Source: Myxococcales bacterium (lineage in GTDB: Bacteria > Myxococcota_A > Polyangia > Polyangiales > DASUME01). From it: a stretch of DNA of 64,000 nt. A program made the translations under genes and the position numbers. Below are positions 1 to 64,000 of the stretch, in pieces (position 1 is the first letter of the stretch; each line of letters begins with the position of its first letter). Below the pieces are notes generated by a model. It had not been told where the DNA came from and made no database searches. It saw nothing but the letters and a program-made list of their open reading frames with translations. The stretch covers positions 9,024,001-9,088,000 of the forward strand of contig JASGJH010000001.1 in assembly GCA_047601445.1 (NCBI GenBank). The letters are read 5' to 3'.

Positions 1-1
1 G

Positions 2-637
2 CGGGTCACCGTGGGGACCGAGGACCGGGCTCACTACGGGGCCATGACCATGGAGCGCCAGATCGAGATCGTGCGCGACCAAGTGAAGGACGCCCTGGCC
101 AAGGGCGCTCGCGCGGCGCTGGGTGGGCTCGACTCGTTCAAGGGGCGTTTCATCGACCCCATCGTGCTCACCGACGTCACGCCGGAAATGAAGGTGATGA
201 CCGAGGAGACCTTCGGACCGGTGCTTCCCATCGTCAAGGTCTCCAGCGTCGACGAAGCCGTGCGGCTCGCCAATGCCACGTCCTACGGGCTGGGCTCGGC
301 GGTCTACGGCAAGCACGATGTCGAGCGCATCGCGGATCGACTGCGGGCGGGCATGACCTCCATCAACTCGGTCCTGGCGTTCGCCGGCATCACCAACCTG
401 CCGTTCGGTGGCGTGGGTGATTCTGGTTTCGGGCGTATCCACGGGGACGAAGGGCTCCTCGAATTCGTGCGGGTCAAGTCCACCAACCAGGAGCTATTCC
501 AGGTGCCGGGCCTGACCATGGTGTTCCAGGAGCCGGAGGAGCAGCTGGCCCAGACGCAGAAGATGATCAAGGCGCTCTACGGTGGGAGCCTGCTCGACGA
601 CGCGACGGGCCTGCTTCAGCGCATCACCAAGCGTTGA
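2..637 (+). CDS. Aldehyde dehydrogenase family protein, C-terminal part (5' end outside window)
   Basis: EETFGPVLPI, ANATSYGLGSAV and PFGGVGDSGFGR are ALDH motifs; frame is open to the left edge. Confidence 0.9.
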   Translation, partial: RVTVGTEDRAHYGAMTMERQIEIVRDQVKDALAKGARAALGGLDSFKGRFIDPIVLTDVTPEMKVMTEETFGPVLPIVKVSSVDEAVRLANATSYGLGSAVYGKHDVERIADRLRAGMTSINSVLAFAGITNLPFGGVGDSGFGRIHGDEGLLEFVRVKSTNQELFQVPGLTMVFQEPEEQLAQTQKMIKALYGGSLLDDATGLLQRITKR

Positions 638-676
638 GGCCTGGTGCGCCTTGCGTGAATGCGTTAGCGTCGCGCC

Positions 677-1858
677 ATGGATCTCTCGTTTTCGGCCGAA
701 GAAGAGGCGTTTCGTGACGAGGTGCGCAGCTTCCTCGACGAGGCCATGCCGCCCGAAATCGCGCTCAAGGCTGAGCGCGGCGAATACTTTCACCATGACG
801 AGATCATGGCCTGGCACAAGCTGCTCTTCGCCAAGGGCTGGGTCGCCCCGCATTGGCCGAAGGCGTTCGGGGGCGCCGAGTTCGACGCCACCAGGCGCTT
901 CATCCTGGCGGAGGAGCAGGCCCTGAAGGGCTCGCCGCCGCTATCTCCGTTCGGGTTGTCCATGGTGGGCCCCTTGATCATGCGCTTCGGTACGCCCGAG
1001 CAGCAGGCTCGCCATCTGCCCGGCATCCTCAGCGGGGAGGTCGCCTGGTGTCAGGGATACTCCGAGCCCAACGCCGGTAGCGATTTGGCATCGCTGCGAA
1101 CCACGGCCATCGACGAGGGCGATCACTTCGTGGTCAACGGACAGAAGACGTGGACCACCTATGGGCAGTACGCAGATTGGATCTTCTGCCTCGTGCGCAC
1201 CGATGCGACCGCCAAGAAACAGGCTGGCATCAGCTTTCTGCTGATCGACATGAAGAGCGAAGGCGTGGAGGCCAAGCCCATGCTCACCCTGGGAGGCACA
1301 CCGGCTTTTTGCGAGACCTTTTTCGAGAACGTGAAGGTGCCCAAGGAGAACCTGCTGGGCCCACTCAACGGTGGGTGGACGCTCGCCAAGGCACTGCTCG
1401 GGCACGAGCGCACGTTGATTGGCTCGGTGGCCCCGGTGCTGCGTGGGCTCAAGCGCTTGAAGACCATCGCCCGGGACACCTCGCGGGACAGCCTGCCACT
1501 GTTCGATGACCCGGTGCTGCGCACCAAGATCGCGCGCCTCGAGCTGCGCGCGCAGGCGCACCAAATGGCGAACTTTCGGGCGCTCGCGGACCAGGCCGCG
1601 GGCAAGCACCCGGGGCCCGAGACGTCCATCTTGAAGATCGTGGCGACCACGCTGCAGCAGGAAGTCGACGAGCTCACGATGGAGGTCATGGGCCACAACT
1701 CGCTCAACTGGCAGAGCAACCCGGAGGGCGTGGTGTCGCCCCTCGAGGCCTGGGTGGGCTCGGGCTTCTGTTACAACCGCGCCGTCACCATCTACGGCGG
1801 ATCCAACGAAATTCAGCGCAACATCATCGCCAAGGCCATCCTCGGCCTGCCGAGTTGA
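677..1858 (+). CDS. Acyl-CoA dehydrogenase (PimC/FadE-type large subunit)
   Basis: WCQGYSEPNAGSDLASL, NGQKTWTT and TIYGGSNEIQRNIIAK motifs. Confidence 0.93.
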   Translation: MDLSFSAEEEAFRDEVRSFLDEAMPPEIALKAERGEYFHHDEIMAWHKLLFAKGWVAPHWPKAFGGAEFDATRRFILAEEQALKGSPPLSPFGLSMVGPLIMRFGTPEQQARHLPGILSGEVAWCQGYSEPNAGSDLASLRTTAIDEGDHFVVNGQKTWTTYGQYADWIFCLVRTDATAKKQAGISFLLIDMKSEGVEAKPMLTLGGTPAFCETFFENVKVPKENLLGPLNGGWTLAKALLGHERTLIGSVAPVLRGLKRLKTIARDTSRDSLPLFDDPVLRTKIARLELRAQAHQMANFRALADQAAGKHPGPETSILKIVATTLQQEVDELTMEVMGHNSLNWQSNPEGVVSPLEAWVGSGFCYNRAVTIYGGSNEIQRNIIAKAILGLPS

Positions 1859-1870
1859 GGAACATCCGTC

Positions 1871-2995
1871 ATGGACTTCGAGTTTTCTGAGGACCAACAG
1901 CTGTTGGCCAAGACGGCCGCCGACTTCGTGAGCAAGCGATCTCCCGTCTCCCGCGCGCGCAAGCTGCGTGAGGACGCCACCGGCTACGAGATGTCGGTCT
2001 GGCGCGAGATGGCGGAGCTAGGCTGGCTATCGATTCCCTTTTCGGAACAGCTGGGAGGCATCGGCGGCAGCTTCGTCGATCTCGCACTGATCCTCGAGCA
2101 CCTGGGGCGTGAGCTGGTCCCGGAACCCTTCGTGCCCTCGGTGGTGCTGGCGGGGACCGTACTCGCACAAGGAGGGTCGATGGAGCAGCAGGAGCGCTTC
2201 CTCAAGCCCATGCTGGCCGGTGAGACCACGCTGGCGCTGGCCTACGCCGAGCGCGATCTGCGCTTCGACCTGGAGACCGTCAATACCGTCGCCACCAAGC
2301 AGAATGGGAGCTTCGTGCTGAGCGGCGAAAAGGTGTGGGTGCAGAACGGCCACGCCGCCCATCACATCGTGGTCAGCGCCGCGCACGACGGCTGGCTGCA
2401 GCTGTTCGTGGTCGATCGGGACACGCCCGGCCTCTCGATTCAGCGCGTGGACACCATCGATGGTCGCAGAGCTGCCGTGCTGCAGTTCGACGACGTAAAG
2501 GTCGCGAGCGACCGCCTGCTGGCGCAGAAGCCGGGCACCGAGTTGCTCGATTTGGCGCTCGACTACGGGGCCGCTGCGGCGGTGGCCGAGGGGGTAGGGC
2601 TCACGCAGCGCGTGCTCGACCTCACCATCGACTACCTCAAGACCCGCGAACAGTTCGACGTGAAGATCGGCGCCTTCCAGGCTTTGCAGCACCGCGCGGT
2701 CGACATGTTCATCGAAGCGCAGCTGATTCGCTCCATCGCCTTCAAGAGCAGCGTGTTGGTGGATCAGGCGGATCCCGGCGAGCGCCGCGCGGCCGTGAGC
2801 GCCGCCAAGGTTCAGCTCTCGGTGGGCGGTAAGTACGTCACGCGCCAGGCCATCCAGCTCCACGGCGGCATCGGCTGTACGGACGAGCATGACATCGGCC
2901 TGTATTTCAAGCGCATGCACGTGCTCAACACGCTCTACGGCGACGAGGAGCACCACGTGGAGCGCTACGCGAGCTCGGCCGACTTCAATCGCTGA
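1871..2995 (+). CDS. Acyl-CoA dehydrogenase (partner subunit of a tandem ACAD pair)
   Basis: YLKTREQFDVKIGAFQALQHR and AIQLHGGIGCTDE motifs; 12 bp downstream of the previous ACAD, GAGGA SD. Confidence 0.92.
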   Translation: MDFEFSEDQQLLAKTAADFVSKRSPVSRARKLREDATGYEMSVWREMAELGWLSIPFSEQLGGIGGSFVDLALILEHLGRELVPEPFVPSVVLAGTVLAQGGSMEQQERFLKPMLAGETTLALAYAERDLRFDLETVNTVATKQNGSFVLSGEKVWVQNGHAAHHIVVSAAHDGWLQLFVVDRDTPGLSIQRVDTIDGRRAAVLQFDDVKVASDRLLAQKPGTELLDLALDYGAAAAVAEGVGLTQRVLDLTIDYLKTREQFDVKIGAFQALQHRAVDMFIEAQLIRSIAFKSSVLVDQADPGERRAAVSAAKVQLSVGGKYVTRQAIQLHGGIGCTDEHDIGLYFKRMHVLNTLYGDEEHHVERYASSADFNR

Positions 2996-3001
2996 CGAGT
3001 A

Positions 3002-4747
3002 CTAGGTGCGCTCGAGCAGCCAGTCGCCCAACACCAGCGCATCGAGCGGGCTGTCGACGAAGCGAGCCAGGGCTTCCGACGGTGTCGTCACCAGCACGTC
3101 GTTTTGGCTCAGGCCGGCCACCAAAAGCATGGGGATGCCACTGCGCGTCTGAAGCAAGGTCAAGAGCTCGAACAGGGTCGAGCTGCTCTCGCGCTCCACC
3201 GTGTGCACTCGGCCTGTGCCGTCGGCGCGTGCCGCGCCCGGGACCAACGGCAGCTTCTCGGGCCGCAGCGGGAACACCTTGTTCATGAAGGGCACGTCGT
3301 CGTGGAGCGCGTACCAGTCCTTGGCGTGGTCGCGTCGGATCGACGTTCCGAGACTCGCCACGGCGGGATCGATGGCGAGCGCCCTCGCAAGGGCCTCCCG
3401 GGCCTCCGGGCGCCGCGGATCCGCCAACACGACGCGATGCCCGAGCGGCTGGAAACCCCATTCCGCACGTCCCTCGCAGAGGGCCACGAGCTTGCCGCGC
3501 TCCAGCAACTCCACCACGGCGCGCGTTCGCTCCGCAGGGCGCTCGGGACGTTGAAGGCGCACACGCGCCGCTTCGAGCTCGGAACGACGATTCGCGAGCA
3601 GGGATGCCACTTCGTCCGCCTCGAAGTCGGGCCCGAGGTAGGCGTGTGCCAGCGGTCCGTGGTGCTTGGCTCCGCGCTCCTGAAAGGTCGCAAAGAGGGC
3701 TGCTCCCACTGCGCCGGCGGCGTCGCCGGCTGCGGGCGGGACGTAGGCGCGCTTGAAGGGCGTGTTGAGCGTGATCTTGCCGTTCGCGACGGCGTTGAAC
3801 GCGCAGCTGCCGGCCAACACCAGGTGCAGCGAGGGGCGCTTGCGGTGAATGGCGTGCAGCAAGTGAAAGAAGGCGCGCTCGTACATGGCTTGCACGGAGC
3901 GCGCGATGTCGAGGTGACGCGGCTCGATGGAGGCTCCGGGAGCGCGCGCAGGTCCGAGCAGATCCTCGAGGGCCGCCGTGTAGCCTGGCCCAAGCGTGGC
4001 GTCTGCACCGTGCACCTCCTGCGAGCTCGCCCAGCTGGGCTGTCGCAGGAAGCGAAAATCGAGTTCGAATCCGCCGTCGCCCCTGAGGCACACGACCTTC
4101 GCCAAGGACTCCACCTGGGTGGGCTTGCCCCGAGCCGACAGCTCCATGACCCGCTCCTCGTGGCCGCGCGCGAATCCCAGGTACTGGGTCATGGCCTCGT
4201 AGAAGAGGGCGAGCGAGTGAGGGAAGTGCAACCGCCCGTCGATCTCGAGCTGATTCTGATGTGCGTAGCACCAGGCTGCGCTGGCGAAGTCTCGCAATCC
4301 GCCGAGCGAAAGCCCCACCGCCTCCTGCCAGGGAGACGTGTAGTAGGCCGCGGCGAGCTGGGCCACGTGGTGCTCCACGAAGGCGATGCGTCCACCGAAG
4401 CGCTCCTCCGGGAACGCCTGCGCGAGCGAGTCCTCGAGCGAGTGGGGCTGAAGTCGGTTGCGAAGCTGCTGCATGACGACGCCCAGGTTGGGCCGGGTCT
4501 GCACCATCTGGGTCAAACGTTCGAGGTCGTTCGCGCGGGGGTCCTCGCTGACCGCCACGACGTGCACGTCGGCCAGGCGCAGCTTGGCTTCGGCCAAGCA
4601 AAAGCGAATCGCGTGGGCGGGGAAGCCGGACCAGTGCGCCGCGCGACGAAAGCGCTCCTCCTGGGCCGCGGCGAGCAACTTGCCGTCTACCACGATGCTG
4701 GCAGCCGCGTCGCCGTGGTTGGCATGGACCCCCAGAATGACGCTCAC
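3002..4747 (-). CDS. Carbamoyltransferase (NodU/CmcH/TobZ family) with degenerate active-site motifs
   Basis: ILGVHANHGDAAAS..DGKLLAAAQEERF, PHSLALFYEAMTQYLGF and PAAGDAAGAVGAA; GTG start at 4747 follows GGAGG (ORF-track start 4912 looks too long). Confidence 0.88.
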   Translation of the reverse strand: MSVILGVHANHGDAAASIVVDGKLLAAAQEERFRRAAHWSGFPAHAIRFCLAEAKLRLADVHVVAVSEDPRANDLERLTQMVQTRPNLGVVMQQLRNRLQPHSLEDSLAQAFPEERFGGRIAFVEHHVAQLAAAYYTSPWQEAVGLSLGGLRDFASAAWCYAHQNQLEIDGRLHFPHSLALFYEAMTQYLGFARGHEERVMELSARGKPTQVESLAKVVCLRGDGGFELDFRFLRQPSWASSQEVHGADATLGPGYTAALEDLLGPARAPGASIEPRHLDIARSVQAMYERAFFHLLHAIHRKRPSLHLVLAGSCAFNAVANGKITLNTPFKRAYVPPAAGDAAGAVGAALFATFQERGAKHHGPLAHAYLGPDFEADEVASLLANRRSELEAARVRLQRPERPAERTRAVVELLERGKLVALCEGRAEWGFQPLGHRVVLADPRRPEAREALARALAIDPAVASLGTSIRRDHAKDWYALHDDVPFMNKVFPLRPEKLPLVPGAARADGTGRVHTVERESSSTLFELLTLLQTRSGIPMLLVAGLSQNDVLVTTPSEALARFVDSPLDALVLGDWLLERT

Positions 4748-4906
4748 ACAGCCTCCCGTCGAAGCGCGCCCGCGGGCGCGCAAGCGAAGATACGTGTGTC
4801 CCCACCAGGGACCACGTCGCCGCGAGGAGCGTAGCTGCTTCGCCCCCGACGGCACGTAGTGTTCCTCAGTATTTGCCAGTCTTCTCTTGACCGAATAGCC
4901 GGTTCG

Positions 4907-5054
4907 GCCCACAGGTAGAGATACCCGCGGCGGGGGTTTCCGCTGCTGGGCAACCAGGCGACTCTGGTTGTGGGCTCGCGACGCCAGGTAGGCGCGCGCG
5001 CTTCGGCTGGGTCGCTGTCAGCGCGAGGACGGGGGTATCCGTCCCGCAACGGAG
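4907..5054 (+). promoter_or_regulatory. Structured thrS 5' leader with two GGU-loop hairpins (putative tRNA-Thr-mimic translational operator) and SD
   Basis: Hairpins 4927-4946 and 5023-5047 share the apex CGGGGGT(T/A)TCCG; further stems GCCCACA/TGTGGGC, GGTA-GAGA-TACC, ACCAG/CTGGT; SD GGAG at 5051-5054. Confidence 0.6.
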
Positions 5055-5064
5055 CAACGACAAT

Positions 5065-7035
5065 ATGATTAGCGTGAAACTCCCGGACGGAGGCGTCCGC
5101 GAGCTTGCCGAAGGTGCAAGCTCTTTCGACCTGGCCTCTGCAATCGGACCCGGACTCGCCAAGGCCTCCGTAGCCGCCAAGGTGAACGGCGAAGTGGTGG
5201 ACTTGAATCGCCCGTTGCCCAACGGCGCCGAGGTTCAGCTCCTCACCAAGCGCGACGCCGACGCGCTCGAGGTGCTGCGGCACTCGGCCGCGCACTTGAT
5301 GGCCGACGCCATCCTGCGCGTGTTCCCCAAGGCCCAGCTCACCATCGGCCCCGCCGTCGAGGACGGCTTCTACTACGACATCTTCCTGCCCGAAGGGAAG
5401 ATCACGCCCGACGACTTCCCCAAGATCGAGGAAGAGATGGCGCGCATCGCCGACAAGGCCGCGCCCTTCGTGCGCTGCGTGTCGAACTACGACGAGGCGA
5501 ACGAGCACTTCGCGCGCTACCAGGCCATCGATGGCGGCCACAACAAGTTCAAGCAGGAGATCGTCAGCGACATCAAGGCGCGCGGGGACGAACTCACCTT
5601 CTACAAGCACGGCGACTTCATCGACCTCTGTCGCGGCCCGCACGTGCCGAACACGGGGTGGCTCAAGCACGTGAAGCTCACCAAGCTCGGCGGCAGCTAC
5701 TGGCGTGCCGACGCCAACCGCGAGCAGCTCGTGCGCGTCTACGGCACGGCCTTCTTCGACAAGCAGGAGCTCAAGGACTACCTGCACATGCTCGAAGAGG
5801 CCAAGAAGCGTGACCACCGTGTGCTCGGCGAGAAGCTCGACTTGTTCAGCTTCCACGAGGAGGCCCCCGGCTTCCCCTTCTTCCACGAGAAGGGCGCCAC
5901 GCTCTTCAATCTGCTCCAGAGCTACATGCGCGGCTTGATCCGGCGCGCCGGCTACCATGAGGTCAAGACGCCTCTGGTGATGAGCGAGGAGCTCTGGCAC
6001 ACGTCCGGTCACTACGACAACTATCTCGAGAACATGTTCTTCACGAAGCTCAAGCTGCGTGATCCGAACCAGCCCGAGAACGTGCGCGACAACGTGATCG
6101 AAGAGCGCCCGATGGCGGTCAAGCCCATGAACTGTCCGGGCCACTGCATCGTGTACCGCACGCGCTTGCACTCGCACAACGAGTTCCCGTTGCGCATCGC
6201 CGAGATGGGCCTGGTCCACCGGCGTGAGCTGAGCGGCGTGCGTCACGGTTTGTTCCGCGTCCAGGCGTTCACCCAGGACGACGCTCACCACTTCTGCCGG
6301 CCCGATCAGATCGAGAGCGAGATCTCGATGTTGATCGACTTCTTCAAGGAGCTCTACACCACGTTCGATCTCAACGACGTGCGGCTCGAGCTGAGCACGC
6401 GGCCTGCCAAGAGCATCGGCTCCGACGAGATGTGGGAGACGGCCGAGGGCGCGCTCAAGCGGGCTCTCGATTCGAAGGGGGTCGCGTACCAGCTCAACCC
6501 CGGCGACGGCGCGTTCTACGGCCCCAAGATCGACTTCCACATCCGCGACGTGCTGAAGCGCTCCTGGCAGTGCGGCACGATCCAGCTCGATTTCTCCATG
6601 CCGGCTCGCTTCGGCCTCACCTACGTGGGCGCCGACGGTCAGCGTCACACGCCCGTCATGCTCCACCGCGCCGGCTTCGGTAGCATCGAGCGCTTCCTGG
6701 GCATCATCATCGAGAACTACGCGGGCGCCTTCCCGCTCTGGTTGTCGCCGGTGCAGGCCATCGTCATCCCCATCAGCGAGAAGTTCGCGGACTATGCCAA
6801 CGAGATCAACGGCAAGCTGCTCGACCTCGGGCTGCGCAGCCAGGTGAACCTCAGCGACGACCGCGTGGGCTACAAGATCCGTGAGGCGAGCCTGCAGAAG
6901 CTGCCCTACGCCATCGTGGTCGGTGAGAAGGAGCTCGAGAATCGCACGGTGAACGTGCGCTCGCGCGACAAGGGCGAGCTCGGTGAGATGGCCCTGGACG
7001 CCTTCGTGGGCTCGCTCGAGGCCTGGAAGAAATGA
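5065..7035 (+). CDS. thrS: Threonine--tRNA ligase
   Basis: TGS domain, editing motifs HSAAH and DLCRGPH, KPMNCPGH, FTQDDAH, GAFYGPKIDF, WQCGTIQLDF, anticodon-binding C-terminus. Confidence 0.99.
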   Translation: MISVKLPDGGVRELAEGASSFDLASAIGPGLAKASVAAKVNGEVVDLNRPLPNGAEVQLLTKRDADALEVLRHSAAHLMADAILRVFPKAQLTIGPAVEDGFYYDIFLPEGKITPDDFPKIEEEMARIADKAAPFVRCVSNYDEANEHFARYQAIDGGHNKFKQEIVSDIKARGDELTFYKHGDFIDLCRGPHVPNTGWLKHVKLTKLGGSYWRADANREQLVRVYGTAFFDKQELKDYLHMLEEAKKRDHRVLGEKLDLFSFHEEAPGFPFFHEKGATLFNLLQSYMRGLIRRAGYHEVKTPLVMSEELWHTSGHYDNYLENMFFTKLKLRDPNQPENVRDNVIEERPMAVKPMNCPGHCIVYRTRLHSHNEFPLRIAEMGLVHRRELSGVRHGLFRVQAFTQDDAHHFCRPDQIESEISMLIDFFKELYTTFDLNDVRLELSTRPAKSIGSDEMWETAEGALKRALDSKGVAYQLNPGDGAFYGPKIDFHIRDVLKRSWQCGTIQLDFSMPARFGLTYVGADGQRHTPVMLHRAGFGSIERFLGIIIENYAGAFPLWLSPVQAIVIPISEKFADYANEINGKLLDLGLRSQVNLSDDRVGYKIREASLQKLPYAIVVGEKELENRTVNVRSRDKGELGEMALDAFVGSLEAWKK

Positions 7036-7367
7036 GTACGCTGGACGATCCGCGTTTCACGCCAGTGGAGCTTCGCGCCCCGCATGGGTCCACGTTCGTG
7101 GAGATCGTGTGGGCCGACGGCAAGGTCACGCACTACGAGAACGACGTGTTGCGCGGCTTTTGCCCGTCGGCGCTGTGGCAGGGCCACCAGGGGCCGCTGC
7201 GCTACATCCCCGGCGGCCAGACCGAGCTACTCGAAATCGAGGAGGTCGGAAGCTACGGCCTCAAGATGAACTGGCCCGACAACAACACGGGCATCTACAC
7301 GTACCGCTTCCTGCGTCAGCTCGGCGAAGTCGAGGGCGATCCTCGCAACATCGAGTTCGGGCGTTAG
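7032..7367 (+). CDS. DUF971 / GBBH-like N-terminal domain protein
   Basis: I.W.DG..H.Y...LRGFCPSA..QGH, EVGSYG and GIYTYRFLR pattern; ATGA overlap with thrS. Confidence 0.8.
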   Translation: MSTLDDPRFTPVELRAPHGSTFVEIVWADGKVTHYENDVLRGFCPSALWQGHQGPLRYIPGGQTELLEIEEVGSYGLKMNWPDNNTGIYTYRFLRQLGEVEGDPRNIEFGR

Positions 7368-7408
7368 GGACAACCGGACAACCCCTAGCTAGGGCGCGCG
7401 CGGCGGAA

Positions 7409-8965
7409 TCATCGAGGGGGGGTGGCGTCGAATTCCTCCGCCTCTCGATGCCGCTGCGTTTGGTGCAGCATCTTGGCGAGGTTTTTTCGCATCTTGGGAT
7501 TGTCCGGAAAACGGGCGAGCCCATCCCGTAGGACCTGCTCTGCCTCCGCGAGCTGTCCTCGTCGTGCGAGCAAGCGAGCCAGATTGTTGGACGCCGATGG
7601 CAAGCGCGGATCGAGCGCGAGGGTCCCACGTCTGACCGCCTCTCGATAGGCGAGGATGGCCTCCGCGTCCTTGCCCTCGAGCTCCAGGGCTTGACCGAGT
7701 TGGTAGGGCGCGATGGTGTCCACGGTGGTCTTTTGCATGCCGTCGGCGAACAGCAGCATGTTGTCCGTGAAGAGCAGGACGCGCGAGAGAGTCGCGTTCG
7801 CAACGAGTAGCAGCACGACGCCGGCCAGCAGCTTCGGCCAGGCAGAGCTGCGACGCGCGAGCGCACCCTCGAGGAGCCAGCCGAACACGATGCAAGGGGC
7901 CATCACCGAAAGCCACAGATAGCGGTCGGCCATGCGGTTCTGCAGCGGCACCAACACCTGGCTCACCGGCAGTAGCGGCGCGAAGAACCACAACACCAGG
8001 AAAGCAGGGGCCCGCCTGCCACGTTTCATTGCAACGACCGCATAGGCGATGGAGCCCACCACGGCGGCCATCCCGAGCACCGCCGGCAGGTCCCACGTGC
8101 TGCGCACCGGCACGTCGTGCGTGATGCTCAGTGTCCAGGGAGCCAGGCTCGCCATCAGGTAGCGAAGCCAGACCGGCCCCATGCTGATCAACGCGTGATA
8201 GCGTGAGCCGCCGAGGGGCTCCGCGACCATGCCCACCACGCGCCCGACGTACACGTGGGCGGCCATGGTCGCGACCACGCCCGCGCAGCAACCGAGATAG
8301 AGGGCCCTGTTGAGGCGCCTACGTAGCCACAGGTCCTGCGCCAGGAGCAGCCCCAATACCGCCACACTCATCGACTTCGCGAGACTCGCGGCCACCACCA
8401 AAAGCGGCACCAACCACGTCCGGTGACGCTGCTCTCCTGCGTGCACGTAGAGCGCGGCGCCCACGAAGATCAGAGCGAGCACGTCCTTCTGCCCAGCGAG
8501 CCATGCCACGGACTCCGCGTGAACCGGGTGCAGCGCGAACAGCAGGGCGCTGAACTCGGTCCCCAGTCCAGCGCCGAGGCAACGCAGGAGCGCGCCGCGG
8601 AAGAAGAGCGCGGCCGCCAGGTAGAGCAGCACGCTGGTCGCATGCAGGCCGGGTGCCCACAGGCCGAAGGTGCGCGTCTCCAGCCAGGCGAGCACGTCGC
8701 GTAGGGGTAGATACTCGGCTCCCAAGACGAGGCGTGTCTCGCGCGAGAAGTCGCTGAAGGCCAGGAGCGGCGTGCGCACGGCGTCGGGCGCCAGCAGCGG
8801 ATTGTTTTGGTAGAGCCAGCCGTCATCGTAGATGAGAAAGCCGCCGAAGACGCTGGGGCCGTAGGTGAGCAACACCAAGACGACGAGCACCACGGCTCCG
8901 AGGCCCGTTGAGAAGCGTGCGGTGACGGCTCGTGCCGACGTGGCGTCGGAGCGCTGCTCGGTCAT
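7409..8965 (-). CDS. Multi-pass membrane GT-C/TMTC-like glycosyltransferase with C-terminal TPR repeats
   Basis: YDD after TM1, YLPLR, LFALHPVHAESVAW..GQKD, ADRYLWL, then TPRs (ASNNLARLLARRGQLAEA). Confidence 0.8.
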   Translation of the reverse strand: MTEQRSDATSARAVTARFSTGLGAVVLVVLVLLTYGPSVFGGFLIYDDGWLYQNNPLLAPDAVRTPLLAFSDFSRETRLVLGAEYLPLRDVLAWLETRTFGLWAPGLHATSVLLYLAAALFFRGALLRCLGAGLGTEFSALLFALHPVHAESVAWLAGQKDVLALIFVGAALYVHAGEQRHRTWLVPLLVVAASLAKSMSVAVLGLLLAQDLWLRRRLNRALYLGCCAGVVATMAAHVYVGRVVGMVAEPLGGSRYHALISMGPVWLRYLMASLAPWTLSITHDVPVRSTWDLPAVLGMAAVVGSIAYAVVAMKRGRRAPAFLVLWFFAPLLPVSQVLVPLQNRMADRYLWLSVMAPCIVFGWLLEGALARRSSAWPKLLAGVVLLLVANATLSRVLLFTDNMLLFADGMQKTTVDTIAPYQLGQALELEGKDAEAILAYREAVRRGTLALDPRLPSASNNLARLLARRGQLAEAEQVLRDGLARFPDNPKMRKNLAKMLHQTQRHREAEEFDATPPR

Positions 8966-10427
8966 CAAGAACTCGCCGTGCGAAGGTCGTCGATGTGCTT
9001 CTTCACCGTACGCCGATCGAGCCCGGTGATGCGCGCCACCTCGACGTAGCTGTGATGCCGCTCGTAAAGCGCGCTGCAGTAGTGGCCCAACAGACGCTCC
9101 GCGCTCCAGTCCAGCATGGCCAGTTCCGCTCCGAAGTCACGGCCGCGAGCGGCTTCTGGGCCACAGCGTCCAGTCAAAAGCACCCGTCGCACACACTGCT
9201 CGAGTTCTCTCACGTTGCCCGGAAACGGATAGCTCGGCCCGAGGTCGCGCTCGATGGCGGTGCGCACTTCGTCGGCCAACGTGGCGTTACCCTCGCCCAC
9301 GATGCGCGTACACAGGTGGGTCACGAGCAGAGAGAGCTCGGCGGGATCTCTGCCAGCCGCGTACGCAGGCTGGGTAGCGTGATGGTATGTGTGCTCAGGC
9401 GGAAGAAGAAGTCGTCGCGCATGCGCCCTTCGGCGCGCAATTCCGGCAGAGAGCGGTGCGTCGCCGCCACGATGCGCCCGGCGAACCGTCGCACTTCGCG
9501 CCCGCCCACCGGGAAGTAGGTGCGCTCCTGCAGCACGCGCAATAGCTTCACCTGTACGGGCAAGCTCACTTCGCCGATCTCGTCCAGGAACAACGTGCCG
9601 TGTTCACGTGTGCGCGCGAGCACGCCCTCGTGGTTCTCGATGGCGCCGGTAAAGGCGCCTTTCCTGTGGCCGAAGAGCTCGGACTCGAGCAGCGTCTCCG
9701 GAAACTCGCTCAGGTGAATCGGCACATAGAGCTCTCCGTGGGAGCTCGCGAAGCGCTCGCGCTTCTCTTCGAAGGGAATGAACCCCGAGCGCCCGATGGC
9801 CTGCGCCGCCTCACCTTTGCCGCTCCCGGTTTCACCGATGAGCAAGGTCGCGAAGTCCTCCATGCGACTCCACAAGAAGCGCTCGTAGCGCCGGATGTCC
9901 TGGGTGAACAAGGTGTTCCAGAGCTCTTCCCGCAGCGCGCGCATGCTGGCCCCACCGCCGATCAGTCGCGTCGCCACCGCCGAGTGGGCACGTCGCATCT
10001 GATAGAAGAGCTCGATGGCCCGCACGGCCTCCTGCGCGCCAAAGCCGCGCGCGGCCAGGAACTGCAGCAGATCACGCGCGAACGGTACGCTTGCCGAGTC
10101 CACTTCGCGTCGCGCTTCGCGCATGATCAGCGTGTCGAAGGCCGGGGAGAATCGATGGAAGGCGTCGAAGAGCACGGCCGCGAACAACAGCTCTCGGTCG
10201 GCCTCGCAGTATTGGTCTAGCGACGCGGGCTTGCCGGCCTTGGAGCCCAACGACGCGAGCCTGGCCTGCACCTGGTTGGCTGCCTGCGCGACCACGTCGG
10301 GGTCGCGCGGTGACGTGTCGGCGATGGCACCGTCGAGGCGGTCTCGTTCTTGACCGAACGGGTTGGCGTAGGCAGCGCGTGACACCAACGAGAAGAAGGC
10401 CCGATCGGCGCCGTCGAGGCTTCTCAT
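8965..10427 (-). CDS. Sigma-54-dependent enhancer-binding protein (AAA+ and HTH); one-base frameshift near 9348, probably a sequencing error
   Basis: GETGSGKG, ESELFGHRKGAFTGA, LFLDEIGE, RDDFFFRL in one frame; YPFPGNVREL and HTH (VARITGLDRRTV) in the -1 frame; ATGA and TGATG overlaps with neighbours. Confidence 0.88.
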
Positions 10428-12319
10428 GTCGAGAGCTCGGCCTCGTGTTTGAGCATGCTGCGCACTTGCTCCTCGAGGAGCTTGGCCGAAGCGTGCTCGG
10501 GCGCGATGGGCTTGCCGATGCTCAGCGTGATGCGTGCCCGGAAGCGGCGCGGCAGCTTGCGGAACGCCGGTCCATCCTTGCGGCTGAAGATGCTGCCCCA
10601 CAGGCCTTCCACGGCCATCGGCACCACCGGCACGGGCGTCTCGCGAAGAATGCGCTCGATGCCCGCCTTGAACGGGTTCATCTCGCCAGTCTTGGTGATC
10701 TTGCCCTCGGGGAAGATGCACACCACCTCGCCCGCGCGCAGCTCCTCGGCGATCTTGGCGAAGGCCCGCTCCATCAGCGCCTTGTCCTCGTGCTCTGGCG
10801 CAATGGGGATGGTCTTGCCGTGCCGAAACAGGATCGAGGCCCCAGGGGTCTTGGCGATGCGGTGGTCCATCACGAAGCGCGCCGGCCGTCGCACGGAGCC
10901 TGCCACGATGATGGAATCGTTGAACGCCACGTGGTTGCACACCAGTACCACTGGGCCCGTCTCCGGGATGTTCTCGTGTCCGATCACCTGCAGCCGGTAG
11001 AACAGGCGGCCCAGGATCCAGGCCACGAAGCGGATCAAGAACTCCGGCAACAGCGAGTAGATGTAGGTCGCACTCAGCAGCGAGCAGATGGCGAGCACCA
11101 AGAACACCTTCGGCACCGAGAAGTGCAGGGCGTCGAGTCCCGCCAGCATCGCAGCGCCGATCACCATGAAGAGCGCGTTCAGGATGTTGTTGCCGGCGAC
11201 CACGCGGGAGCGCTCGCTGGCCTCCGAGCGCTGCTGAATCAGCGTGTACAGAGGAACCGTGAAGAAGCCGCCGAACATGGCCATGCCGAACAGGTCGCCC
11301 AGGATGCGGTAGGCGTGCTCGGTCTCCAAAAAGGCCCAGATGTCGAGGGGCACGCTGGGGACCACACTGGGCGCACCCACGAAGTACAGGTCCAGCGTGC
11401 ACAGCGTCATGCCGACGGATCCGAAGGGAACCAGGCCGAGCTCCAGGTACTTACCCGAGATGCGCTCGGTGAGCAGCGAGCCCAACGCAATACCCACGCA
11501 GAACACGCTCAAGAACAGCGTGACCACGTTCTCGTGGGCGTGCAGCGTGTCGCGGGCATACACCGGGAGCAGCGAGAGCAGCACTGCGCCGAAGAACCAG
11601 AACCACGAGATGCCCAGCACCGAGAGGAACACCGCCCGCGTGCGCTTGACGATGCCCAGGATCTCGAAGGTGGGCGTGAAGGGGTTCGCGTGTATCCGCA
11701 CGGCAGGGGCGCCGCTCGGCAGGCGCATCATGCGGAAGCTCATCAAGAGTCCCAGCACGGCCACCGCCATGATCGCGATGGCGACGCCGCTTGGACCCCA
11801 GGGCTCGACCAGCACCAGCATGCCGCCGCCGATGGTGCCGCCCAGGATGGCGAGGAAGGTGCCCATCTCCACCAGCGCGTTGCCTTCCACGAGCTCATCG
11901 CTCGCGAGCAGCTGCGGCAAGATGCTGTACTTCACCGGCCCCAAGAACGCCGAGTGCACGCCCATCAGGAACAGCGCCGCCAGCATCGGCCAGAGCGCTC
12001 CGCTCACGAAACCCAGGGCCGCGAGGGCCAGGATGGCGACTTCGGCCATCTTCACGCCGCGTACGATCAAGGTCTTCTCGTAGCGGTCGGCGAGCTGCCC
12101 GGCCGTGGCCGAGAGCACGAAGAAAGGGGCGATGAAGATGCCTGAGCAGATGCTGATCATCTGGGCGGGCGACAGACCGAGCACGCTGGCCTGGTGCGCG
12201 CTGATCCAGAGCACCAAGGCGTTCTTGAAGAAGTTGTCGTTGAAGGCCGACAGCAGCTGCGTGCCGAAGAAGGCCGGAAAGCCCGGGCGGGCAAACGGCG
12301 AGCGAGCGTGAGATTGCAT
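10424..12319 (-). CDS. MFS transporter fused to a PlsC-type acyltransferase (LplT/Aas-like)
   Basis: QLLSAFNDNFFK, GQLADRYEK, GPVKYSILP, then NHVAFND (HxxxxD) and IFPEG. Confidence 0.92.
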   Translation of the reverse strand: MQSHARSPFARPGFPAFFGTQLLSAFNDNFFKNALVLWISAHQASVLGLSPAQMISICSGIFIAPFFVLSATAGQLADRYEKTLIVRGVKMAEVAILALAALGFVSGALWPMLAALFLMGVHSAFLGPVKYSILPQLLASDELVEGNALVEMGTFLAILGGTIGGGMLVLVEPWGPSGVAIAIMAVAVLGLLMSFRMMRLPSGAPAVRIHANPFTPTFEILGIVKRTRAVFLSVLGISWFWFFGAVLLSLLPVYARDTLHAHENVVTLFLSVFCVGIALGSLLTERISGKYLELGLVPFGSVGMTLCTLDLYFVGAPSVVPSVPLDIWAFLETEHAYRILGDLFGMAMFGGFFTVPLYTLIQQRSEASERSRVVAGNNILNALFMVIGAAMLAGLDALHFSVPKVFLVLAICSLLSATYIYSLLPEFLIRFVAWILGRLFYRLQVIGHENIPETGPVVLVCNHVAFNDSIIVAGSVRRPARFVMDHRIAKTPGASILFRHGKTIPIAPEHEDKALMERAFAKIAEELRAGEVVCIFPEGKITKTGEMNPFKAGIERILRETPVPVVPMAVEGLWGSIFSRKDGPAFRKLPRRFRARITLSIGKPIAPEHASAKLLEEQVRSMLKHEAELST

Positions 12320-12331
12320 GGACGGCCCTAG

Positions 12332-12347
12332 AGCGAGTGGTGTGCCA
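12332..12347 (-). promoter_or_regulatory. Sigma-54 -24/-12 promoter
   Basis: Minus strand TGGCACACCACTCGCT = GG-N10-GC, one mismatch to TGGCAC-N5-TTGC, just upstream of ATG 12319. Confidence 0.7.
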
Positions 12348-12387
12348 GAGAGAAAACCGAATGATTCCAAGAGTATGGTTTTCTGTC

Positions 12388-12427
12388 GTGTACACTGGGT
12401 GTGCAGGCGTGTTCACGCCGTGTACGC
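12388..12427. promoter_or_regulatory. Four helically phased GTGTNCAC-like sites (putative upstream activator sequences)
   Basis: GTGTACAC 12388, GTGTGCAG 12399, GTGTTCAC 12409, GTGTACGC 12420; spacing 11/10/11 bp. Confidence 0.6.
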
Positions 12428-12561
12428 ATTCTACGCCAGGTCGCCCGCCCCAATTCCACTGACTTCTCGTGCCCTTCCCATCGCCCGCCCGAGTGGCGAG
12501 CGCGAGAAGCCGCGTTCCTGCGGCCCGGGAGCCCGCAGGCGAGAGGACGAGGACCGGTTCG

Positions 12562-14167
12562 CTAGAACCTGGGGTCCTGGGTCTCGTTCTCGGCGTACGG
12601 CAGCACCGGCCCGCGTCGACGGTCGCGCACGCGCACGAGGCCGTTCAAGACGCCCACATAGGCGGTGCCGTCGGGGGCCAGCGAGATGGCGGCCCAGTTG
12701 TTGTCGTAGCGAACTCCCGTGCCCGTGAGGACGCGATAGGCGGTGCGACCGCTCTCGAAGTCGATGGCCGTGAAGTAGTAGGCGTCGGTGCCCTCGGGAG
12801 CATTGGGCAGCTTGGTGTAAACGTAGATGAGGCCGTTGGCCGTGGAGAGCTTGGGCACCGCCGTTTGAGAGATTCTCGTTGCTCTCCCAGATGGTGTCGC
12901 AGCCACTCTCGTCGGCGCGCACGTCCACGCGCGCGATGCCAGGCGCGCTGGTCTTGCCCTTGCGCATCGTGCGGAAGATGTCGTAGCCCGCGTTGTTTTC
13001 CACGATGAGCGAGCGTCCGTAGCCGATCAACGTGTTCTCGGTGGCGCTCTGTCCAGGCTCGAAGACTGGGGTTCTGCATACGAGGCGTTGGTCCGCGCCT
13101 TGGTCCGCCAAGCCTTTGCGTCGGTAGACCATCACGTTCATGCGCGGCTCGGCGTTATCGGTGATGGCCACGTAGTCGTCGCCAAGCAGGGTAGGCGTGG
13201 TGCCCGATCCGCGGTTGATCTGTCCCACCTTCACGCGCGTGCCGCGGTCATAGGGCTCGCGCCAAACCTGGGTGGGCGGCTCGTCGGCACTCGCGAGGCC
13301 GAAGTGGTAGAGGGCGTGGTCCGAGACCACGTAGGCACCCTCCGGCGCGATGCTGAAGGAGTTCTCGATCTCCTCGCCGATGAGGTGGTTCACGTGCACG
13401 GCGCGCTTCTTGTTGACGATGCCCACCGTCCCGTAGCGACCCACGAACCAGTAGTTGCCCTCGTAGTCGGGCAGCACCGCCGTAATCTTGTCGAGCTGGC
13501 CGTTGGGCCGCAGCAAGTGATTGCCCAGCGCGATGCGCTCCTGGCGCTTGAGGCGCGGACCCGCCGGCGTGTCTTCGATGCCGATGATCTCGATGGCGCC
13601 GTCGGCCGTGCCGATGACCGCGCGGTCCAGGTTGTCGAGGTAGAAGTAGGCCCCGCCGGACGTGTCCTGCATCGCCTTCCGCATCCGCAGCAGCGGCGCG
13701 TTGCGGCGGGGCAGGGCCTGGCGGTCGATGACCTCGAGGGTTTCGGGATCGAGCAGCACCAGCGACGGACGTCGGTCACGCACGCACACGGTGACGATGC
13801 GGCCCTTGGAGTCGAAGTTCACGGTGGGGCACTCCCCACCCAGGAAACCCATCGCCCGCGACGACACCTCGGGCCGATGTCCGAGCGGGCCCGACCAGGG
13901 ATAGGTGTTCGTGGTGAACGAGTCGGCGTGCATGCAGCTCGCGCCGTGCTTGGCCATGAAAGGGTGGGGAGGCACATCTGTCGCCGCCATGGGACGCGGC
14001 GCATGCGGCGCTCCGTGACTCGCGGGCACCAGGCTCTCCGCCTTCGCCGAGCGGCGAATCGAACGCGCATCGGAGCCTTCACGCATGTGTCCGCAACCCA
14101 GGAGGGTCAAGCAGGCGAGGCCGGCCGAAAGCCGCCACGATCTCCTATTCCTGCTGCGGTTCCCCAT
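12562..14167 (-). CDS. Uncharacterised lipoprotein, probable beta-propeller; one-base frameshift near 12873
   Basis: Lipobox LTLLGC; beta-rich repeats (GGAYFYLDN, GSGTTPTLL, VAITDNA); C-terminus ISQTAVPKLSTANGLIYVYTK continues in the shifted frame to stop 12562. Confidence 0.75.
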
Positions 14168-14225
14168 GTCCAAATCAGATCCTCTACAGGCTTTGCCAGC
14201 CGGGCACAACGCTGTTCTCGGGCGC

Positions 14226-16463
14226 TTAGTTTGTTTCCAACGTGTTGGCAGGCGGCGGCGTGCTCGCCCTCGAGACCCGTGGTTCGGTTTCGAGGAAACC
14301 TCGTAGCATCCGGCGCAGCTCGAAGGGCGAAGAGACACGTAATTTCGCGGCCGAGACGCCCGGGCCCACCCGCACACTAATGCTGCTCTCGGGCAGGGCG
14401 GCGAACAGGTCCTCGTCCGTGCGGTCATCTCCGGCGGCAAACACCAGGCTCCCCGATGGTGCCTCCCGAACCACGCGGGCCGTCACCACGCCCTTGTGCA
14501 CGCCGCGAACGCGCACCTCCACGACCTTGTGCCCCTCGAGGATCTCGGCGTTGGGGCCCAGCGCGATGGTGAGCTCGGCGCGCAGCGAACGTAAGCGCGC
14601 TTCCGCGAGATGGGGATCGACACGTCTGTAGTGAAACGCCACCGAAGCTGCTTTCTGCTCCACGAATGTTCCCGGCGTACGAAGCGAATGTTTCTTCATG
14701 ACGTCGTAGATCTGTTTCAGGAACTCCGGCGGACTCTCGAGCACCTGGGTCCAGCGGCCCGCGGGGTCGCGGCTCCAGAAGCCGTGCTCGATGTGCAGCG
14801 AGATTGGTGAGTTACCCAGCCAGGGTTCGAGTGAGGCGCGCGAGCGTCCCGAAACCACGTGCACCTCGGTGTTGGGCGAGATGGCCAGGCGCCGCAGCAG
14901 GTCGAGCAGCGCTTCGTCCGGTACGGCCAGGTCCGGTAGGGCTTGCAGCGGCACCAGCGTCCCGTCGTAATCGAGCAGGAAAATTCGATAGGGCGCCTGC
15001 CGCACGCGGGTGAGTGCCTGTTCGAGCTCGGCGGGTTGCGACACGGCGGGCACGGTGGGCGGTGCGGGTTCGGTGTGAATCAGGTCGTCCATGAAGGCGA
15101 GTGCCCACGAATGGACCGGATTGGCCTTCACGGAGGCCCGCAGCTTGCGCATGCGGACGGCCTGCTCGGCCTTGGGCATCAGCATGGCTTGGCGGATGGC
15201 CAAGGCTGTGGCCGCGATATCGTAGGGGTTCACGATAAGCGCGGCATCGAGCTCGGAAGCCGCTCCCGCGAACTCGCTCAGGATCAACACGCCCTCGTCG
15301 TCGGTGCGCGCGGCCACGTATTCCTTGGCCACCAGGTTCATGCCGTCGCGTAGGGGGGTGACCAGCATGACGTCGGCGGCGCGGTACAGGGCGAGCAGCT
15401 CGTCGGCGTCCACGCTGCGGTAGAGCAGCTGCACAGGGCTGCCCGTCGGCGAGCCGTAGTTGGAGTTGATGCGACCCACCAGCTCGTTCACGTTGCGACG
15501 CAGGTCGGCGTAGGCTTCGACCTTCTCACGCGTGGGCACGGCGAGCTGGATGAAATGCACATTGCTGCGCAGCTGGGGCTCGCGCTCGAGCAGGCGATCC
15601 ACCGCGAGCAATCGGCGCTGGATGCCCTTCGTGTAGTCGAGCCGGTCGACCCCGAGCAGCGTGACCTTGCCCTGGGTCCCGCGTCGCAGCTGCGCCACCT
15701 GGGCGTCCACGGCCTCCGAGCTGCGCTCGAAGGTCTCCACCTCGATGCTGATCGGGTAGACGCCGATGCGCACCGTCCGGTCGTCCCAGTTCAAGCTGTC
15801 CACGCCGATGTCCAGGCCGAGCACCTTGGCGGCCGAATGGATGAAGTTGTGGCGGTAGCTCTCGGTGTGGAAGCCGATCAGGTCGGCGCCGAGCAGGCCC
15901 TGCAGGAGCTGCTCGCGCAGAGGCAAGATCCGGAACACGTCCGACGAGGGCCACGGTACGTGAAGAAAGAAGCCGATACGGGCCTTCGGCACCATGCGAC
16001 GCAGGAGTCCGGGCACCAACATCAGCTGGTAGTCGTGGATCCACACCATGTCGTCAGGGCGCAGCTCGGCGGCGATGGCGTTGGCAAAGCGCTCGTTGAC
16101 CGTCTTGTAGGCACGCCACTCGTTGACGGCGTCGAGCCGTACCTTGTCGAGCAGGTAGTGAAACAGCGGCCACAGCACGGCGTTCGAGAAGCCGTCGTAA
16201 TAGAGCGAGACCTCGCTCGGGCTCAGCGGCACGTGCACCAGTCGCAGTGCCTCGAGTTCACGCGACAGCTGCTCGCGTGAGCGATCCGAAAGGCGCGAGG
16301 TGTCACCGACCCAGCCGATCCAACGTCCTTCACCCTGTGCGTGAACCTCGCGCAGCGCCGTGGCCAGTCCACCCGAAGACGGTGTCAGCGAGTAACCGGT
16401 GGGCGTCTGCGTGAGCGACACGGGTAGGCGGTTCGAAACCAGCAGCGTTCTCGGGTGACCCAT
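14226..16463 (-). CDS. otsA: Bifunctional trehalose-6-phosphate synthase/phosphatase (OtsA-OtsB fusion)
   Basis: [41 protein letters not shown], then HAD motifs LLDYDGTL and [15 protein letters not shown]. Confidence 0.96.
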
Positions 16464-16799
16464 TCATCCTCCCGTCTGGAATCCGCATTCCCGTGCGAAA
16501 CAGCGGGGACGGGAGGCGCAACCAGAGTCCGATTTTCCCCAACGTGACGGCAGTTGGACTGCACGACGTATGCCTGTCGAGCGTCCCAGGCCGGCAGCTC
16601 CTCCCGGGTGTTGTCCGGGCCGCTGTTTCAAGGGCTTTTGCGTCGCGCTCCTGTGCGACCGGGGGCTGTTCGGTCCTGTCTTCGGGACGGCTTGCCTCCG
16701 CCAGCGCCGAGGCGAATTGCCCCGCGTGTGGCAAAGCGTTTCAAAGCCGCCGAGCGGTCGCCGTTCTCGGGACAGCACCTTGTGCTAACAAACCGCCCC

Positions 16800-18074
<1,275 letters not shown>

Positions 18075-18081
18075 CGACGCG

Positions 18082-18645
18082 TCAGGTGCGGGCCGTGCCG
18101 CGGGTCATCACGATCTTGCCGGACCGCACGACCTCTTGCACGTCGTAGGTCGAGAGCAGGTTCATCATGCTGTCGAGCTTCTTGCTCTCGCCGTACACGC
18201 GCAGCATCACGGTCTCCGTGCCGTAGTCGACGACCTTGGCCTTGAAGTGCTCGGCCACCTGCAGCATGTCGGTGCGGTTGTCGAGTGGCACGGCCACCTT
18301 GATCAGTGCGACCTCGGTCTCCACCAGCTCCTGATCGGTGTGGTCCTCGGCGCGGACCACGTCGACCAGCTTGGCGAGCTGCTTGATGATCTGCTCGAAG
18401 ACCTCCTCGTCCCCGGAGCAAGTGATGGTCATGCGCGCGAAGCCCTTCTCGGGGGTCGGGCTCACGACCAAGCTCTCGATGTTGTAGCCTCGGCGTGAGA
18501 ACACCAGGGCCACGCGCACGAGCACGCCAGGCTTGTTGTTCACGAACAGCGAGATGGTGTGCACGCCGCTGCTATCGTCTTGCTTCGCGCGCGGGAGGAT
18601 CGAGTTGCGCGCCTCGACGCCGTTCGAGGTTCCGTTGCTTGCCAT
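18082..18645 (-). CDS. ilvN: Acetolactate synthase small (regulatory) subunit
   Basis: HTISLFVNNKPGVLVRVALVFSRRGYNIESL ACT domain; directly follows ilvB. Confidence 0.96.
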   Translation of the reverse strand: MASNGTSNGVEARNSILPRAKQDDSSGVHTISLFVNNKPGVLVRVALVFSRRGYNIESLVVSPTPEKGFARMTITCSGDEEVFEQIIKQLAKLVDVVRAEDHTDQELVETEVALIKVAVPLDNRTDMLQVAEHFKAKVVDYGTETVMLRVYGESKKLDSMMNLLSTYDVQEVVRSGKIVMTRGTART

Positions 18646-18649
18646 GACT

Positions 18650-20434
18650 TCAGGTGCTCCCCGTGGGCTTCTCGAGCTTGGTCTTGGGACGTTCGATGAT
18701 CATGTTCTTGAGCGGTGCACCGGCAGGGATCATGGGGAAGACGTTGTCCTCCTTGACCACTTCGGCCTCCACGACGCAGGGGCCGTCGTTGTACTCGTGG
18801 GCCTTCTTGAGCACGCGATCCACGTCGGAGGCGCGCTTGATGCGGAATGCCTTCACGCCGTAGGCCTCGGCGAGCTTCACGAAGTCGGGGTTGCCCTCGA
18901 GATCCACGCCGCTCAGGCGGTTGTCGAAGAACAACTCCTGCCACTGGCGCACCATGCCCAGGTAGTTGTTGTTGATGATCAGCACCTTGACCGGCAGCTT
19001 GTGCACGAAGGCCGTGGCCAGCTCGCACAGGGTCATTTGGAAGCCGCCGTCGCCGACCACCGCCCAGACTTCCTTGTCGGGGCACGCGAACTGTGCGCCG
19101 ATCGCGGCCGGGAAGCCGAAGCCCATGGTGCCGGCGCCGCCCGAGCTCAGCCAGTGTCGGTTCTTGCGCGTGCGGCAGAACTGGGCCGCCCACATCTGAT
19201 GCTGCCCCACGTCCGTGGTGATGATGGCCTCGCCCTTGGTGATGGCGTCCAGCCGATCGAGCACGTGCTGAGCCTTGAGTCCGCCCTGCTTGTTGTATTT
19301 CAGCGGGTATTGCTTGCGCCACTTGTCGCACTGGGCGATCCACTCGTCGCTCTCGCAGCGCTCCACGTAGGGGATCAGGTCCTCCACTACGCGTCGCGCG
19401 TCGCCGTTCAAACTCACGTCGGGCCGAATCACCTTGTTGAACTCGGCGGGGTCGATGTCGACGTGGATCTTCATCGCGTCCGGGCAGAACTCGTCGACCT
19501 TGCCGGTGATGCGATCGTCCCAGCGCGCGCCGATGGCCATGATGAGATCGCAGCCGATCACCGCCTTGTTCGCGTAGGCCGTGCCGTGCATGCCCAGCAT
19601 GCCGAGGTGCAGGTTGTGGCGCTCGTCCACGGCGCCCTTGCCGAGCAGTGTGTTCACGAGGGGCGCGTTGAGCTTCTCGGCCAAGCGCATGATGGCGGGC
19701 CCCGCGTCGCTGATCACCGAGCCGTGCCCGACGTACAGCAGGGGACGGCGCGCGCGGCGCAGCAGCTTGGCCGCGCTCTCCAGGAGCTCGGGGCGCGCAG
19801 CGCCGGGGATCTCGTAGCCGGGCAGCTCGACCTCATCCACGAACGGCGCGTCGCAGGGGCCGCTGGTGACGTCCTTGGGCAGGTCAATCAGGACCGGTCC
19901 GGGGCGGCCGGTGCGCGCGATATAGAAGGCCTCGCGCAGCACGCGCGGGATGTCCGCCGCGTCTTTGACGAGGTAGCTGTGCTTCACCACGGGGTAGGTG
20001 ATGCCGGTGACGTCGGCTTCCTGGAAGGCGTCCTTGCCCAGGCTCGCGCGGATGGTCTGGCCGGTCAGCACGATCATCGGCACGGAGTCCATCTGGGCCG
20101 TGAGCAGACCGGTGACGGTGTTGGTGGCGCCGGGACCGGAGGTCACGAGGACGACGCCGGGCTTACCCGTGGCGCGCGCGTAACCATCGGCCATGTGCGT
20201 GGCGCCCTGCTCGTGGCGAACCAGGATCAACTTGATCTGCGAGTCCACCAGCGCATCGAAGATCGGGATCGCCGCGCCGCCCGAGAGGCCGAATACGTAC
20301 TCCACTCCCTCGCGCTCGAGGCACTGGATGAGCTTCTCCGCGCCGCTCACCGCCTTCTCCTGGTCGCGGGCGGGGGCACTTGTCTTGTTGTCTTGCTTGC
20401 GCCCGGGAGCGCGGGCTTCGACTTCGGGTTTCAT
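18650..20434 (-). CDS. ilvB: Acetolactate synthase large subunit, biosynthetic type
   Basis: RHEQGATHMADGYAR, TSGPGATN, DAFQEAD, GRPGPVLIDLPKD, DVGQHQMW, GDGGFQM..NNYLGMVRQWQ. Confidence 0.97.
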   Translation of the reverse strand: MKPEVEARAPGRKQDNKTSAPARDQEKAVSGAEKLIQCLEREGVEYVFGLSGGAAIPIFDALVDSQIKLILVRHEQGATHMADGYARATGKPGVVLVTSGPGATNTVTGLLTAQMDSVPMIVLTGQTIRASLGKDAFQEADVTGITYPVVKHSYLVKDAADIPRVLREAFYIARTGRPGPVLIDLPKDVTSGPCDAPFVDEVELPGYEIPGAARPELLESAAKLLRRARRPLLYVGHGSVISDAGPAIMRLAEKLNAPLVNTLLGKGAVDERHNLHLGMLGMHGTAYANKAVIGCDLIMAIGARWDDRITGKVDEFCPDAMKIHVDIDPAEFNKVIRPDVSLNGDARRVVEDLIPYVERCESDEWIAQCDKWRKQYPLKYNKQGGLKAQHVLDRLDAITKGEAIITTDVGQHQMWAAQFCRTRKNRHWLSSGGAGTMGFGFPAAIGAQFACPDKEVWAVVGDGGFQMTLCELATAFVHKLPVKVLIINNNYLGMVRQWQELFFDNRLSGVDLEGNPDFVKLAEAYGVKAFRIKRASDVDRVLKKAHEYNDGPCVVEAEVVKEDNVFPMIPAGAPLKNMIIERPKTKLEKPTGST

Positions 20435-20706
20435 GGGGCTCTCGACCTTTCGGGCACGACGATCTGGGGGCAGTCGCCGGAGGAGAGCCAAATGTGCCCA
20501 CTCGGAAGGGGCTAGGCCAGTGGTTTTCTCGGCTTGAGCCACCGAAAGGCAGGCTTGGAAGGCCCAAAGGAATGATGGTGGGGGCTGTAGACCTCAAAAA
20601 CTATCGCGACATGGCTCCGTTTTGAGGCTGGCGCCCCGAATGCGTCACTCCAAAGGCAACTTCGAGTCAGCTCGAGGACCGCCGGGCGGGGCCTGCCCCG
20701 CGTTGT

Positions 20707-22332
20707 TCACTCGAGGGTCACGTCCGGAAGGGCGTCCGGCTCAGCGGCCCCGAAGAATACCTGACGCTCCCCGCCATAGATGTCCGTGTAGCCGTCTCGG
20801 TTCAGGTCGCCGACGAAGCTGGAACAAACGGGCAGGACCAAGTCGGGCGTCTCGCGAAGACTCGCGCCGCCAAAATACAAGTTGCCGCCGCCGCCCGAGG
20901 AGCACGTCAGCAGGTCGGGGAAGCCATCCCCGTTGAAGTCACCGAACCCGGCGAGAGACTGATCGGGCAGCCCCAGCGCGACGTCCCCATAGAAGGCGGA
21001 TCCGCCCAAGCGAACTTCTACAGCGCCATTTTCCAGCTCGAACGCCAAATCCATGAACTGATCGCCGTTGAGATCGCTGCCGCCTCGGATCGCCCCGTGG
21101 CGCCAGCCCGGGACCACGCCGAACAGCGAACGCGCCGTGGTGCCGTCGCTCGTGGGACCGCCTGCAATCAACGACACGTTGTCCTCACCGCTTATGGGAC
21201 CAAACAATGGCGTGACGGTCAGGTCAACGTTGTCGCTCGCCACCAGGTCTGCAAAGCCATCTCCATTGATGTCACCCGCGGGGGTCATGGCGCATCGATG
21301 GCCGCCGTAGGACCACCACCCGGCGAATATGCAAGCTCCGACCGTCGAGAACTCACGCACGAGGTCCGCATAACCGTCGGCGTTGAGGTCGACATTGCCT
21401 TCGACGAGGCCTTCGAACCAACTGCCTTGGTTGCGAGGCGAACCAACCATCGTCGTGGTGCGTCGCGTCCAGCTCGCGCCCCCATAGAGGACGTGCGCGA
21501 TTTCTGCGGGATCCCAGGTGGGCGACGGGCGATCGATGACGGCGAAATCAGCGAAGCCGTCCGCGTCGAAATCGCCGATGTCGTAGTTGCCGCGGAACAT
21601 GTGGTAGTAGTCACCGTCCTTGCCGATGTCGAGCGTGATGTTCTCGTCGGGTAGGCCGTCGAAGTCCGGGCCACCTAGATAGGTTCGGAAATGGCCTCTC
21701 CGGACCCCCTCCGCGTCGACAATCTCGGACCCAGCATCCAGGAGAAGGTCCGCATAGCCGTCTCCGTTGTAGTCGTTGAATCGTCGGTCCACGTCCACGT
21801 AGATCACGGGAGACCACGCATCGCAGCTGCTCTCCGTGCAAGCACGGTGACGCCAGTAGTAGCGCCGCCCGACCGGTGGCTCATCGTTGGCGGGTAGCGC
21901 GGTTGCCGGCGTGTAAATGGGCGCCGCTAGCGCAGTCTCGTGGATCTCCGGACTCTCGAAGGCGCACTCGGCAAAACCCGGCGTCACACAGGTGTCGTCG
22001 ACATCGAGCTCGTAGCGCGTCGCTCCAGCAGAAGCGGGCCAGTGGAATGTGGGCCTGCGTGCCAAGCGACCCAGCGTGTCGCCGGTGAGCTCGCCCGAGT
22101 AGGGGCGCACGCCAGGGGGTAAGGGCTGCGCCGTACTCGCATCCGCTTCGCTCGCGTCGCGCGGTCCGGCGTCGCGCGGTCCGGCGTCGCGCGTCATCCC
22201 ATCCGGGCCGGCATCGGCAGCGTCCGGGTCGAGCCCGCCGTCGGGGTGTCCTGTCTTCGTTCGCGCTCGCATCGGATCGTCAGCCCCTAGGTCGCACCCC
22301 GACGCGGCTCCGAGCAACAGACCCCATGCCAT
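20707..22332 (-). CDS. Lipoprotein with D-A-G linker, FN3-like domain and seven FG-GAP/VCBS Ca-binding repeats
   Basis: Lipobox AASGC; seven DxNxDGxxD-type repeats (DYNGDGYAD, DFDADGFAD, DLNADGYAD, DINGDGFAD, DLNGDQFMD, DFNGDGFPD, DLNRDGYTD); start codon uncertain. Confidence 0.85.
   Translation of the reverse strand: MAWGLLLGAASGCDLGADDPMRARTKTGHPDGGLDPDAADAGPDGMTRDAGPRDAGPRDASEADASTAQPLPPGVRPYSGELTGDTLGRLARRPTFHWPASAGATRYELDVDDTCVTPGFAECAFESPEIHETALAAPIYTPATALPANDEPPVGRRYYWRHRACTESSCDAWSPVIYVDVDRRFNDYNGDGYADLLLDAGSEIVDAEGVRRGHFRTYLGGPDFDGLPDENITLDIGKDGDYYHMFRGNYDIGDFDADGFADFAVIDRPSPTWDPAEIAHVLYGGASWTRRTTTMVGSPRNQGSWFEGLVEGNVDLNADGYADLVREFSTVGACIFAGWWSYGGHRCAMTPAGDINGDGFADLVASDNVDLTVTPLFGPISGEDNVSLIAGGPTSDGTTARSLFGVVPGWRHGAIRGGSDLNGDQFMDLAFELENGAVEVRLGGSAFYGDVALGLPDQSLAGFGDFNGDGFPDLLTCSSGGGGNLYFGGASLRETPDLVLPVCSSFVGDLNRDGYTDIYGGERQVFFGAAEPDALPDVTLE
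22154..22193. repeat. 15-bp tandem repeat (2.7 copies) encoding GPRDA units
   Basis: GCGTCGCGCGGTCCG at 22154 and 22169, partial copy at 22184. Confidence 0.9.
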
Positions 22333-22779
22333 GCCGACGCGCCCCCAGGCCCGCGCGCCTCGCGCCGAGAGCCCAAGAGTGGGCTCCTGAATGATGAGAC
22401 TTCTTCGCTCCACTTTGCCTCTCCCGCGCATCACCATCGGAAGGTCCGTTCTGAAGATTGGGCGAAGCCATCGACCGGGAATGCGTTCGATGGCCCCCGT
22501 CCCCGGTCTCCGCCGCCTGTTCTTTCCGGTCGGCCCCAACATGCACCGCAAACGAAGCGATTCCCGGCGCCGGGGTGAGCGGGGGAGCGACGCAGGGGCC
22601 GGGTGACCCGACCATGGGACACGTCAGTCCCCCTTTCGCGCCGATCGCCTCGAGCCCGTACTCTTTGCTGCTACGCGTCATGAAGCCGTGCTGCCCAGTT
22701 GCCATCTGAAAGGCGAATTGCGGTCACAATCTCGCGACCTTGCGCGCACATACCCACATCCAAGGGCTTGTTGATGGGC

Positions 22780-22788
22780 TGTGGATAA
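22780..22788 (-). promoter_or_regulatory. Perfect DnaA box
   Basis: TGTGGATAA = reverse complement of TTATCCACA, in an AT-richer intergenic region. Confidence 0.45.
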
Positions 22789-22915
22789 AGTTCGAAATGC
22801 GGTTCCTTTCCCGTCTGATCGCCGGCTTTCGAATTGTGAATTGTGATCTGCGACTGAAACATCGATTTGTCGTGGATTGGCGGCCGTTTGTGGGGCGTGT
22901 TACGTGCGTTGCACC

Positions 22916-23780
22916 GTGAGAGAACCGTCCGAGTCCGCGCCCAATCTCGCTGTTTTTGCCGATTTCGAGAACGTCGCTCTCGGAGTTCGGGACGCCAAGT
23001 ACCCGAGCTTCGACATCGACTTGGTGCTCCAGCGCCTCCTCGACAAGGGCAACGTGGTGGTCAAGAAGGCCTACTGCGACTGGGAGCGCTACCGCACGTC
23101 GGTGCGCCAGCTGCACGAGGCGGCTTTCGAGCTCATCGCGATCCCCCACGTCTCCTACTCCGGCAAGAACTCCGCCGATATCCGCCTGGTCGTGGACGCG
23201 CTCGACCTCTGTTACACGAAGGCCCACGTCGACGTGTTCGTGATCATCTCGGGCGACAGCGACTTCTCGCCCCTGGTCAGCAAGCTGCGCGAGAACAACA
23301 AGCAGGTCATCGGCCTCGGAGTGAAGAACTCCTCGAGCGACCTGCTCATCGATAACTGCGACGAGTTCATCTATTACGACGACCTGGTGCGCGACAAACA
23401 GCGTCCCAAGGGCGCGACCAAGGCCAAGAAGGCCAAGAATCACGGTGCCGCCACAAAAGAGCATTCCGGCGGCGGACGGCGGCGGGCGCGTGCAGCACGC
23501 CAAGCGCGAGCCGGAGAGCGCCGAGGACGCCAAGCTGGAGGCCATCGAGCTCGTGCTCGAGACCGTGGAGGGCCTGTTCCGCGAGCGCGAAGGCAACCTG
23601 TGGGGCTCGATGGTCAAGCAGACGCTGAAGCGCAAGCGCCCCATGTTCAACGAGAGCTACCACGGCTACGAGAGCTTCACGCAGCTGTTGGAAGACGCCC
23701 AAGAACGGGGGCTACTCAAGCTACAGAAGGAACCCAAATCGGGGGGGTACGTGATCCTCGGTTTCGGACCCGAAGCCTGA
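22916..23780 (+). CDS. NYN (LabA/DUF88, PIN-like) domain protein with C-terminal OST-HTH/LOTUS domain; frameshift near 23438
   Basis: AVFADFENV, GKNSADIRLVVDA, ISGDSDFSPLV, CDEFIYYD; LOTUS-like WGSMVKQTLKRKRPMFNESYHGYESFTQLLEDA in the +1 frame. Confidence 0.9.
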
Positions 23781-24013
23781 GCTTCTCGAGCCGTCTCTGA
23801 TTTGTCTCGCTGGGGCTGCGCCCGCGGCGTCGACGTGTGTTATGTGGATCACCGCCCTCCGGCCCGTGTGAATCCGAACGCGCGGGGCACGGTCATTCGG
23901 GAACTTGCCCGGAGACCGCGGTTTCTGACGAGGGCGCTTCGCGCTTTCGCGCGGCATGTCTCGGGTGGTTGCGGGTGCGCTCTGGCGGGCGCCTTGGACG
24001 GAGAAAAGAAGAT

Positions 24014-24628
24014 ATGCGTTCGATGTACTTGATGGCCGTGGTGGGCGCGCTTTGCCTGGGTGGTCTGACGGCCGGTGCGAGCACGGCCGAGGCGCAGGCC
24101 AAGAAGTTCAAGGTGGAGCCGGCGGCGAGTCAGATCCAGTTCGTTTCGGACGCGCCGCTCGAGAAATTCACGGGCACGCTGAGCAATCCCACAGGCCACC
24201 TTACGGTGGATCCCAACAAGCCGAGCGACGCCAAGGGCAGCGTGAAGGTGGAGATCCACACCATCAAGACCGGCATCGAGCTGCGCGATGAGCACGTGCA
24301 GAACGAGAGCTGGCTCGATGCCAAGAAGTTCCCGCACGCCGACTTCGTGATCACCAAGGTGAGCGGCATCGACAAGCTCAAGGCCGGCGAGTCGGTCGAG
24401 GCCACGGTGACCGGTAAGTTCACGCTGCACGGTGTGACGCAGGAGGTCACGACCAAGGCCAAGGTCCGCTACACCCCCGCCGAGGCTGGCAAGGGAGAGG
24501 CTTTGCGCATCGTTGGTTCCTTCACCATCAAGCTCGAGGACCACAAGGTCTCGATCCCCAAGATCGTTGCCCTCAAGGTGTCACCGGATATCGTGGTGAA
24601 CATCGATCTACGCGCCGCAGCAGAGTAA
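24014..24628 (+). CDS. YceI family periplasmic lipid/polyisoprenoid-binding protein
   Basis: Signal peptide ending AEA; TGIELRDEH..WLDAKKFP; GKFTLHGVT. Confidence 0.9.
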   Translation: MRSMYLMAVVGALCLGGLTAGASTAEAQAKKFKVEPAASQIQFVSDAPLEKFTGTLSNPTGHLTVDPNKPSDAKGSVKVEIHTIKTGIELRDEHVQNESWLDAKKFPHADFVITKVSGIDKLKAGESVEATVTGKFTLHGVTQEVTTKAKVRYTPAEAGKGEALRIVGSFTIKLEDHKVSIPKIVALKVSPDIVVNIDLRAAAE

Positions 24629-24848
24629 GCGAAATCGCAAGGGTTTCCGGCTCCGCACAGGTTTCTGTGGCGTTTCCATTTCAAACTTCTCATGACAATG
24701 GAAAATCGCCTTGTGCTCCCCAATCGGAACGCACACGATGTATCGATAGGGTGGTCACTAAGTCGTTGTCGTAATCAGAGCCACAGGGATTGTTGAGACT
24801 TCGTGGCCGCCCCGAAGCGTGCGTCACCGACGCAGTAGGGAGGCGACT

Positions 24849-25112
24849 ATGATGCTCGAGCGGCACTCCTGGCCTGATGTCGATGGATTACCCGTGAGCG
24901 TGGGAGACTGGATCGAAGTCTTCTGCAGCTGGACCCACGATCCCAAGTTCGATGGTCGCGCTGTCCAGGTCGTGGACATCTTGCGTGGCGGACGCGGAGT
25001 CGTGTTCAGGCTCTATGACCCGCAGGCTGCCGATGCCTCCCATTTGTACGTGTTGGCGGACGGTCACGGCTACCGTCGCGTGAGCTTCACGGCGCCGCGC
25101 GAGCTCAACTAG
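24849..25112 (+). CDS. Small hypothetical protein (87 aa, beta-rich)
   Basis: GGGAGG SD 5 nt upstream; protein-like composition; no overlap with other genes. Confidence 0.65.
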   Translation: MMLERHSWPDVDGLPVSVGDWIEVFCSWTHDPKFDGRAVQVVDILRGGRGVVFRLYDPQAADASHLYVLADGHGYRRVSFTAPRELN

Positions 25113-25178
25113 CGCGGTCGTCCGGTCGAAGCGGACGCATCGACTCGCGAGCAGCAGGAACGGGACCTGGAGGCCTGG

Positions 25179-26534
25179 CTACTCGTCGCCTTGCGGCTTT
25201 ACGGAGGCGATCCAGGCGTCGTAGTCGCCCGCGTAACCGACCTTGCTCCAGAGCGCACGCACGCCCTCGTGGATGCGGCCGATCGCCTCGGGCGAGAGAG
25301 CCGGGCGTGCCGCCACCGCGGCATCCAGCGTGACCGCCGCGGCAGCGCGTGCGGCGGCGTGGGCCGAGTCCAGCGAGAACTCGCCGTCGAGACCGAGGTA
25401 GCGGAGGACCTGCTTGGAAATCTCCGCCGAGCTCTTGCGGCTTTCTTTGATGTTGCCCTTGCCGGTGAGCACGTTGCCCAGACCGAACACGTGATCGAGT
25501 CCGCGTACTGCGCCAGTGTCCCAGTCGGCGTAGTCCACGAGCTCGCCCTTCATGGGCAGGCCCTCGACGGGCGTGGGTACCGAGCCGATAGAACTCACCA
25601 CGAGGGGACTGCGCACGTCGACGACATCGCCGGGGATAGACTCGAGCTTGCCTTGGTTGGTGCGCGTGCGCTGGAAGCGAATGCCGACGAGGCGCCCATT
25701 CTCCAGCATGGGCTCGAGGGGCGAGTGATTACCGGCGAAGCGCACGAGGTACTTCTCCGTGACTTTGTCCATCACCTTGGCGCGTACCTGGGCGACCTTG
25801 GCCAGTTGCTCGGGCGTGGCGTTGTCGGGCGCCGAGGCCAGCGGCATCGCGGACTTCTCGCGGCGGTAGTAGAGAGTTGCGCCCTTGAGACCCAGGTCTG
25901 CCGCACTCAACGCGTGCTTGGCGAGGGTCTCCGGAATGCCCGCGTGCTCGAGGTCGAGCGTGGTCACGCGGATGCCGCGCGCCGCGAGCGCACGCTTGTA
26001 GAGCTCGCAGTTGATGATCTTGGCGACGTCGATGGAGGCCAGGCCTCCGCCGATCACCGCGGCGCCGTCGTGGACCTCGAAGTGCTGGCCGGAAAAGCCC
26101 TGGTCTGGGTAGTGGTTGTACCAGTAGACGAAGGGATTTTGATACACGAGGCCCGGGGCTTCCGAGGCGGGCGAATCGCCGAACAACGGTCGATCGCGCC
26201 AGGCGCCGCTGGCCAGCAGCACGGCGTTCACGCCCCATGCATGCAGCAGCGTATCGAGGGTGACGTCGCGGCCTAGCTTGGTGCGCGGCACGAACAACAC
26301 GCCGGATTTGGCGAGATTGCGGCCGATCTGGGCGTACTCCTTGTCCCGGAGCTTCTCGTGCCAGCGGGGCAAACCGTCCTCGATTTTGCCGAACGGACGC
26401 TCGTTTTGCTCGAGCACGATGGCGAGGATCCCGCGGTCTGCACACAGGCTCGCGGCTTCCGAACCGGCCACTGCGCCACCGACGATTGCGACCACGTGGC
26501 GAGGGCGGTCAGGGGTGGAAAATTCGTAGGCCAT
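25179..26534 (-). CDS. FAD-dependent oxidoreductase, ferredoxin/adrenodoxin-NADP+ reductase-like
   Basis: AIVGGAVAG FAD motif, PFGKIEDGLP, LGRDVTL, FVYWYN, VIGGGLASIDVA, VVSSIGS. Confidence 0.85.
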   Translation of the reverse strand: MAYEFSTPDRPRHVVAIVGGAVAGSEAASLCADRGILAIVLEQNERPFGKIEDGLPRWHEKLRDKEYAQIGRNLAKSGVLFVPRTKLGRDVTLDTLLHAWGVNAVLLASGAWRDRPLFGDSPASEAPGLVYQNPFVYWYNHYPDQGFSGQHFEVHDGAAVIGGGLASIDVAKIINCELYKRALAARGIRVTTLDLEHAGIPETLAKHALSAADLGLKGATLYYRREKSAMPLASAPDNATPEQLAKVAQVRAKVMDKVTEKYLVRFAGNHSPLEPMLENGRLVGIRFQRTRTNQGKLESIPGDVVDVRSPLVVSSIGSVPTPVEGLPMKGELVDYADWDTGAVRGLDHVFGLGNVLTGKGNIKESRKSSAEISKQVLRYLGLDGEFSLDSAHAAARAAAAVTLDAAVAARPALSPEAIGRIHEGVRALWSKVGYAGDYDAWIASVKPQGDE

Positions 26535-26755
26535 GCAAGGTGTTGACTCTAAGGGAGTGCTCCCGGCGCACAAGTAAAATCGGCTGCCGCTACCCCCCGG
26601 CTCGAAACCGTTCACCCACCCCTTATGCCCGCTCGCCGCAAACTGGACCCGTAGCCCATCCGGCTTGGTAATCCTCTACCACTGGTTATCCGGAACCTGG
26701 GTCAACCGGCAGACTTTTCGGGCGAGGCCGCCCGCATCCACACGAGGCTTAGAGC

Positions 26756-28261
26756 ATGGCAACGGACAGCACGGACATCGGGATCAGCGGGTTTGCGGTG
26801 TATGCCCCGCCCTTCAGGGTGTCGCTCGAGCGTTGGTGCGAGTGGACCGGGAACCCCTGGGATAAGGTCTCGTCGGTGGTCGGCAGTGGTTTCCGCCAGC
26901 CTGGGCCCCACGAGAGCATCTACACGATGGCGGCCAACGCCGCGCTGCGCTTGATCGACCAGTACCAGATCGATCCGCGCGAGGTGGGCTACTTTGCCTT
27001 CGGAACCGAGTCGAGCACCGACAACGCGGCTGGCGCGGTGATCGTGCGGGGCATGGTCGACCGGGCGTTGGCTGCACGCGGACAGCCGCGGCTGTCGCGC
27101 GCCTGCGAGGTGCCGGAGCTCAAGCATGCGTGTCTGGGCGGCGTGTACGCCATCAAGGGCGCCGTGCGCTACCTCGCGACCGACGGTCGCGGCAAGAAGG
27201 CCATCGTGGTGTGCGGGGATATCGCCGAGTACGAGCGCGGTTCCAGCGGTGAGCAGACCCAGGGCGCCGGTACGGTGGCCGTGTTGCTCGAGCAGAACCC
27301 CAAGCTTTGCAAGGTCGACTTGCGCAACTCGGGCTCTTCCTCGGACTACCGGGGCCTCGACTTCCGCAAGCCCGTGAGCCGGCACTTCGCCGACGAATAC
27401 GCGCCCAACACGCACCGCTACGCGGACTTTCCGGTGTTCAACGGGAAGTACTCCACGTTCTGCTACCTCGACGCGGTGACCCACGCGGCCAGTGCGATGT
27501 TCGAGCGGCTCGGCGTGGAGCCCAAGGCGTTCTACGAGGGGGTCGCCGGCATCTTCATGCACCGGCCCTACCACTGGATGCCGGTCAACGGCATGACGGC
27601 CATGTTCGTGTGGGGCTTGGCCGACAGCGAAGAAGGTCGTCGTGAGCTCGCCGCGTTGGCGGACCAGGCGCGTGTGTCACTCGACGCCGTGCTGGCCGAG
27701 ATCCGTGAGAGTCGTGACCTCCTGGACGGTGCTTTGAGCCAGGGCATCGACTCCGATCCCTACCCGAATGCAAGCGCCGTGGTGAAGGCGGCCCGCAGTT
27801 CGGCGTCGCTCAAGAACATCCTCAAGAACAAGATGCGCCTCGGCTCCGAGGGCATGCGCGAGCTCGGCAACCTGTACACGGCCGCGTTGCCTGCCTGGCT
27901 GGCGGCGGGCTTCGAGGAAGCGCGCACCGAGGGCGCGGACCTGGCCGGCAAGACCTTGCTCGCCGTGGGCTACGGCAGCGGCGACGCGGCCGAGGCGATT
28001 CCGCTCCAGGTGGTGGAGGGCTGGCAGGAAGCGGCCGGCAAGATCGGCTTCGCGCGAGCCCTCGCGGGTGCGGTCGACCTGACGCGAGAGCAGTATGAGA
28101 AGCGTCACGATGGCTTCGAAGTGGACGTGCCCTACGAGGCGCGCGGTGCCTTCGTGGTGGAGCGCGTCGGGCAGCGCTTGAGCGGCGATCTGCTCGACAT
28201 CGGCATCGAGTACTACCGCTACATTCCGCAGGCCGGCGAAATCGCCAACGCCGCGGAGTGA
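26756..28261 (+). CDS. Hydroxymethylglutaryl-CoA synthase family protein
   Basis: GTES (catalytic Glu), KHACLGG (catalytic Cys), GEQTQGAG, DFRKP, FMHRPY, GNLYTA, GYGSG. Confidence 0.88.
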   Translation: MATDSTDIGISGFAVYAPPFRVSLERWCEWTGNPWDKVSSVVGSGFRQPGPHESIYTMAANAALRLIDQYQIDPREVGYFAFGTESSTDNAAGAVIVRGMVDRALAARGQPRLSRACEVPELKHACLGGVYAIKGAVRYLATDGRGKKAIVVCGDIAEYERGSSGEQTQGAGTVAVLLEQNPKLCKVDLRNSGSSSDYRGLDFRKPVSRHFADEYAPNTHRYADFPVFNGKYSTFCYLDAVTHAASAMFERLGVEPKAFYEGVAGIFMHRPYHWMPVNGMTAMFVWGLADSEEGRRELAALADQARVSLDAVLAEIRESRDLLDGALSQGIDSDPYPNASAVVKAARSSASLKNILKNKMRLGSEGMRELGNLYTAALPAWLAAGFEEARTEGADLAGKTLLAVGYGSGDAAEAIPLQVVEGWQEAAGKIGFARALAGAVDLTREQYEKRHDGFEVDVPYEARGAFVVERVGQRLSGDLLDIGIEYYRYIPQAGEIANAAE

Positions 28262-28362
28262 GCAGCGCGAGCGGGCGCCTGTGTGCGCTTCGCTGAGCGG
28301 GCTTGCGGGGGACTGCCCCCATGACTTGCTCTTGCTCCAATGACGGGACACACCTCGGGCCC

Positions 28363-29364
28363 ATGAGTGCCTTGAGCAAGCCCATCGCGGGCAAAGTGGT
28401 GGTCACCGGCGCCAGCGGCTTCATCGGCGGGCAGCTGCGGGACGCGCTCCTCGGCAGCGGCGCCGACGTCGTCTCGTTGGTACGACCGAACTCGCCCCCG
28501 GTACGGCGTGGGCGGGGCGCGGCGGTGAACTACACGGACATGGCGGGCCTGCGCGAGTTCTTCGAGCGCGAGCGGCCGGACTACGTGTTCCATGTGGCGG
28601 GCGCGACCAAGGGCGTGACCTACGCCGATTTTCACGCGGGCAACGTGATGCCCACTGTGAACGTGATGCGCGCGCTGCGCGATACGCACCCGGAGGTCAA
28701 GCGCTTCGTCTTCGTGTCGTCACTGACCGCCTACGGACCGAGCAAGGGGCGTACGAGGCTGCGCGAGAGCGATCCACGCGAGCCCGTGGAGCACTACGGA
28801 CGCAGCAAGCTGGAAGCGGAGCTGGCGGTGGAGGCTCTGGGGGACGCGTTGCCCTGGACCATCATTCGACCGCCGACCGTATACGGGCCTGCCGAGGTCG
28901 ACATGTTCACCCTCTTCAAGGCGGCGCACTCGGGTGTGAACCTGTTCTACGGCAACCGCGAGAAGCTGGCATCGGCCGTGTACGTGGATGATCTCCTCGA
29001 CGGCATGGTGCTCGCCGCGCAGTCGGACGCAGCGGTTGGTCGCGGGTATTTCCTGACGGATGGCGAGTCGTACACGTGGGAGCAAATCCAGCGGCACATC
29101 GTGGCGGCGGTGGGCCGGCGCACGCTCACGGTGAGCCTCCCGGGGTTCCTGGTGCCTGCCGCGGGCGCGGCGGGTGAGCTGCTGACGGCCTTCGACAAGA
29201 AGCCGAGGCTCATGAATCGGCAGAAGGCCATCTTGGATGCGCAGCACGCCTGGCTGTGCTCCCACGACGCGGCCAGCAAGGACCTCGGCTACGCACCTCG
29301 CATAGGCATGGCCGAGGGAACGCGGCGTGCCTACCGCTGGTACCAGGAGAATGGCTGGCTCTGA
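28363..29364 (+). CDS. NAD-dependent epimerase/dehydratase (extended SDR)
   Basis: VTGASGFIG, YGRSKLEAE (YxxxK), IRPPTVYGP. Confidence 0.9.
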   Translation: MSALSKPIAGKVVVTGASGFIGGQLRDALLGSGADVVSLVRPNSPPVRRGRGAAVNYTDMAGLREFFERERPDYVFHVAGATKGVTYADFHAGNVMPTVNVMRALRDTHPEVKRFVFVSSLTAYGPSKGRTRLRESDPREPVEHYGRSKLEAELAVEALGDALPWTIIRPPTVYGPAEVDMFTLFKAAHSGVNLFYGNREKLASAVYVDDLLDGMVLAAQSDAAVGRGYFLTDGESYTWEQIQRHIVAAVGRRTLTVSLPGFLVPAAGAAGELLTAFDKKPRLMNRQKAILDAQHAWLCSHDAASKDLGYAPRIGMAEGTRRAYRWYQENGWL

Positions 29365-29438
29365 TCAGTTCGGCGTCCAGAACGCGCCAAGGCGTCAGGA
29401 CGCGTGCGGCTCGAGCAACTGACTCGTACGCGCGCTGA

Positions 29439-29822
29439 TCAGTTCAGCGTGTACGGCATGCTCAGCGAAAACGGCGCGATGGTGGCGCGAAACACGCTGT
29501 CGTCGTCGCGCTTCATTTCGTAGCTGCCGTGCATGGCGCCGTGTGGCGTGGAGAGCACGCAGCCGCTCGTGTACTCGAAATGCTGACCGGGCTCGAGCCG
29601 CGGCTGGGCTCCGACCACGCCGGGACCGCGCACTTCTTCGACGCGACCACTGCCGTGCGTGATGACCCAGTGACGACTCACGAGCTGGACCGGTCGCCGA
29701 CCTTCGTTGGTGATGCGAACCGTGTACGCGAAGACGTAGCGCTGTTGGCGCGGCGCCGATTGATCGGCGATGTAGGAACTCTTGACGCTCACGCGCACGC
29801 CTTGAGTGACCGCTTCGCTCAC
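29439..29822 (-). CDS. apaG: ApaG (DUF525) protein
   Basis: YVFAYTVRITN, QLVSRHWVIT, GPGVVGAQP, FEYTSGC, MHGSY. Confidence 0.96.
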   Translation of the reverse strand: MSEAVTQGVRVSVKSSYIADQSAPRQQRYVFAYTVRITNEGRRPVQLVSRHWVITHGSGRVEEVRGPGVVGAQPRLEPGQHFEYTSGCVLSTPHGAMHGSYEMKRDDDSVFRATIAPFSLSMPYTLN

Positions 29823-29854
29823 AACTCCGTGTTTACCACAGGCGGGGTATTTCT

Positions 29855-30655
29855 TCAGCGACCTTCAAAGCGCGGGGGCCGTTTTTCGAGGAGCGCTCTC
29901 ACCCCCTCCAGGTGATCGGCCGTGTTCTGTGCGATGCCTTGGTAGGTGGCCGCGGCGTTGAGCGCTTGCTCGAGGGTCATGTGCTGTGCCTGGTATGCTG
30001 CGACTTTGGTGAGGCGCACCGCCAGGGGAGCGTTGTCTGCGATCTGTTTCGCCTTGGCACGCGCCGCCGGCAACACCTCCTGCGCGGGCACCACTTGGTG
30101 CACCAGGCCGATGCGCTCCGCTTCCTCGCTGTCGATGAGACGACCGGTGAGCATCAGCTCCAGCGCGCGCGGAAAGCCCACCACGCGTGAGAGCACGAAG
30201 GCACCGCCGTCTCCGGGCACGAGCCCGAGCTTTACGAACGTGGAACCGAACTGGGCGTCTCGCGAGGCGATGCGCACGTCTCCCATGCACGCGAGGTCGA
30301 GACCCGCGCCGATGGCCGCACCGTTGAGGGCGACCACGATGGGCTTCTCGAAGCGTGCAATGCGGCGCGGGACACGATGGATGCCGTCGAGGTAGCGCTG
30401 TCGCAGTGCGGAGGGCCCACCCTCGAACATACCGGTCTTGTCCAACATGGCCTTCACGTCGCCGCCCGCGCTGAAGGTCTTGCCGGCGCCCGTCAGCACG
30501 ACGCAACGCACGTTGGCATCGGCGTCTGCCGCATCGAAGGCGGCCTCGATGCTGTGGATCATCTCGTTGCTGTAAGCGTTGCGAGCGGACTCGCGATCGA
30601 GCGTGATCTCGGCGATATGTTCCGAGACTTCGTATTTCAGGTCGACGAGCTTCAT
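29855..30655 (-). CDS. Enoyl-CoA hydratase/isomerase (crotonase) family protein
   Basis: FSAGGDV, NGAAIGAG, KLGLVPGDGG, EAERIGLV; ATG 30655 overlaps the MFS stop. Confidence 0.92.
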   Translation of the reverse strand: MKLVDLKYEVSEHIAEITLDRESARNAYSNEMIHSIEAAFDAADADANVRCVVLTGAGKTFSAGGDVKAMLDKTGMFEGGPSALRQRYLDGIHRVPRRIARFEKPIVVALNGAAIGAGLDLACMGDVRIASRDAQFGSTFVKLGLVPGDGGAFVLSRVVGFPRALELMLTGRLIDSEEAERIGLVHQVVPAQEVLPAARAKAKQIADNAPLAVRLTKVAAYQAQHMTLEQALNAAATYQGIAQNTADHLEGVRALLEKRPPRFEGR

Positions 30656-32085
30656 GGCGCGTCGAGCGTACCATCGGCCTCGCGGGTGGTCTCTCCCCCC
30701 GCGTGCTCCCGCCCGGGCGCGCGCTTGAGCAGCTCGTGAGACAGCCAGACCCCGAAGGCGGCCACCGCCGTCCCCACGCCGAAGCTCACCCGGTAGGCGG
30801 ATGCGCTGGCCACACCGCCGCTCGCCTCCACGACCGCGAACATCACGGCCATTCCCAACGCATTCGCGAGATTGGCGGTGAGCGTCATGATGGCCGACAC
30901 CGTGCCGAGCAGCTCGGAGCCGACGCGCTCGGTGACCACCGAGACCGAACCCGGCGCGCACAGGCCCAGACCTACGCCGGCCAATGCCAGGCCCAGCACG
31001 ACCAGCACCTGGTTGGGATGGGCGTCCAGCCAGACGAAGCCGGCGGAGGCGATCAAGATGCAGTAGCCGCCCCACACCACGAGCCGGGCGGCGCCGAAGC
31101 GCGGCGCGAGGTTGCCGGCGAAGGGGCCGGTCAAGCCCATGGCGAGCGGGCGCCAGACGAGGAGCAGCGAGCTCGCGAGCGCGGAGAGGTGCCAGAGCTC
31201 CTTGAAGAGGTAGGGCAGGATCATGAACGCGCCCATGTAACTGAAGGTGAGCGCGACCCGCGCGAGCAGGCTCAGGCTCACCACCGGCTGCTGCAGCAGG
31301 TGGGGCGGCAAGACAGGCAGCGCGGCTCGACGCTCGATGCGCACCGCCCACAGACCGGCGACCAGCGCCGCAGTCAGTGCAGCGGGCACCCAGGTCGTGC
31401 GTCGCTCCGGATGACCCAGCCAGCTCGCAGCAAGGGTCAATGAGAGAGCCGCCGCGCCGATGGCGATGGAGCCGCGCACATCGAAGGGGCCTTCGGTGGG
31501 GATCTTCTTTTCCTCGAAGCCCCACATGGCGGCGGCCAGCGCGGGCAAGCCGAGCAAGACCTGACCAGCGAATAGCCAGCGCCACGAAATCACGTCGAGC
31601 AGGGAGCCGCCAATCAAGACACCCACCAAGGGCGAGATGGCCACCGCGGAGGTCCAATAGCCGATCGGCGTGGCACGCTCTTCGGGAGGAAACAGGTCGG
31701 TGCTGATGGCCAGCGCGGCGGGTACGAGGAGGGCGGTGCCCACCGCCGTGACCACGCGCGCCAGGAGCAGCGGGCCGAGGGATGGTGCGAACGCTGACGC
31801 CGCCATGCCGAGCAGCGAGATGCCGAAGCCACCCACCCAGGCTCGCTTGCGGCCGAGCACGTCGGAAGCGCGCCCGGCGGCTGGCGTGAACAGCGCCACG
31901 ACCAGCATCGGACCGAGCGTGACCCAGTTGGTGGCCGCAGGCTCCGCCTGCAGATCACGCGCGATGTAGGGCAACGCGAGCGTGAGGATGGTCAGCGTGA
32001 TGTTCGAGACGAAGATGCCCCACAGCGAGACCCACAGCGCGAGCCGCGCTGCGCGGGAGACACGTGGGCTGGAAGGGGAAGACAT
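30652..32085 (-). CDS. MFS transporter, DHA2/EmrB-like
   Basis: GRASDVLGRKR motif A, FPPEERA, SWRWLF, about 14 hydrophobic segments. Confidence 0.9.
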   Translation of the reverse strand: MSSPSSPRVSRAARLALWVSLWGIFVSNITLTILTLALPYIARDLQAEPAATNWVTLGPMLVVALFTPAAGRASDVLGRKRAWVGGFGISLLGMAASAFAPSLGPLLLARVVTAVGTALLVPAALAISTDLFPPEERATPIGYWTSAVAISPLVGVLIGGSLLDVISWRWLFAGQVLLGLPALAAAMWGFEEKKIPTEGPFDVRGSIAIGAAALSLTLAASWLGHPERRTTWVPAALTAALVAGLWAVRIERRAALPVLPPHLLQQPVVSLSLLARVALTFSYMGAFMILPYLFKELWHLSALASSLLLVWRPLAMGLTGPFAGNLAPRFGAARLVVWGGYCILIASAGFVWLDAHPNQVLVVLGLALAGVGLGLCAPGSVSVVTERVGSELLGTVSAIMTLTANLANALGMAVMFAVVEASGGVASASAYRVSFGVGTAVAAFGVWLSHELLKRAPGREHAGGETTREADGTLDAP

Positions 32086-32140
32086 CTCGGAAACGGCCAG
32101 CTGCAAGATAGCGTCGGCCGGCCCGCGTGACGAGCGAAGC

Positions 32141-32638
32141 TCAGAGCGTGTTCGGGTTGGTCGTGGGCTCGACGCTGGTGACGCGGACGCTCGAGCCAGG
32201 GCCGAAACGGAGCTGCTTGTCGTCGTGCCTGAAGACGAGGCCCAGGGTCTCATCGCCGAGCTGGTTGACCCGCAGCGTGAACGGATTGGCGGAGAGCAGC
32301 TCGGCCTCGGTCGAGGTCTCACGGCCGGCGCCGTCGCGGGCCATCAAACGCCAGCCCGGACGCAAGTACACGGTGTACTCGCCGGCGGGCAGCTGCGTGA
32401 TCAAGGACTCCCGTGCCCGCACGCCGTCGCGATCCGAGATGGACAGCAGCGCCGAGCCAGTGATCTCGAGATCCACGTTGCGCAGGCGGTAGACGTTGCC
32501 TGCAGCATCCTCGGCGGTCAGCGGCACCCGCAGCGAGCCCGAGAGATCGGGTTCCGCGAAGGAGCTGTCTCCGCTCGGAAGGCTCTCCGTGCAGGCAAAT
32601 AGCGGCAGTGCACACGCGAGGATGTACGCGAGACGCAT
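32141..32638 (-). CDS. Hypothetical lipoprotein
   Basis: Lipobox PLFAC; GGAG SD; beta-sandwich-like LPAGEYTVYL. Confidence 0.75.
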   Translation of the reverse strand: MRLAYILACALPLFACTESLPSGDSSFAEPDLSGSLRVPLTAEDAAGNVYRLRNVDLEITGSALLSISDRDGVRARESLITQLPAGEYTVYLRPGWRLMARDGAGRETSTEAELLSANPFTLRVNQLGDETLGLVFRHDDKQLRFGPGSSVRVTSVEPTTNPNTL

Positions 32639-32810
32639 GGTGGGGAGTCTCCAGACAACGGAGCCTAAACTGTATAGATTTGAAGTAGCAGGTCGGGCAT
32701 GTGCCGCAAAGGCCTACATGCAACTTCTGCGAGATCGAACACCAAGGCTCCGCGCGCGAGCCGTTCGCCCCGCAGACACGCTGGCGTGTTGGAAACGACA
32801 CGCCGAGCCT

Positions 32811-32855
32811 GCGAGGAACACCGGAAAATCTTGTGGATCCCGCGAGGAACACCGG
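32811..32855 (+). repeat. Perfect 14-bp direct repeat GCGAGGAACACCGG, 31-bp period, upstream of alpha-2-macroglobulin
   Basis: Copies at 32811-32824 and 32842-32855. Confidence 0.85.
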
Positions 32856-32872
32856 TTGCTAGGCTCCGGCCC

Positions 32873-35800
32873 ATGGTTCGTGTCGTCTGTGCTTTGTGGC
32901 TCGTCGCGTCGCTCTTCTCCGTCGGCTGCACGCCGCCCCCGACCACCCCGAGCGGAGCGGGCGCGCCCGCCCTGGGGGTGCAGGCGCCCGGCCGCCGCGG
33001 GGTGCCGCAGGGCCCCGTCCAGGTCACCTATTTCGCGCCGCACGGGGACACCGAGGTGCGCGTCCAAGTCAGCGTCGCGTTCGACCGACCGATGGTGGCC
33101 CTGGGCAGCGACGTGGGGGCCGCGGACGTTCTGCAAGTGACGCCGCAGGTGCCTGGTCGAGCGCGCTGGGTAGGTTCCCAGACGGTGGTCTTCGAGCCCG
33201 CCCACGACCTCCCGGGGGCCACTACGTTTCAGGTGCGCGTGCCCAAGGGCTTGCGAGCCCTGGACGGCAACGTGCTCAGCGATGGGCTGGTCTTCGAGTT
33301 CTCGACGCCTCGGCCCAAAGTCGTGAGCACCTCACCCGGAAACGGCGCCGAGCGCGAGCTGCCCGCTCGGGCCTTCGAGCTGTTTTTCAACCAGGCAGTT
33401 TCCCCGGAGGCGGTGCGTCGGGTGGCGAAGCTGACGGTCGAGGCGGGCGACCAGACGCGCGAGGTCGAGTTCAGCGTGAGCCGGCCTAGCAACACGGACC
33501 CCAAACAAATCCGGGTGACTCCGAGCCACAAGCTGCCGCTCGCCGCGGGCGCGCACCTGGTGCTGGGGGCCGAGCTGCTCGGTGAAGAGGGACCGAGCCC
33601 GATGGGGGAAGCGTTCGAGACTAGCTTTCGCGTGTACGGGCCGCTGCAGTTCGCGCCCGGCGACCTCTGTGCAGACTCGGGTGGACGTTGTTCGCCGAGC
33701 GGAGGGACCACCATTCGCTTCACCAATCCCGTGAAGATCAAGGACGCGCTCAAGCAGCTGCGCTTCGATCCACCTTTGCCCGAGCCGCTCAGCGCCTATG
33801 ACGAAGACTACGTCAGCGAGTACGTCTACGTGTCGCAGGAGCTGGCTCCGCTCACCAAGTACACGGTGAAGCTGGAGGGCGACCTGGTAGACGCCTATGG
33901 GAATCACTTCAGCGGTCAGCGCACGCGCGTGCTGAGCACCGGGCCCTTCGAGCCGTGGGCTTATTTCCCGGTGGACGGGGATCTCCTGCAGGCGGGCAAG
34001 GTGCAGCGCATCGGCGTGCGCATGTCGAACCTCGCTGCGCCCAAGCTCAATCTCTACGCGCTGAAGCCAGACGAAATCGACGCCCTCGCGTCGGGGCGCG
34101 AGCTCTTGCCCAAGAGCAAGGCCAAGGTGAGCGCGCTGCCTGCCGTGGGGGGCGACAAGCGGACGCGCGTGGAGATCGATCCGACGCCGGTGTTGAACCA
34201 AGGCAAGGGCGTGTTCCTGGCGGCCGTCACGGACAAGAAGAACCCGTCAGAGCCCTTCGCGCGCACCTTGCTCGCGGTGACGAACCTGGCTCCCACGTTG
34301 AAGTTCGGCCAGCGCGCGGGCGTGGTGTGGGTGACGGATCTCGAGAAGGCGCAGCCTGTGTCGGGCGCCACGGTGCGGCTCTCCGACTGTGGTGCTGTGG
34401 TGGCCACGGGCAGCACCGATTCGAAGGGCATGTGGAACTTCCAGCTCGGCGCTGCGCCGCAGTGCGAGCTGTTCGCGATCGTCGAGAAGGACGGCGACGT
34501 GAGCTTCACGCATCAGTACGCGGGCGTGGGCCCCTGGGATCTCACCAGCCACTCGGGCTACGAAGCCGAGGGCGAACAAAGCGCCTTCGTGTTCACGGAA
34601 CGCGGCGTGTATCGCCCGGGTGAGACCATGCGCTTGAAGGGCATCCTGCGTCGTCACGGCCAGCGCGGGCTTGCGATGAGCACGGGCCAGGTCAGCGTGC
34701 GGGTGGCCGACAGTCAAGATCGCGAGATCGAGCAGATGGACCTCGAGCTCGACGCGTTCGGCAGCTTCTCGCGGGCGATTCGGATCCCCGGCTCGGTCTC
34801 CTTGGGGCCGCTCGCCATCACGGTCACGCAGGGCGAGCAAACCTTTCACACCAGCGCCGAGGTGGCCGAGTTTCGACGCGCGGAGCTCGAGGTCGACGTG
34901 CGCAGCGAGAAGGAGCACGTGATTCGAGGGCAAAAGGCCAAGCTGAAGGTCAACGCGCAGTATCTGTTCGGGGCCCCGGTGGCGCACCAGGCCGTGGTGT
35001 GGAGCGCGCGTCGGGTGGTGCGCGACGCGCGCCCTGCGGGCGAGGCCTACGAGGGCTTCGCGTTCGACGACGAGACGCGCTGGTTCGAGGACACGGTGAG
35101 CCCGGAGAGCACGACGCTGGAGGGCGCCGAGGCCAAGCTCGATGAGCACGGCGAGCTGATGCTCGAGGTCCCTTCACAGATGGAGCTCGAATCGGGCGCG
35201 GCGGGGCTCGAGGTGGAGGCCACGGTGGACGGACTCGGCGGTGCGTCCGCGTCCGGGCGTACGGTGCTGACGGTGACGCCTGCGGCCTTCATGGTGGGGC
35301 TCAGGCCGAGCACCAGCTTGATCACCGCGGACCAAAAGTTCGCGGTGGAGGTCGCGGCGGCCAAGCTGGATGGTGCGCCCGTGTCCAAGGTGGCGCTCGA
35401 GGTGAGCCTCGAGCGGCGCGTGTTCTTCAGTGAGCTCAAGGAGGGGCAGGCAGGGCGCACCGAGCACGCCTACCAGCACCGCGACGAAGTCGTACAGACC
35501 TGCAAGGTCACGACCAAGCAAGGCTTCGGCCGCTGCGAACTCACGCCCAAGGCACCGGGCCTGCACTTCGCCCGCGTGACGGGCCGCGACGCGAAAGGAC
35601 GCGTGGTGAAAGCGGCACTACCGCTCTACGCGTACGGCGCGGGAGAGGCGAGCTGGGAGCCCAGCGAAGGTCCGGTGATCACGCTCAAGGCGGATCGCGA
35701 GCGCTATCAGCTCGGACAGCGCGCGAAGATCTTGGTGGCGTCTCCGTTCGACGAGGCGGAGGCCCTGGTGAGTGTGGAGCGCGAAGGCGTGGTCAGCGTG

Positions 35801-38396
35801 GAGCAGCGGCATCTAGTGGGGAAAGCGGCGACACTCGAGGTCAATGTCGATGAGCGCTTCATCCCCAACGCCTTCGTGACCGTGCTGCTAGTGCGGCCGC
35901 GCGTGGCCTCACGTGGCGAAGACAGCGGCGAGCCTGCGTTTCGCGTGGGCAGCGTGGAGCTCGCCACCGACGTTAGTGAGCATCATTTGTCCGTGAAGGT
36001 GCGGCCGGACGCGCCCGAAAAGCGCCCTGGCGAGACCGTCGAGGTGAACTTCGAGGTGGTCAACGCCAAGGGCAAGGCCGTGCCATCCGAGCTTACGGTG
36101 TTCGCGGTGGACGAGGGCGTGCTCGCGCTCACTGGCTATCGCACGCCCGATCCATTCGACGTGCTGTACGCGCCGCGCGCGCTTTCGGTGTGGACGGCCG
36201 ACGCGCGCGGGCGCCTGGCGCGGGCGGCAGCGGGAGAGGACGACAAGGGAGGCAGCGAGGGCGGCGGTGGCGGGGACGCCATGACCATGCGCAAAGACTT
36301 CGATGCGGTGGCATTCTATGCGCCCGACGTGGTCACCGACGAGGCGGGACGCGCCAAGGTCTCGTTCAAGCTACCCGACAGCCTGACGCGCTACCGCATC
36401 ATGGCCGTGGCGGCTTCACGCGGCGCCGACCTCGGCTCGGGCGAGGCCGCAGTGCGCACCAAGAAGCCCTTGATGCTGCGTCCGGCGCTGCCGCGCGTAG
36501 TGCGCGTGGGAGACAGCTTTTCGGCCGGCGCCGTGCTGCACAACGAGTCGGATCGGGATCTCGAGGTAGAGCTCAAGGCAGAAGTTCAGGGACTGACCAT
36601 GAGCGCACCGAACACCCGCAAGCTCAGCCTGGCCAAGGGGGCCGCCAGCGAGGTGCGCTTTCCGCTGCGCGCAGACGGCCCCGGAGAAGCCAAGCTTCGT
36701 TTCGTGGCCAAGGCGCAGGCGGAGTCCGATGGTCTCGAGCTGACGCGCGCGGTGCTCTTGCCGCTGGCGCTCGAGGCCGTGAGCAGCAGCGGGCACACTG
36801 ACGAGCGTGCGAGCGAAGCCCTGGCGGCGCTCAAGGGCGTGCGCCCCGACGTGGGCGGACTCGAGGTGCGCGTCTCGACCACGGCGCTGGCCACGCTGGA
36901 GGCGCCGGCAAAGGCGCTCTTCGAGTACCCCTACGGCTGCACGGAGCAACTGTCCTCCAAGTTGATCGGTATGTCGGGGCTGGCCCGACTCGAGAAGCGC
37001 GGGGTCCTCGAGAGTCCCGGTCTCGCCAAGCGCGTGGAGCTCGTGTTGGGAGAGCTCGAGCGCCATCAGCGCAGCGACGGTGGCTTCGGACTGTGGTCGA
37101 GCGAGGAGTCTTTCTATTCGCCATCCTTGACCGCCTTCCTCACCTCGTACGCCTTGCTTGCCATGGAGGAGGTCAAGCGCGCCGGGTTCGTGGTGGCTCC
37201 CCACGCCGCGGAAAACGCGCGGCTGTGGCTCTCGCAGTACCTGCGCGGCGACGAGCGTGCGTCCTCGGAGCTCGACCGCGCGAGTGTGGCGTTCGTGGCT
37301 TACGCGTTGGCGCGCACGGGCAACGCCGACGCCTCCTATGCGGGCAAGCTGTTCGAGGACCGCGAGAAGCTCGATTCTGGCTTCTCGGGTGGAGCTTGCC
37401 CACCTATTCAACGTGCTCAAGGATGGCGAGCGCGCGTCCGAGCTGCTCGACGGCGTGTTCGGACGAGTGCGCGTGACGGCCGACGAAGCGCACCTCGAGG
37501 AGAACCTCGGCGATGACTACGAGGCCATCATGACCTCCGATGTACGCGCCACGGCGCAGCTCATTCTGCTGCTGCTGGAGCGCGATCCCAACCACACGCT
37601 CTTGCCGCGGCTCACGCGCTGGCTGTCCAATGCGCGCGAGCTCGATGGTGCTTGGCGCTCCACGCAGGAGAACGCCTGGGGCCTGCTGGCGCTGGCGAAC
37701 TACGTCGACGTGCTCGAGAAAGCCAACCCGGACTTTTCGGTAACGGCGCTGTTCGGGGCTCGAACACTGGGGCAGGCTACGCTCAAGGGCCGCAAGGCAA
37801 GCAAGGCCTTCAACGTGCCGATGCGCGAGCTGCCCCCTGATGGCAGTGCGGTGGAGCTGCGTAAGCAGGGCACGGGCACGCTCTACTACACCATGCGGCT
37901 CGCCTACGCGCGCAGTGACCTACCGCAAGCGCCCGAGGAGCGTGGCTTCTATCTCGAGCGCGTATACGAGCGCATCGACCCGGCGGCGCTGGCGCGCGGG
38001 GAGACCGCGGGAGAGGCCGGCACGCGTGCGCAGCAGGGAGACTACGTGCGGGTCACGCTGCGAGTGGCCGTGCCCGCCACGCGGCGCTTCGTGGTCGTGG
38101 AGGATCCGCTGCCGGCGGGCCTCGAAGCGGTGAACTTCGGGTTGCTCACCGAAGCGCGTGGCGCCGCCGGAGCGCTCTCGCTGCAGCAGGGGCCGGTGGA
38201 TCACTCGGAGCTGCGCGATAGCCAGAGCGTGTTCGCGGCGACGCAGCTCGAGCCCGGGCTCTATCAATACCAGTACCTCGCGCGTGCCAGCACGCCTGGC
38301 AGCTTCGTGGTGCCGCCCGCCAAGGTCTCCGAGATGTACCACCCGGAGACCTTCGGTTCGACGGCAGCGACGCACTTCGAGGTGGAGGCGCCATGA
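32873..38396 (+). CDS. Bacterial alpha-2-macroglobulin lipoprotein with N-terminal Ig-like domains; one-base frameshift near 37375
   Basis: Lipobox FSVGC; FTERGVYRPGE, AVDEGVL, LPDSLTRYR, thioester YPYGCTEQ (36938-36949); STQEN, VEDPLPAGLE, EMYHPE in the shifted frame. Confidence 0.93.
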
Positions 38397-40267
38397 GCAA
38401 GGGTAGGCGGCGCTGGGGGCTGGCGGGGATGGCGGGCCTGGGTGTCCTGGCGCTCTGTGCGCTGGTGCTCGCACTGGCACCGTTGCCCGAGGTGCTCGAG
38501 CCGGGGCGCCGTGCTCTCGTGATCCGCGACGCGCGCGGGGGCGTGTTGCGCGAGCCGGCGTTCGAGGATGGTCTCCGCGCGCGCTGGGTCGCATTCGACG
38601 ACGTTCCACGTGCTGCCATCGACGCCATCGTACAGTCCGAGGATCACCACCTCGGTTGGCATCCGGGCGTGGACCCGCTCGGAATCGCGCGCGCGATGTG
38701 GCTCGATCTGAGGGCAGGGCGAGTAGTGGCCGGCGGTTCGACGTTGGCCATGCAACTCGCGCGCGTGAGCTACGGCTTGCCGCGCACCGCCTGGGGCAAG
38801 CTGCAGCAAGCGTTTCTGGGCATGCAGCTGCAGATGCGTCTGGGGTCCCGCGGGGTGCTTGAGGCCTACGTGAACCTCGTGCCCTTCGGGCGCGACGTGC
38901 GTGGGCTCGCCATGGCGAGCCAGGCGTACCTGGGTAAGCCCTTGCGTGACGCCACCACGGGCGAGCTCGTGGCCCTGGCCTGCTTGGTGCGCGCGCCCAG
39001 CGCCTACGACCCCCATCGCCACGCAGCGCGCTTGTTGGCGCGGCGCCACCACGTGCTCGCACTGATGCACGCCCGCGGTGCGCTCTCGCGGGAGGCGCGC
39101 GACGCCGCCGACGCGGAGCCCCTGCATCTCACGAGCTTTCGCCGCACGTTTCGCGCTCCGCATGCTTCGGCTTTGGCCTTCCTCGAGGCGGAGCGTCGCG
39201 CGGGGAAGAGCCCGAACGACGTCGAGACCACCCTCGATCCCAACCTGCAGCGCATGGCGCAGCGCGCCTGCAAGGAGGCCGTGCGCGAGCTCGAACGGAG
39301 CGCCGTGACGGATTGCGCCGCCGTCGTGTTGCGGGCCTCGAGCGCCGAGGTGCTCGCCCTGGTGGGGTCGCCCGACTTTCACTCGCCGCACGCGGGCCAG
39401 GTCAACGCCGCCCTGGCTCCCAGACAACCCGGCAGTGCGCTCAAGCCCTTCCTCTATGCGCTCGCGTTCGAGCGTGGCCAGAGCCCCGGCGACACCATCC
39501 GCGACGAGGCCATGGCTTTTCCCGCGCAATTCGGCAGCTGGATCCCCGAGAACTACGATCACCGCTTCCACGGCGAAGTGACTCTACGCGAAGCCCTGGC
39601 CAACTCGTACAACGTCCCGGCGGCCAAGTTGGCGCTCGAAATCGGCATCGACGGCTTGCTCGCACGACTGAGGAGCCTGGGCTTCAGCAGCCTCACGAAG
39701 GAGTCCGCCTACTACGGACCCGGGCTCGCACTCGGCGACGGTGAGGTGACCTTGCTCGACCTGGTGTCGGCCTACGGAACGCTCGCGCGCGGCGGCACCT
39801 ACCAGGTTCCGACCCTGATCCGGCGCGCCCGCAGGGGCTCCCACCAACTCGCGCTCTCGTCGCGCCCCGCGCGGCGCGTGTTCTCGCCAGCGGTGACTTA
39901 CCTGGTAGGGCACGTACTACAGGATTGCGCGGCCCGCCGCGCTGCCTTCGGCGAGGGCAGCGTGCTCGAGCTTCCTTTCGCGGCTGCGGTCAAGACCGGA
40001 ACCTCGTCGCGCTACCGCGACAACTGGGCGGTTGGTTACGCCGGCGACGTCGTGGTGGGTGTCTGGGTCGGACGTCACGACGGTGCGCCCATGCTCGGCG
40101 TGTCGGGCGTATCCGGCGCGGGTCCGGCTTTTCGGCGCCTGATGTTGGAGGCGGCAGGACGCACGGCCGCGGAATTTCCAGCGCCTCCGGCGGATGTGGC
40201 GCTGCGGCGCTTCGGCAAGCGTCTCGACCTTGCCCTGCTCGCGGGACCGCTGGCGTCGAACCCCTGA
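38393..40267 (+). CDS. pbpC: Penicillin-binding protein 1C
   Basis: TGase EDHH..HPGVD and GGSTLAMQLAR; TPase SALK, SYN, KTG; ATGA overlap with A2M (canonical pair). Confidence 0.93.
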   Translation: MSKGRRRWGLAGMAGLGVLALCALVLALAPLPEVLEPGRRALVIRDARGGVLREPAFEDGLRARWVAFDDVPRAAIDAIVQSEDHHLGWHPGVDPLGIARAMWLDLRAGRVVAGGSTLAMQLARVSYGLPRTAWGKLQQAFLGMQLQMRLGSRGVLEAYVNLVPFGRDVRGLAMASQAYLGKPLRDATTGELVALACLVRAPSAYDPHRHAARLLARRHHVLALMHARGALSREARDAADAEPLHLTSFRRTFRAPHASALAFLEAERRAGKSPNDVETTLDPNLQRMAQRACKEAVRELERSAVTDCAAVVLRASSAEVLALVGSPDFHSPHAGQVNAALAPRQPGSALKPFLYALAFERGQSPGDTIRDEAMAFPAQFGSWIPENYDHRFHGEVTLREALANSYNVPAAKLALEIGIDGLLARLRSLGFSSLTKESAYYGPGLALGDGEVTLLDLVSAYGTLARGGTYQVPTLIRRARRGSHQLALSSRPARRVFSPAVTYLVGHVLQDCAARRAAFGEGSVLELPFAAAVKTGTSSRYRDNWAVGYAGDVVVGVWVGRHDGAPMLGVSGVSGAGPAFRRLMLEAAGRTAAEFPAPPADVALRRFGKRLDLALLAGPLASNP

Positions 40268-40317
40268 CGTCCGGAGCATTTCGCGAGACGGCGCGCGGCG
40301 GCTATGCTCGGGCCCTC

Positions 40318-41367
40318 ATGCAGTCCCCCCACGACATTGGGCCTCTTTGTGTAGTCACTGGCGGCGCCGGGTTTCTCGGCCGCAGCATCGTGAAATACCT
40401 GCTCGACCAGGGCTATCGCGTGCGCGTATTCGACCGCGCCGGGCATCCCGACCTCGATCCTCGCGCCGAGCTTTTCCTCGGTGACGTGCGGAACCGCGAC
40501 GAAGTGAGACGCGCTTTCGCGGGCGCAGGCACCGTGTTCCACACGGCTTCGATCATCTATCTGGCCGGCGTCGCCAGCGCGAAGACGCGACGTCAGGTGT
40601 TCGACGTCAACGTGGGTGGCACCCAAAACGTGATCGATGCGTGCCTCGAGTGCGGCGTGCCTCGCCTGGTGCACACCAGCACCAACAACGTGGTCTTCGA
40701 TCGCGAGCTCGTCGACAGCGATGAACGCGCGGCCTACGCCAAGCGCTGGATCGATCTCTATACCGAGACCAAGATGCTCTCCGAGCGAGCCGTCCTCGCC
40801 GAGGGGAGGCGCGGCAAGCTGCGCACGTGCGCGCTGCGACCCGGCGGCATCTGGGCGCCCTATGGCGGCGGCGTGATGATCGACAAGGTGCTCGATCAGA
40901 TCGCGCAGGGCACGTTGATCGCGCGCATCGGAGCGGGCGGCCTGGCCGACAACACGCACGTGGAGAACCTGTGCGAAGCGGAGCTCTTGGCGGCCCGCGC
41001 CCTGCTCGAAAAGCCCGAGCTCGTGAGCGGGGAGGCCTACTTCATTACAGACGGGGAACCGATGGATCCGGTGGATTGGTTTGCTCCGCTGGTTGAAGGG
41101 CTCGGCGCCAAGTTGCCCACGCGCCGGCTGCCCGCGTCCGTGATGTACGGCCTCGGCTACGCTTGCGAGTGGGCCGCACGTTGGGGCAAGAAGGCGCCGC
41201 TGCTCACGCGCGTCGAAGTGCTCAAGGTGACGCGACGCCACAGCTTCCGCATCGACAAGGCGCGCGAGCACCTCGGCTACACACCGCGCATCCAGAGCCG
41301 CGAGGGCCTGCTCGAGTGCTTGCCCTACGCACGCGAGTACCTGGCGAAGAAGCGCGCCAGAGGTTGA
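40318..41367 (+). CDS. 3-beta-hydroxysteroid dehydrogenase/isomerase-like extended SDR
   Basis: VTGGAGFLG, VFHTASII, VNVGGTQN, DLYTETK, TCALRPGGIW, GEAYFITDGEP. Confidence 0.88.
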   Translation: MQSPHDIGPLCVVTGGAGFLGRSIVKYLLDQGYRVRVFDRAGHPDLDPRAELFLGDVRNRDEVRRAFAGAGTVFHTASIIYLAGVASAKTRRQVFDVNVGGTQNVIDACLECGVPRLVHTSTNNVVFDRELVDSDERAAYAKRWIDLYTETKMLSERAVLAEGRRGKLRTCALRPGGIWAPYGGGVMIDKVLDQIAQGTLIARIGAGGLADNTHVENLCEAELLAARALLEKPELVSGEAYFITDGEPMDPVDWFAPLVEGLGAKLPTRRLPASVMYGLGYACEWAARWGKKAPLLTRVEVLKVTRRHSFRIDKAREHLGYTPRIQSREGLLECLPYAREYLAKKRARG

Positions 41368-41403
41368 CGGGTGCCCCGCGCCGGCCTGGACTATGGTTGG
41401 CGG

Positions 41404-42645
41404 GTGCGGCGGCTCTCACGATGGTCCCTGCCAGTCGGACTCGCAATCGCGGCCTGCGGGCTGTGGTTGTGGTCGCGGCAAGCTTTGCCCGTGCGAACGC
41501 CCCCGTTGGCTGCGCAGGAGGGCGCCGCGCCGACCCAGCTCGATCCGGCACTGCTCTATCCCAAAGTCGATCCCCCTTCCGGCATCGTGGCCGACTTGGT
41601 GCCCGTGGCGCGAGGGTTCGAACGTCCGCTCGAAATCGTCTCCGTTCCGGGCACACTCGACACCGCGCTGGTGCTCGAGCAAGCCGGACGCGTCTTTCGC
41701 GTCTCGCTCGGCTCGGGTGAGGTGACGTTTTGGTTCAGCGTTCCAGTGGACGCGAGCGCCTACGAGCGAGGTCTGCTCGGCGCGGCCTTTCACCCAGATT
41801 TTCTCGAGAGCGGCCGCCTCTTCTTCAACTACACCGTAGCCCGCGCGAACAAGAGCTTTAGCGTGGTCTCAGAGTGGCGCGTGTCCGATCCCAAGCAGCC
41901 CTTCGAGAAGCCGGCGCACATGGTCGGGGAGGTCCTGCAGCTCGAGCAACCCTTCCCGAACCACAACGGGGGCTGTCTGCGCTTCGGTCCGGACGGCATG
42001 CTCTACATCGGCTTCGGCGACGGCGGAGCCGCCAATGATTTGCTCAAGGAGGGCCAGGACGGCCGCAACTGGCTCGGATCCATGTTGCGCATCGACGTCG
42101 ACGGCGAGGCGCCCTATCAGGTCCCCGCGGACAATCCGTTTCTCGGCCGTGCCGACATGTTGCCCGAGACCTTCGCCATCGGCCTACGCAACCCATGGCG
42201 CTACACGTTCGCACCTGACGGTCGCTTGATCGTCGCCGACGTGGGACAGCAAGACTGGGAAGAGCTCGACATCCTGCTGCCCGGGGACAACCTGGGCTGG
42301 AGTCTCATGGAGGGCGCGAACTGCTTTCATGGGACCCAGTGCGATCAGCGCGGGCTGCGTTTGCCGTTCCATGTTTACGGCCACGACATGGGACAGAGCA
42401 TCACCGGCGGCGAGGTGGTGCTCGCGGAGGGGCCCCTGCGCGGGCTCTACGTTTTCGGTGATTTCTTGAGCGGACGCCTGTGGGCCGTGCGCCTCCCGGC
42501 GCAGCCCGACACCCCGATGAAACCGGTCGCGCTCGGGCAGTTCGCGGTCCACCCGAGCAGCTTCGGCCGCGATCCGGAGGGGCGCCTGTATCTGGCCGGC
42601 TACGTGGAAGGCGTGATCTACCGGCTGGACGTCCGCTCGCTCTGA
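41404..42645 (+). CDS. PQQ-dependent sugar dehydrogenase (GSDH/sorbosone, beta-propeller)
   Basis: ERGLLGAAFHPDF, NHNGGCLRFGPDGMLYIGFGDGG, PADNPF, GLRNPWR, ADVGQ; start could be 41371. Confidence 0.92.
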   Translation: MRRLSRWSLPVGLAIAACGLWLWSRQALPVRTPPLAAQEGAAPTQLDPALLYPKVDPPSGIVADLVPVARGFERPLEIVSVPGTLDTALVLEQAGRVFRVSLGSGEVTFWFSVPVDASAYERGLLGAAFHPDFLESGRLFFNYTVARANKSFSVVSEWRVSDPKQPFEKPAHMVGEVLQLEQPFPNHNGGCLRFGPDGMLYIGFGDGGAANDLLKEGQDGRNWLGSMLRIDVDGEAPYQVPADNPFLGRADMLPETFAIGLRNPWRYTFAPDGRLIVADVGQQDWEELDILLPGDNLGWSLMEGANCFHGTQCDQRGLRLPFHVYGHDMGQSITGGEVVLAEGPLRGLYVFGDFLSGRLWAVRLPAQPDTPMKPVALGQFAVHPSSFGRDPEGRLYLAGYVEGVIYRLDVRSL

Positions 42646-42721
42646 GCTCGGTGGGCGCGCACAGGAATGGGGGCAGCGGACACCCATCGAAGAAGCGCAT
42701 CGCGTCGCGTACACTGGGCGC

Positions 42722-43333
42722 GTGCGTTGGCTGCGGACCCTCCTGGCGTCGTTCGGAACGAGTGCGCTGGTCGCGGCGCCCCTCGCTGCGCAGGACACCG
42801 CACAAGAGCAGGCTGATAGCGGGGAGGAGCGAGAGCTCGACGTGGCGACGTCGCGTACCTACGTCAATGCGCGCGTGGGACTCGCGAGCACCGACGAGAA
42901 CGGCATGCCCGAGGTCTGCATGGAGGGCGCACCGCTTGCCTACTTGAGCGTGGAGGCCTGCGGGACGGGCGCGCAGCTCTGGCACAACCGTCCGCAGCCC
43001 GAGATGTCGCACTACCGGGTCAAGGGCCGCGTGCTCTCCCATGCCCTGCGTGGGTTTTGGCTGCAGGGCTTCGTGGGCGTAGGCATGGCCGAGCTCTCGG
43101 TCGGGGCGGATGACCCGGGCTTCGCGCTACGCGGCGTGTCGGCCGAGCGCACCTCGACCGCGGGCGCCGAGCTCACGTTGTCGACACGCGCCCTGATCCC
43201 GCTCAAGCGAGGCTTCGACTTGCTCGGCGACCTGGCGGTGGCCGGCGCCTATCTACCCCATGCGGACGAGCTGTTCGTGTCGCGCTTGGTATTCCAGCCG
43301 AGCTTCTCGCTCTCACTGGGGGTCGGCTTTTGA
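42722..43333 (+). CDS. Hypothetical small outer-membrane beta-barrel protein
   Basis: Signal peptide (LAA/Q), amphipathic strands, C-terminal SLSLGVGF ending in Phe. Confidence 0.65.
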   Translation: MRWLRTLLASFGTSALVAAPLAAQDTAQEQADSGEERELDVATSRTYVNARVGLASTDENGMPEVCMEGAPLAYLSVEACGTGAQLWHNRPQPEMSHYRVKGRVLSHALRGFWLQGFVGVGMAELSVGADDPGFALRGVSAERTSTAGAELTLSTRALIPLKRGFDLLGDLAVAGAYLPHADELFVSRLVFQPSFSLSLGVGF

Positions 43334-43372
43334 ACGAGCGCGGCGCGCTTCGTCACGCCCGTTGGTGCGGCC

Positions 43373-43963
43373 TTACTTGTTGAGCTCGAGCTTGATGTTG
43401 AGCGTGATCTCGTCGCCCACCACGAGTCCGCCGGTCTCGAGCGCCTTGCTGAACGATACGCCGAACTCCTGGCGGTTGAGCTTGCCCTTCACCTTCACGC
43501 CGCGGACCTGCTTGCCCCAGGGATTGGTGATGGGGTTGCTCAGCTCCACGTCGAGCGTCACGGGCTTGGTCACGCCGTGCATCGTGAGATCGCCCGTCAC
43601 TTTGAAGGCCTTGCCCGCCTTCTTGATCTTGGTGGACTTGAAGGTGATCTGCGGGAACTTCGCCGCGTCGAAGAAGTCCGGGCTCTTGAGGTGCTTGTCG
43701 CGGTCGGCATTGTTGGTGTCGACGCTGTTGACGTCGATCGTGAGCTCCACCGTGCTCTTGCTGAGGTCCGCCTCGTCCAGCAGCACCTTGCCGTTCGCGG
43801 TGTGGAACTCGCCTTCGACCTCGGACACCACCATGTGCGGCGCCAGGAACCCAAAGCGCGAATGCGCGGAGTCGATGGTCCACTCGCTGGTCTCGGCCAG
43901 CGCGGGCAGTGCGAGCAGGGAAGACAAGAGGGCAAAGCTAGACAACGTTTTACGGCTCTTCAT
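43373..43963 (-). CDS. YceI family protein
   Basis: WTIDSAHS, VDTNNADRDKHLKSPDFFD, GDLTMHGVTKPV; AGGAG SD. Confidence 0.95.
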   Translation of the reverse strand: MKSRKTLSSFALLSSLLALPALAETSEWTIDSAHSRFGFLAPHMVVSEVEGEFHTANGKVLLDEADLSKSTVELTIDVNSVDTNNADRDKHLKSPDFFDAAKFPQITFKSTKIKKAGKAFKVTGDLTMHGVTKPVTLDVELSNPITNPWGKQVRGVKVKGKLNRQEFGVSFSKALETGGLVVGDEITLNIKLELNK

Positions 43964-44044
43964 CGAAACTCTCCTATTGAGGCACCCTCGTTCCGGGCGC
44001 CCTCGAGTAGTCCCAGCCTAAGACGCCGGCGCTGGTTCACAAGG

Positions 44045-44083
44045 TTGTCAATCGGAATATCACCGTGTAGTTTTAGTTGACAA
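44045..44083. promoter_or_regulatory. Inverted repeat TTGTCAA..TTGACAA in the divergent yceI/LysR promoter
   Basis: TTGTCAA 44045-44051 and TTGACAA 44077-44083 flank an AT-rich core. Confidence 0.45.
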
Positions 44084-44988
44084 TGCTGGACGAGCTGCGC
44101 GGCCTATTGGTGTTTGCCCACGTGGTGGATGCGCGCAGTTTCTCGGCGGCTGCCAAGCGCCTCAACATCACCAAGAGCGCCGTCAGCAAGCACATCCAGC
44201 AGCTCGAGGAGCGCCTCGGCGTGCAGCTGCTCGTGCGCACCACGCGCAAGCTCTCGCTCACCGAGGTGGGCGAGCGGGTCTACGCCGCCAGCGTGGGCAT
44301 CCGCGACAGCGCCGAGATCGCCCAGGAGGCCGCCTCGAGCCACGCCGGAACCATCACGGGCACCCTGCGCCTCACCGCGCCCTCCATGCTCGGCCGCAAG
44401 TACGTGGTGCCCGTGGTCACCGAGTTCATGGAGCGGCACCCAGGCCTACGGGTGGAGCTCTTGTTCACCGACGCCTTCGTCGATCTGGTCGCCGAGCGCA
44501 TCGACGTGGCCCTGCGCGGCGGGCGCCTCGTGGACCCTGGCCTGGTCGCGCGGCGCCTGGTGCGAGTGCCCGTCCCGATCTGCGCCTCCCCGCGCTACCT
44601 GGCCCAGCATGGCCACCCCAAGACTCCGCTCGAACTCGCCAAGCACGAGTGGATTCACCATCTTCCGAGCCGCGAGCCCAACCGCCTCACGCTGCACAAG
44701 GGCCGGCGCTCCGTGACCATCAACCTCGAGGGCCGGCTCACCTCGAACGACGGCGCAGCGAGCCTACAGGCAGCGGTCAGCGGCTTCGGCATCATGGCGG
44801 CGCCTTTGTTCGAGCTCAGCGACGAAGTCCGCTCCAAGCAACTGGTTCCGCTGCTTACAGATTGGCGCCACGACGACGTGCTCGTGCAGGCGGTGTTTCC
44901 GCCCCGGCGGCACGTGTCGGCCAAGGTACGCGGCTTCGTGGATTTCATCGCGGCGCGCTGGAACAAGGCCCCCTGGGCCCTCACCTGA
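44083..44988 (+). CDS. LysR family regulator (CrgA/DmlR-like)
   Basis: FSAAAKRLNITKSAVSKHIQQLEERLGVQLLVRTTRKLSLTEVG; VDLVAERIDVALR; divergent from yceI. Confidence 0.96.
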   Translation: MLDELRGLLVFAHVVDARSFSAAAKRLNITKSAVSKHIQQLEERLGVQLLVRTTRKLSLTEVGERVYAASVGIRDSAEIAQEAASSHAGTITGTLRLTAPSMLGRKYVVPVVTEFMERHPGLRVELLFTDAFVDLVAERIDVALRGGRLVDPGLVARRLVRVPVPICASPRYLAQHGHPKTPLELAKHEWIHHLPSREPNRLTLHKGRRSVTINLEGRLTSNDGAASLQAAVSGFGIMAAPLFELSDEVRSKQLVPLLTDWRHDDVLVQAVFPPRRHVSAKVRGFVDFIAARWNKAPWALT

Positions 44989-45088
44989 GGGGACGTCGCG
45001 ACGATTTGCGGTTACCGCCGTTCTGGCCCAGTATCAACCGGATCCCGCGGGCGCAGATACGCTCGAGGCCCCACTCCAGTAAAAGCCG

Positions 45089-46303
45089 ATGCCGTTCTCG
45101 ATCCTTCCACCCCCCATCACGCCCCTGGCGGCGATCCTCCCCTCGGAACCCTTGCTCCTGATGGGCGCCGGTCCGGTGCCGATCCCACAGGCCGTCGCGC
45201 AGGCCAACGGGGTCATCATCAATCACCTCGGGCCCACCATGGACCGCGTGGTGCAAAACGTGAAGAGCATGGCGGCCTACGCGTTCCAGACGCGTAGCGA
45301 CAAGATCATGGGCCTGGCGGGCCCGGCTTCCGCGGCCATGGAGATGGCGGTCAGCAACCTGTGCTGGCCCGGCCGCAAAGTGCTGTGCCTGAAGAGCGGG
45401 ACCTTCAGCGGACGCCTCGGCGAGATGGCCCAGGGCGTCGGCGCCGACGTCACGTTCCTGGAGAGCGCGGTGGGCCGCCCCGTCACGCTCGAGCAGGTGC
45501 GCGAGGCGCTCAAGAAGGCCCGCTTCGACGTGATCACCATGGCCCACGGCGAGACCTCCTGCGGCGTGAAGATCGTGGAGCTCGCCGAGATTTGTAAGCT
45601 CGCGAAGGAGCACGGCGCGCTCACCATCGTGGACTCGGTGGTCACGCTCACCGCGATGCCCGTGCACATGGACGACTGGGGCATCGACGTCGGAGTCACC
45701 GGCGGTCAGAAGGCGCTGTCCTCCATTCCGGGCGTTTCCTTGTGCGCGTTCTCCGCGGACGCCTGGCGCGCCGTGGAGGCCCACCCCGGGCCGCGTCCGC
45801 ACTGGTGCTACGACGCGCTGCGCGCGCATCGTTTCTGGGGCTTCCAGCAGTATCACTACACCGCGCCCGTGCCGGGCGTGCTCGCGCTGCACGAGGCGCT
45901 GCGCCTGGTGGCCGATGAGACCCTCCAACGGCGCTTCCGTCGCCACGAGATGAGCTCGCTGGCGTTGCAGGCGGGCCTCGAAGCCATGGGCCTCGAGCTG
46001 TTTGCCCCCAAGGACGTGCGGCTCAACAGCGTGATCGCGATCACGCTGCCCACGGGCGTGGATAGTGCGCGCGTGCGGGAGTACATGACCAAGGCCTTCC
46101 GCGTGGAGATCAGCGGCGCCTTCGGCCTCAACATCGTGCGTATCGGGCAGATGGGCGAGCAGTGTCGCTCGCACAACCTGTTCAAGACGCTGTACGCCCT
46201 GGGCATGAGCTTCCAGCGCGAGGGCGTGAAGCTCGACGTCGCGAACGGCATGGCCGCGCTGGAGCAAGGCCTGGCCGGCGACCGCGACTACTTCGTGGAC
46301 TGA
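45089..46303 (+). CDS. Alanine--glyoxylate aminotransferase family (class V PLP enzyme)
   Basis: LMGAGPVP, AHGETSCG, TGGQKAL (PLP Lys), YHYTAP, RIGQMG. Confidence 0.93.
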   Translation: MPFSILPPPITPLAAILPSEPLLLMGAGPVPIPQAVAQANGVIINHLGPTMDRVVQNVKSMAAYAFQTRSDKIMGLAGPASAAMEMAVSNLCWPGRKVLCLKSGTFSGRLGEMAQGVGADVTFLESAVGRPVTLEQVREALKKARFDVITMAHGETSCGVKIVELAEICKLAKEHGALTIVDSVVTLTAMPVHMDDWGIDVGVTGGQKALSSIPGVSLCAFSADAWRAVEAHPGPRPHWCYDALRAHRFWGFQQYHYTAPVPGVLALHEALRLVADETLQRRFRRHEMSSLALQAGLEAMGLELFAPKDVRLNSVIAITLPTGVDSARVREYMTKAFRVEISGAFGLNIVRIGQMGEQCRSHNLFKTLYALGMSFQREGVKLDVANGMAALEQGLAGDRDYFVD

Positions 46304-46791
46304 TCGCGCTCCGAGCGGGTGCGTCCGAACACCCCCAGCTCGAGCCCCGCACAGAGCAGCTGACCCAGCTCCTCGCATTGCGTGAGCTGCTCGGGTAAGA
46401 GGTCGCCCACCGCCAGGATGGGGTCGGCTACCAGCTCGAAGCCGTAACCCTTGGCGATGCGCTGGACGGCGGCGCTGGCGAAGGTGCCGTCGTTGCTCGC
46501 CTTGACCAGCAGGGCGTAGGGCAAGCGCGTGACGCGGCCTTCGGCCGGATAAAAGGTGCGGTCGAAGAAGTCTTTGACTGCACCGGCCATGTAGCCGAAG
46601 TTTTCGGGTGTCGCGACCGCCAGGGCATCACACCACAAGAGGTCCTCGAGCGTGGCCTGGGTCCCGTGCAGAGTCCGCAGCTCGGCCGCCGGATCGCTGC
46701 GTACGCCGCGCTCCAGGGCCTCGACCATCTGGCGAGTGCCGCCGCTCTGCGAGGCATAGACGATCAGGATCCGGCGCGCGCGCTCGCCCAT
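46288..46791 (-). CDS. Flavodoxin family protein
   Basis: ILIVYASQSGGT, ATPENFGYMAGAVKDFFDR. Confidence 0.9.
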   Translation of the reverse strand: MGERARRILIVYASQSGGTRQMVEALERGVRSDPAAELRTLHGTQATLEDLLWCDALAVATPENFGYMAGAVKDFFDRTFYPAEGRVTRLPYALLVKASNDGTFASAAVQRIAKGYGFELVADPILAVGDLLPEQLTQCEELGQLLCAGLELGVFGRTRSERDQSTK

Positions 46792-46885
46792 GCCCGTGAG
46801 CTTACGATCTTGGGCGCGCAAAGGGTGGGGGCTTCGTGGTAAGCGGACGAACTGGGTGGTGCTGAACACGAGGGAGGCGCGCGAG

Positions 46886-47641
46886 ATGAGTGCTTCGATA
46901 CGAGAGCGGGTGAGCCCCGAGGAGTGGGCGCTGCGTGTGGACCTGGCCGCGGCCTATCGTTTGGTGGCGCGCTTCGGCTGGGACGACCTGGTGTTCACGC
47001 ATCTGTCGGCACGCGTGCCGGGCGAGGGGCACCACTTCTTGATCAACCCTTACGGCATGCTGTTCGAGGAGATCACGGCATCGAGTCTGGTCAAGATCGA
47101 CCTCGGCGGGACGCCGGTGCTCGATACGCCCTACAAGGTGAATCCAGCGGGCTTCACCATTCACAGCGCCATCCACGAGGCGCGCGGCGATGCCCACTGC
47201 GTGATGCACACGCATTCGCTCAACGGCGTGGCGGTGTCGGCGCAGGCAGGCGGCGTGCTTCCGCTCTCGCAGCAGTCCATCTTCGTGTTGGCCTCGCTCG
47301 GCTACCACGACTACGAAGGCGTGGCGTTGAACGACGACGAGCGTCCGCGCCTGGTGCGCGACCTGGGGAGCAAGCACTACTTGATGCTGCGCAACCACGG
47401 GCTCTTGACGGTGGCGAGCAGCATCCCCGACGCGTTCCTCTTCATGTACCTGTTCGAGGCGACCTGCACCATCCAGCTGCGGGCACAGGCGGGTGGCGGG
47501 GAGCTGGTCCACGTGCCGAGCCAGATCATCGAAGGCGCCGCGGCGCAGGCCAAGCAGGTCACGCGCGGTGCAGGCGGTGCGCTCGCGTGGCCGGGGCTGT
47601 TGCGAAAGCTCGATCGGGTCGATCCGTCGTTTCGAGAGTGA
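46886..47641 (+). CDS. Class II aldolase/adducin family protein
   Basis: RVDLAAAYRL, THLSAR, EEITASSLVK, GFTIHSAIH, MHTH, LRNHG; GGGAGG SD. Confidence 0.95.
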   Translation: MSASIRERVSPEEWALRVDLAAAYRLVARFGWDDLVFTHLSARVPGEGHHFLINPYGMLFEEITASSLVKIDLGGTPVLDTPYKVNPAGFTIHSAIHEARGDAHCVMHTHSLNGVAVSAQAGGVLPLSQQSIFVLASLGYHDYEGVALNDDERPRLVRDLGSKHYLMLRNHGLLTVASSIPDAFLFMYLFEATCTIQLRAQAGGGELVHVPSQIIEGAAAQAKQVTRGAGGALAWPGLLRKLDRVDPSFRE

Positions 47642-47653
47642 GGAGCAGGAGTC

Positions 47654-48448
47654 ATGAGCAGGTTGGAAGGCAAGCGAGCGATCATCACGGGGGCCGCCAG
47701 CGGCATCGGACGGGCTTCGGCGCTGCTGTTCGCGGAGCGCGGGGCGCAGCTCGTGATCTCGGACGTCAACGCGGAGGGGCTCGGAGAGACGGTCGCCCTG
47801 GTATGCGGCGCAACACCCGGCGCTGAGGTGAAGGCGAGCGTGGGTGACGCCGCGGACCCCAACCACGTGGTGGAGCTGGTCGGTAGCTGCAGCGAAGCCT
47901 ACGGCGTGCCGAATGTGTTCTTCGCGAATGCGGGCATCGGCGGCATGCGCGGGTTGATGGAAGAGGGTCTCGACGAGTGGCAGCGCATTCTGCGCGTGAA
48001 CTTGCTGGGGCCGGTGGTGGCTATTCAGACGGTGGCGCCCGTGATGGCGAGCGCGGGGGGTGGTTCCATCGTGCTCACCGCGTCCGTGGCGGGGTTGCGC
48101 TCGGGGGCGGGCTCCTCGGCCTACAGTGCGAGCAAGGCCGGGGTCGTGAGCCTCGCGCAGACCGCCGCCTGCCAGCTCGCTGCCAAACAGGTTCGCGTCA
48201 ACGCCATCTGTCCCGGGTTGATCGAGACCGGCATGACGAAGCCCCTGCTCCAGGCGGCGCGTGAGGCGGGGAAGGGCGACAAGATCGGCAAGCACAACCC
48301 CATGCGGCGCGCCGCTCAGCCGCGCGAGATCGCCACCATGGCGGCCTACCTGGCCAGCGACGACAGCAGCTTCATGACGGGCCAAGCCGTGGTGGTGGAC
48401 GGCGGCATGAGTGCGACCCACCCGTTCACGCACGGGCGGGTAATCTGA
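47654..48448 (+). CDS. Short-chain dehydrogenase/reductase
   Basis: ITGAASGIG, ANAG, YSASK, RVNAICPG, VVDGG. Confidence 0.95.
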   Translation: MSRLEGKRAIITGAASGIGRASALLFAERGAQLVISDVNAEGLGETVALVCGATPGAEVKASVGDAADPNHVVELVGSCSEAYGVPNVFFANAGIGGMRGLMEEGLDEWQRILRVNLLGPVVAIQTVAPVMASAGGGSIVLTASVAGLRSGAGSSAYSASKAGVVSLAQTAACQLAAKQVRVNAICPGLIETGMTKPLLQAAREAGKGDKIGKHNPMRRAAQPREIATMAAYLASDDSSFMTGQAVVVDGGMSATHPFTHGRVI

Positions 48449-48550
48449 GAGAGAGAGTCGGGAGAGCGCGCACGCGCACGACTACGTCTCGCGAGGACGA
48501 AGACGAGGATGAATGCGGGCGCGCGGAACTGAGCTGGGGTTGGAGGCAGC

Positions 48551-51367
48551 TCAGTTCGCTACGATGTTCACGAGCTTGCCTGGCACCACGACCACCTTGC
48601 GGACGGTCTTGCCTGCGATCAGCTCCTGCACCTTGGCGTCGGCCAGCGCGAACTTCTCGAGCTCCTCTGCGCTCAGCTCGGCGGGGACCACGATGCGGTG
48701 GCGGACCTTGCCCATGATCTGCACGGGTACTTCCACGCTGTCGTCGCGCAGGAGCGCATCGTCGTAGCTCGGCCAGCTCGCGAGGCTCACGCAGCCCGGC
48801 ATCTCGAGCTTGCTCCAGAGTTCCTCGGACATGTGGGGCGCGAACGGCGCCAAGACGCGCGTGAATCGCTCGGCTTGGCTCTTGCTCAGCCCGCCCGCCG
48901 TGGTGCCCGCATTCACCAAGCCGATCAGGGCTGCGATGGCCGTGTTGAAAGCCAGCCGCTCCACGTCGCCCTCGACCTTGGCGATGGTGCGGTGCAGCTG
49001 CTTCTCCACCTCGGGATTGTCCGCCGCGCTGAGGGTGAGCTCGCCCGTCTCCTCGTTGACCATCAAGCGCCACGCGCGCTGCAAGAAGCGCAGGAGGCCA
49101 CCGATGTCGCGGGTGTTCCAGGGCTTACTCGCCTCCAGCGGACCCATGTACATCTCGTACAGGCGGAACGTGTCGGCGCCGAAGCTCGCGATGACGTCGT
49201 CCGGGTTGATCACGTTCTTCAGACTCTTCGACATCTTGGCCGTGATCTGCGCGACCGACTCGCCGGTTGCAGTCTCGATGTACTGCCCCTCGCCACGCTC
49301 CTCCACCATATCCACCGCCACCAGCGACTTGTCCGCGCGCTGATAGGCGAAGCTCATGATCAGCCCCTGATGGAACAGCTTCTTGAACGGCTCGGGCGAG
49401 CTCACGTGTCCCAGGTCGTGCAGCGCCTGGTGCCAAAAGCGGGAGTACAGGAGGTGCAGCACCGCGTGCTCGGCGCCACCCACGTAGAAGTCCACGCCTT
49501 CTCCGAGCCAGTAGGCCTCCACGTCCTTGTCGATCAACGCCTGATCGTTCTTGGGATCGGCGTAGCGCAGGAAGTACCAGCAGGAGCCCGCCCAACCCGG
49601 CATGGTGTTGGTCTCGCGCGTCATCGGAGCGTCCGCCGGCAGCTCGGAGATGCCGCAGGCGCCGGCCGTGGTCTGCACCCAGTCGCGGGCCTTGGCCAAG
49701 AGCGGCTTGGGCTCGTCGCTCTCTTCGGGCTGATAGTCCTGCAGCTCCGGCAAGGTCAGGGGCAGCTTGCTCTCGGCGAGCGCGTAGTGATTGCCCTCGG
49801 CGTCGTAGGCGATGGGGAAGGGCTCCCCCCAGTAGCGCTGACGGCTGAACAGCCAGTCACGCAGCTTGGTGTTGTGCTTCTTTTTGCCGAGTCCGCGCTG
49901 CTCGAGCCAGGCGGTGATCACGCGCTTGGCCTCGGGCGTGGGCAGGCCATTCAGGCTCACCTCGGGGTTGGCGGAGTTCACGTTCTTGCCGTCGTCGCTG
50001 AAGCACCCTGCGGGCTGCGAGCCATCGGCGGGCACCACCACTTCGCGGATGGGCAAGCCGAACACGGTGGCGAACTCGTGGTCGCGCTCGTCGTGCGCAG
50101 GCACGGCCATGATGGCACCGGTGCCGTATCCCATCAGCACGTAGTCGGCGACCCACACGGGCACGCGCTCGCCACTCACCGGGTTGAGTGCGTAGACGCC
50201 GGTGAACACACCGGTCTTTTCCTTGCTCTGCTGACGCTCGAGATCGCTGCGGTTGCGCGCCGCGCTCACGTAGCTCGAGAGCGTGTCGCGGTCGGTCTCG
50301 GCCAGCGGGGCTTTCAACACCGCATCCACCAGGGGATGCTCGGGCGCCACCACCATGTAGGTCGCTCCGAACAACGTGTCCGGACGCGTCGTGAAGACGC
50401 GCAGGCCCGCGTGCTCGCCCACCGGCTCCACCAGAGCGAAGGACACCTCTGCGCCCACGCTGTGGCCGATCCAGGTGGCCTGCTTGGCGATGGTGGACTC
50501 CGGCCAATCCAGACCGTCGAGCCCCTTCAACAGCCGCTGCCCGTAGGCCGTGATGCGGAACAACCACTGCTTGAGCGGCTTGCGCAGCACGGGGAAGCCG
50601 CCGCGCTCGCTGCGCCCGTCGATGACCTCTTCGTTGGCCAGTGCGGTGCCGAGCTTGGGACACCAGTTCACGGTCTGCTCGGCCAGGTAGGCCAGGCGAT
50701 AGCTGTTCACGATGGCGCGCTTGGTACTCGCATCCACGCTCTGCCAGCTGCCGAACTTACGGGCCTTGGCCTCGGCGTTCACTTCGCTCGCATCCGCGTT
50801 GAAGCCCACCGGGCGCTGGCCCGACTCGAACTCCCGGATCAGCTCGCCGATGGGCCGTGCGCGCTGGGCCTCCACGTCGAACCAGGCGTTGTAGATCTGC
50901 ACGAAGATCCACTGGGTCCACTTGTAGTAACCGGGGTCGATGGTGCCGAACTCACGGCTCCAGTCGTAGCTGAACCCGAAGCGCTTGAGCTGGCGCCGGA
51001 AGTTGTCGATGGCCTTGCGCGTGGTGATGGCCGGATGCACGCCGGTCTGAATCGCGTACTGCTCGGCCGGCAAACCGAAGGCGTCCCAGCCCATGGGATG
51101 CAGCACGTTGATGCCGCGCATGCGCTTGTAGCGCGAGAGGATATCGGTGGCCGTGTAGCCCTCGGGGTGCCCCACATGGAGGCCGGCACCGCTCGGGTAA
51201 GGAAACATATCGAGCGCGTAGAACTTGCCCTTCTTGGCGTCGAAGCCCGGCTCGCCCGGATTCGGCTGCCTGAAGGTCTGGTGCTCGTCCCAATACTTCT
51301 GCCAACGCGTCTCGATGTCGGCTGCAAGGGTGGCGTCGTAGCGGTGCTTCGGGATGTCGTCGGCCAT
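48551..51367 (-). CDS. leuS: Leucine--tRNA ligase
   Basis: MFPYPSGAGLHVGH, FTTRPDT, GTGAIMAVPAHD, RDWLFSRQRYWG, KMSKS. Confidence 0.99.
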   Translation of the reverse strand: MADDIPKHRYDATLAADIETRWQKYWDEHQTFRQPNPGEPGFDAKKGKFYALDMFPYPSGAGLHVGHPEGYTATDILSRYKRMRGINVLHPMGWDAFGLPAEQYAIQTGVHPAITTRKAIDNFRRQLKRFGFSYDWSREFGTIDPGYYKWTQWIFVQIYNAWFDVEAQRARPIGELIREFESGQRPVGFNADASEVNAEAKARKFGSWQSVDASTKRAIVNSYRLAYLAEQTVNWCPKLGTALANEEVIDGRSERGGFPVLRKPLKQWLFRITAYGQRLLKGLDGLDWPESTIAKQATWIGHSVGAEVSFALVEPVGEHAGLRVFTTRPDTLFGATYMVVAPEHPLVDAVLKAPLAETDRDTLSSYVSAARNRSDLERQQSKEKTGVFTGVYALNPVSGERVPVWVADYVLMGYGTGAIMAVPAHDERDHEFATVFGLPIREVVVPADGSQPAGCFSDDGKNVNSANPEVSLNGLPTPEAKRVITAWLEQRGLGKKKHNTKLRDWLFSRQRYWGEPFPIAYDAEGNHYALAESKLPLTLPELQDYQPEESDEPKPLLAKARDWVQTTAGACGISELPADAPMTRETNTMPGWAGSCWYFLRYADPKNDQALIDKDVEAYWLGEGVDFYVGGAEHAVLHLLYSRFWHQALHDLGHVSSPEPFKKLFHQGLIMSFAYQRADKSLVAVDMVEERGEGQYIETATGESVAQITAKMSKSLKNVINPDDVIASFGADTFRLYEMYMGPLEASKPWNTRDIGGLLRFLQRAWRLMVNEETGELTLSAADNPEVEKQLHRTIAKVEGDVERLAFNTAIAALIGLVNAGTTAGGLSKSQAERFTRVLAPFAPHMSEELWSKLEMPGCVSLASWPSYDDALLRDDSVEVPVQIMGKVRHRIVVPAELSAEELEKFALADAKVQELIAGKTVRKVVVVPGKLVNIVAN

Positions 51368-51398
51368 GGGCCGCGGAGTCTACCCCTTTTTGGTCCGC

Positions 51399-52352
51399 TC
51401 ATCCCTTGCGGGGAAGACGAATCACCTTGGCGGCCCGACCACCGCCGGCCGCCGGGTCCACGGGCGGCAAGGAGAGCAGGAGCCGCTCGATGTGGGGCAG
51501 GGCGCGCTGGACGTTGCCCTCCGCGTGCAGCGGTGAGTAGGTCTCATCGAAGATCAAGGCCAGCTGGTATTGACCCGCGATGGCGTGGGCGAAGCACTGA
51601 ATGAGAGGGCCTCGCAGCTCCGAACGGGTGAGCTCACGATCGCGCGACGCGCGCTCCCGAATCTCCAGCAGGGCCCGCGCGCCGCGCAGCCGCCGCGCCG
51701 CCGCAGCCAGTCCGCCCTTGTCGGACAGCGCTCCCAGCACGTCGAGCTCGCCCTGCAGGGTCCGCAGCGCCACCGGCCCGAGCTTGGCCTCGCGCAGGCG
51801 TTGATGGGCCTCGGCCGCCGGAGCGGCCAAGAGTTCCGCCCAAGTGAGCCCCGTTCCCACCAGCATGTTGTCGGCCCGGGCCGCCATGATCAGCGCGTCC
51901 AGGTCGAGCCCCTCCTCGAGTGCCTCCGAACAGCCCCAAATCACGGGCGAGTACACGTCGATGATCCAGACGGTCTCGGCACCTGTGCGCTCGGCCAGCG
52001 CTGCCAGAGCATGGTCGAGCTCGCGCCGCAGCACCGTGGGCGTGCGCGTGGGGCTATCGGCCACCGGTTGGGCGACGGTCTCGCGGAAGGACTCCACGAC
52101 CGCCAATAGACGCGCTTCGGCTCCCGGTCGGTCCCGCGGCGGCTCGGCGAACACGGCCACCACGCGGCGCGACTCCTCGAGCGGGGCCCAGATGAGGCAG
52201 GGGTCCGTGGGCGCGCTGCCCCCGATCTCGATGCGCGCGTCCTGGGCGCCGAGACGCTTCTGAAGCATGTCGAGCAGCTTGAGCCAGACCTGGTCCTTCA
52301 CGCTCCCAGTGTCCGCGGCTGGGGTGGGATAGTCGAGCGGATTTCGGGGCAC
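51399..52352 (-). CDS. Hypothetical protein (start may be GTG 52301)
   Basis: Protein-like 317-aa ORF filling the gap between two minus-strand genes; no recognised motif. Confidence 0.7.
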   Translation of the reverse strand: MPRNPLDYPTPAADTGSVKDQVWLKLLDMLQKRLGAQDARIEIGGSAPTDPCLIWAPLEESRRVVAVFAEPPRDRPGAEARLLAVVESFRETVAQPVADSPTRTPTVLRRELDHALAALAERTGAETVWIIDVYSPVIWGCSEALEEGLDLDALIMAARADNMLVGTGLTWAELLAAPAAEAHQRLREAKLGPVALRTLQGELDVLGALSDKGGLAAAARRLRGARALLEIRERASRDRELTRSELRGPLIQCFAHAIAGQYQLALIFDETYSPLHAEGNVQRALPHIERLLLSLPPVDPAAGGGRAAKVIRLPRKG

Positions 52353-52376
52353 GAATGTCTGAAAAGCGAAGTCCCT

Positions 52377-53315
52377 TCAGGCTGCCGGGCGATTTACGTC
52401 GTTCGCCTGGTTCCGCGGACCGCAGTTGGCCGGCTCCCGCTTCTGCGCGAGCACCATCAACTGGTAGGGGGCCACGTGGAGTCGGGCGAGCGGCTCTTCG
52501 ACCAGCCGCACCAGGCTCGTCGGCGGCAGCGCCAACGCGAGGCTCTTGATCGCCTCGACTACCGGACCCAACAGGGGAATTCGGGCGCGACTTGGCCAAT
52601 TGATGACCTGAACGAGGTGCGAGGCGTAGCGGAAATTTTCGGAGATGTGGATCGGTGTGAAGCCGGCCGCGGAGAGCAGGCGGGAGAAGCCGGCCGCGGT
52701 GTACGTGCGGGCGTGGTCCGGGTTGTGACGGGGGCGCTCGAGGGGAAGGAAAAACAAGCCGTATCCCCCGGCGCGCGTGTGTTGAGCCAGTTGCGTCAGC
52801 GTGTGCAGATCGTCGGGCACGTGTTCGATGACATGGGAGGCGATCACGATGTCGTAGTCGCTGGACGGGAAGCTGGAGTTGCCGTCGGAGCTCGCCACAC
52901 GAAAGTCAGCCTCTGCATAGGACGCGAGCCGCGGGTCGTCGCGCAGGGCGTTGACCGCGCTTTCGGAGATCTCCGAGCCGTGGAGGCTCGAGCTGGTGTC
53001 GAAGCGCATCAGCAGCGAGCCGGTGCCGAAGCCGAGCTCGAATACGCGCTGGCGCTCGAAGGGAATGTCGTGCCGTCGAAACAGCTCCTCCATCAGGAAC
53101 AGGCGATAGCGCGCGTCGTAACGGAGGAAGTCGTGGACGGCGCGGAAGTGGGCGTAGCGCCGTGCATACACGCGGCGTTGCTGGTCGACCCAGGCCGTCT
53201 GCGCACGTTCGGACGCGGAGGGCGGCGAAGCCGGGGGGAATGAATGCGCGGGGATGCCGGCGCGTTCGAGGTTCGACGTGGGGAAGGTCGACTGCAGGGG
53301 CATGCGCATGGTCAT
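52377..53315 (-). CDS. Class I SAM-dependent methyltransferase
   Basis: VFELGFGTG motif I, YDIVIASHVIEHVPDD. Confidence 0.88.
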   Translation of the reverse strand: MTMRMPLQSTFPTSNLERAGIPAHSFPPASPPSASERAQTAWVDQQRRVYARRYAHFRAVHDFLRYDARYRLFLMEELFRRHDIPFERQRVFELGFGTGSLLMRFDTSSSLHGSEISESAVNALRDDPRLASYAEADFRVASSDGNSSFPSSDYDIVIASHVIEHVPDDLHTLTQLAQHTRAGGYGLFFLPLERPRHNPDHARTYTAAGFSRLLSAAGFTPIHISENFRYASHLVQVINWPSRARIPLLGPVVEAIKSLALALPPTSLVRLVEEPLARLHVAPYQLMVLAQKREPANCGPRNQANDVNRPAA

Positions 53316-53327
53316 ACGGAGGCCGAT

Positions 53328-53343
53328 TGCAGCGGTCGTGCCA
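53328..53343 (-). promoter_or_regulatory. Sigma-54 -24/-12 promoter
   Basis: Minus strand TGGCACGACCGCTGCA = GG-N10-GC, just upstream of ATG 53315. Confidence 0.7.
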
Positions 53344-53475
53344 GCTCGTGCGCGTCACAAATCTCACGGATCTGCCCGATCGGGCCGGCAAACGTGAAAA
53401 ATGCGCCCACACCCTGAGGTCCACCGGGCACGGCGAGAGTGAACCCGAGGTGCTTCGAGCTACACTCGGCCCGCG

Positions 53476-54072
53476 ATGAGCGTCACTCCCAATAGCTTCG
53501 ACCGCGCTTACTACGAGCGCTTCTACGAGGACCCCAAGACGCGGGTCAGCGATCGCGCGCAAGTGGCCAAGCTAGGCGATTTCGTGTGCAGTTACTTGAG
53601 CTACCTCGAGCTGCCCGTGCGCCGCATGTTGGACGTGGGCTGCGGGGTAGGGCACTGGCAGTCCACCCTGCGCCGGCACTTCCCGAGCGCGCGCTACCAG
53701 GGCGTGGAGTACAGCCAGTACCTGTGTGAGCGCTACGGCTGGGAGCAGGGCTCCGTGGTGGACTATCGCGCCAAGCAACCCTTCGACCTGGTGATCTGCC
53801 AGGGCGTGCTGCCTTACCTCGACGCCCGCGCGGCCAAGGCGGCCATCGACAACCTGGGCAGCTTGTGTCGCGGAGCGCTCTACGTAGAGGCCGTCACCAA
53901 GGAAGATTGGGACGATGGCATCCTCGACAAGCGCCGCACCGATCGCAGCATGCAGCTGCGGCCCGCGCGCTTCTATCGGCGGGCGCTGTCGGCGCACTTT
54001 CAAGCCATCGGCGGTGGACTCTGGCTCTCGAACCGGGCCCGGGTAGCGCTGTACGCGCTCGAGCGCGGTTAG
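53476..54072 (+). CDS. Class I SAM-dependent methyltransferase
   Basis: MLDVGCGVG, FDLVICQGVLPYL. Confidence 0.9.
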   Translation: MSVTPNSFDRAYYERFYEDPKTRVSDRAQVAKLGDFVCSYLSYLELPVRRMLDVGCGVGHWQSTLRRHFPSARYQGVEYSQYLCERYGWEQGSVVDYRAKQPFDLVICQGVLPYLDARAAKAAIDNLGSLCRGALYVEAVTKEDWDDGILDKRRTDRSMQLRPARFYRRALSAHFQAIGGGLWLSNRARVALYALERG

Positions 54073-54084
54073 GCGGAGCTAGCA

Positions 54085-54768
54085 GTGGACTTCTCCGAGC
54101 TCGACGCGATGATCGATCAGCTGGGGGCCAGGGCCCTGGTCGACACCTTGGAACCCTTTCTCACCGAGGCCCGCAAGGCCCGCATCGAACAGGTGCTCGC
54201 GGGGCGCCTCGAGTCGGTGCGCGTCGGCGTGGAGTGTCCCGAGGATCCCCACAACGCGGCCGCGGTCGTGCGCAGCGCCGAAGCGCTGGGCGCCATGCAC
54301 GTGCACGTGGTGGACGCTCCGACCGGCGCGCTGCACGCACCAGGCACCACCCAGGGAGCCTATTGCTGGGTGCACACCTATCACCATGCCTCGCTCGAGG
54401 AGCTGGTGGGTGCCATGCGGCGCGAAGGTGTAGCGCTGGCCGGGGCCATGATGGAGGGGGCCTTCACGCTGGAGGAGCTGCCGAATGATCGACCCCTGAT
54501 GATCTTGTTCGGCAACGAGGGCACCGGGCTCAGCTCGGCCGCTCAGGCCGCCTGCGACTTTACCTATCGCATCCCCATGGTGGGCATGAGCGAGAGCATG
54601 AACCTCTCGGTGTGCGCGGCGCTCTCGTTGTACAGCGCCACGCGGGCTCGGCGCGCGTACCTAGGCGCGAGCGGTGATCTCGGCGGCGCGCGCTTGCTGT
54701 ACGAGCGCGCGCGCTACTACGCCCGCAGTGTCGATCGGCGCATGCTCGACGCCCTGCTACGCAAGTAG
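54085..54768 (+). CDS. trmH: SpoU/TrmH family RNA 2'-O-methyltransferase
   Basis: DPHNAAAVVRSAEALG, FGNEGTGLS, IPMVGMSESMNLSV. Confidence 0.88.
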   Translation: MDFSELDAMIDQLGARALVDTLEPFLTEARKARIEQVLAGRLESVRVGVECPEDPHNAAAVVRSAEALGAMHVHVVDAPTGALHAPGTTQGAYCWVHTYHHASLEELVGAMRREGVALAGAMMEGAFTLEELPNDRPLMILFGNEGTGLSSAAQAACDFTYRIPMVGMSESMNLSVCAALSLYSATRARRAYLGASGDLGGARLLYERARYYARSVDRRMLDALLRK

Positions 54769-54777
54769 TCCGCCCGC

Positions 54778-55530
54778 TCAGGCGGCACGCAGGCGCGCGC
54801 TGCCGGCCTGATCTCGCTCGAGGCCACAGGCGTGGGCGACGTCGTCGCGGTAGTCCAGCCAGCCCGAGAGGCACTCGTCCATGGCGGAGATTACGGGCGC
54901 ATAGTCGGCGCGCTCCACGTGGGACAACAGCACGTGCCAGGCTGCCTTGCGATGGTCGCCTTCCACCGCGCGATGAGCCTTGGTCAGCGCCAGGCGCTCG
55001 AGCGGCAGTCCGTAGTGCTTCACCAGCGGGTGTTCCTCGAGCGGAGCTTGCGGGCGCTTGGGCGCGTTCTCTTCGAGCTCTCCGCGTTCGTAGGGCGTGC
55101 CCTCGAGGAACAGCGTGCTCGCCGCCGCAGCCACCGCCCAGCCGCGCTGCATGGTGGCTTGGTCGAGGATCTCGCGAAAGCGCCGCGCGCCAGGCAAGAG
55201 CTGCACGCGCTCGAAGCGCGACACGTCCATGCCGAGGCCACGCGGATACTCCAGGAACAACTCCGGATGCGGTCTGCCCGCCGCGATGCCGCCGGTCTCT
55301 TCCTCGTAGATGTTCTCGACGAGCTCACGCCGCACCGCCGCGAACGGGCACTGCACGTAGGCGCGCCCAACCAGCACCGGGAAGTCTCGCACGTAGACCT
55401 CATACTCCTGCTCGAGGTGGATGTGCAGCAGCTCCTTGGGGACGAGCCCCTTGCCGAACGCCGGCCACGCCCAGTGCAGCTTGCGTTCCATGGTCTTGAG
55501 CAGCGACTCCCGAAAGCTGGCTACATCCAC
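54778..55530 (-). CDS. Heme-oxygenase-like diiron (TenA/PqqC/CADD-like) protein
   Basis: ENIYEEETG...HPELF, FLEG, HRAVEGDH metal-ligand pattern; AAGGAGG SD before GTG 55530. Confidence 0.8.
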   Translation of the reverse strand: MDVASFRESLLKTMERKLHWAWPAFGKGLVPKELLHIHLEQEYEVYVRDFPVLVGRAYVQCPFAAVRRELVENIYEEETGGIAAGRPHPELFLEYPRGLGMDVSRFERVQLLPGARRFREILDQATMQRGWAVAAAASTLFLEGTPYERGELEENAPKRPQAPLEEHPLVKHYGLPLERLALTKAHRAVEGDHRKAAWHVLLSHVERADYAPVISAMDECLSGWLDYRDDVAHACGLERDQAGSARLRAA

Positions 55531-55602
55531 GACGCCCTCCTTGTTGGAACACGATTCGGCTCGCACCAAGCGCAGCAGGCAGTTGCTCGCGAATTCCCGC
55601 GC

Positions 55603-56465
55603 TTACTTAGGCTGACACGGAAGGTTCGCGTTCGGCACCCCGTAACCGCCGCAGGTGATGACGTTGCCGGCGCAGACCTGCTGCGACACGCGCAACGGAC
55701 CTACGAAACCCACGGCATCTCCCCAGCAGTATTCGAAGCCACAGTTGGGATCCCCAGGGCTGCACTTCAACATGCACTGGGTCCCGGTCTCTTCGCATCG
55801 GGTCTTCTTACAGCTGTCGGAGCCGCGGCAGTCGACGATGCAGTCACCGGCCCCCTTGCAGGTGGCGTTGCAAGTGCCCGTGTCGACGCAGTTGATCTCG
55901 CACACGTTCGTCAGGGACTTGTTGCACAGCGGGTTACACACGTCGGTGCCGCTGCAGTTGATGTCGCAGGCCGTCGTGGAATTGCAGAGCGGGGTACAAA
56001 GCTCGATGTCGGGACACTGGAGATCGCAGACTGAAGTGCCCTCGCAGTTGGGCATGGGATCTACCGGCGGCCCGGCTTCGTGGCCCGCGTCGTGTGCGCC
56101 CGCGTCCCCGGCGTCGGGAAGGTGCGGACCCGCGTCGGTACCAGCATCGTGGGCGGCGTCCGGCGTGTCGGCATCCCCTGCGTCGCGGTTCCCGCTGTCG
56201 CCCGCGTTGGCATCCATCTGCACGTCGAGCGCGGCGTCCATGGAGGCGTCGAGATCGATCGCAGCGTCCATGTCTGCGTCCAGGCCGGCGTCCTGCGGCG
56301 TGGTGTTTGTGTCGTCGCCGGCATCCTCCGATGCCAGCGAGGTATCCGGAACCTCGACGCCGGGCAGCCTTCCAGCATCCAGCCCGACGCCGTCGTAGCC
56401 CACCAGGAAGCACCCGCTCGACGTGAGCGCGATGCAGCTCGTGAGCACGCCGGCGAGGCCGCGCA

Positions 56466-56466
<1 letters not shown>
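55603..56466 (-). CDS. Lipoprotein with Asp/Ala/Gly-rich linker and 24-Cys repeat domain
   Basis: Lipobox TSSGC; many DA(G/A/S) units; C-x5-C-x3 periodicity; ATG overlaps kinase stop (TAATG). Confidence 0.85.
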
Positions 56467-58040
<1,574 letters not shown>

Positions 58041-58065
58041 GTTCGAGAATCGAACTATATCGTGA

Positions 58066-59493
58066 CTAGCGCAATCGGCGCAGGTAGTAGTGCACGCCGG
58101 TGACGGGGTGACTCACTCGTACGGCGAGCGCCCCCTTTGTCGGACTTACCGGTACCGTGGCACGGAAGCGACCTTGCGCGTCGAGTGCGACAGGTACGCC
58201 GTCGACCGACACGTCCGAGCGCAACAGTGCAGTTCCGGCTACTGGGATCTCGTTCCCAGGGTTTGGGCTGCCTTCGGCTGGCGCAGATAGGTAGGCGGAG
58301 CGCGCCGTGTTGTCGAAAACGATGCGCAAGCTGCCTTGCGCGGAGTGGTGACCATCGCTGGCGGTGAACGCGAACTCGTACTCGCCCTCGCCGAGCTCGC
58401 CCGATTTCAATTCGTGCTGCGGGCGCTTCAAGTCGTAACGCTGCTCACGACCGCCCTTGCGAATGACGAGGTTGTAACGCGCCGCGGCAGGCGCCTCCGA
58501 CCAACCCATCGCGACCACCGGCAACACGTTTTGATAGCGCACCGTGTAGCGCCGCCCGTCGGCCTCCACCTCGACGTGCGGCACCGTCTTCGGCAGCTCC
58601 ATGGTGGCGGGATCACGCTGCACGCGCAGGGTGCCCTCGTTGCCCACGGGCTTCTTGCCGCAGCGCATCTTGAGCCGATAGGAGCCCGCCGTGAGCCGCA
58701 CGACGACGGAGTCGCTGCCGCGGGCCGGCGTAAGCTGATTGCGGCCCGCTGGACCCGACACGTCCAGCACCATCGGTCCGTCGGCGCAGCTCTCGAGTCC
58801 CACGCGCACGTCCACCGGCAGCGTGGTCGCGTGCACCGTCGCGCTCTCGGGCCCGAGCAGCCCAAAGTCCGCGCGTGACGACGTGCTCACGCCGCTCTCG
58901 CTGTCGTTGGTCTCGGCGGCGACTTCGCTAGCCGGCTTGGGGGACGTGGCGGCCACTTCTGGCTGCTTGAGCGAAAGCTCCTGTCCCTGCGAGAGATTCA
59001 CCGTGGATCCGTCCTCTTGCTGGACCGTGACCTTGCCGACGAGCACGTCGAAGGTGACGTCGGATGTGGCGCCCTCACCGGCGTTCACGCGCACGCGCGC
59101 GCCTTTGCTCAAGCGCGCGAGGCCCCGCGCCGTGTGGACCTCGAGATCCAGACCGAGCGACGTCAGCTCCACGGCGCCCTCTTCCAGGGTGATGCGCTCG
59201 TTAGCGTTGCCGGGCGCCTGCGCCAGGAAACGCATGACCGTATTCGGTTCGACCACCGCGCTGCCCTCGGGGAACAGCCTGAGTCGCGCCACACTCTTGT
59301 CGCCCGTGCGCAAGCCGTCGCCCATCGAGAGCCGGTCGCCGCTCGCCGCGACGAGCCACGAGCCCTGCCTGGCAGCCAAATCGCGTTTCACATCGCCGCT
59401 CAACGTATCGAGCTCCGCCACCTCGCCACCCCCACAGGTGCCGGCGCAGGCGACGAGCCATGCAAACAGCAATCCCCACCAGCGTGGGTTCAC
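58066..59493 (-). CDS. FecR-like domain lipoprotein with C-terminal Ig/FN3-like domains
   Basis: Lipobox [33 protein letters not shown] FecR-like pattern; C-terminal [18 protein letters not shown]. Confidence 0.75.
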
Positions 59494-60980
59494 TTGCGCG
59501 TTCTCCGCAAATCCACGACGAGGATGGTAACTCCGAGCCGCTCCACTTGCGCACTTCGCTCCTGGGTCTCGTGCCCTTCGGCGCTGATCCGGAGTCGATA
59601 GTCACCCGGCGGCACATCGATCAGGAAGGTTCCGTCGTCGGCGGTCTGGAGCACCTGGCCAGTGGTCAAAATCTCGACCTGAGCCTTGAGCGGGCCACCG
59701 CGCAAGCTGCGCACCTTGCCCTTGATTTCGCCTTCGGGGAGGCTGCGCTCCACCGGGACTGGAAGTTCCAGGTGGGCCTGCTCCAGCACCACGCGCTGGG
59801 AGGCGGGTTTGCAGCCCTGGGCCGTGACCTCGATGTCGAGCGCTTCGCCGCGCACCACGCGGAACCGGGCGCGTCCGCCGGCGTCGGTCTCGGCGCTCAA
59901 GGTCTCTTCGCCCATGGTCACGGTGACGGCCGCGCCGGCCATCGGGGCGTCCGCGTCGGTCACCAGGACCACCAGCTCGCCCTTGGCGGCGACCTTGGGC
60001 TGCTCCTCGGTCGCGCGGTCGAGGGGCTGTTCCGTGGGCTCCGGCGCCGGCTTCTTGCCGAGCAGGATGCCGAGCGTGAACGCCGCCCAAAAGCGCGGTT
60101 CGATGCGGATCAAGTCGTTGAACTGGGGGCGGCTGCTCAGGCCGAACCCGATTTCCGCGCCCGGCACCCAGCGCTCGCCCACCACGGTCTGCAGGGCCCC
60201 GCGGAGGCGCATGGGCGACTGCATGGGAGTCGGCGCGCCGGCGCCCACGTTCACATCCCAGCTCCACTCGCCGACGACGGTGAAGCGCCGAAGCTGAGCG
60301 GTGAGCATGGCGCCCGCCAACACCGCGTTGTAGCGGGAGACGGAGGCGCCGAGCTGGTCGGCTTGGCTCAGCGTGTCGGGGTTCTTCAGGGCGTGCGCGC
60401 TGCGGTCGAAGCGGTAGCCGAATACGCCGCTGAGCTCACCGCCCTCCCAGGCGGCCCACGAAGCCAACGCCGACAACTCCGAGGAGACGCCGGAGAATCC
60501 CAACTTGGTGGCGTTTGCGCCGGGGAAGCGGAAGCGCGTCTGCCCCGCCAGGGAGAACTTGGAGCCGACGGCGAAGGCGTGTCGCGTGGTGAGCTCGGTG
60601 CTACCTGCGAAACCCGAGTCGTTGCCCAGGCTCTTGCTGCGGTGGATGTCGTAGCGACCGTCCAGCTTCAGGGCCAGCTGGAGCCAGTTGAGCCGTGCAA
60701 AGGCACCCGCGAACTCGGAAAAGATGCGCTCGTGGTGATCGTCCGTGCCGAGCACGGCTTCGGTATGGGCATAGCCGAGCGAGAAAGCTCCGCGAAACGC
60801 GCGCAGGGTGTCGGATTTTGGCGTGAGCCGGGCCGAGCCGACGAAGCGGCCTCCGTCGAGACCTTCGGGACCGAGCGGTGCGGCCTGCGCGTGCAGCGAG
60901 CCCGCGCCCAGCAGCACAAATCCAAACACCCAGCACACAGCGACCGCCCAAAGGGCGCGGCCGGGGAGCACTTCCTTCAT
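59490..60980 (-). CDS. Outer-membrane beta-barrel protein with two carboxypeptidase-regulatory-like Ig domains
   Basis: Signal peptide; amphipathic aromatic strands (LGYAHTE, FGYRFDRS, GEWSWDV, FWAAFTLG); Pro linker; TDAGGRARF and TADDGTFLIDVPPGDYRLRISAEGH. Confidence 0.72.
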   Translation of the reverse strand: MKEVLPGRALWAVAVCWVFGFVLLGAGSLHAQAAPLGPEGLDGGRFVGSARLTPKSDTLRAFRGAFSLGYAHTEAVLGTDDHHERIFSEFAGAFARLNWLQLALKLDGRYDIHRSKSLGNDSGFAGSTELTTRHAFAVGSKFSLAGQTRFRFPGANATKLGFSGVSSELSALASWAAWEGGELSGVFGYRFDRSAHALKNPDTLSQADQLGASVSRYNAVLAGAMLTAQLRRFTVVGEWSWDVNVGAGAPTPMQSPMRLRGALQTVVGERWVPGAEIGFGLSSRPQFNDLIRIEPRFWAAFTLGILLGKKPAPEPTEQPLDRATEEQPKVAAKGELVVLVTDADAPMAGAAVTVTMGEETLSAETDAGGRARFRVVRGEALDIEVTAQGCKPASQRVVLEQAHLELPVPVERSLPEGEIKGKVRSLRGGPLKAQVEILTTGQVLQTADDGTFLIDVPPGDYRLRISAEGHETQERSAQVERLGVTILVVDLRRTRK

Positions 60981-61161
60981 AAGCACAGGGATCTTCTCAT
61001 CCCAAGGCGGTTGTCACCAACAGAACAATAGGGTGCCCGCGGCGTCCCCCGCGTTTTGTGACAAGGGGGGGCGAAAAGGGACAATCGAGGGGCATCTTGA
61101 AACCGCGCATTGTGTGCGTAACGATGCCAAGTGCACGCTCGGGGTGTGCGAGGGGAGAGCC

Positions 61162-62838
61162 ATGGAGATTGAGTCGAGCGATCTGGTCCTTGATCGCGCT
61201 TACGCCTGGGAACGTCAGATGCCCAACCGCATCTACATGACGCAGCCTATGGGACTGGGTGTGCTCCGCGAATACACCTGGCAGGCCACCCTCGATGAGG
61301 CCCGTCGGGTCGCTGCCCACCTGCAGTCGTACGGCTTTCCACCGGGCTCCAAGATCGCGATCATCTCCAAGAACTGCGCTCACTTCATCATGAGTGATCT
61401 GGCCATCTGGATGGCCGGGCACGTGTCCGTGGCGCTGTACCCCACGCTGCAGGCCGATACGGTCCGCTACATCCTAGAGCACAGCGAAGCCAAGCTCGCC
61501 TTCATCGGCAAGCTCGACGACTGGGAGAGCATGAAGGCCGGTGTGCCCGCCGGCATGCCATGCATCTCGTATCCGCTGAGTCCGCCCAACGACTTCCCCA
61601 CCTGGGATCGTCTGGTCAAAGACACGCAGCCCATCGCGGGCAGTCCCACACGCGGAGCCGACGAGACCGCGTTGCTCGTGTACACCTCGGGCAGCACGGG
61701 CAAGCCGAAGGGCGTCGAGCACACCTTCCGCGCGATGTCGACTGCGGGCAAGGGCGTCACCCAGGCGCTCCACATGAACTCGTCGGAGCGCATGCTCTCG
61801 TATTTGCCGCTCGCTCACGTGTTGGAGCGCTATGCGGTGGAGGCTGCCTCCCTCCGCATCGGCTCGCAGCTCTTCTTCGCGGAGGCTCTCGATACCTTCG
61901 TGCAAGACGTCCAGCGCTGCCAACCCACGATCTTCCACTCGGTGCCGCGCCTGTGGCTCAAGTTCCAGCAGGGCGTATTGGCCAAGATGCCCGCCGAGAA
62001 GCTCAACCGTCTGCTGCGCCTGCCCATCATCGGCAGCCTCGTGCGCAAGAAGGTGCTCAAGGGGCTGGGACTCCACAAGGCGCGCTTGGCGGTCAGCGGC
62101 TCGGCGCCCATCCCGCCCGAGCTCATCAATTGGTACCGCGCGCTCGGCCTCGAGTTGCTCGAGGGCTACGGCATGTCCGAGAATTTCGCCTACTCGCACG
62201 TCTCGCTGCCCGGGCGCTCGCGCGTCGGCTATGTGGGCAACTGCTTGCCCGATGTGGAACACCGCATCAGCCCCGAGGGCGAGATCCAGATCAAGAGCCC
62301 GGCCAACATGCGGGGTTACTTCAAGGAGCCCGAGCTGACCCGCCAGTCGTTCACCGACGATGGCTTCCTCAAGACGGGCGACCGCGGCGAGATCGACAGC
62401 GAAGGTCGCCTCAAGATCACGGGGCGTGTGAAGGAGCTGTTCAAGACCAGCAAGGGCAAATACGTGGCTCCCGCGCCCATCGAGAACCTGCTCAACGCCG
62501 ATCAGCGTATCGAGATGTCGTGCGTGGCGGGCGCGGGGCAGCCGCAACCGTTCGCCATGGTCATGCTCTCCGAGCAGCTGCGGAAGCAGCTCAAGCAGGG
62601 TGGGGCCGACCGCGCGGGCATCGAGCAGGCCATGCAGAACCTCGTGAATACCGTGAACAATCAGATCGAGGAGTACGAGCAGCTGAAGTTCGTGGTCATC
62701 GTCGAGCAAGAATGGCAAATCGAGAACGGCTTCTTGACGCCCACGCTCAAGCTCAAGCGCAACGTCGTCGAAGACGCCTACGGCAAGCACGTGCCTAACT
62801 GGTACGGCACGAACAAGCCAGTGCTCTGGCAGTCCTGA
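61162..62838 (+). CDS. Long-chain acyl-CoA synthetase (AMP-binding)
   Basis: YTSGSTGKPKGV, SYLPLAHV, EGYGMSE, LKTGDRG, GRVKELFKTSKGKYVAP, LTPTLKLKR. Confidence 0.95.
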   Translation: MEIESSDLVLDRAYAWERQMPNRIYMTQPMGLGVLREYTWQATLDEARRVAAHLQSYGFPPGSKIAIISKNCAHFIMSDLAIWMAGHVSVALYPTLQADTVRYILEHSEAKLAFIGKLDDWESMKAGVPAGMPCISYPLSPPNDFPTWDRLVKDTQPIAGSPTRGADETALLVYTSGSTGKPKGVEHTFRAMSTAGKGVTQALHMNSSERMLSYLPLAHVLERYAVEAASLRIGSQLFFAEALDTFVQDVQRCQPTIFHSVPRLWLKFQQGVLAKMPAEKLNRLLRLPIIGSLVRKKVLKGLGLHKARLAVSGSAPIPPELINWYRALGLELLEGYGMSENFAYSHVSLPGRSRVGYVGNCLPDVEHRISPEGEIQIKSPANMRGYFKEPELTRQSFTDDGFLKTGDRGEIDSEGRLKITGRVKELFKTSKGKYVAPAPIENLLNADQRIEMSCVAGAGQPQPFAMVMLSEQLRKQLKQGGADRAGIEQAMQNLVNTVNNQIEEYEQLKFVVIVEQEWQIENGFLTPTLKLKRNVVEDAYGKHVPNWYGTNKPVLWQS

Positions 62839-62845
62839 GGCGGTC

Positions 62846-64000
62846 GTGCGCGCGCCCGAGAGTCGTCTGCGTGCGCTCAACCAGCGGTCGGTCTCTGCCA
62901 AGGGCAAGTTCGTCCTGTACTGGATGACCTCCGCCCGCAGGCCGCACTACAACTTCGGCCTCGAGCATGCGGTGGCGCTGGCCAAGCAGCACCACGTCCC
63001 CTTGCTGGTACTGGAGGCCCTGCGCGTGGGCTATCCGTGGGCGTCCGTGCGTCTACACGACTTCGTGCTGGCTGGCATGCGCGATCACCTGGCGCACTTC
63101 GAGGGCAGCGCCGTCACCTATTACCCCTACGTGGAGCCTTCACCCGGAGCTGGTTCCGGATTGCTCGCGGCGCTCGCAGAGCACGCGTGCTCGGTGGTGG
63201 CCGACGACTACCCCGCATTCTTCTTGCCTCACATGCTCGAGGCCGCCGCGCGCAAGATCTCGGTGTGCATGGAGGCCGTGGATGGGAACGGCTTGCTGCC
63301 GATCTCCGCGGCAGACGGGCGGACCTTCGCGACAGCCTATAGTTTCAGGCGCTTCTTGCAGCAGAAGCTGCCGGCCGAGCTTTCACGCGTGCCGCGCAAG
63401 GATCCGCTCAAGGGTGTGCAGCTCGCCGAGCTCACCAAGCTGCCGCGGGGGATCGCTGCGCGTTGGCCCGCGGTCAGCGAGGCCGAGCTCGCCGATCGGA
63501 CGGGACTGCTCGCGCGACTGCCGATCGATCAGAGCGTCCCGGTGGTGACCGCCTACGAAGGTGGCTATGTGGCGGGGGCCAAGCAGCTCAAGCGCTTTCT
63601 TGGTCAGCAGCTCGCGCACTACGCAGACGCGCGCAGTCACCCGGACTCGGGTGCCAGCAGCGGACTGTCGCCGTGGCTGCACTTCGGTCACGTATCGACG
63701 CATCAAGTCATCGCCGAGCTGATGAAGGTGGAGGACTGGGACGGCCATCCCAGGGGCAAGACCCGCAACGGCACACGCGAGGGCTTTTGGGGGCTCAGCG
63801 CAGGGGCCGACGCGTTCCTGGACGAGCTGGTGACGTGGCGCGAGCTCGGCTTCAACACTTGCGCCACCCTCGAGAACTACGCGGACTACGACTCCTTGCC
63901 GGATTGGGCGCGGGAGACCCTGCGCGAGCACGAGAAGGACCCGCGCGAGCCCCTTTACACACTGGCGCAGCTCGAGCGCGCGGAGACCTACGACGAGATC
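62846..64000 (+). CDS. Deoxyribodipyrimidine photolyase (class II-like), 3' end outside window; absent from the ORF track
   Basis: Own translation from GTG 62846: FVLYWMTSARRPHYNFGLEHA, VDGNGLLP, SGLSPWLHFGHVS, FLDELVTWRELGFN, LPDWARETL; open to the window end. Confidence 0.92.
   Translation, partial: MRAPESRLRALNQRSVSAKGKFVLYWMTSARRPHYNFGLEHAVALAKQHHVPLLVLEALRVGYPWASVRLHDFVLAGMRDHLAHFEGSAVTYYPYVEPSPGAGSGLLAALAEHACSVVADDYPAFFLPHMLEAAARKISVCMEAVDGNGLLPISAADGRTFATAYSFRRFLQQKLPAELSRVPRKDPLKGVQLAELTKLPRGIAARWPAVSEAELADRTGLLARLPIDQSVPVVTAYEGGYVAGAKQLKRFLGQQLAHYADARSHPDSGASSGLSPWLHFGHVSTHQVIAELMKVEDWDGHPRGKTRNGTREGFWGLSAGADAFLDELVTWRELGFNTCATLENYADYDSLPDWARETLREHEKDPREPLYTLAQLERAETYDEI

What the first reader, a model, noticed from the sequence alone, without database searches (positions are those of the whole stretch)
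4907..5064. thrS leader with twin anticodon-mimic hairpins: probable ThrRS translational operator outside Gammaproteobacteria
Seen: hairpin A, GCGGCGG-GGGTTT-CCGCTGC (4927-4946), and hairpin B, GCG-A-GGACGG-GGGTAT-CCGTCC-CGC (5023-5047), share the apex CGGGGGT(T/A)TCCG and both loops display GGU, a tRNA-Thr anticodon. Hairpin B ends 3 nt before the SD (5051). Hairpin A sits in a cloverleaf-like junction closed by GCCCACA/TGTGGGC (4907-4913/4969-4975), with a GAGA-tetraloop arm and an ACCAG/CTGGT arm; another stem spans 4978-5015. Known: E. coli ThrRS represses its own translation by binding two anticodon-like stem-loops upstream of the SD, one per subunit. Inference: a more elaborate, possibly independent version of that operator.
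Basis: partly seen in the sequence, partly recalled or inferred. Interest (0 to 1): 0.75.

Follow-up and report, generated by a model that had tools for sequence, protein, structure and literature searches.

The report
Twin tRNA-mimic hairpins before thrS
Just ahead of the gene for the enzyme that loads threonine onto tRNA sit two small RNA hairpins that copy the tRNA letters this enzyme reads; they accompany one patchily spread version of the gene and most likely let the enzyme switch off its own synthesis, a trick worked out in E. coli.

Summary
Both hairpins are real, and the gene is thrS. They belong to a conserved RNA element. An anchor blind to loop sequence found twin hairpins with GU in the anticodon 35/36 register in 25 of 31 genome and 47 of 57 metagenome leaders of this ThrRS clade. 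It found none in 6 sister-clade or 63 other thrS leaders; background was 6%. Position 34 takes all four bases, stems covary, and the pair is unique in the genome. Register and distance to AUG (-30) match E. coli domain 2 (-32). So it very probably works like the E. coli operator; binding and repression are untested. The cloverleaf is not supported: a conserved promoter-like site overlaps its closing stem, and the long spacer is lineage-specific, probably one 60-nt hairpin. This thrS is a patchy xenolog (19 of 301 genomes of the order); its sister clade has attenuator-like leaders instead. No Rfam family or paper on this motif turned up. The scan noted similar thrS operators before on other DNA (e.g. 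e1-6377557).

The parts
4887..4892 (+). Promoter -35-like hexamer (TTGACC), 49 nt upstream of G35 of hairpin A
   Evidence: TTGAC at -46 to -53 in 18 of 78 leaders as tallied, and -49 in L002. Not found by the sigma-70 consensus scan. Function inferred.
4910..4915 (+).
   Evidence: CA-type hexamers stand at the same 17-nt spacing in L002, L004, L005, L007, L115, L116, L118, L120. L118 has nearly the same hexamer in a short leader without the partner strand. The start was not measured.
4924..4950 (+). Hairpin A (distal; E. coli domain 4 analogue); core 4927-4946, 6-nt loop 4934-4939, anticodon-like G34-G35-U36 at 4935-4937
   Evidence: Conserved with covariation. P 0.80-1.0 in 16 of 21 folding windows and 0.15 or less in 5, where the fold traps it in a pairing with coding bases near 5077-5085.
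4957..5016 (+). Lineage-specific spacer, probably one long irregular hairpin closed by 4957-4963/5010-5016, leaving about 10 unpaired linker bases between hairpins A and B
   Evidence: Consensus fold of window and L002, with one-sided changes only in this stem. MFE of both. P 0.61-0.98 in 6 of 7 windows starting at 4922. Single copy in the genome. Only 2 sequences, so tentative.
5023..5047 (+). Hairpin B (proximal; E. coli domain 2 analogue); 6-nt loop 5033-5038, G35-U36 at 5035-5036, G35 at -30 from AUG
   Evidence: P 1.0 in all 21 folding windows. Conserved in 28 of 31 and 51 of 57 clade leaders. E. coli domain 2 G is at -32.
5051..5054 (+). Shine-Dalgarno-like GGAG
   Evidence: An SD-like word lies 13-27 nt after G35 of hairpin B in 76 of 79 leaders.
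5065..7035 (+). thrS, full-length threonyl-tRNA synthetase (TGS, SAD, catalytic core, anticodon-binding domain); xenologous type
   Evidence: The ancestral tRNA-Val(GAC)-infC-rpmI-rplT locus of this genome lacks thrS (genes named from their translations by recall), whereas many order members carry a ~45%-identical thrS behind that tRNA.

Best explanation
The leader is an autogenous translational operator of thrS. Transcription probably starts near 4922. Hairpins A and B each present a 6-7 nt loop with G35-U36 two bases before the 3' stem strand, the register of the tRNA-Thr anticodon. When ThrRS exceeds its tRNA, the two anticodon-binding domains of the dimer bind A and B. The enzyme on B, 30 nt upstream of AUG and 3 nt from the SD, blocks 30S loading, and free tRNA-Thr competes it off. 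The 60-nt spacer is a lineage-specific inserted hairpin that keeps A and B at about the usual effective distance. Shown here: structure by covariation, G35/U36 invariance, position, specificity to one thrS clade. Inferred by analogy to E. coli: start site, binding, stoichiometry, repression, relief by tRNA.
For: The anchor asked only for GG-loop-CC plus stem pairing, not loop sequence. All 28 proximal anchors in 31 genome leaders and 51 of 57 proximal anchors in 57 metagenome leaders had GU in register, against 62 of 1029 random genomic anchors. Twins occurred in 25 of 31 and 47 of 57 clade leaders, 0 of 6 sister, 0 of 53 other genome and 0 of 10 low-identity metagenome thrS leaders. Position 34 takes G, C, A and U. 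In the yeast mitochondrial ThrRS-tRNA structure base 34 is not read while G35 and U36 are, and G35/U36 are coordinated similarly in E. coli (PMC4756836, passages). Covariation on the MAFFT alignment: 9 of 15 pairs with two-sided changes, score 0.253 against 0.156 shuffled and at most 0.105 slid. At least 7 coincident changes on the protein tree at pair 3 of hairpin A and at least 8 at pair 6 of hairpin B. G-U/U-G outnumber A-C/C-A 66 to 26 on the coding strand, as expected for RNA. A model built from 24 genome leaders hit 52 of 57 metagenome leaders not used to build it, all on the sense strand. A twin descriptor matches once in the 9.5 Mb genome, here. The E. coli domain 2 and 4 loops have GU in the same register, at -32 and -95. 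The sister clade fills the same slot with Thr-rich leader ORFs plus U-runs.
Against: No binding, reporter or expression data. Loops are often 6 nt (both in the window), and base 38 is mostly U or G rather than the A of the host's three tRNA-Thr loops; E. coli's operator loops share this departure. The U-rich single-stranded domain 3 of E. coli is absent. Hairpin A can mispair with coding bases in 5 of 21 folding windows. The apex GG/CC pairs are nearly invariant, so they add no covariation. The anchor was designed after viewing clade leaders. Related sequences are not independent, so shuffle counts overstate significance. In L057 the twin lies about 200 nt and in L119 about 90 nt from the start codon, which fits simple steric blocking less well.
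Confidence: 0.82

Rival explanations
1. The hairpins are RNA sites for another protein (a tRNA-modifying enzyme or general RNA-binding regulator) or stabilise the mRNA 5' end, and the threonine-like loop is incidental.
For: Base 38 and loop length differ from true tRNA-Thr loops. Hairpin A sits at the inferred 5' end, where stabilisers act. The apex GG/CC is sequence-fixed, as protein sites often are.
Against: Invariant G35-U36 with a free base 34 is the ThrRS reading pattern. The element is confined to thrS in the genome and in five genomes scanned with the model, where all 5 hits lie before thrS starts (only 150 candidates scored per genome).
Confidence: 0.1
2. The two repeats are DNA operator half-sites for a transcription factor, spaced about three helical turns apart.
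For: The G35-to-G35 spacing mode is 31-32 nt, and both sites lie just downstream of a promoter-like element.
Against: Stems change in a compensated way, with a G-U over A-C strand bias of 66 to 26. Loops are 6-8 nt and spacing runs from 29 to 99 without phase. The sites occur at no other gene.
Confidence: 0.04
3. One reading: the transcript starts at or before 4907 and hairpin A is one arm of a tRNA-like four-way junction.
For: The closing stem is perfect in the window and 6 of 7 in L002, and it reaches P 0.77-1.0 in 6 of 14 folding windows that include 4907. A second promoter-like pair (4873-4878 and 4896-4901) would start near 4908 (sequence).
Against: The second promoter-like pair is not kept in L002. 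The conserved -35/-10 puts 4907-4913 upstream of the start. The side arms do not co-form. No compensatory change was seen. Compact relatives lack the domain.
Confidence: 0.12

Closest known systems
Escherichia coli thrS translational operator (domains 1-4; ThrRS autorepression by anticodon-arm mimicry)
   Same: 5' leader of thrS. Two hairpins whose loops carry GU two bases before the 3' stem strand, ending in U or G. Proximal G at about -30 (E. coli -32), directly before the SD. The mechanism is as described in PMC11088916 and PMC9976931 (passages).
   Different: No sequence similarity: model R1 does not hit the E. coli region. GC-rich stems have a fixed YGG/CCR apex, and loops are 6 or 7 nt. 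The hairpins are near-identical twins, usually 29-37 nt apart (E. coli 63; window 99). There is no U-rich single-stranded domain 3. The ThrRS is only about 47% like E. coli's and does not group with it. The element occurs in records titled Myxococcota, Planctomycetota and others.
T-box riboswitch of thrS (Firmicutes and others)
   Same: Leader control of thrS tied to tRNA-Thr supply (recalled).
   Different: No Rfam match of any kind in 3500-6000 beyond three chance hits at E above 3. There is no terminator, and the loops show the anticodon itself rather than a codon.
Yeast aaRS mRNA anticodon mimics (HisRS, AspRS)
   Same: A synthetase binds an anticodon-like element of its own mRNA (PMC6542539, PMC9976931; passages).
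   Different: Eukaryotic, different enzymes, and not a twin hairpin at an SD.

Membership tests
E. coli-type thrS operator | Lies in the thrS leader directly upstream of the SD | tested here: met
E. coli-type thrS operator | Two stem-loops with tRNA-Thr anticodon-like loops (G35, U36) | tested here: met
E. coli-type thrS operator | Proximal anticodon mimic about 32 nt before AUG | tested here: met
   -30 in the window; -24 to -32 in 29 genome leaders; -22 to -40 in 51 metagenome leaders; E. coli -32
E. coli-type thrS operator | U-rich single-stranded domain 3 forming a split ribosome-binding site (PMC3858243, PMC7297116 passages) | tested here: not met
   The spacer is GC-rich and folded in the window and short in most relatives
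E. coli-type thrS operator | Sequence homology to the E. coli operator | tested here: not met
   Model R1 has no hit in L111 at E 0.1; short hairpins could have diverged beyond detection
E. coli-type thrS operator | Cognate full-length ThrRS with N-terminal domains and anticodon-reading residues | tested here: met
   TGS and SAD domains present. E. coli R583, E600, R609 align to R606, E623, R632, and N575 to D598. These residues are near-universal, so this does not discriminate. The roles of E600 and R609 are recalled.
E. coli-type thrS operator | ThrRS dimer binds both hairpins and blocks 30S binding; tRNA-Thr relieves | not testable with these tools
   Needs EMSA, toeprint, reporter
T-box riboswitch | Rfam T-box match, specifier loop, antiterminator | tested here: not met

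The most novel reading that the evidence does not exclude
An independently evolved, minimal twin-mimic ThrRS operator that travels with its gene as a self-regulating cassette. Because the enzyme controls its own dose from its own leader, the cassette could replace the native thrS repeatedly across Myxococcota, Planctomycetota and other lineages. Its sister clade solved the same problem with a threonine leader-peptide attenuator, and some sublineages added inserted hairpins or a third mimic.
Probability: 0.4. Interest if true: 0.7.

Novelty: new variant of a known kind. Interest (0 to 1): 0.55.

Why it matters
tRNA mimicry by the thrS leader is a textbook mechanism worked out in E. coli. The passages I saw name E. 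coli as its bacterial case. This element gives a second, sequence-unrelated family with more than 70 distinct natural variants, which sorts out what ThrRS needs (G35, U36, a GG/CC-closed 6-7 nt loop, about 30 nt to AUG) from what is dispensable (base 34, domain 3, spacer length). It is a short testable switch and a ready Rfam candidate. It also suggests how a horizontally moved essential gene brings its own regulation.

Tried and rejected
Rfam: no meaningful hit. No tRNA gene in the window. The sigma-70 and terminator scans were empty. Repeat or REP origin rejected: the apex has 5 exact copies in the genome, the other three without the twin, and the spacer is single-copy. T-box, SAM-I and HDV-like readings of short words in the spacer were considered from recall and dropped for lack of an Rfam match.

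Model scan of 151 phylum genomes found nothing, but it scored only 36 candidates per genome and missed the window's own genome, so it is uninformative. The own-genome model scan gave one hit, here, among 150 scored candidates, and missed G004's single-hairpin leader. Sequencing runs: no RNA holder listed, so no reads were laid.

Errors of mine: one search required GT and so cannot show invariance, and I use for that. One search picked the wrong distal hairpin in L002 and L048; they were dropped for the wobble count, and one search's other figures include them. ACCAG-arm probabilities used an off-register pair and were redone. The partner search is too loose to use beyond L001 and L002.

Clade-specific N-terminal residues (E. 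coli positions 81, 85, 150, 166, 199) were looked at as possible operator contacts, but three of the five are common in other ThrRS, so I make no claim. Independent origin versus ancient inheritance could not be decided: E. coli's placement has low support. The primary EMBO J 1996 paper was not held. Literature searches listed no paper on this motif; subscription papers and supplements were not seen.

Full report
OBSERVATION. The gene is thrS. On its own the leader is weak evidence: folding z = -1.66, 7 of 100 shuffles reach the 3 apex matches seen at one mismatch, and Rfam gives only three chance hits. The window lies in a 9.5 Mb, 66% GC genome; the closest relatives' records are titled Myxococcales or Polyangiaceae, so a myxobacterial host is inferred.

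THE GENE IS A XENOLOG. Among 40 relatives, nine same-genus genomes and two others carry a thrS 70-95% identical to the window's. The others have a thrS about 45% identical or only partial matches, in many cases behind tRNA-Val(GAC). In this genome that tRNA is followed by infC-, rpmI- and rplT-like ORFs without thrS (names recalled from the translations). At E 1e-60 with the first 200 residues, 19 of 301 genomes of the order match, in 4 families. A tree of 103 proteins (5 partial ones and 2 duplicates left out) groups 31 of them as a clade (support 0.91). Its records are titled Myxococcota, Planctomycetota, Deltaproteobacteria, Spirochaetales, Zetaproteobacteria and Pseudomonadota, and a sister group of 6 lies next to it. 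MAG titles may be wrong. The genome clade was defined by the protein, not the RNA; one member had no upstream DNA and one partial 70% protein (L019) was added, giving 31 leaders including the window. The metagenome set was 80 loci: 5 lacked the gene start, 10 were below 60% identity, and of the other 65, 7 duplicates and 1 short leader were dropped, leaving 57.

CONSERVATION OF THE HAIRPINS. An anchor that asks for GG, a 6-8 nt loop, CC and further stem pairs, but nothing about the loop, was applied to all leaders. In the genome clade 28 of 31 have a proximal anchor and all 28 have GU two bases before the 3' stem strand, the 35/36 register of a tRNA anticodon loop; 25 of 31 have twins. In the metagenome set 51 of 57 have a GU proximal anchor (51 of 57 anchors; the other 6 overlap true ones) and 47 of 57 have twins. 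Twins occur in 0 of 6 sister leaders, 0 of 53 other genome leaders (2 had a proximal GU anchor; start codons there are less certain) and 0 of 10 low-identity metagenome leaders. Only 62 of 1029 random genomic anchors have GU in register. A second, stem-only test gave two or more GU hairpins in 18 of 31 clade leaders against 1% of 6200 shuffles. Position 34 takes all four bases, 37 is mostly A, and 38 is mostly U or G. The anchor was designed after seeing these leaders, and it misses variants with other closing pairs.

STRUCTURE. On a MAFFT alignment of 24 leaders, 9 of 15 pairs show two-sided changes; the covariation score is 0.253 against 0.156 for shuffles (0 of 500 reach it) and at most 0.105 for slid partners. 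The model-fitted alignment of 58 hits gives 12 of 15 (it leans towards the structure). Anchoring on the apex alone, pair 3 of hairpin A swaps C-G/U-A with at least 7 coincident changes on the tree, and pair 6 of hairpin B has at least 8 (2 of 78 distal picks were wrong). G-U outnumbers A-C 66 to 26 in the stems, which favours RNA over a DNA palindrome. Kinship inflates all these counts. A model from the 24 leaders found 52 of the 57 metagenome leaders. It found none of the 10 distant, 6 sister or 5 Fibrobacter leaders, nor the E. coli region. It found all 8 further order genomes, two of which duplicate earlier leaders. A twin descriptor matches once among 355 single matches in the whole genome, at this site.

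COMPARISON WITH E. COLI. The K-12 leader has its two loops with GU in the same register, ending in U and G, at -32 and -95. The clade's proximal G lies at -22 to -40, the window's at -30. Reviews describe ThrRS binding domains II and IV by likeness to the anticodon loop and preventing 30S binding (PMC11088916, PMC9976931, PMC3858243, PMC6542539; passages only). The structure paper PMC4756836 (passages) shows base 34 unread and G35/U36 read in the yeast mitochondrial enzyme, with G35 and U36 coordinated similarly in E. coli. The corresponding residues are kept in the window's enzyme, except N575, which is D. Differences: no U-rich domain 3 (PMC7297116, passages, for its role), near-identical twin hairpins, spacing of 29-37 nt in 24 of 26 genome twins and 37 of 47 metagenome twins, and no detectable sequence homology. 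So it works like the E. coli operator but cannot be filed as its homologue.

THE WINDOW'S LONG LEADER. Only the window and L002 have spacings of 99 and 97; 10 metagenome leaders have 43-86 with other inserts. A TTGAC recurs 46-53 nt upstream of G35 of hairpin A, placing a -10 on 4910-4915 and a start near 4922. This is inferred from spacing, the -10 is atypical, and no RNA holder was listed to check it. From 4922 both leaders fold as hairpin A, a few unpaired bases, one 60-nt hairpin (4957-5016), a few bases, hairpin B; removing the insert leaves a spacing of 39. The cloverleaf's closing stem can form only if 4907-4913 is transcribed, and its side arms then rarely co-form. A second promoter-like pair that would start near 4908 is not kept in L002, so the cloverleaf is unlikely but not excluded. 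Against my reading: hairpin A drops to P 0.15 or less in 5 of 21 folding windows, and the 60-nt hairpin rests on two sequences with one-sided changes only.

MECHANISM AND RIVALS. Most likely (0.82): surplus ThrRS dimer binds both loops and occludes the SD region, and tRNA-Thr titrates it away. That the sister clade has attenuator-like Thr-rich leader ORFs in the same slot (5 of 6) fits threonine-linked control of this gene. Rivals are another RNA-binding protein or a stabiliser (0.10) and a DNA operator (0.04). The cloverleaf variant (0.12) concerns architecture and is compatible with the main mechanism.

NOVELTY. No Rfam family. Eight searches of the open library (listings, with passages read in seven papers) showed no description of this motif; subscription literature and supplements were not seen. 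That the E. coli operator is conserved in close Gammaproteobacteria is recalled, not checked. Earlier notes of this scan report thrS anticodon mimics on other DNA, one with two matched hairpins in a scattered group of bacteria (e1-6377557). Look-ups by sequence, place and taxon words found no look-alike, so I cannot tell whether it is the same family. These notes are not support. Verdict: a new variant of a known kind, well supported by comparison and untested by experiment; interest 0.55.

Noticed in passing
L043, L049-L053, 40-220 nt upstream of thrS: The sister thrS clade (60-65% identity) lacks the twin hairpins. All 6 have a GC-rich stretch with a U-run, and 5 of 6 have a short Thr-rich leader ORF before it: a probable threonine attenuator.
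   Followed up: partly
L080, L082, L086, L087, L089 (Fibrobacter-titled) thrS leaders: A single hairpin with CGU in its loop and a stem that differs between members in a compensated way (seen by eye): possibly another anticodon mimic. Not matched by model R1.
   Followed up: no
L132, L133, L135, L139, L140, L142, L147, L149, L204, L206, L207, L208: A third small hairpin with a conserved AGCGUU loop sits between the twin hairpins; it may be a third CGU mimic.
   Followed up: no
L057:1237-1294; L119:456-514: The twin hairpins lie about 200 and 90 nt from the start codon, with a large folded-looking insert between them and the SD.
   Followed up: partly
L093, L130, L131 thrS leaders: AT-rich basal members of the clade have two hairpins with CGU and UGU loops but different closing pairs; missed by the GG/CC anchor and by model R1.
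   Followed up: partly
G000:C1:734794-736602: tRNA-Val(GAC) is followed by infC-, rpmI- and rplT-like ORFs with no thrS: the ancestral thrS slot is empty.
   Followed up: yes
window 7032-7367 (+): A GBBH-like_N (PF06155) gene overlaps the thrS stop. It follows thrS in all nine same-genus genomes but had no hit in the other loci among L001-L110.
   Followed up: partly
window 3002-4747 (-): Divergent carbamoyltransferase (NodU-like) gene; its neighbourhood to thrS is not kept in L003.
   Followed up: no
G008:C195:89-152: A second near-identical copy of the operator before a thrS start at a contig end, probably a strain duplicate in the bin.
   Followed up: yes
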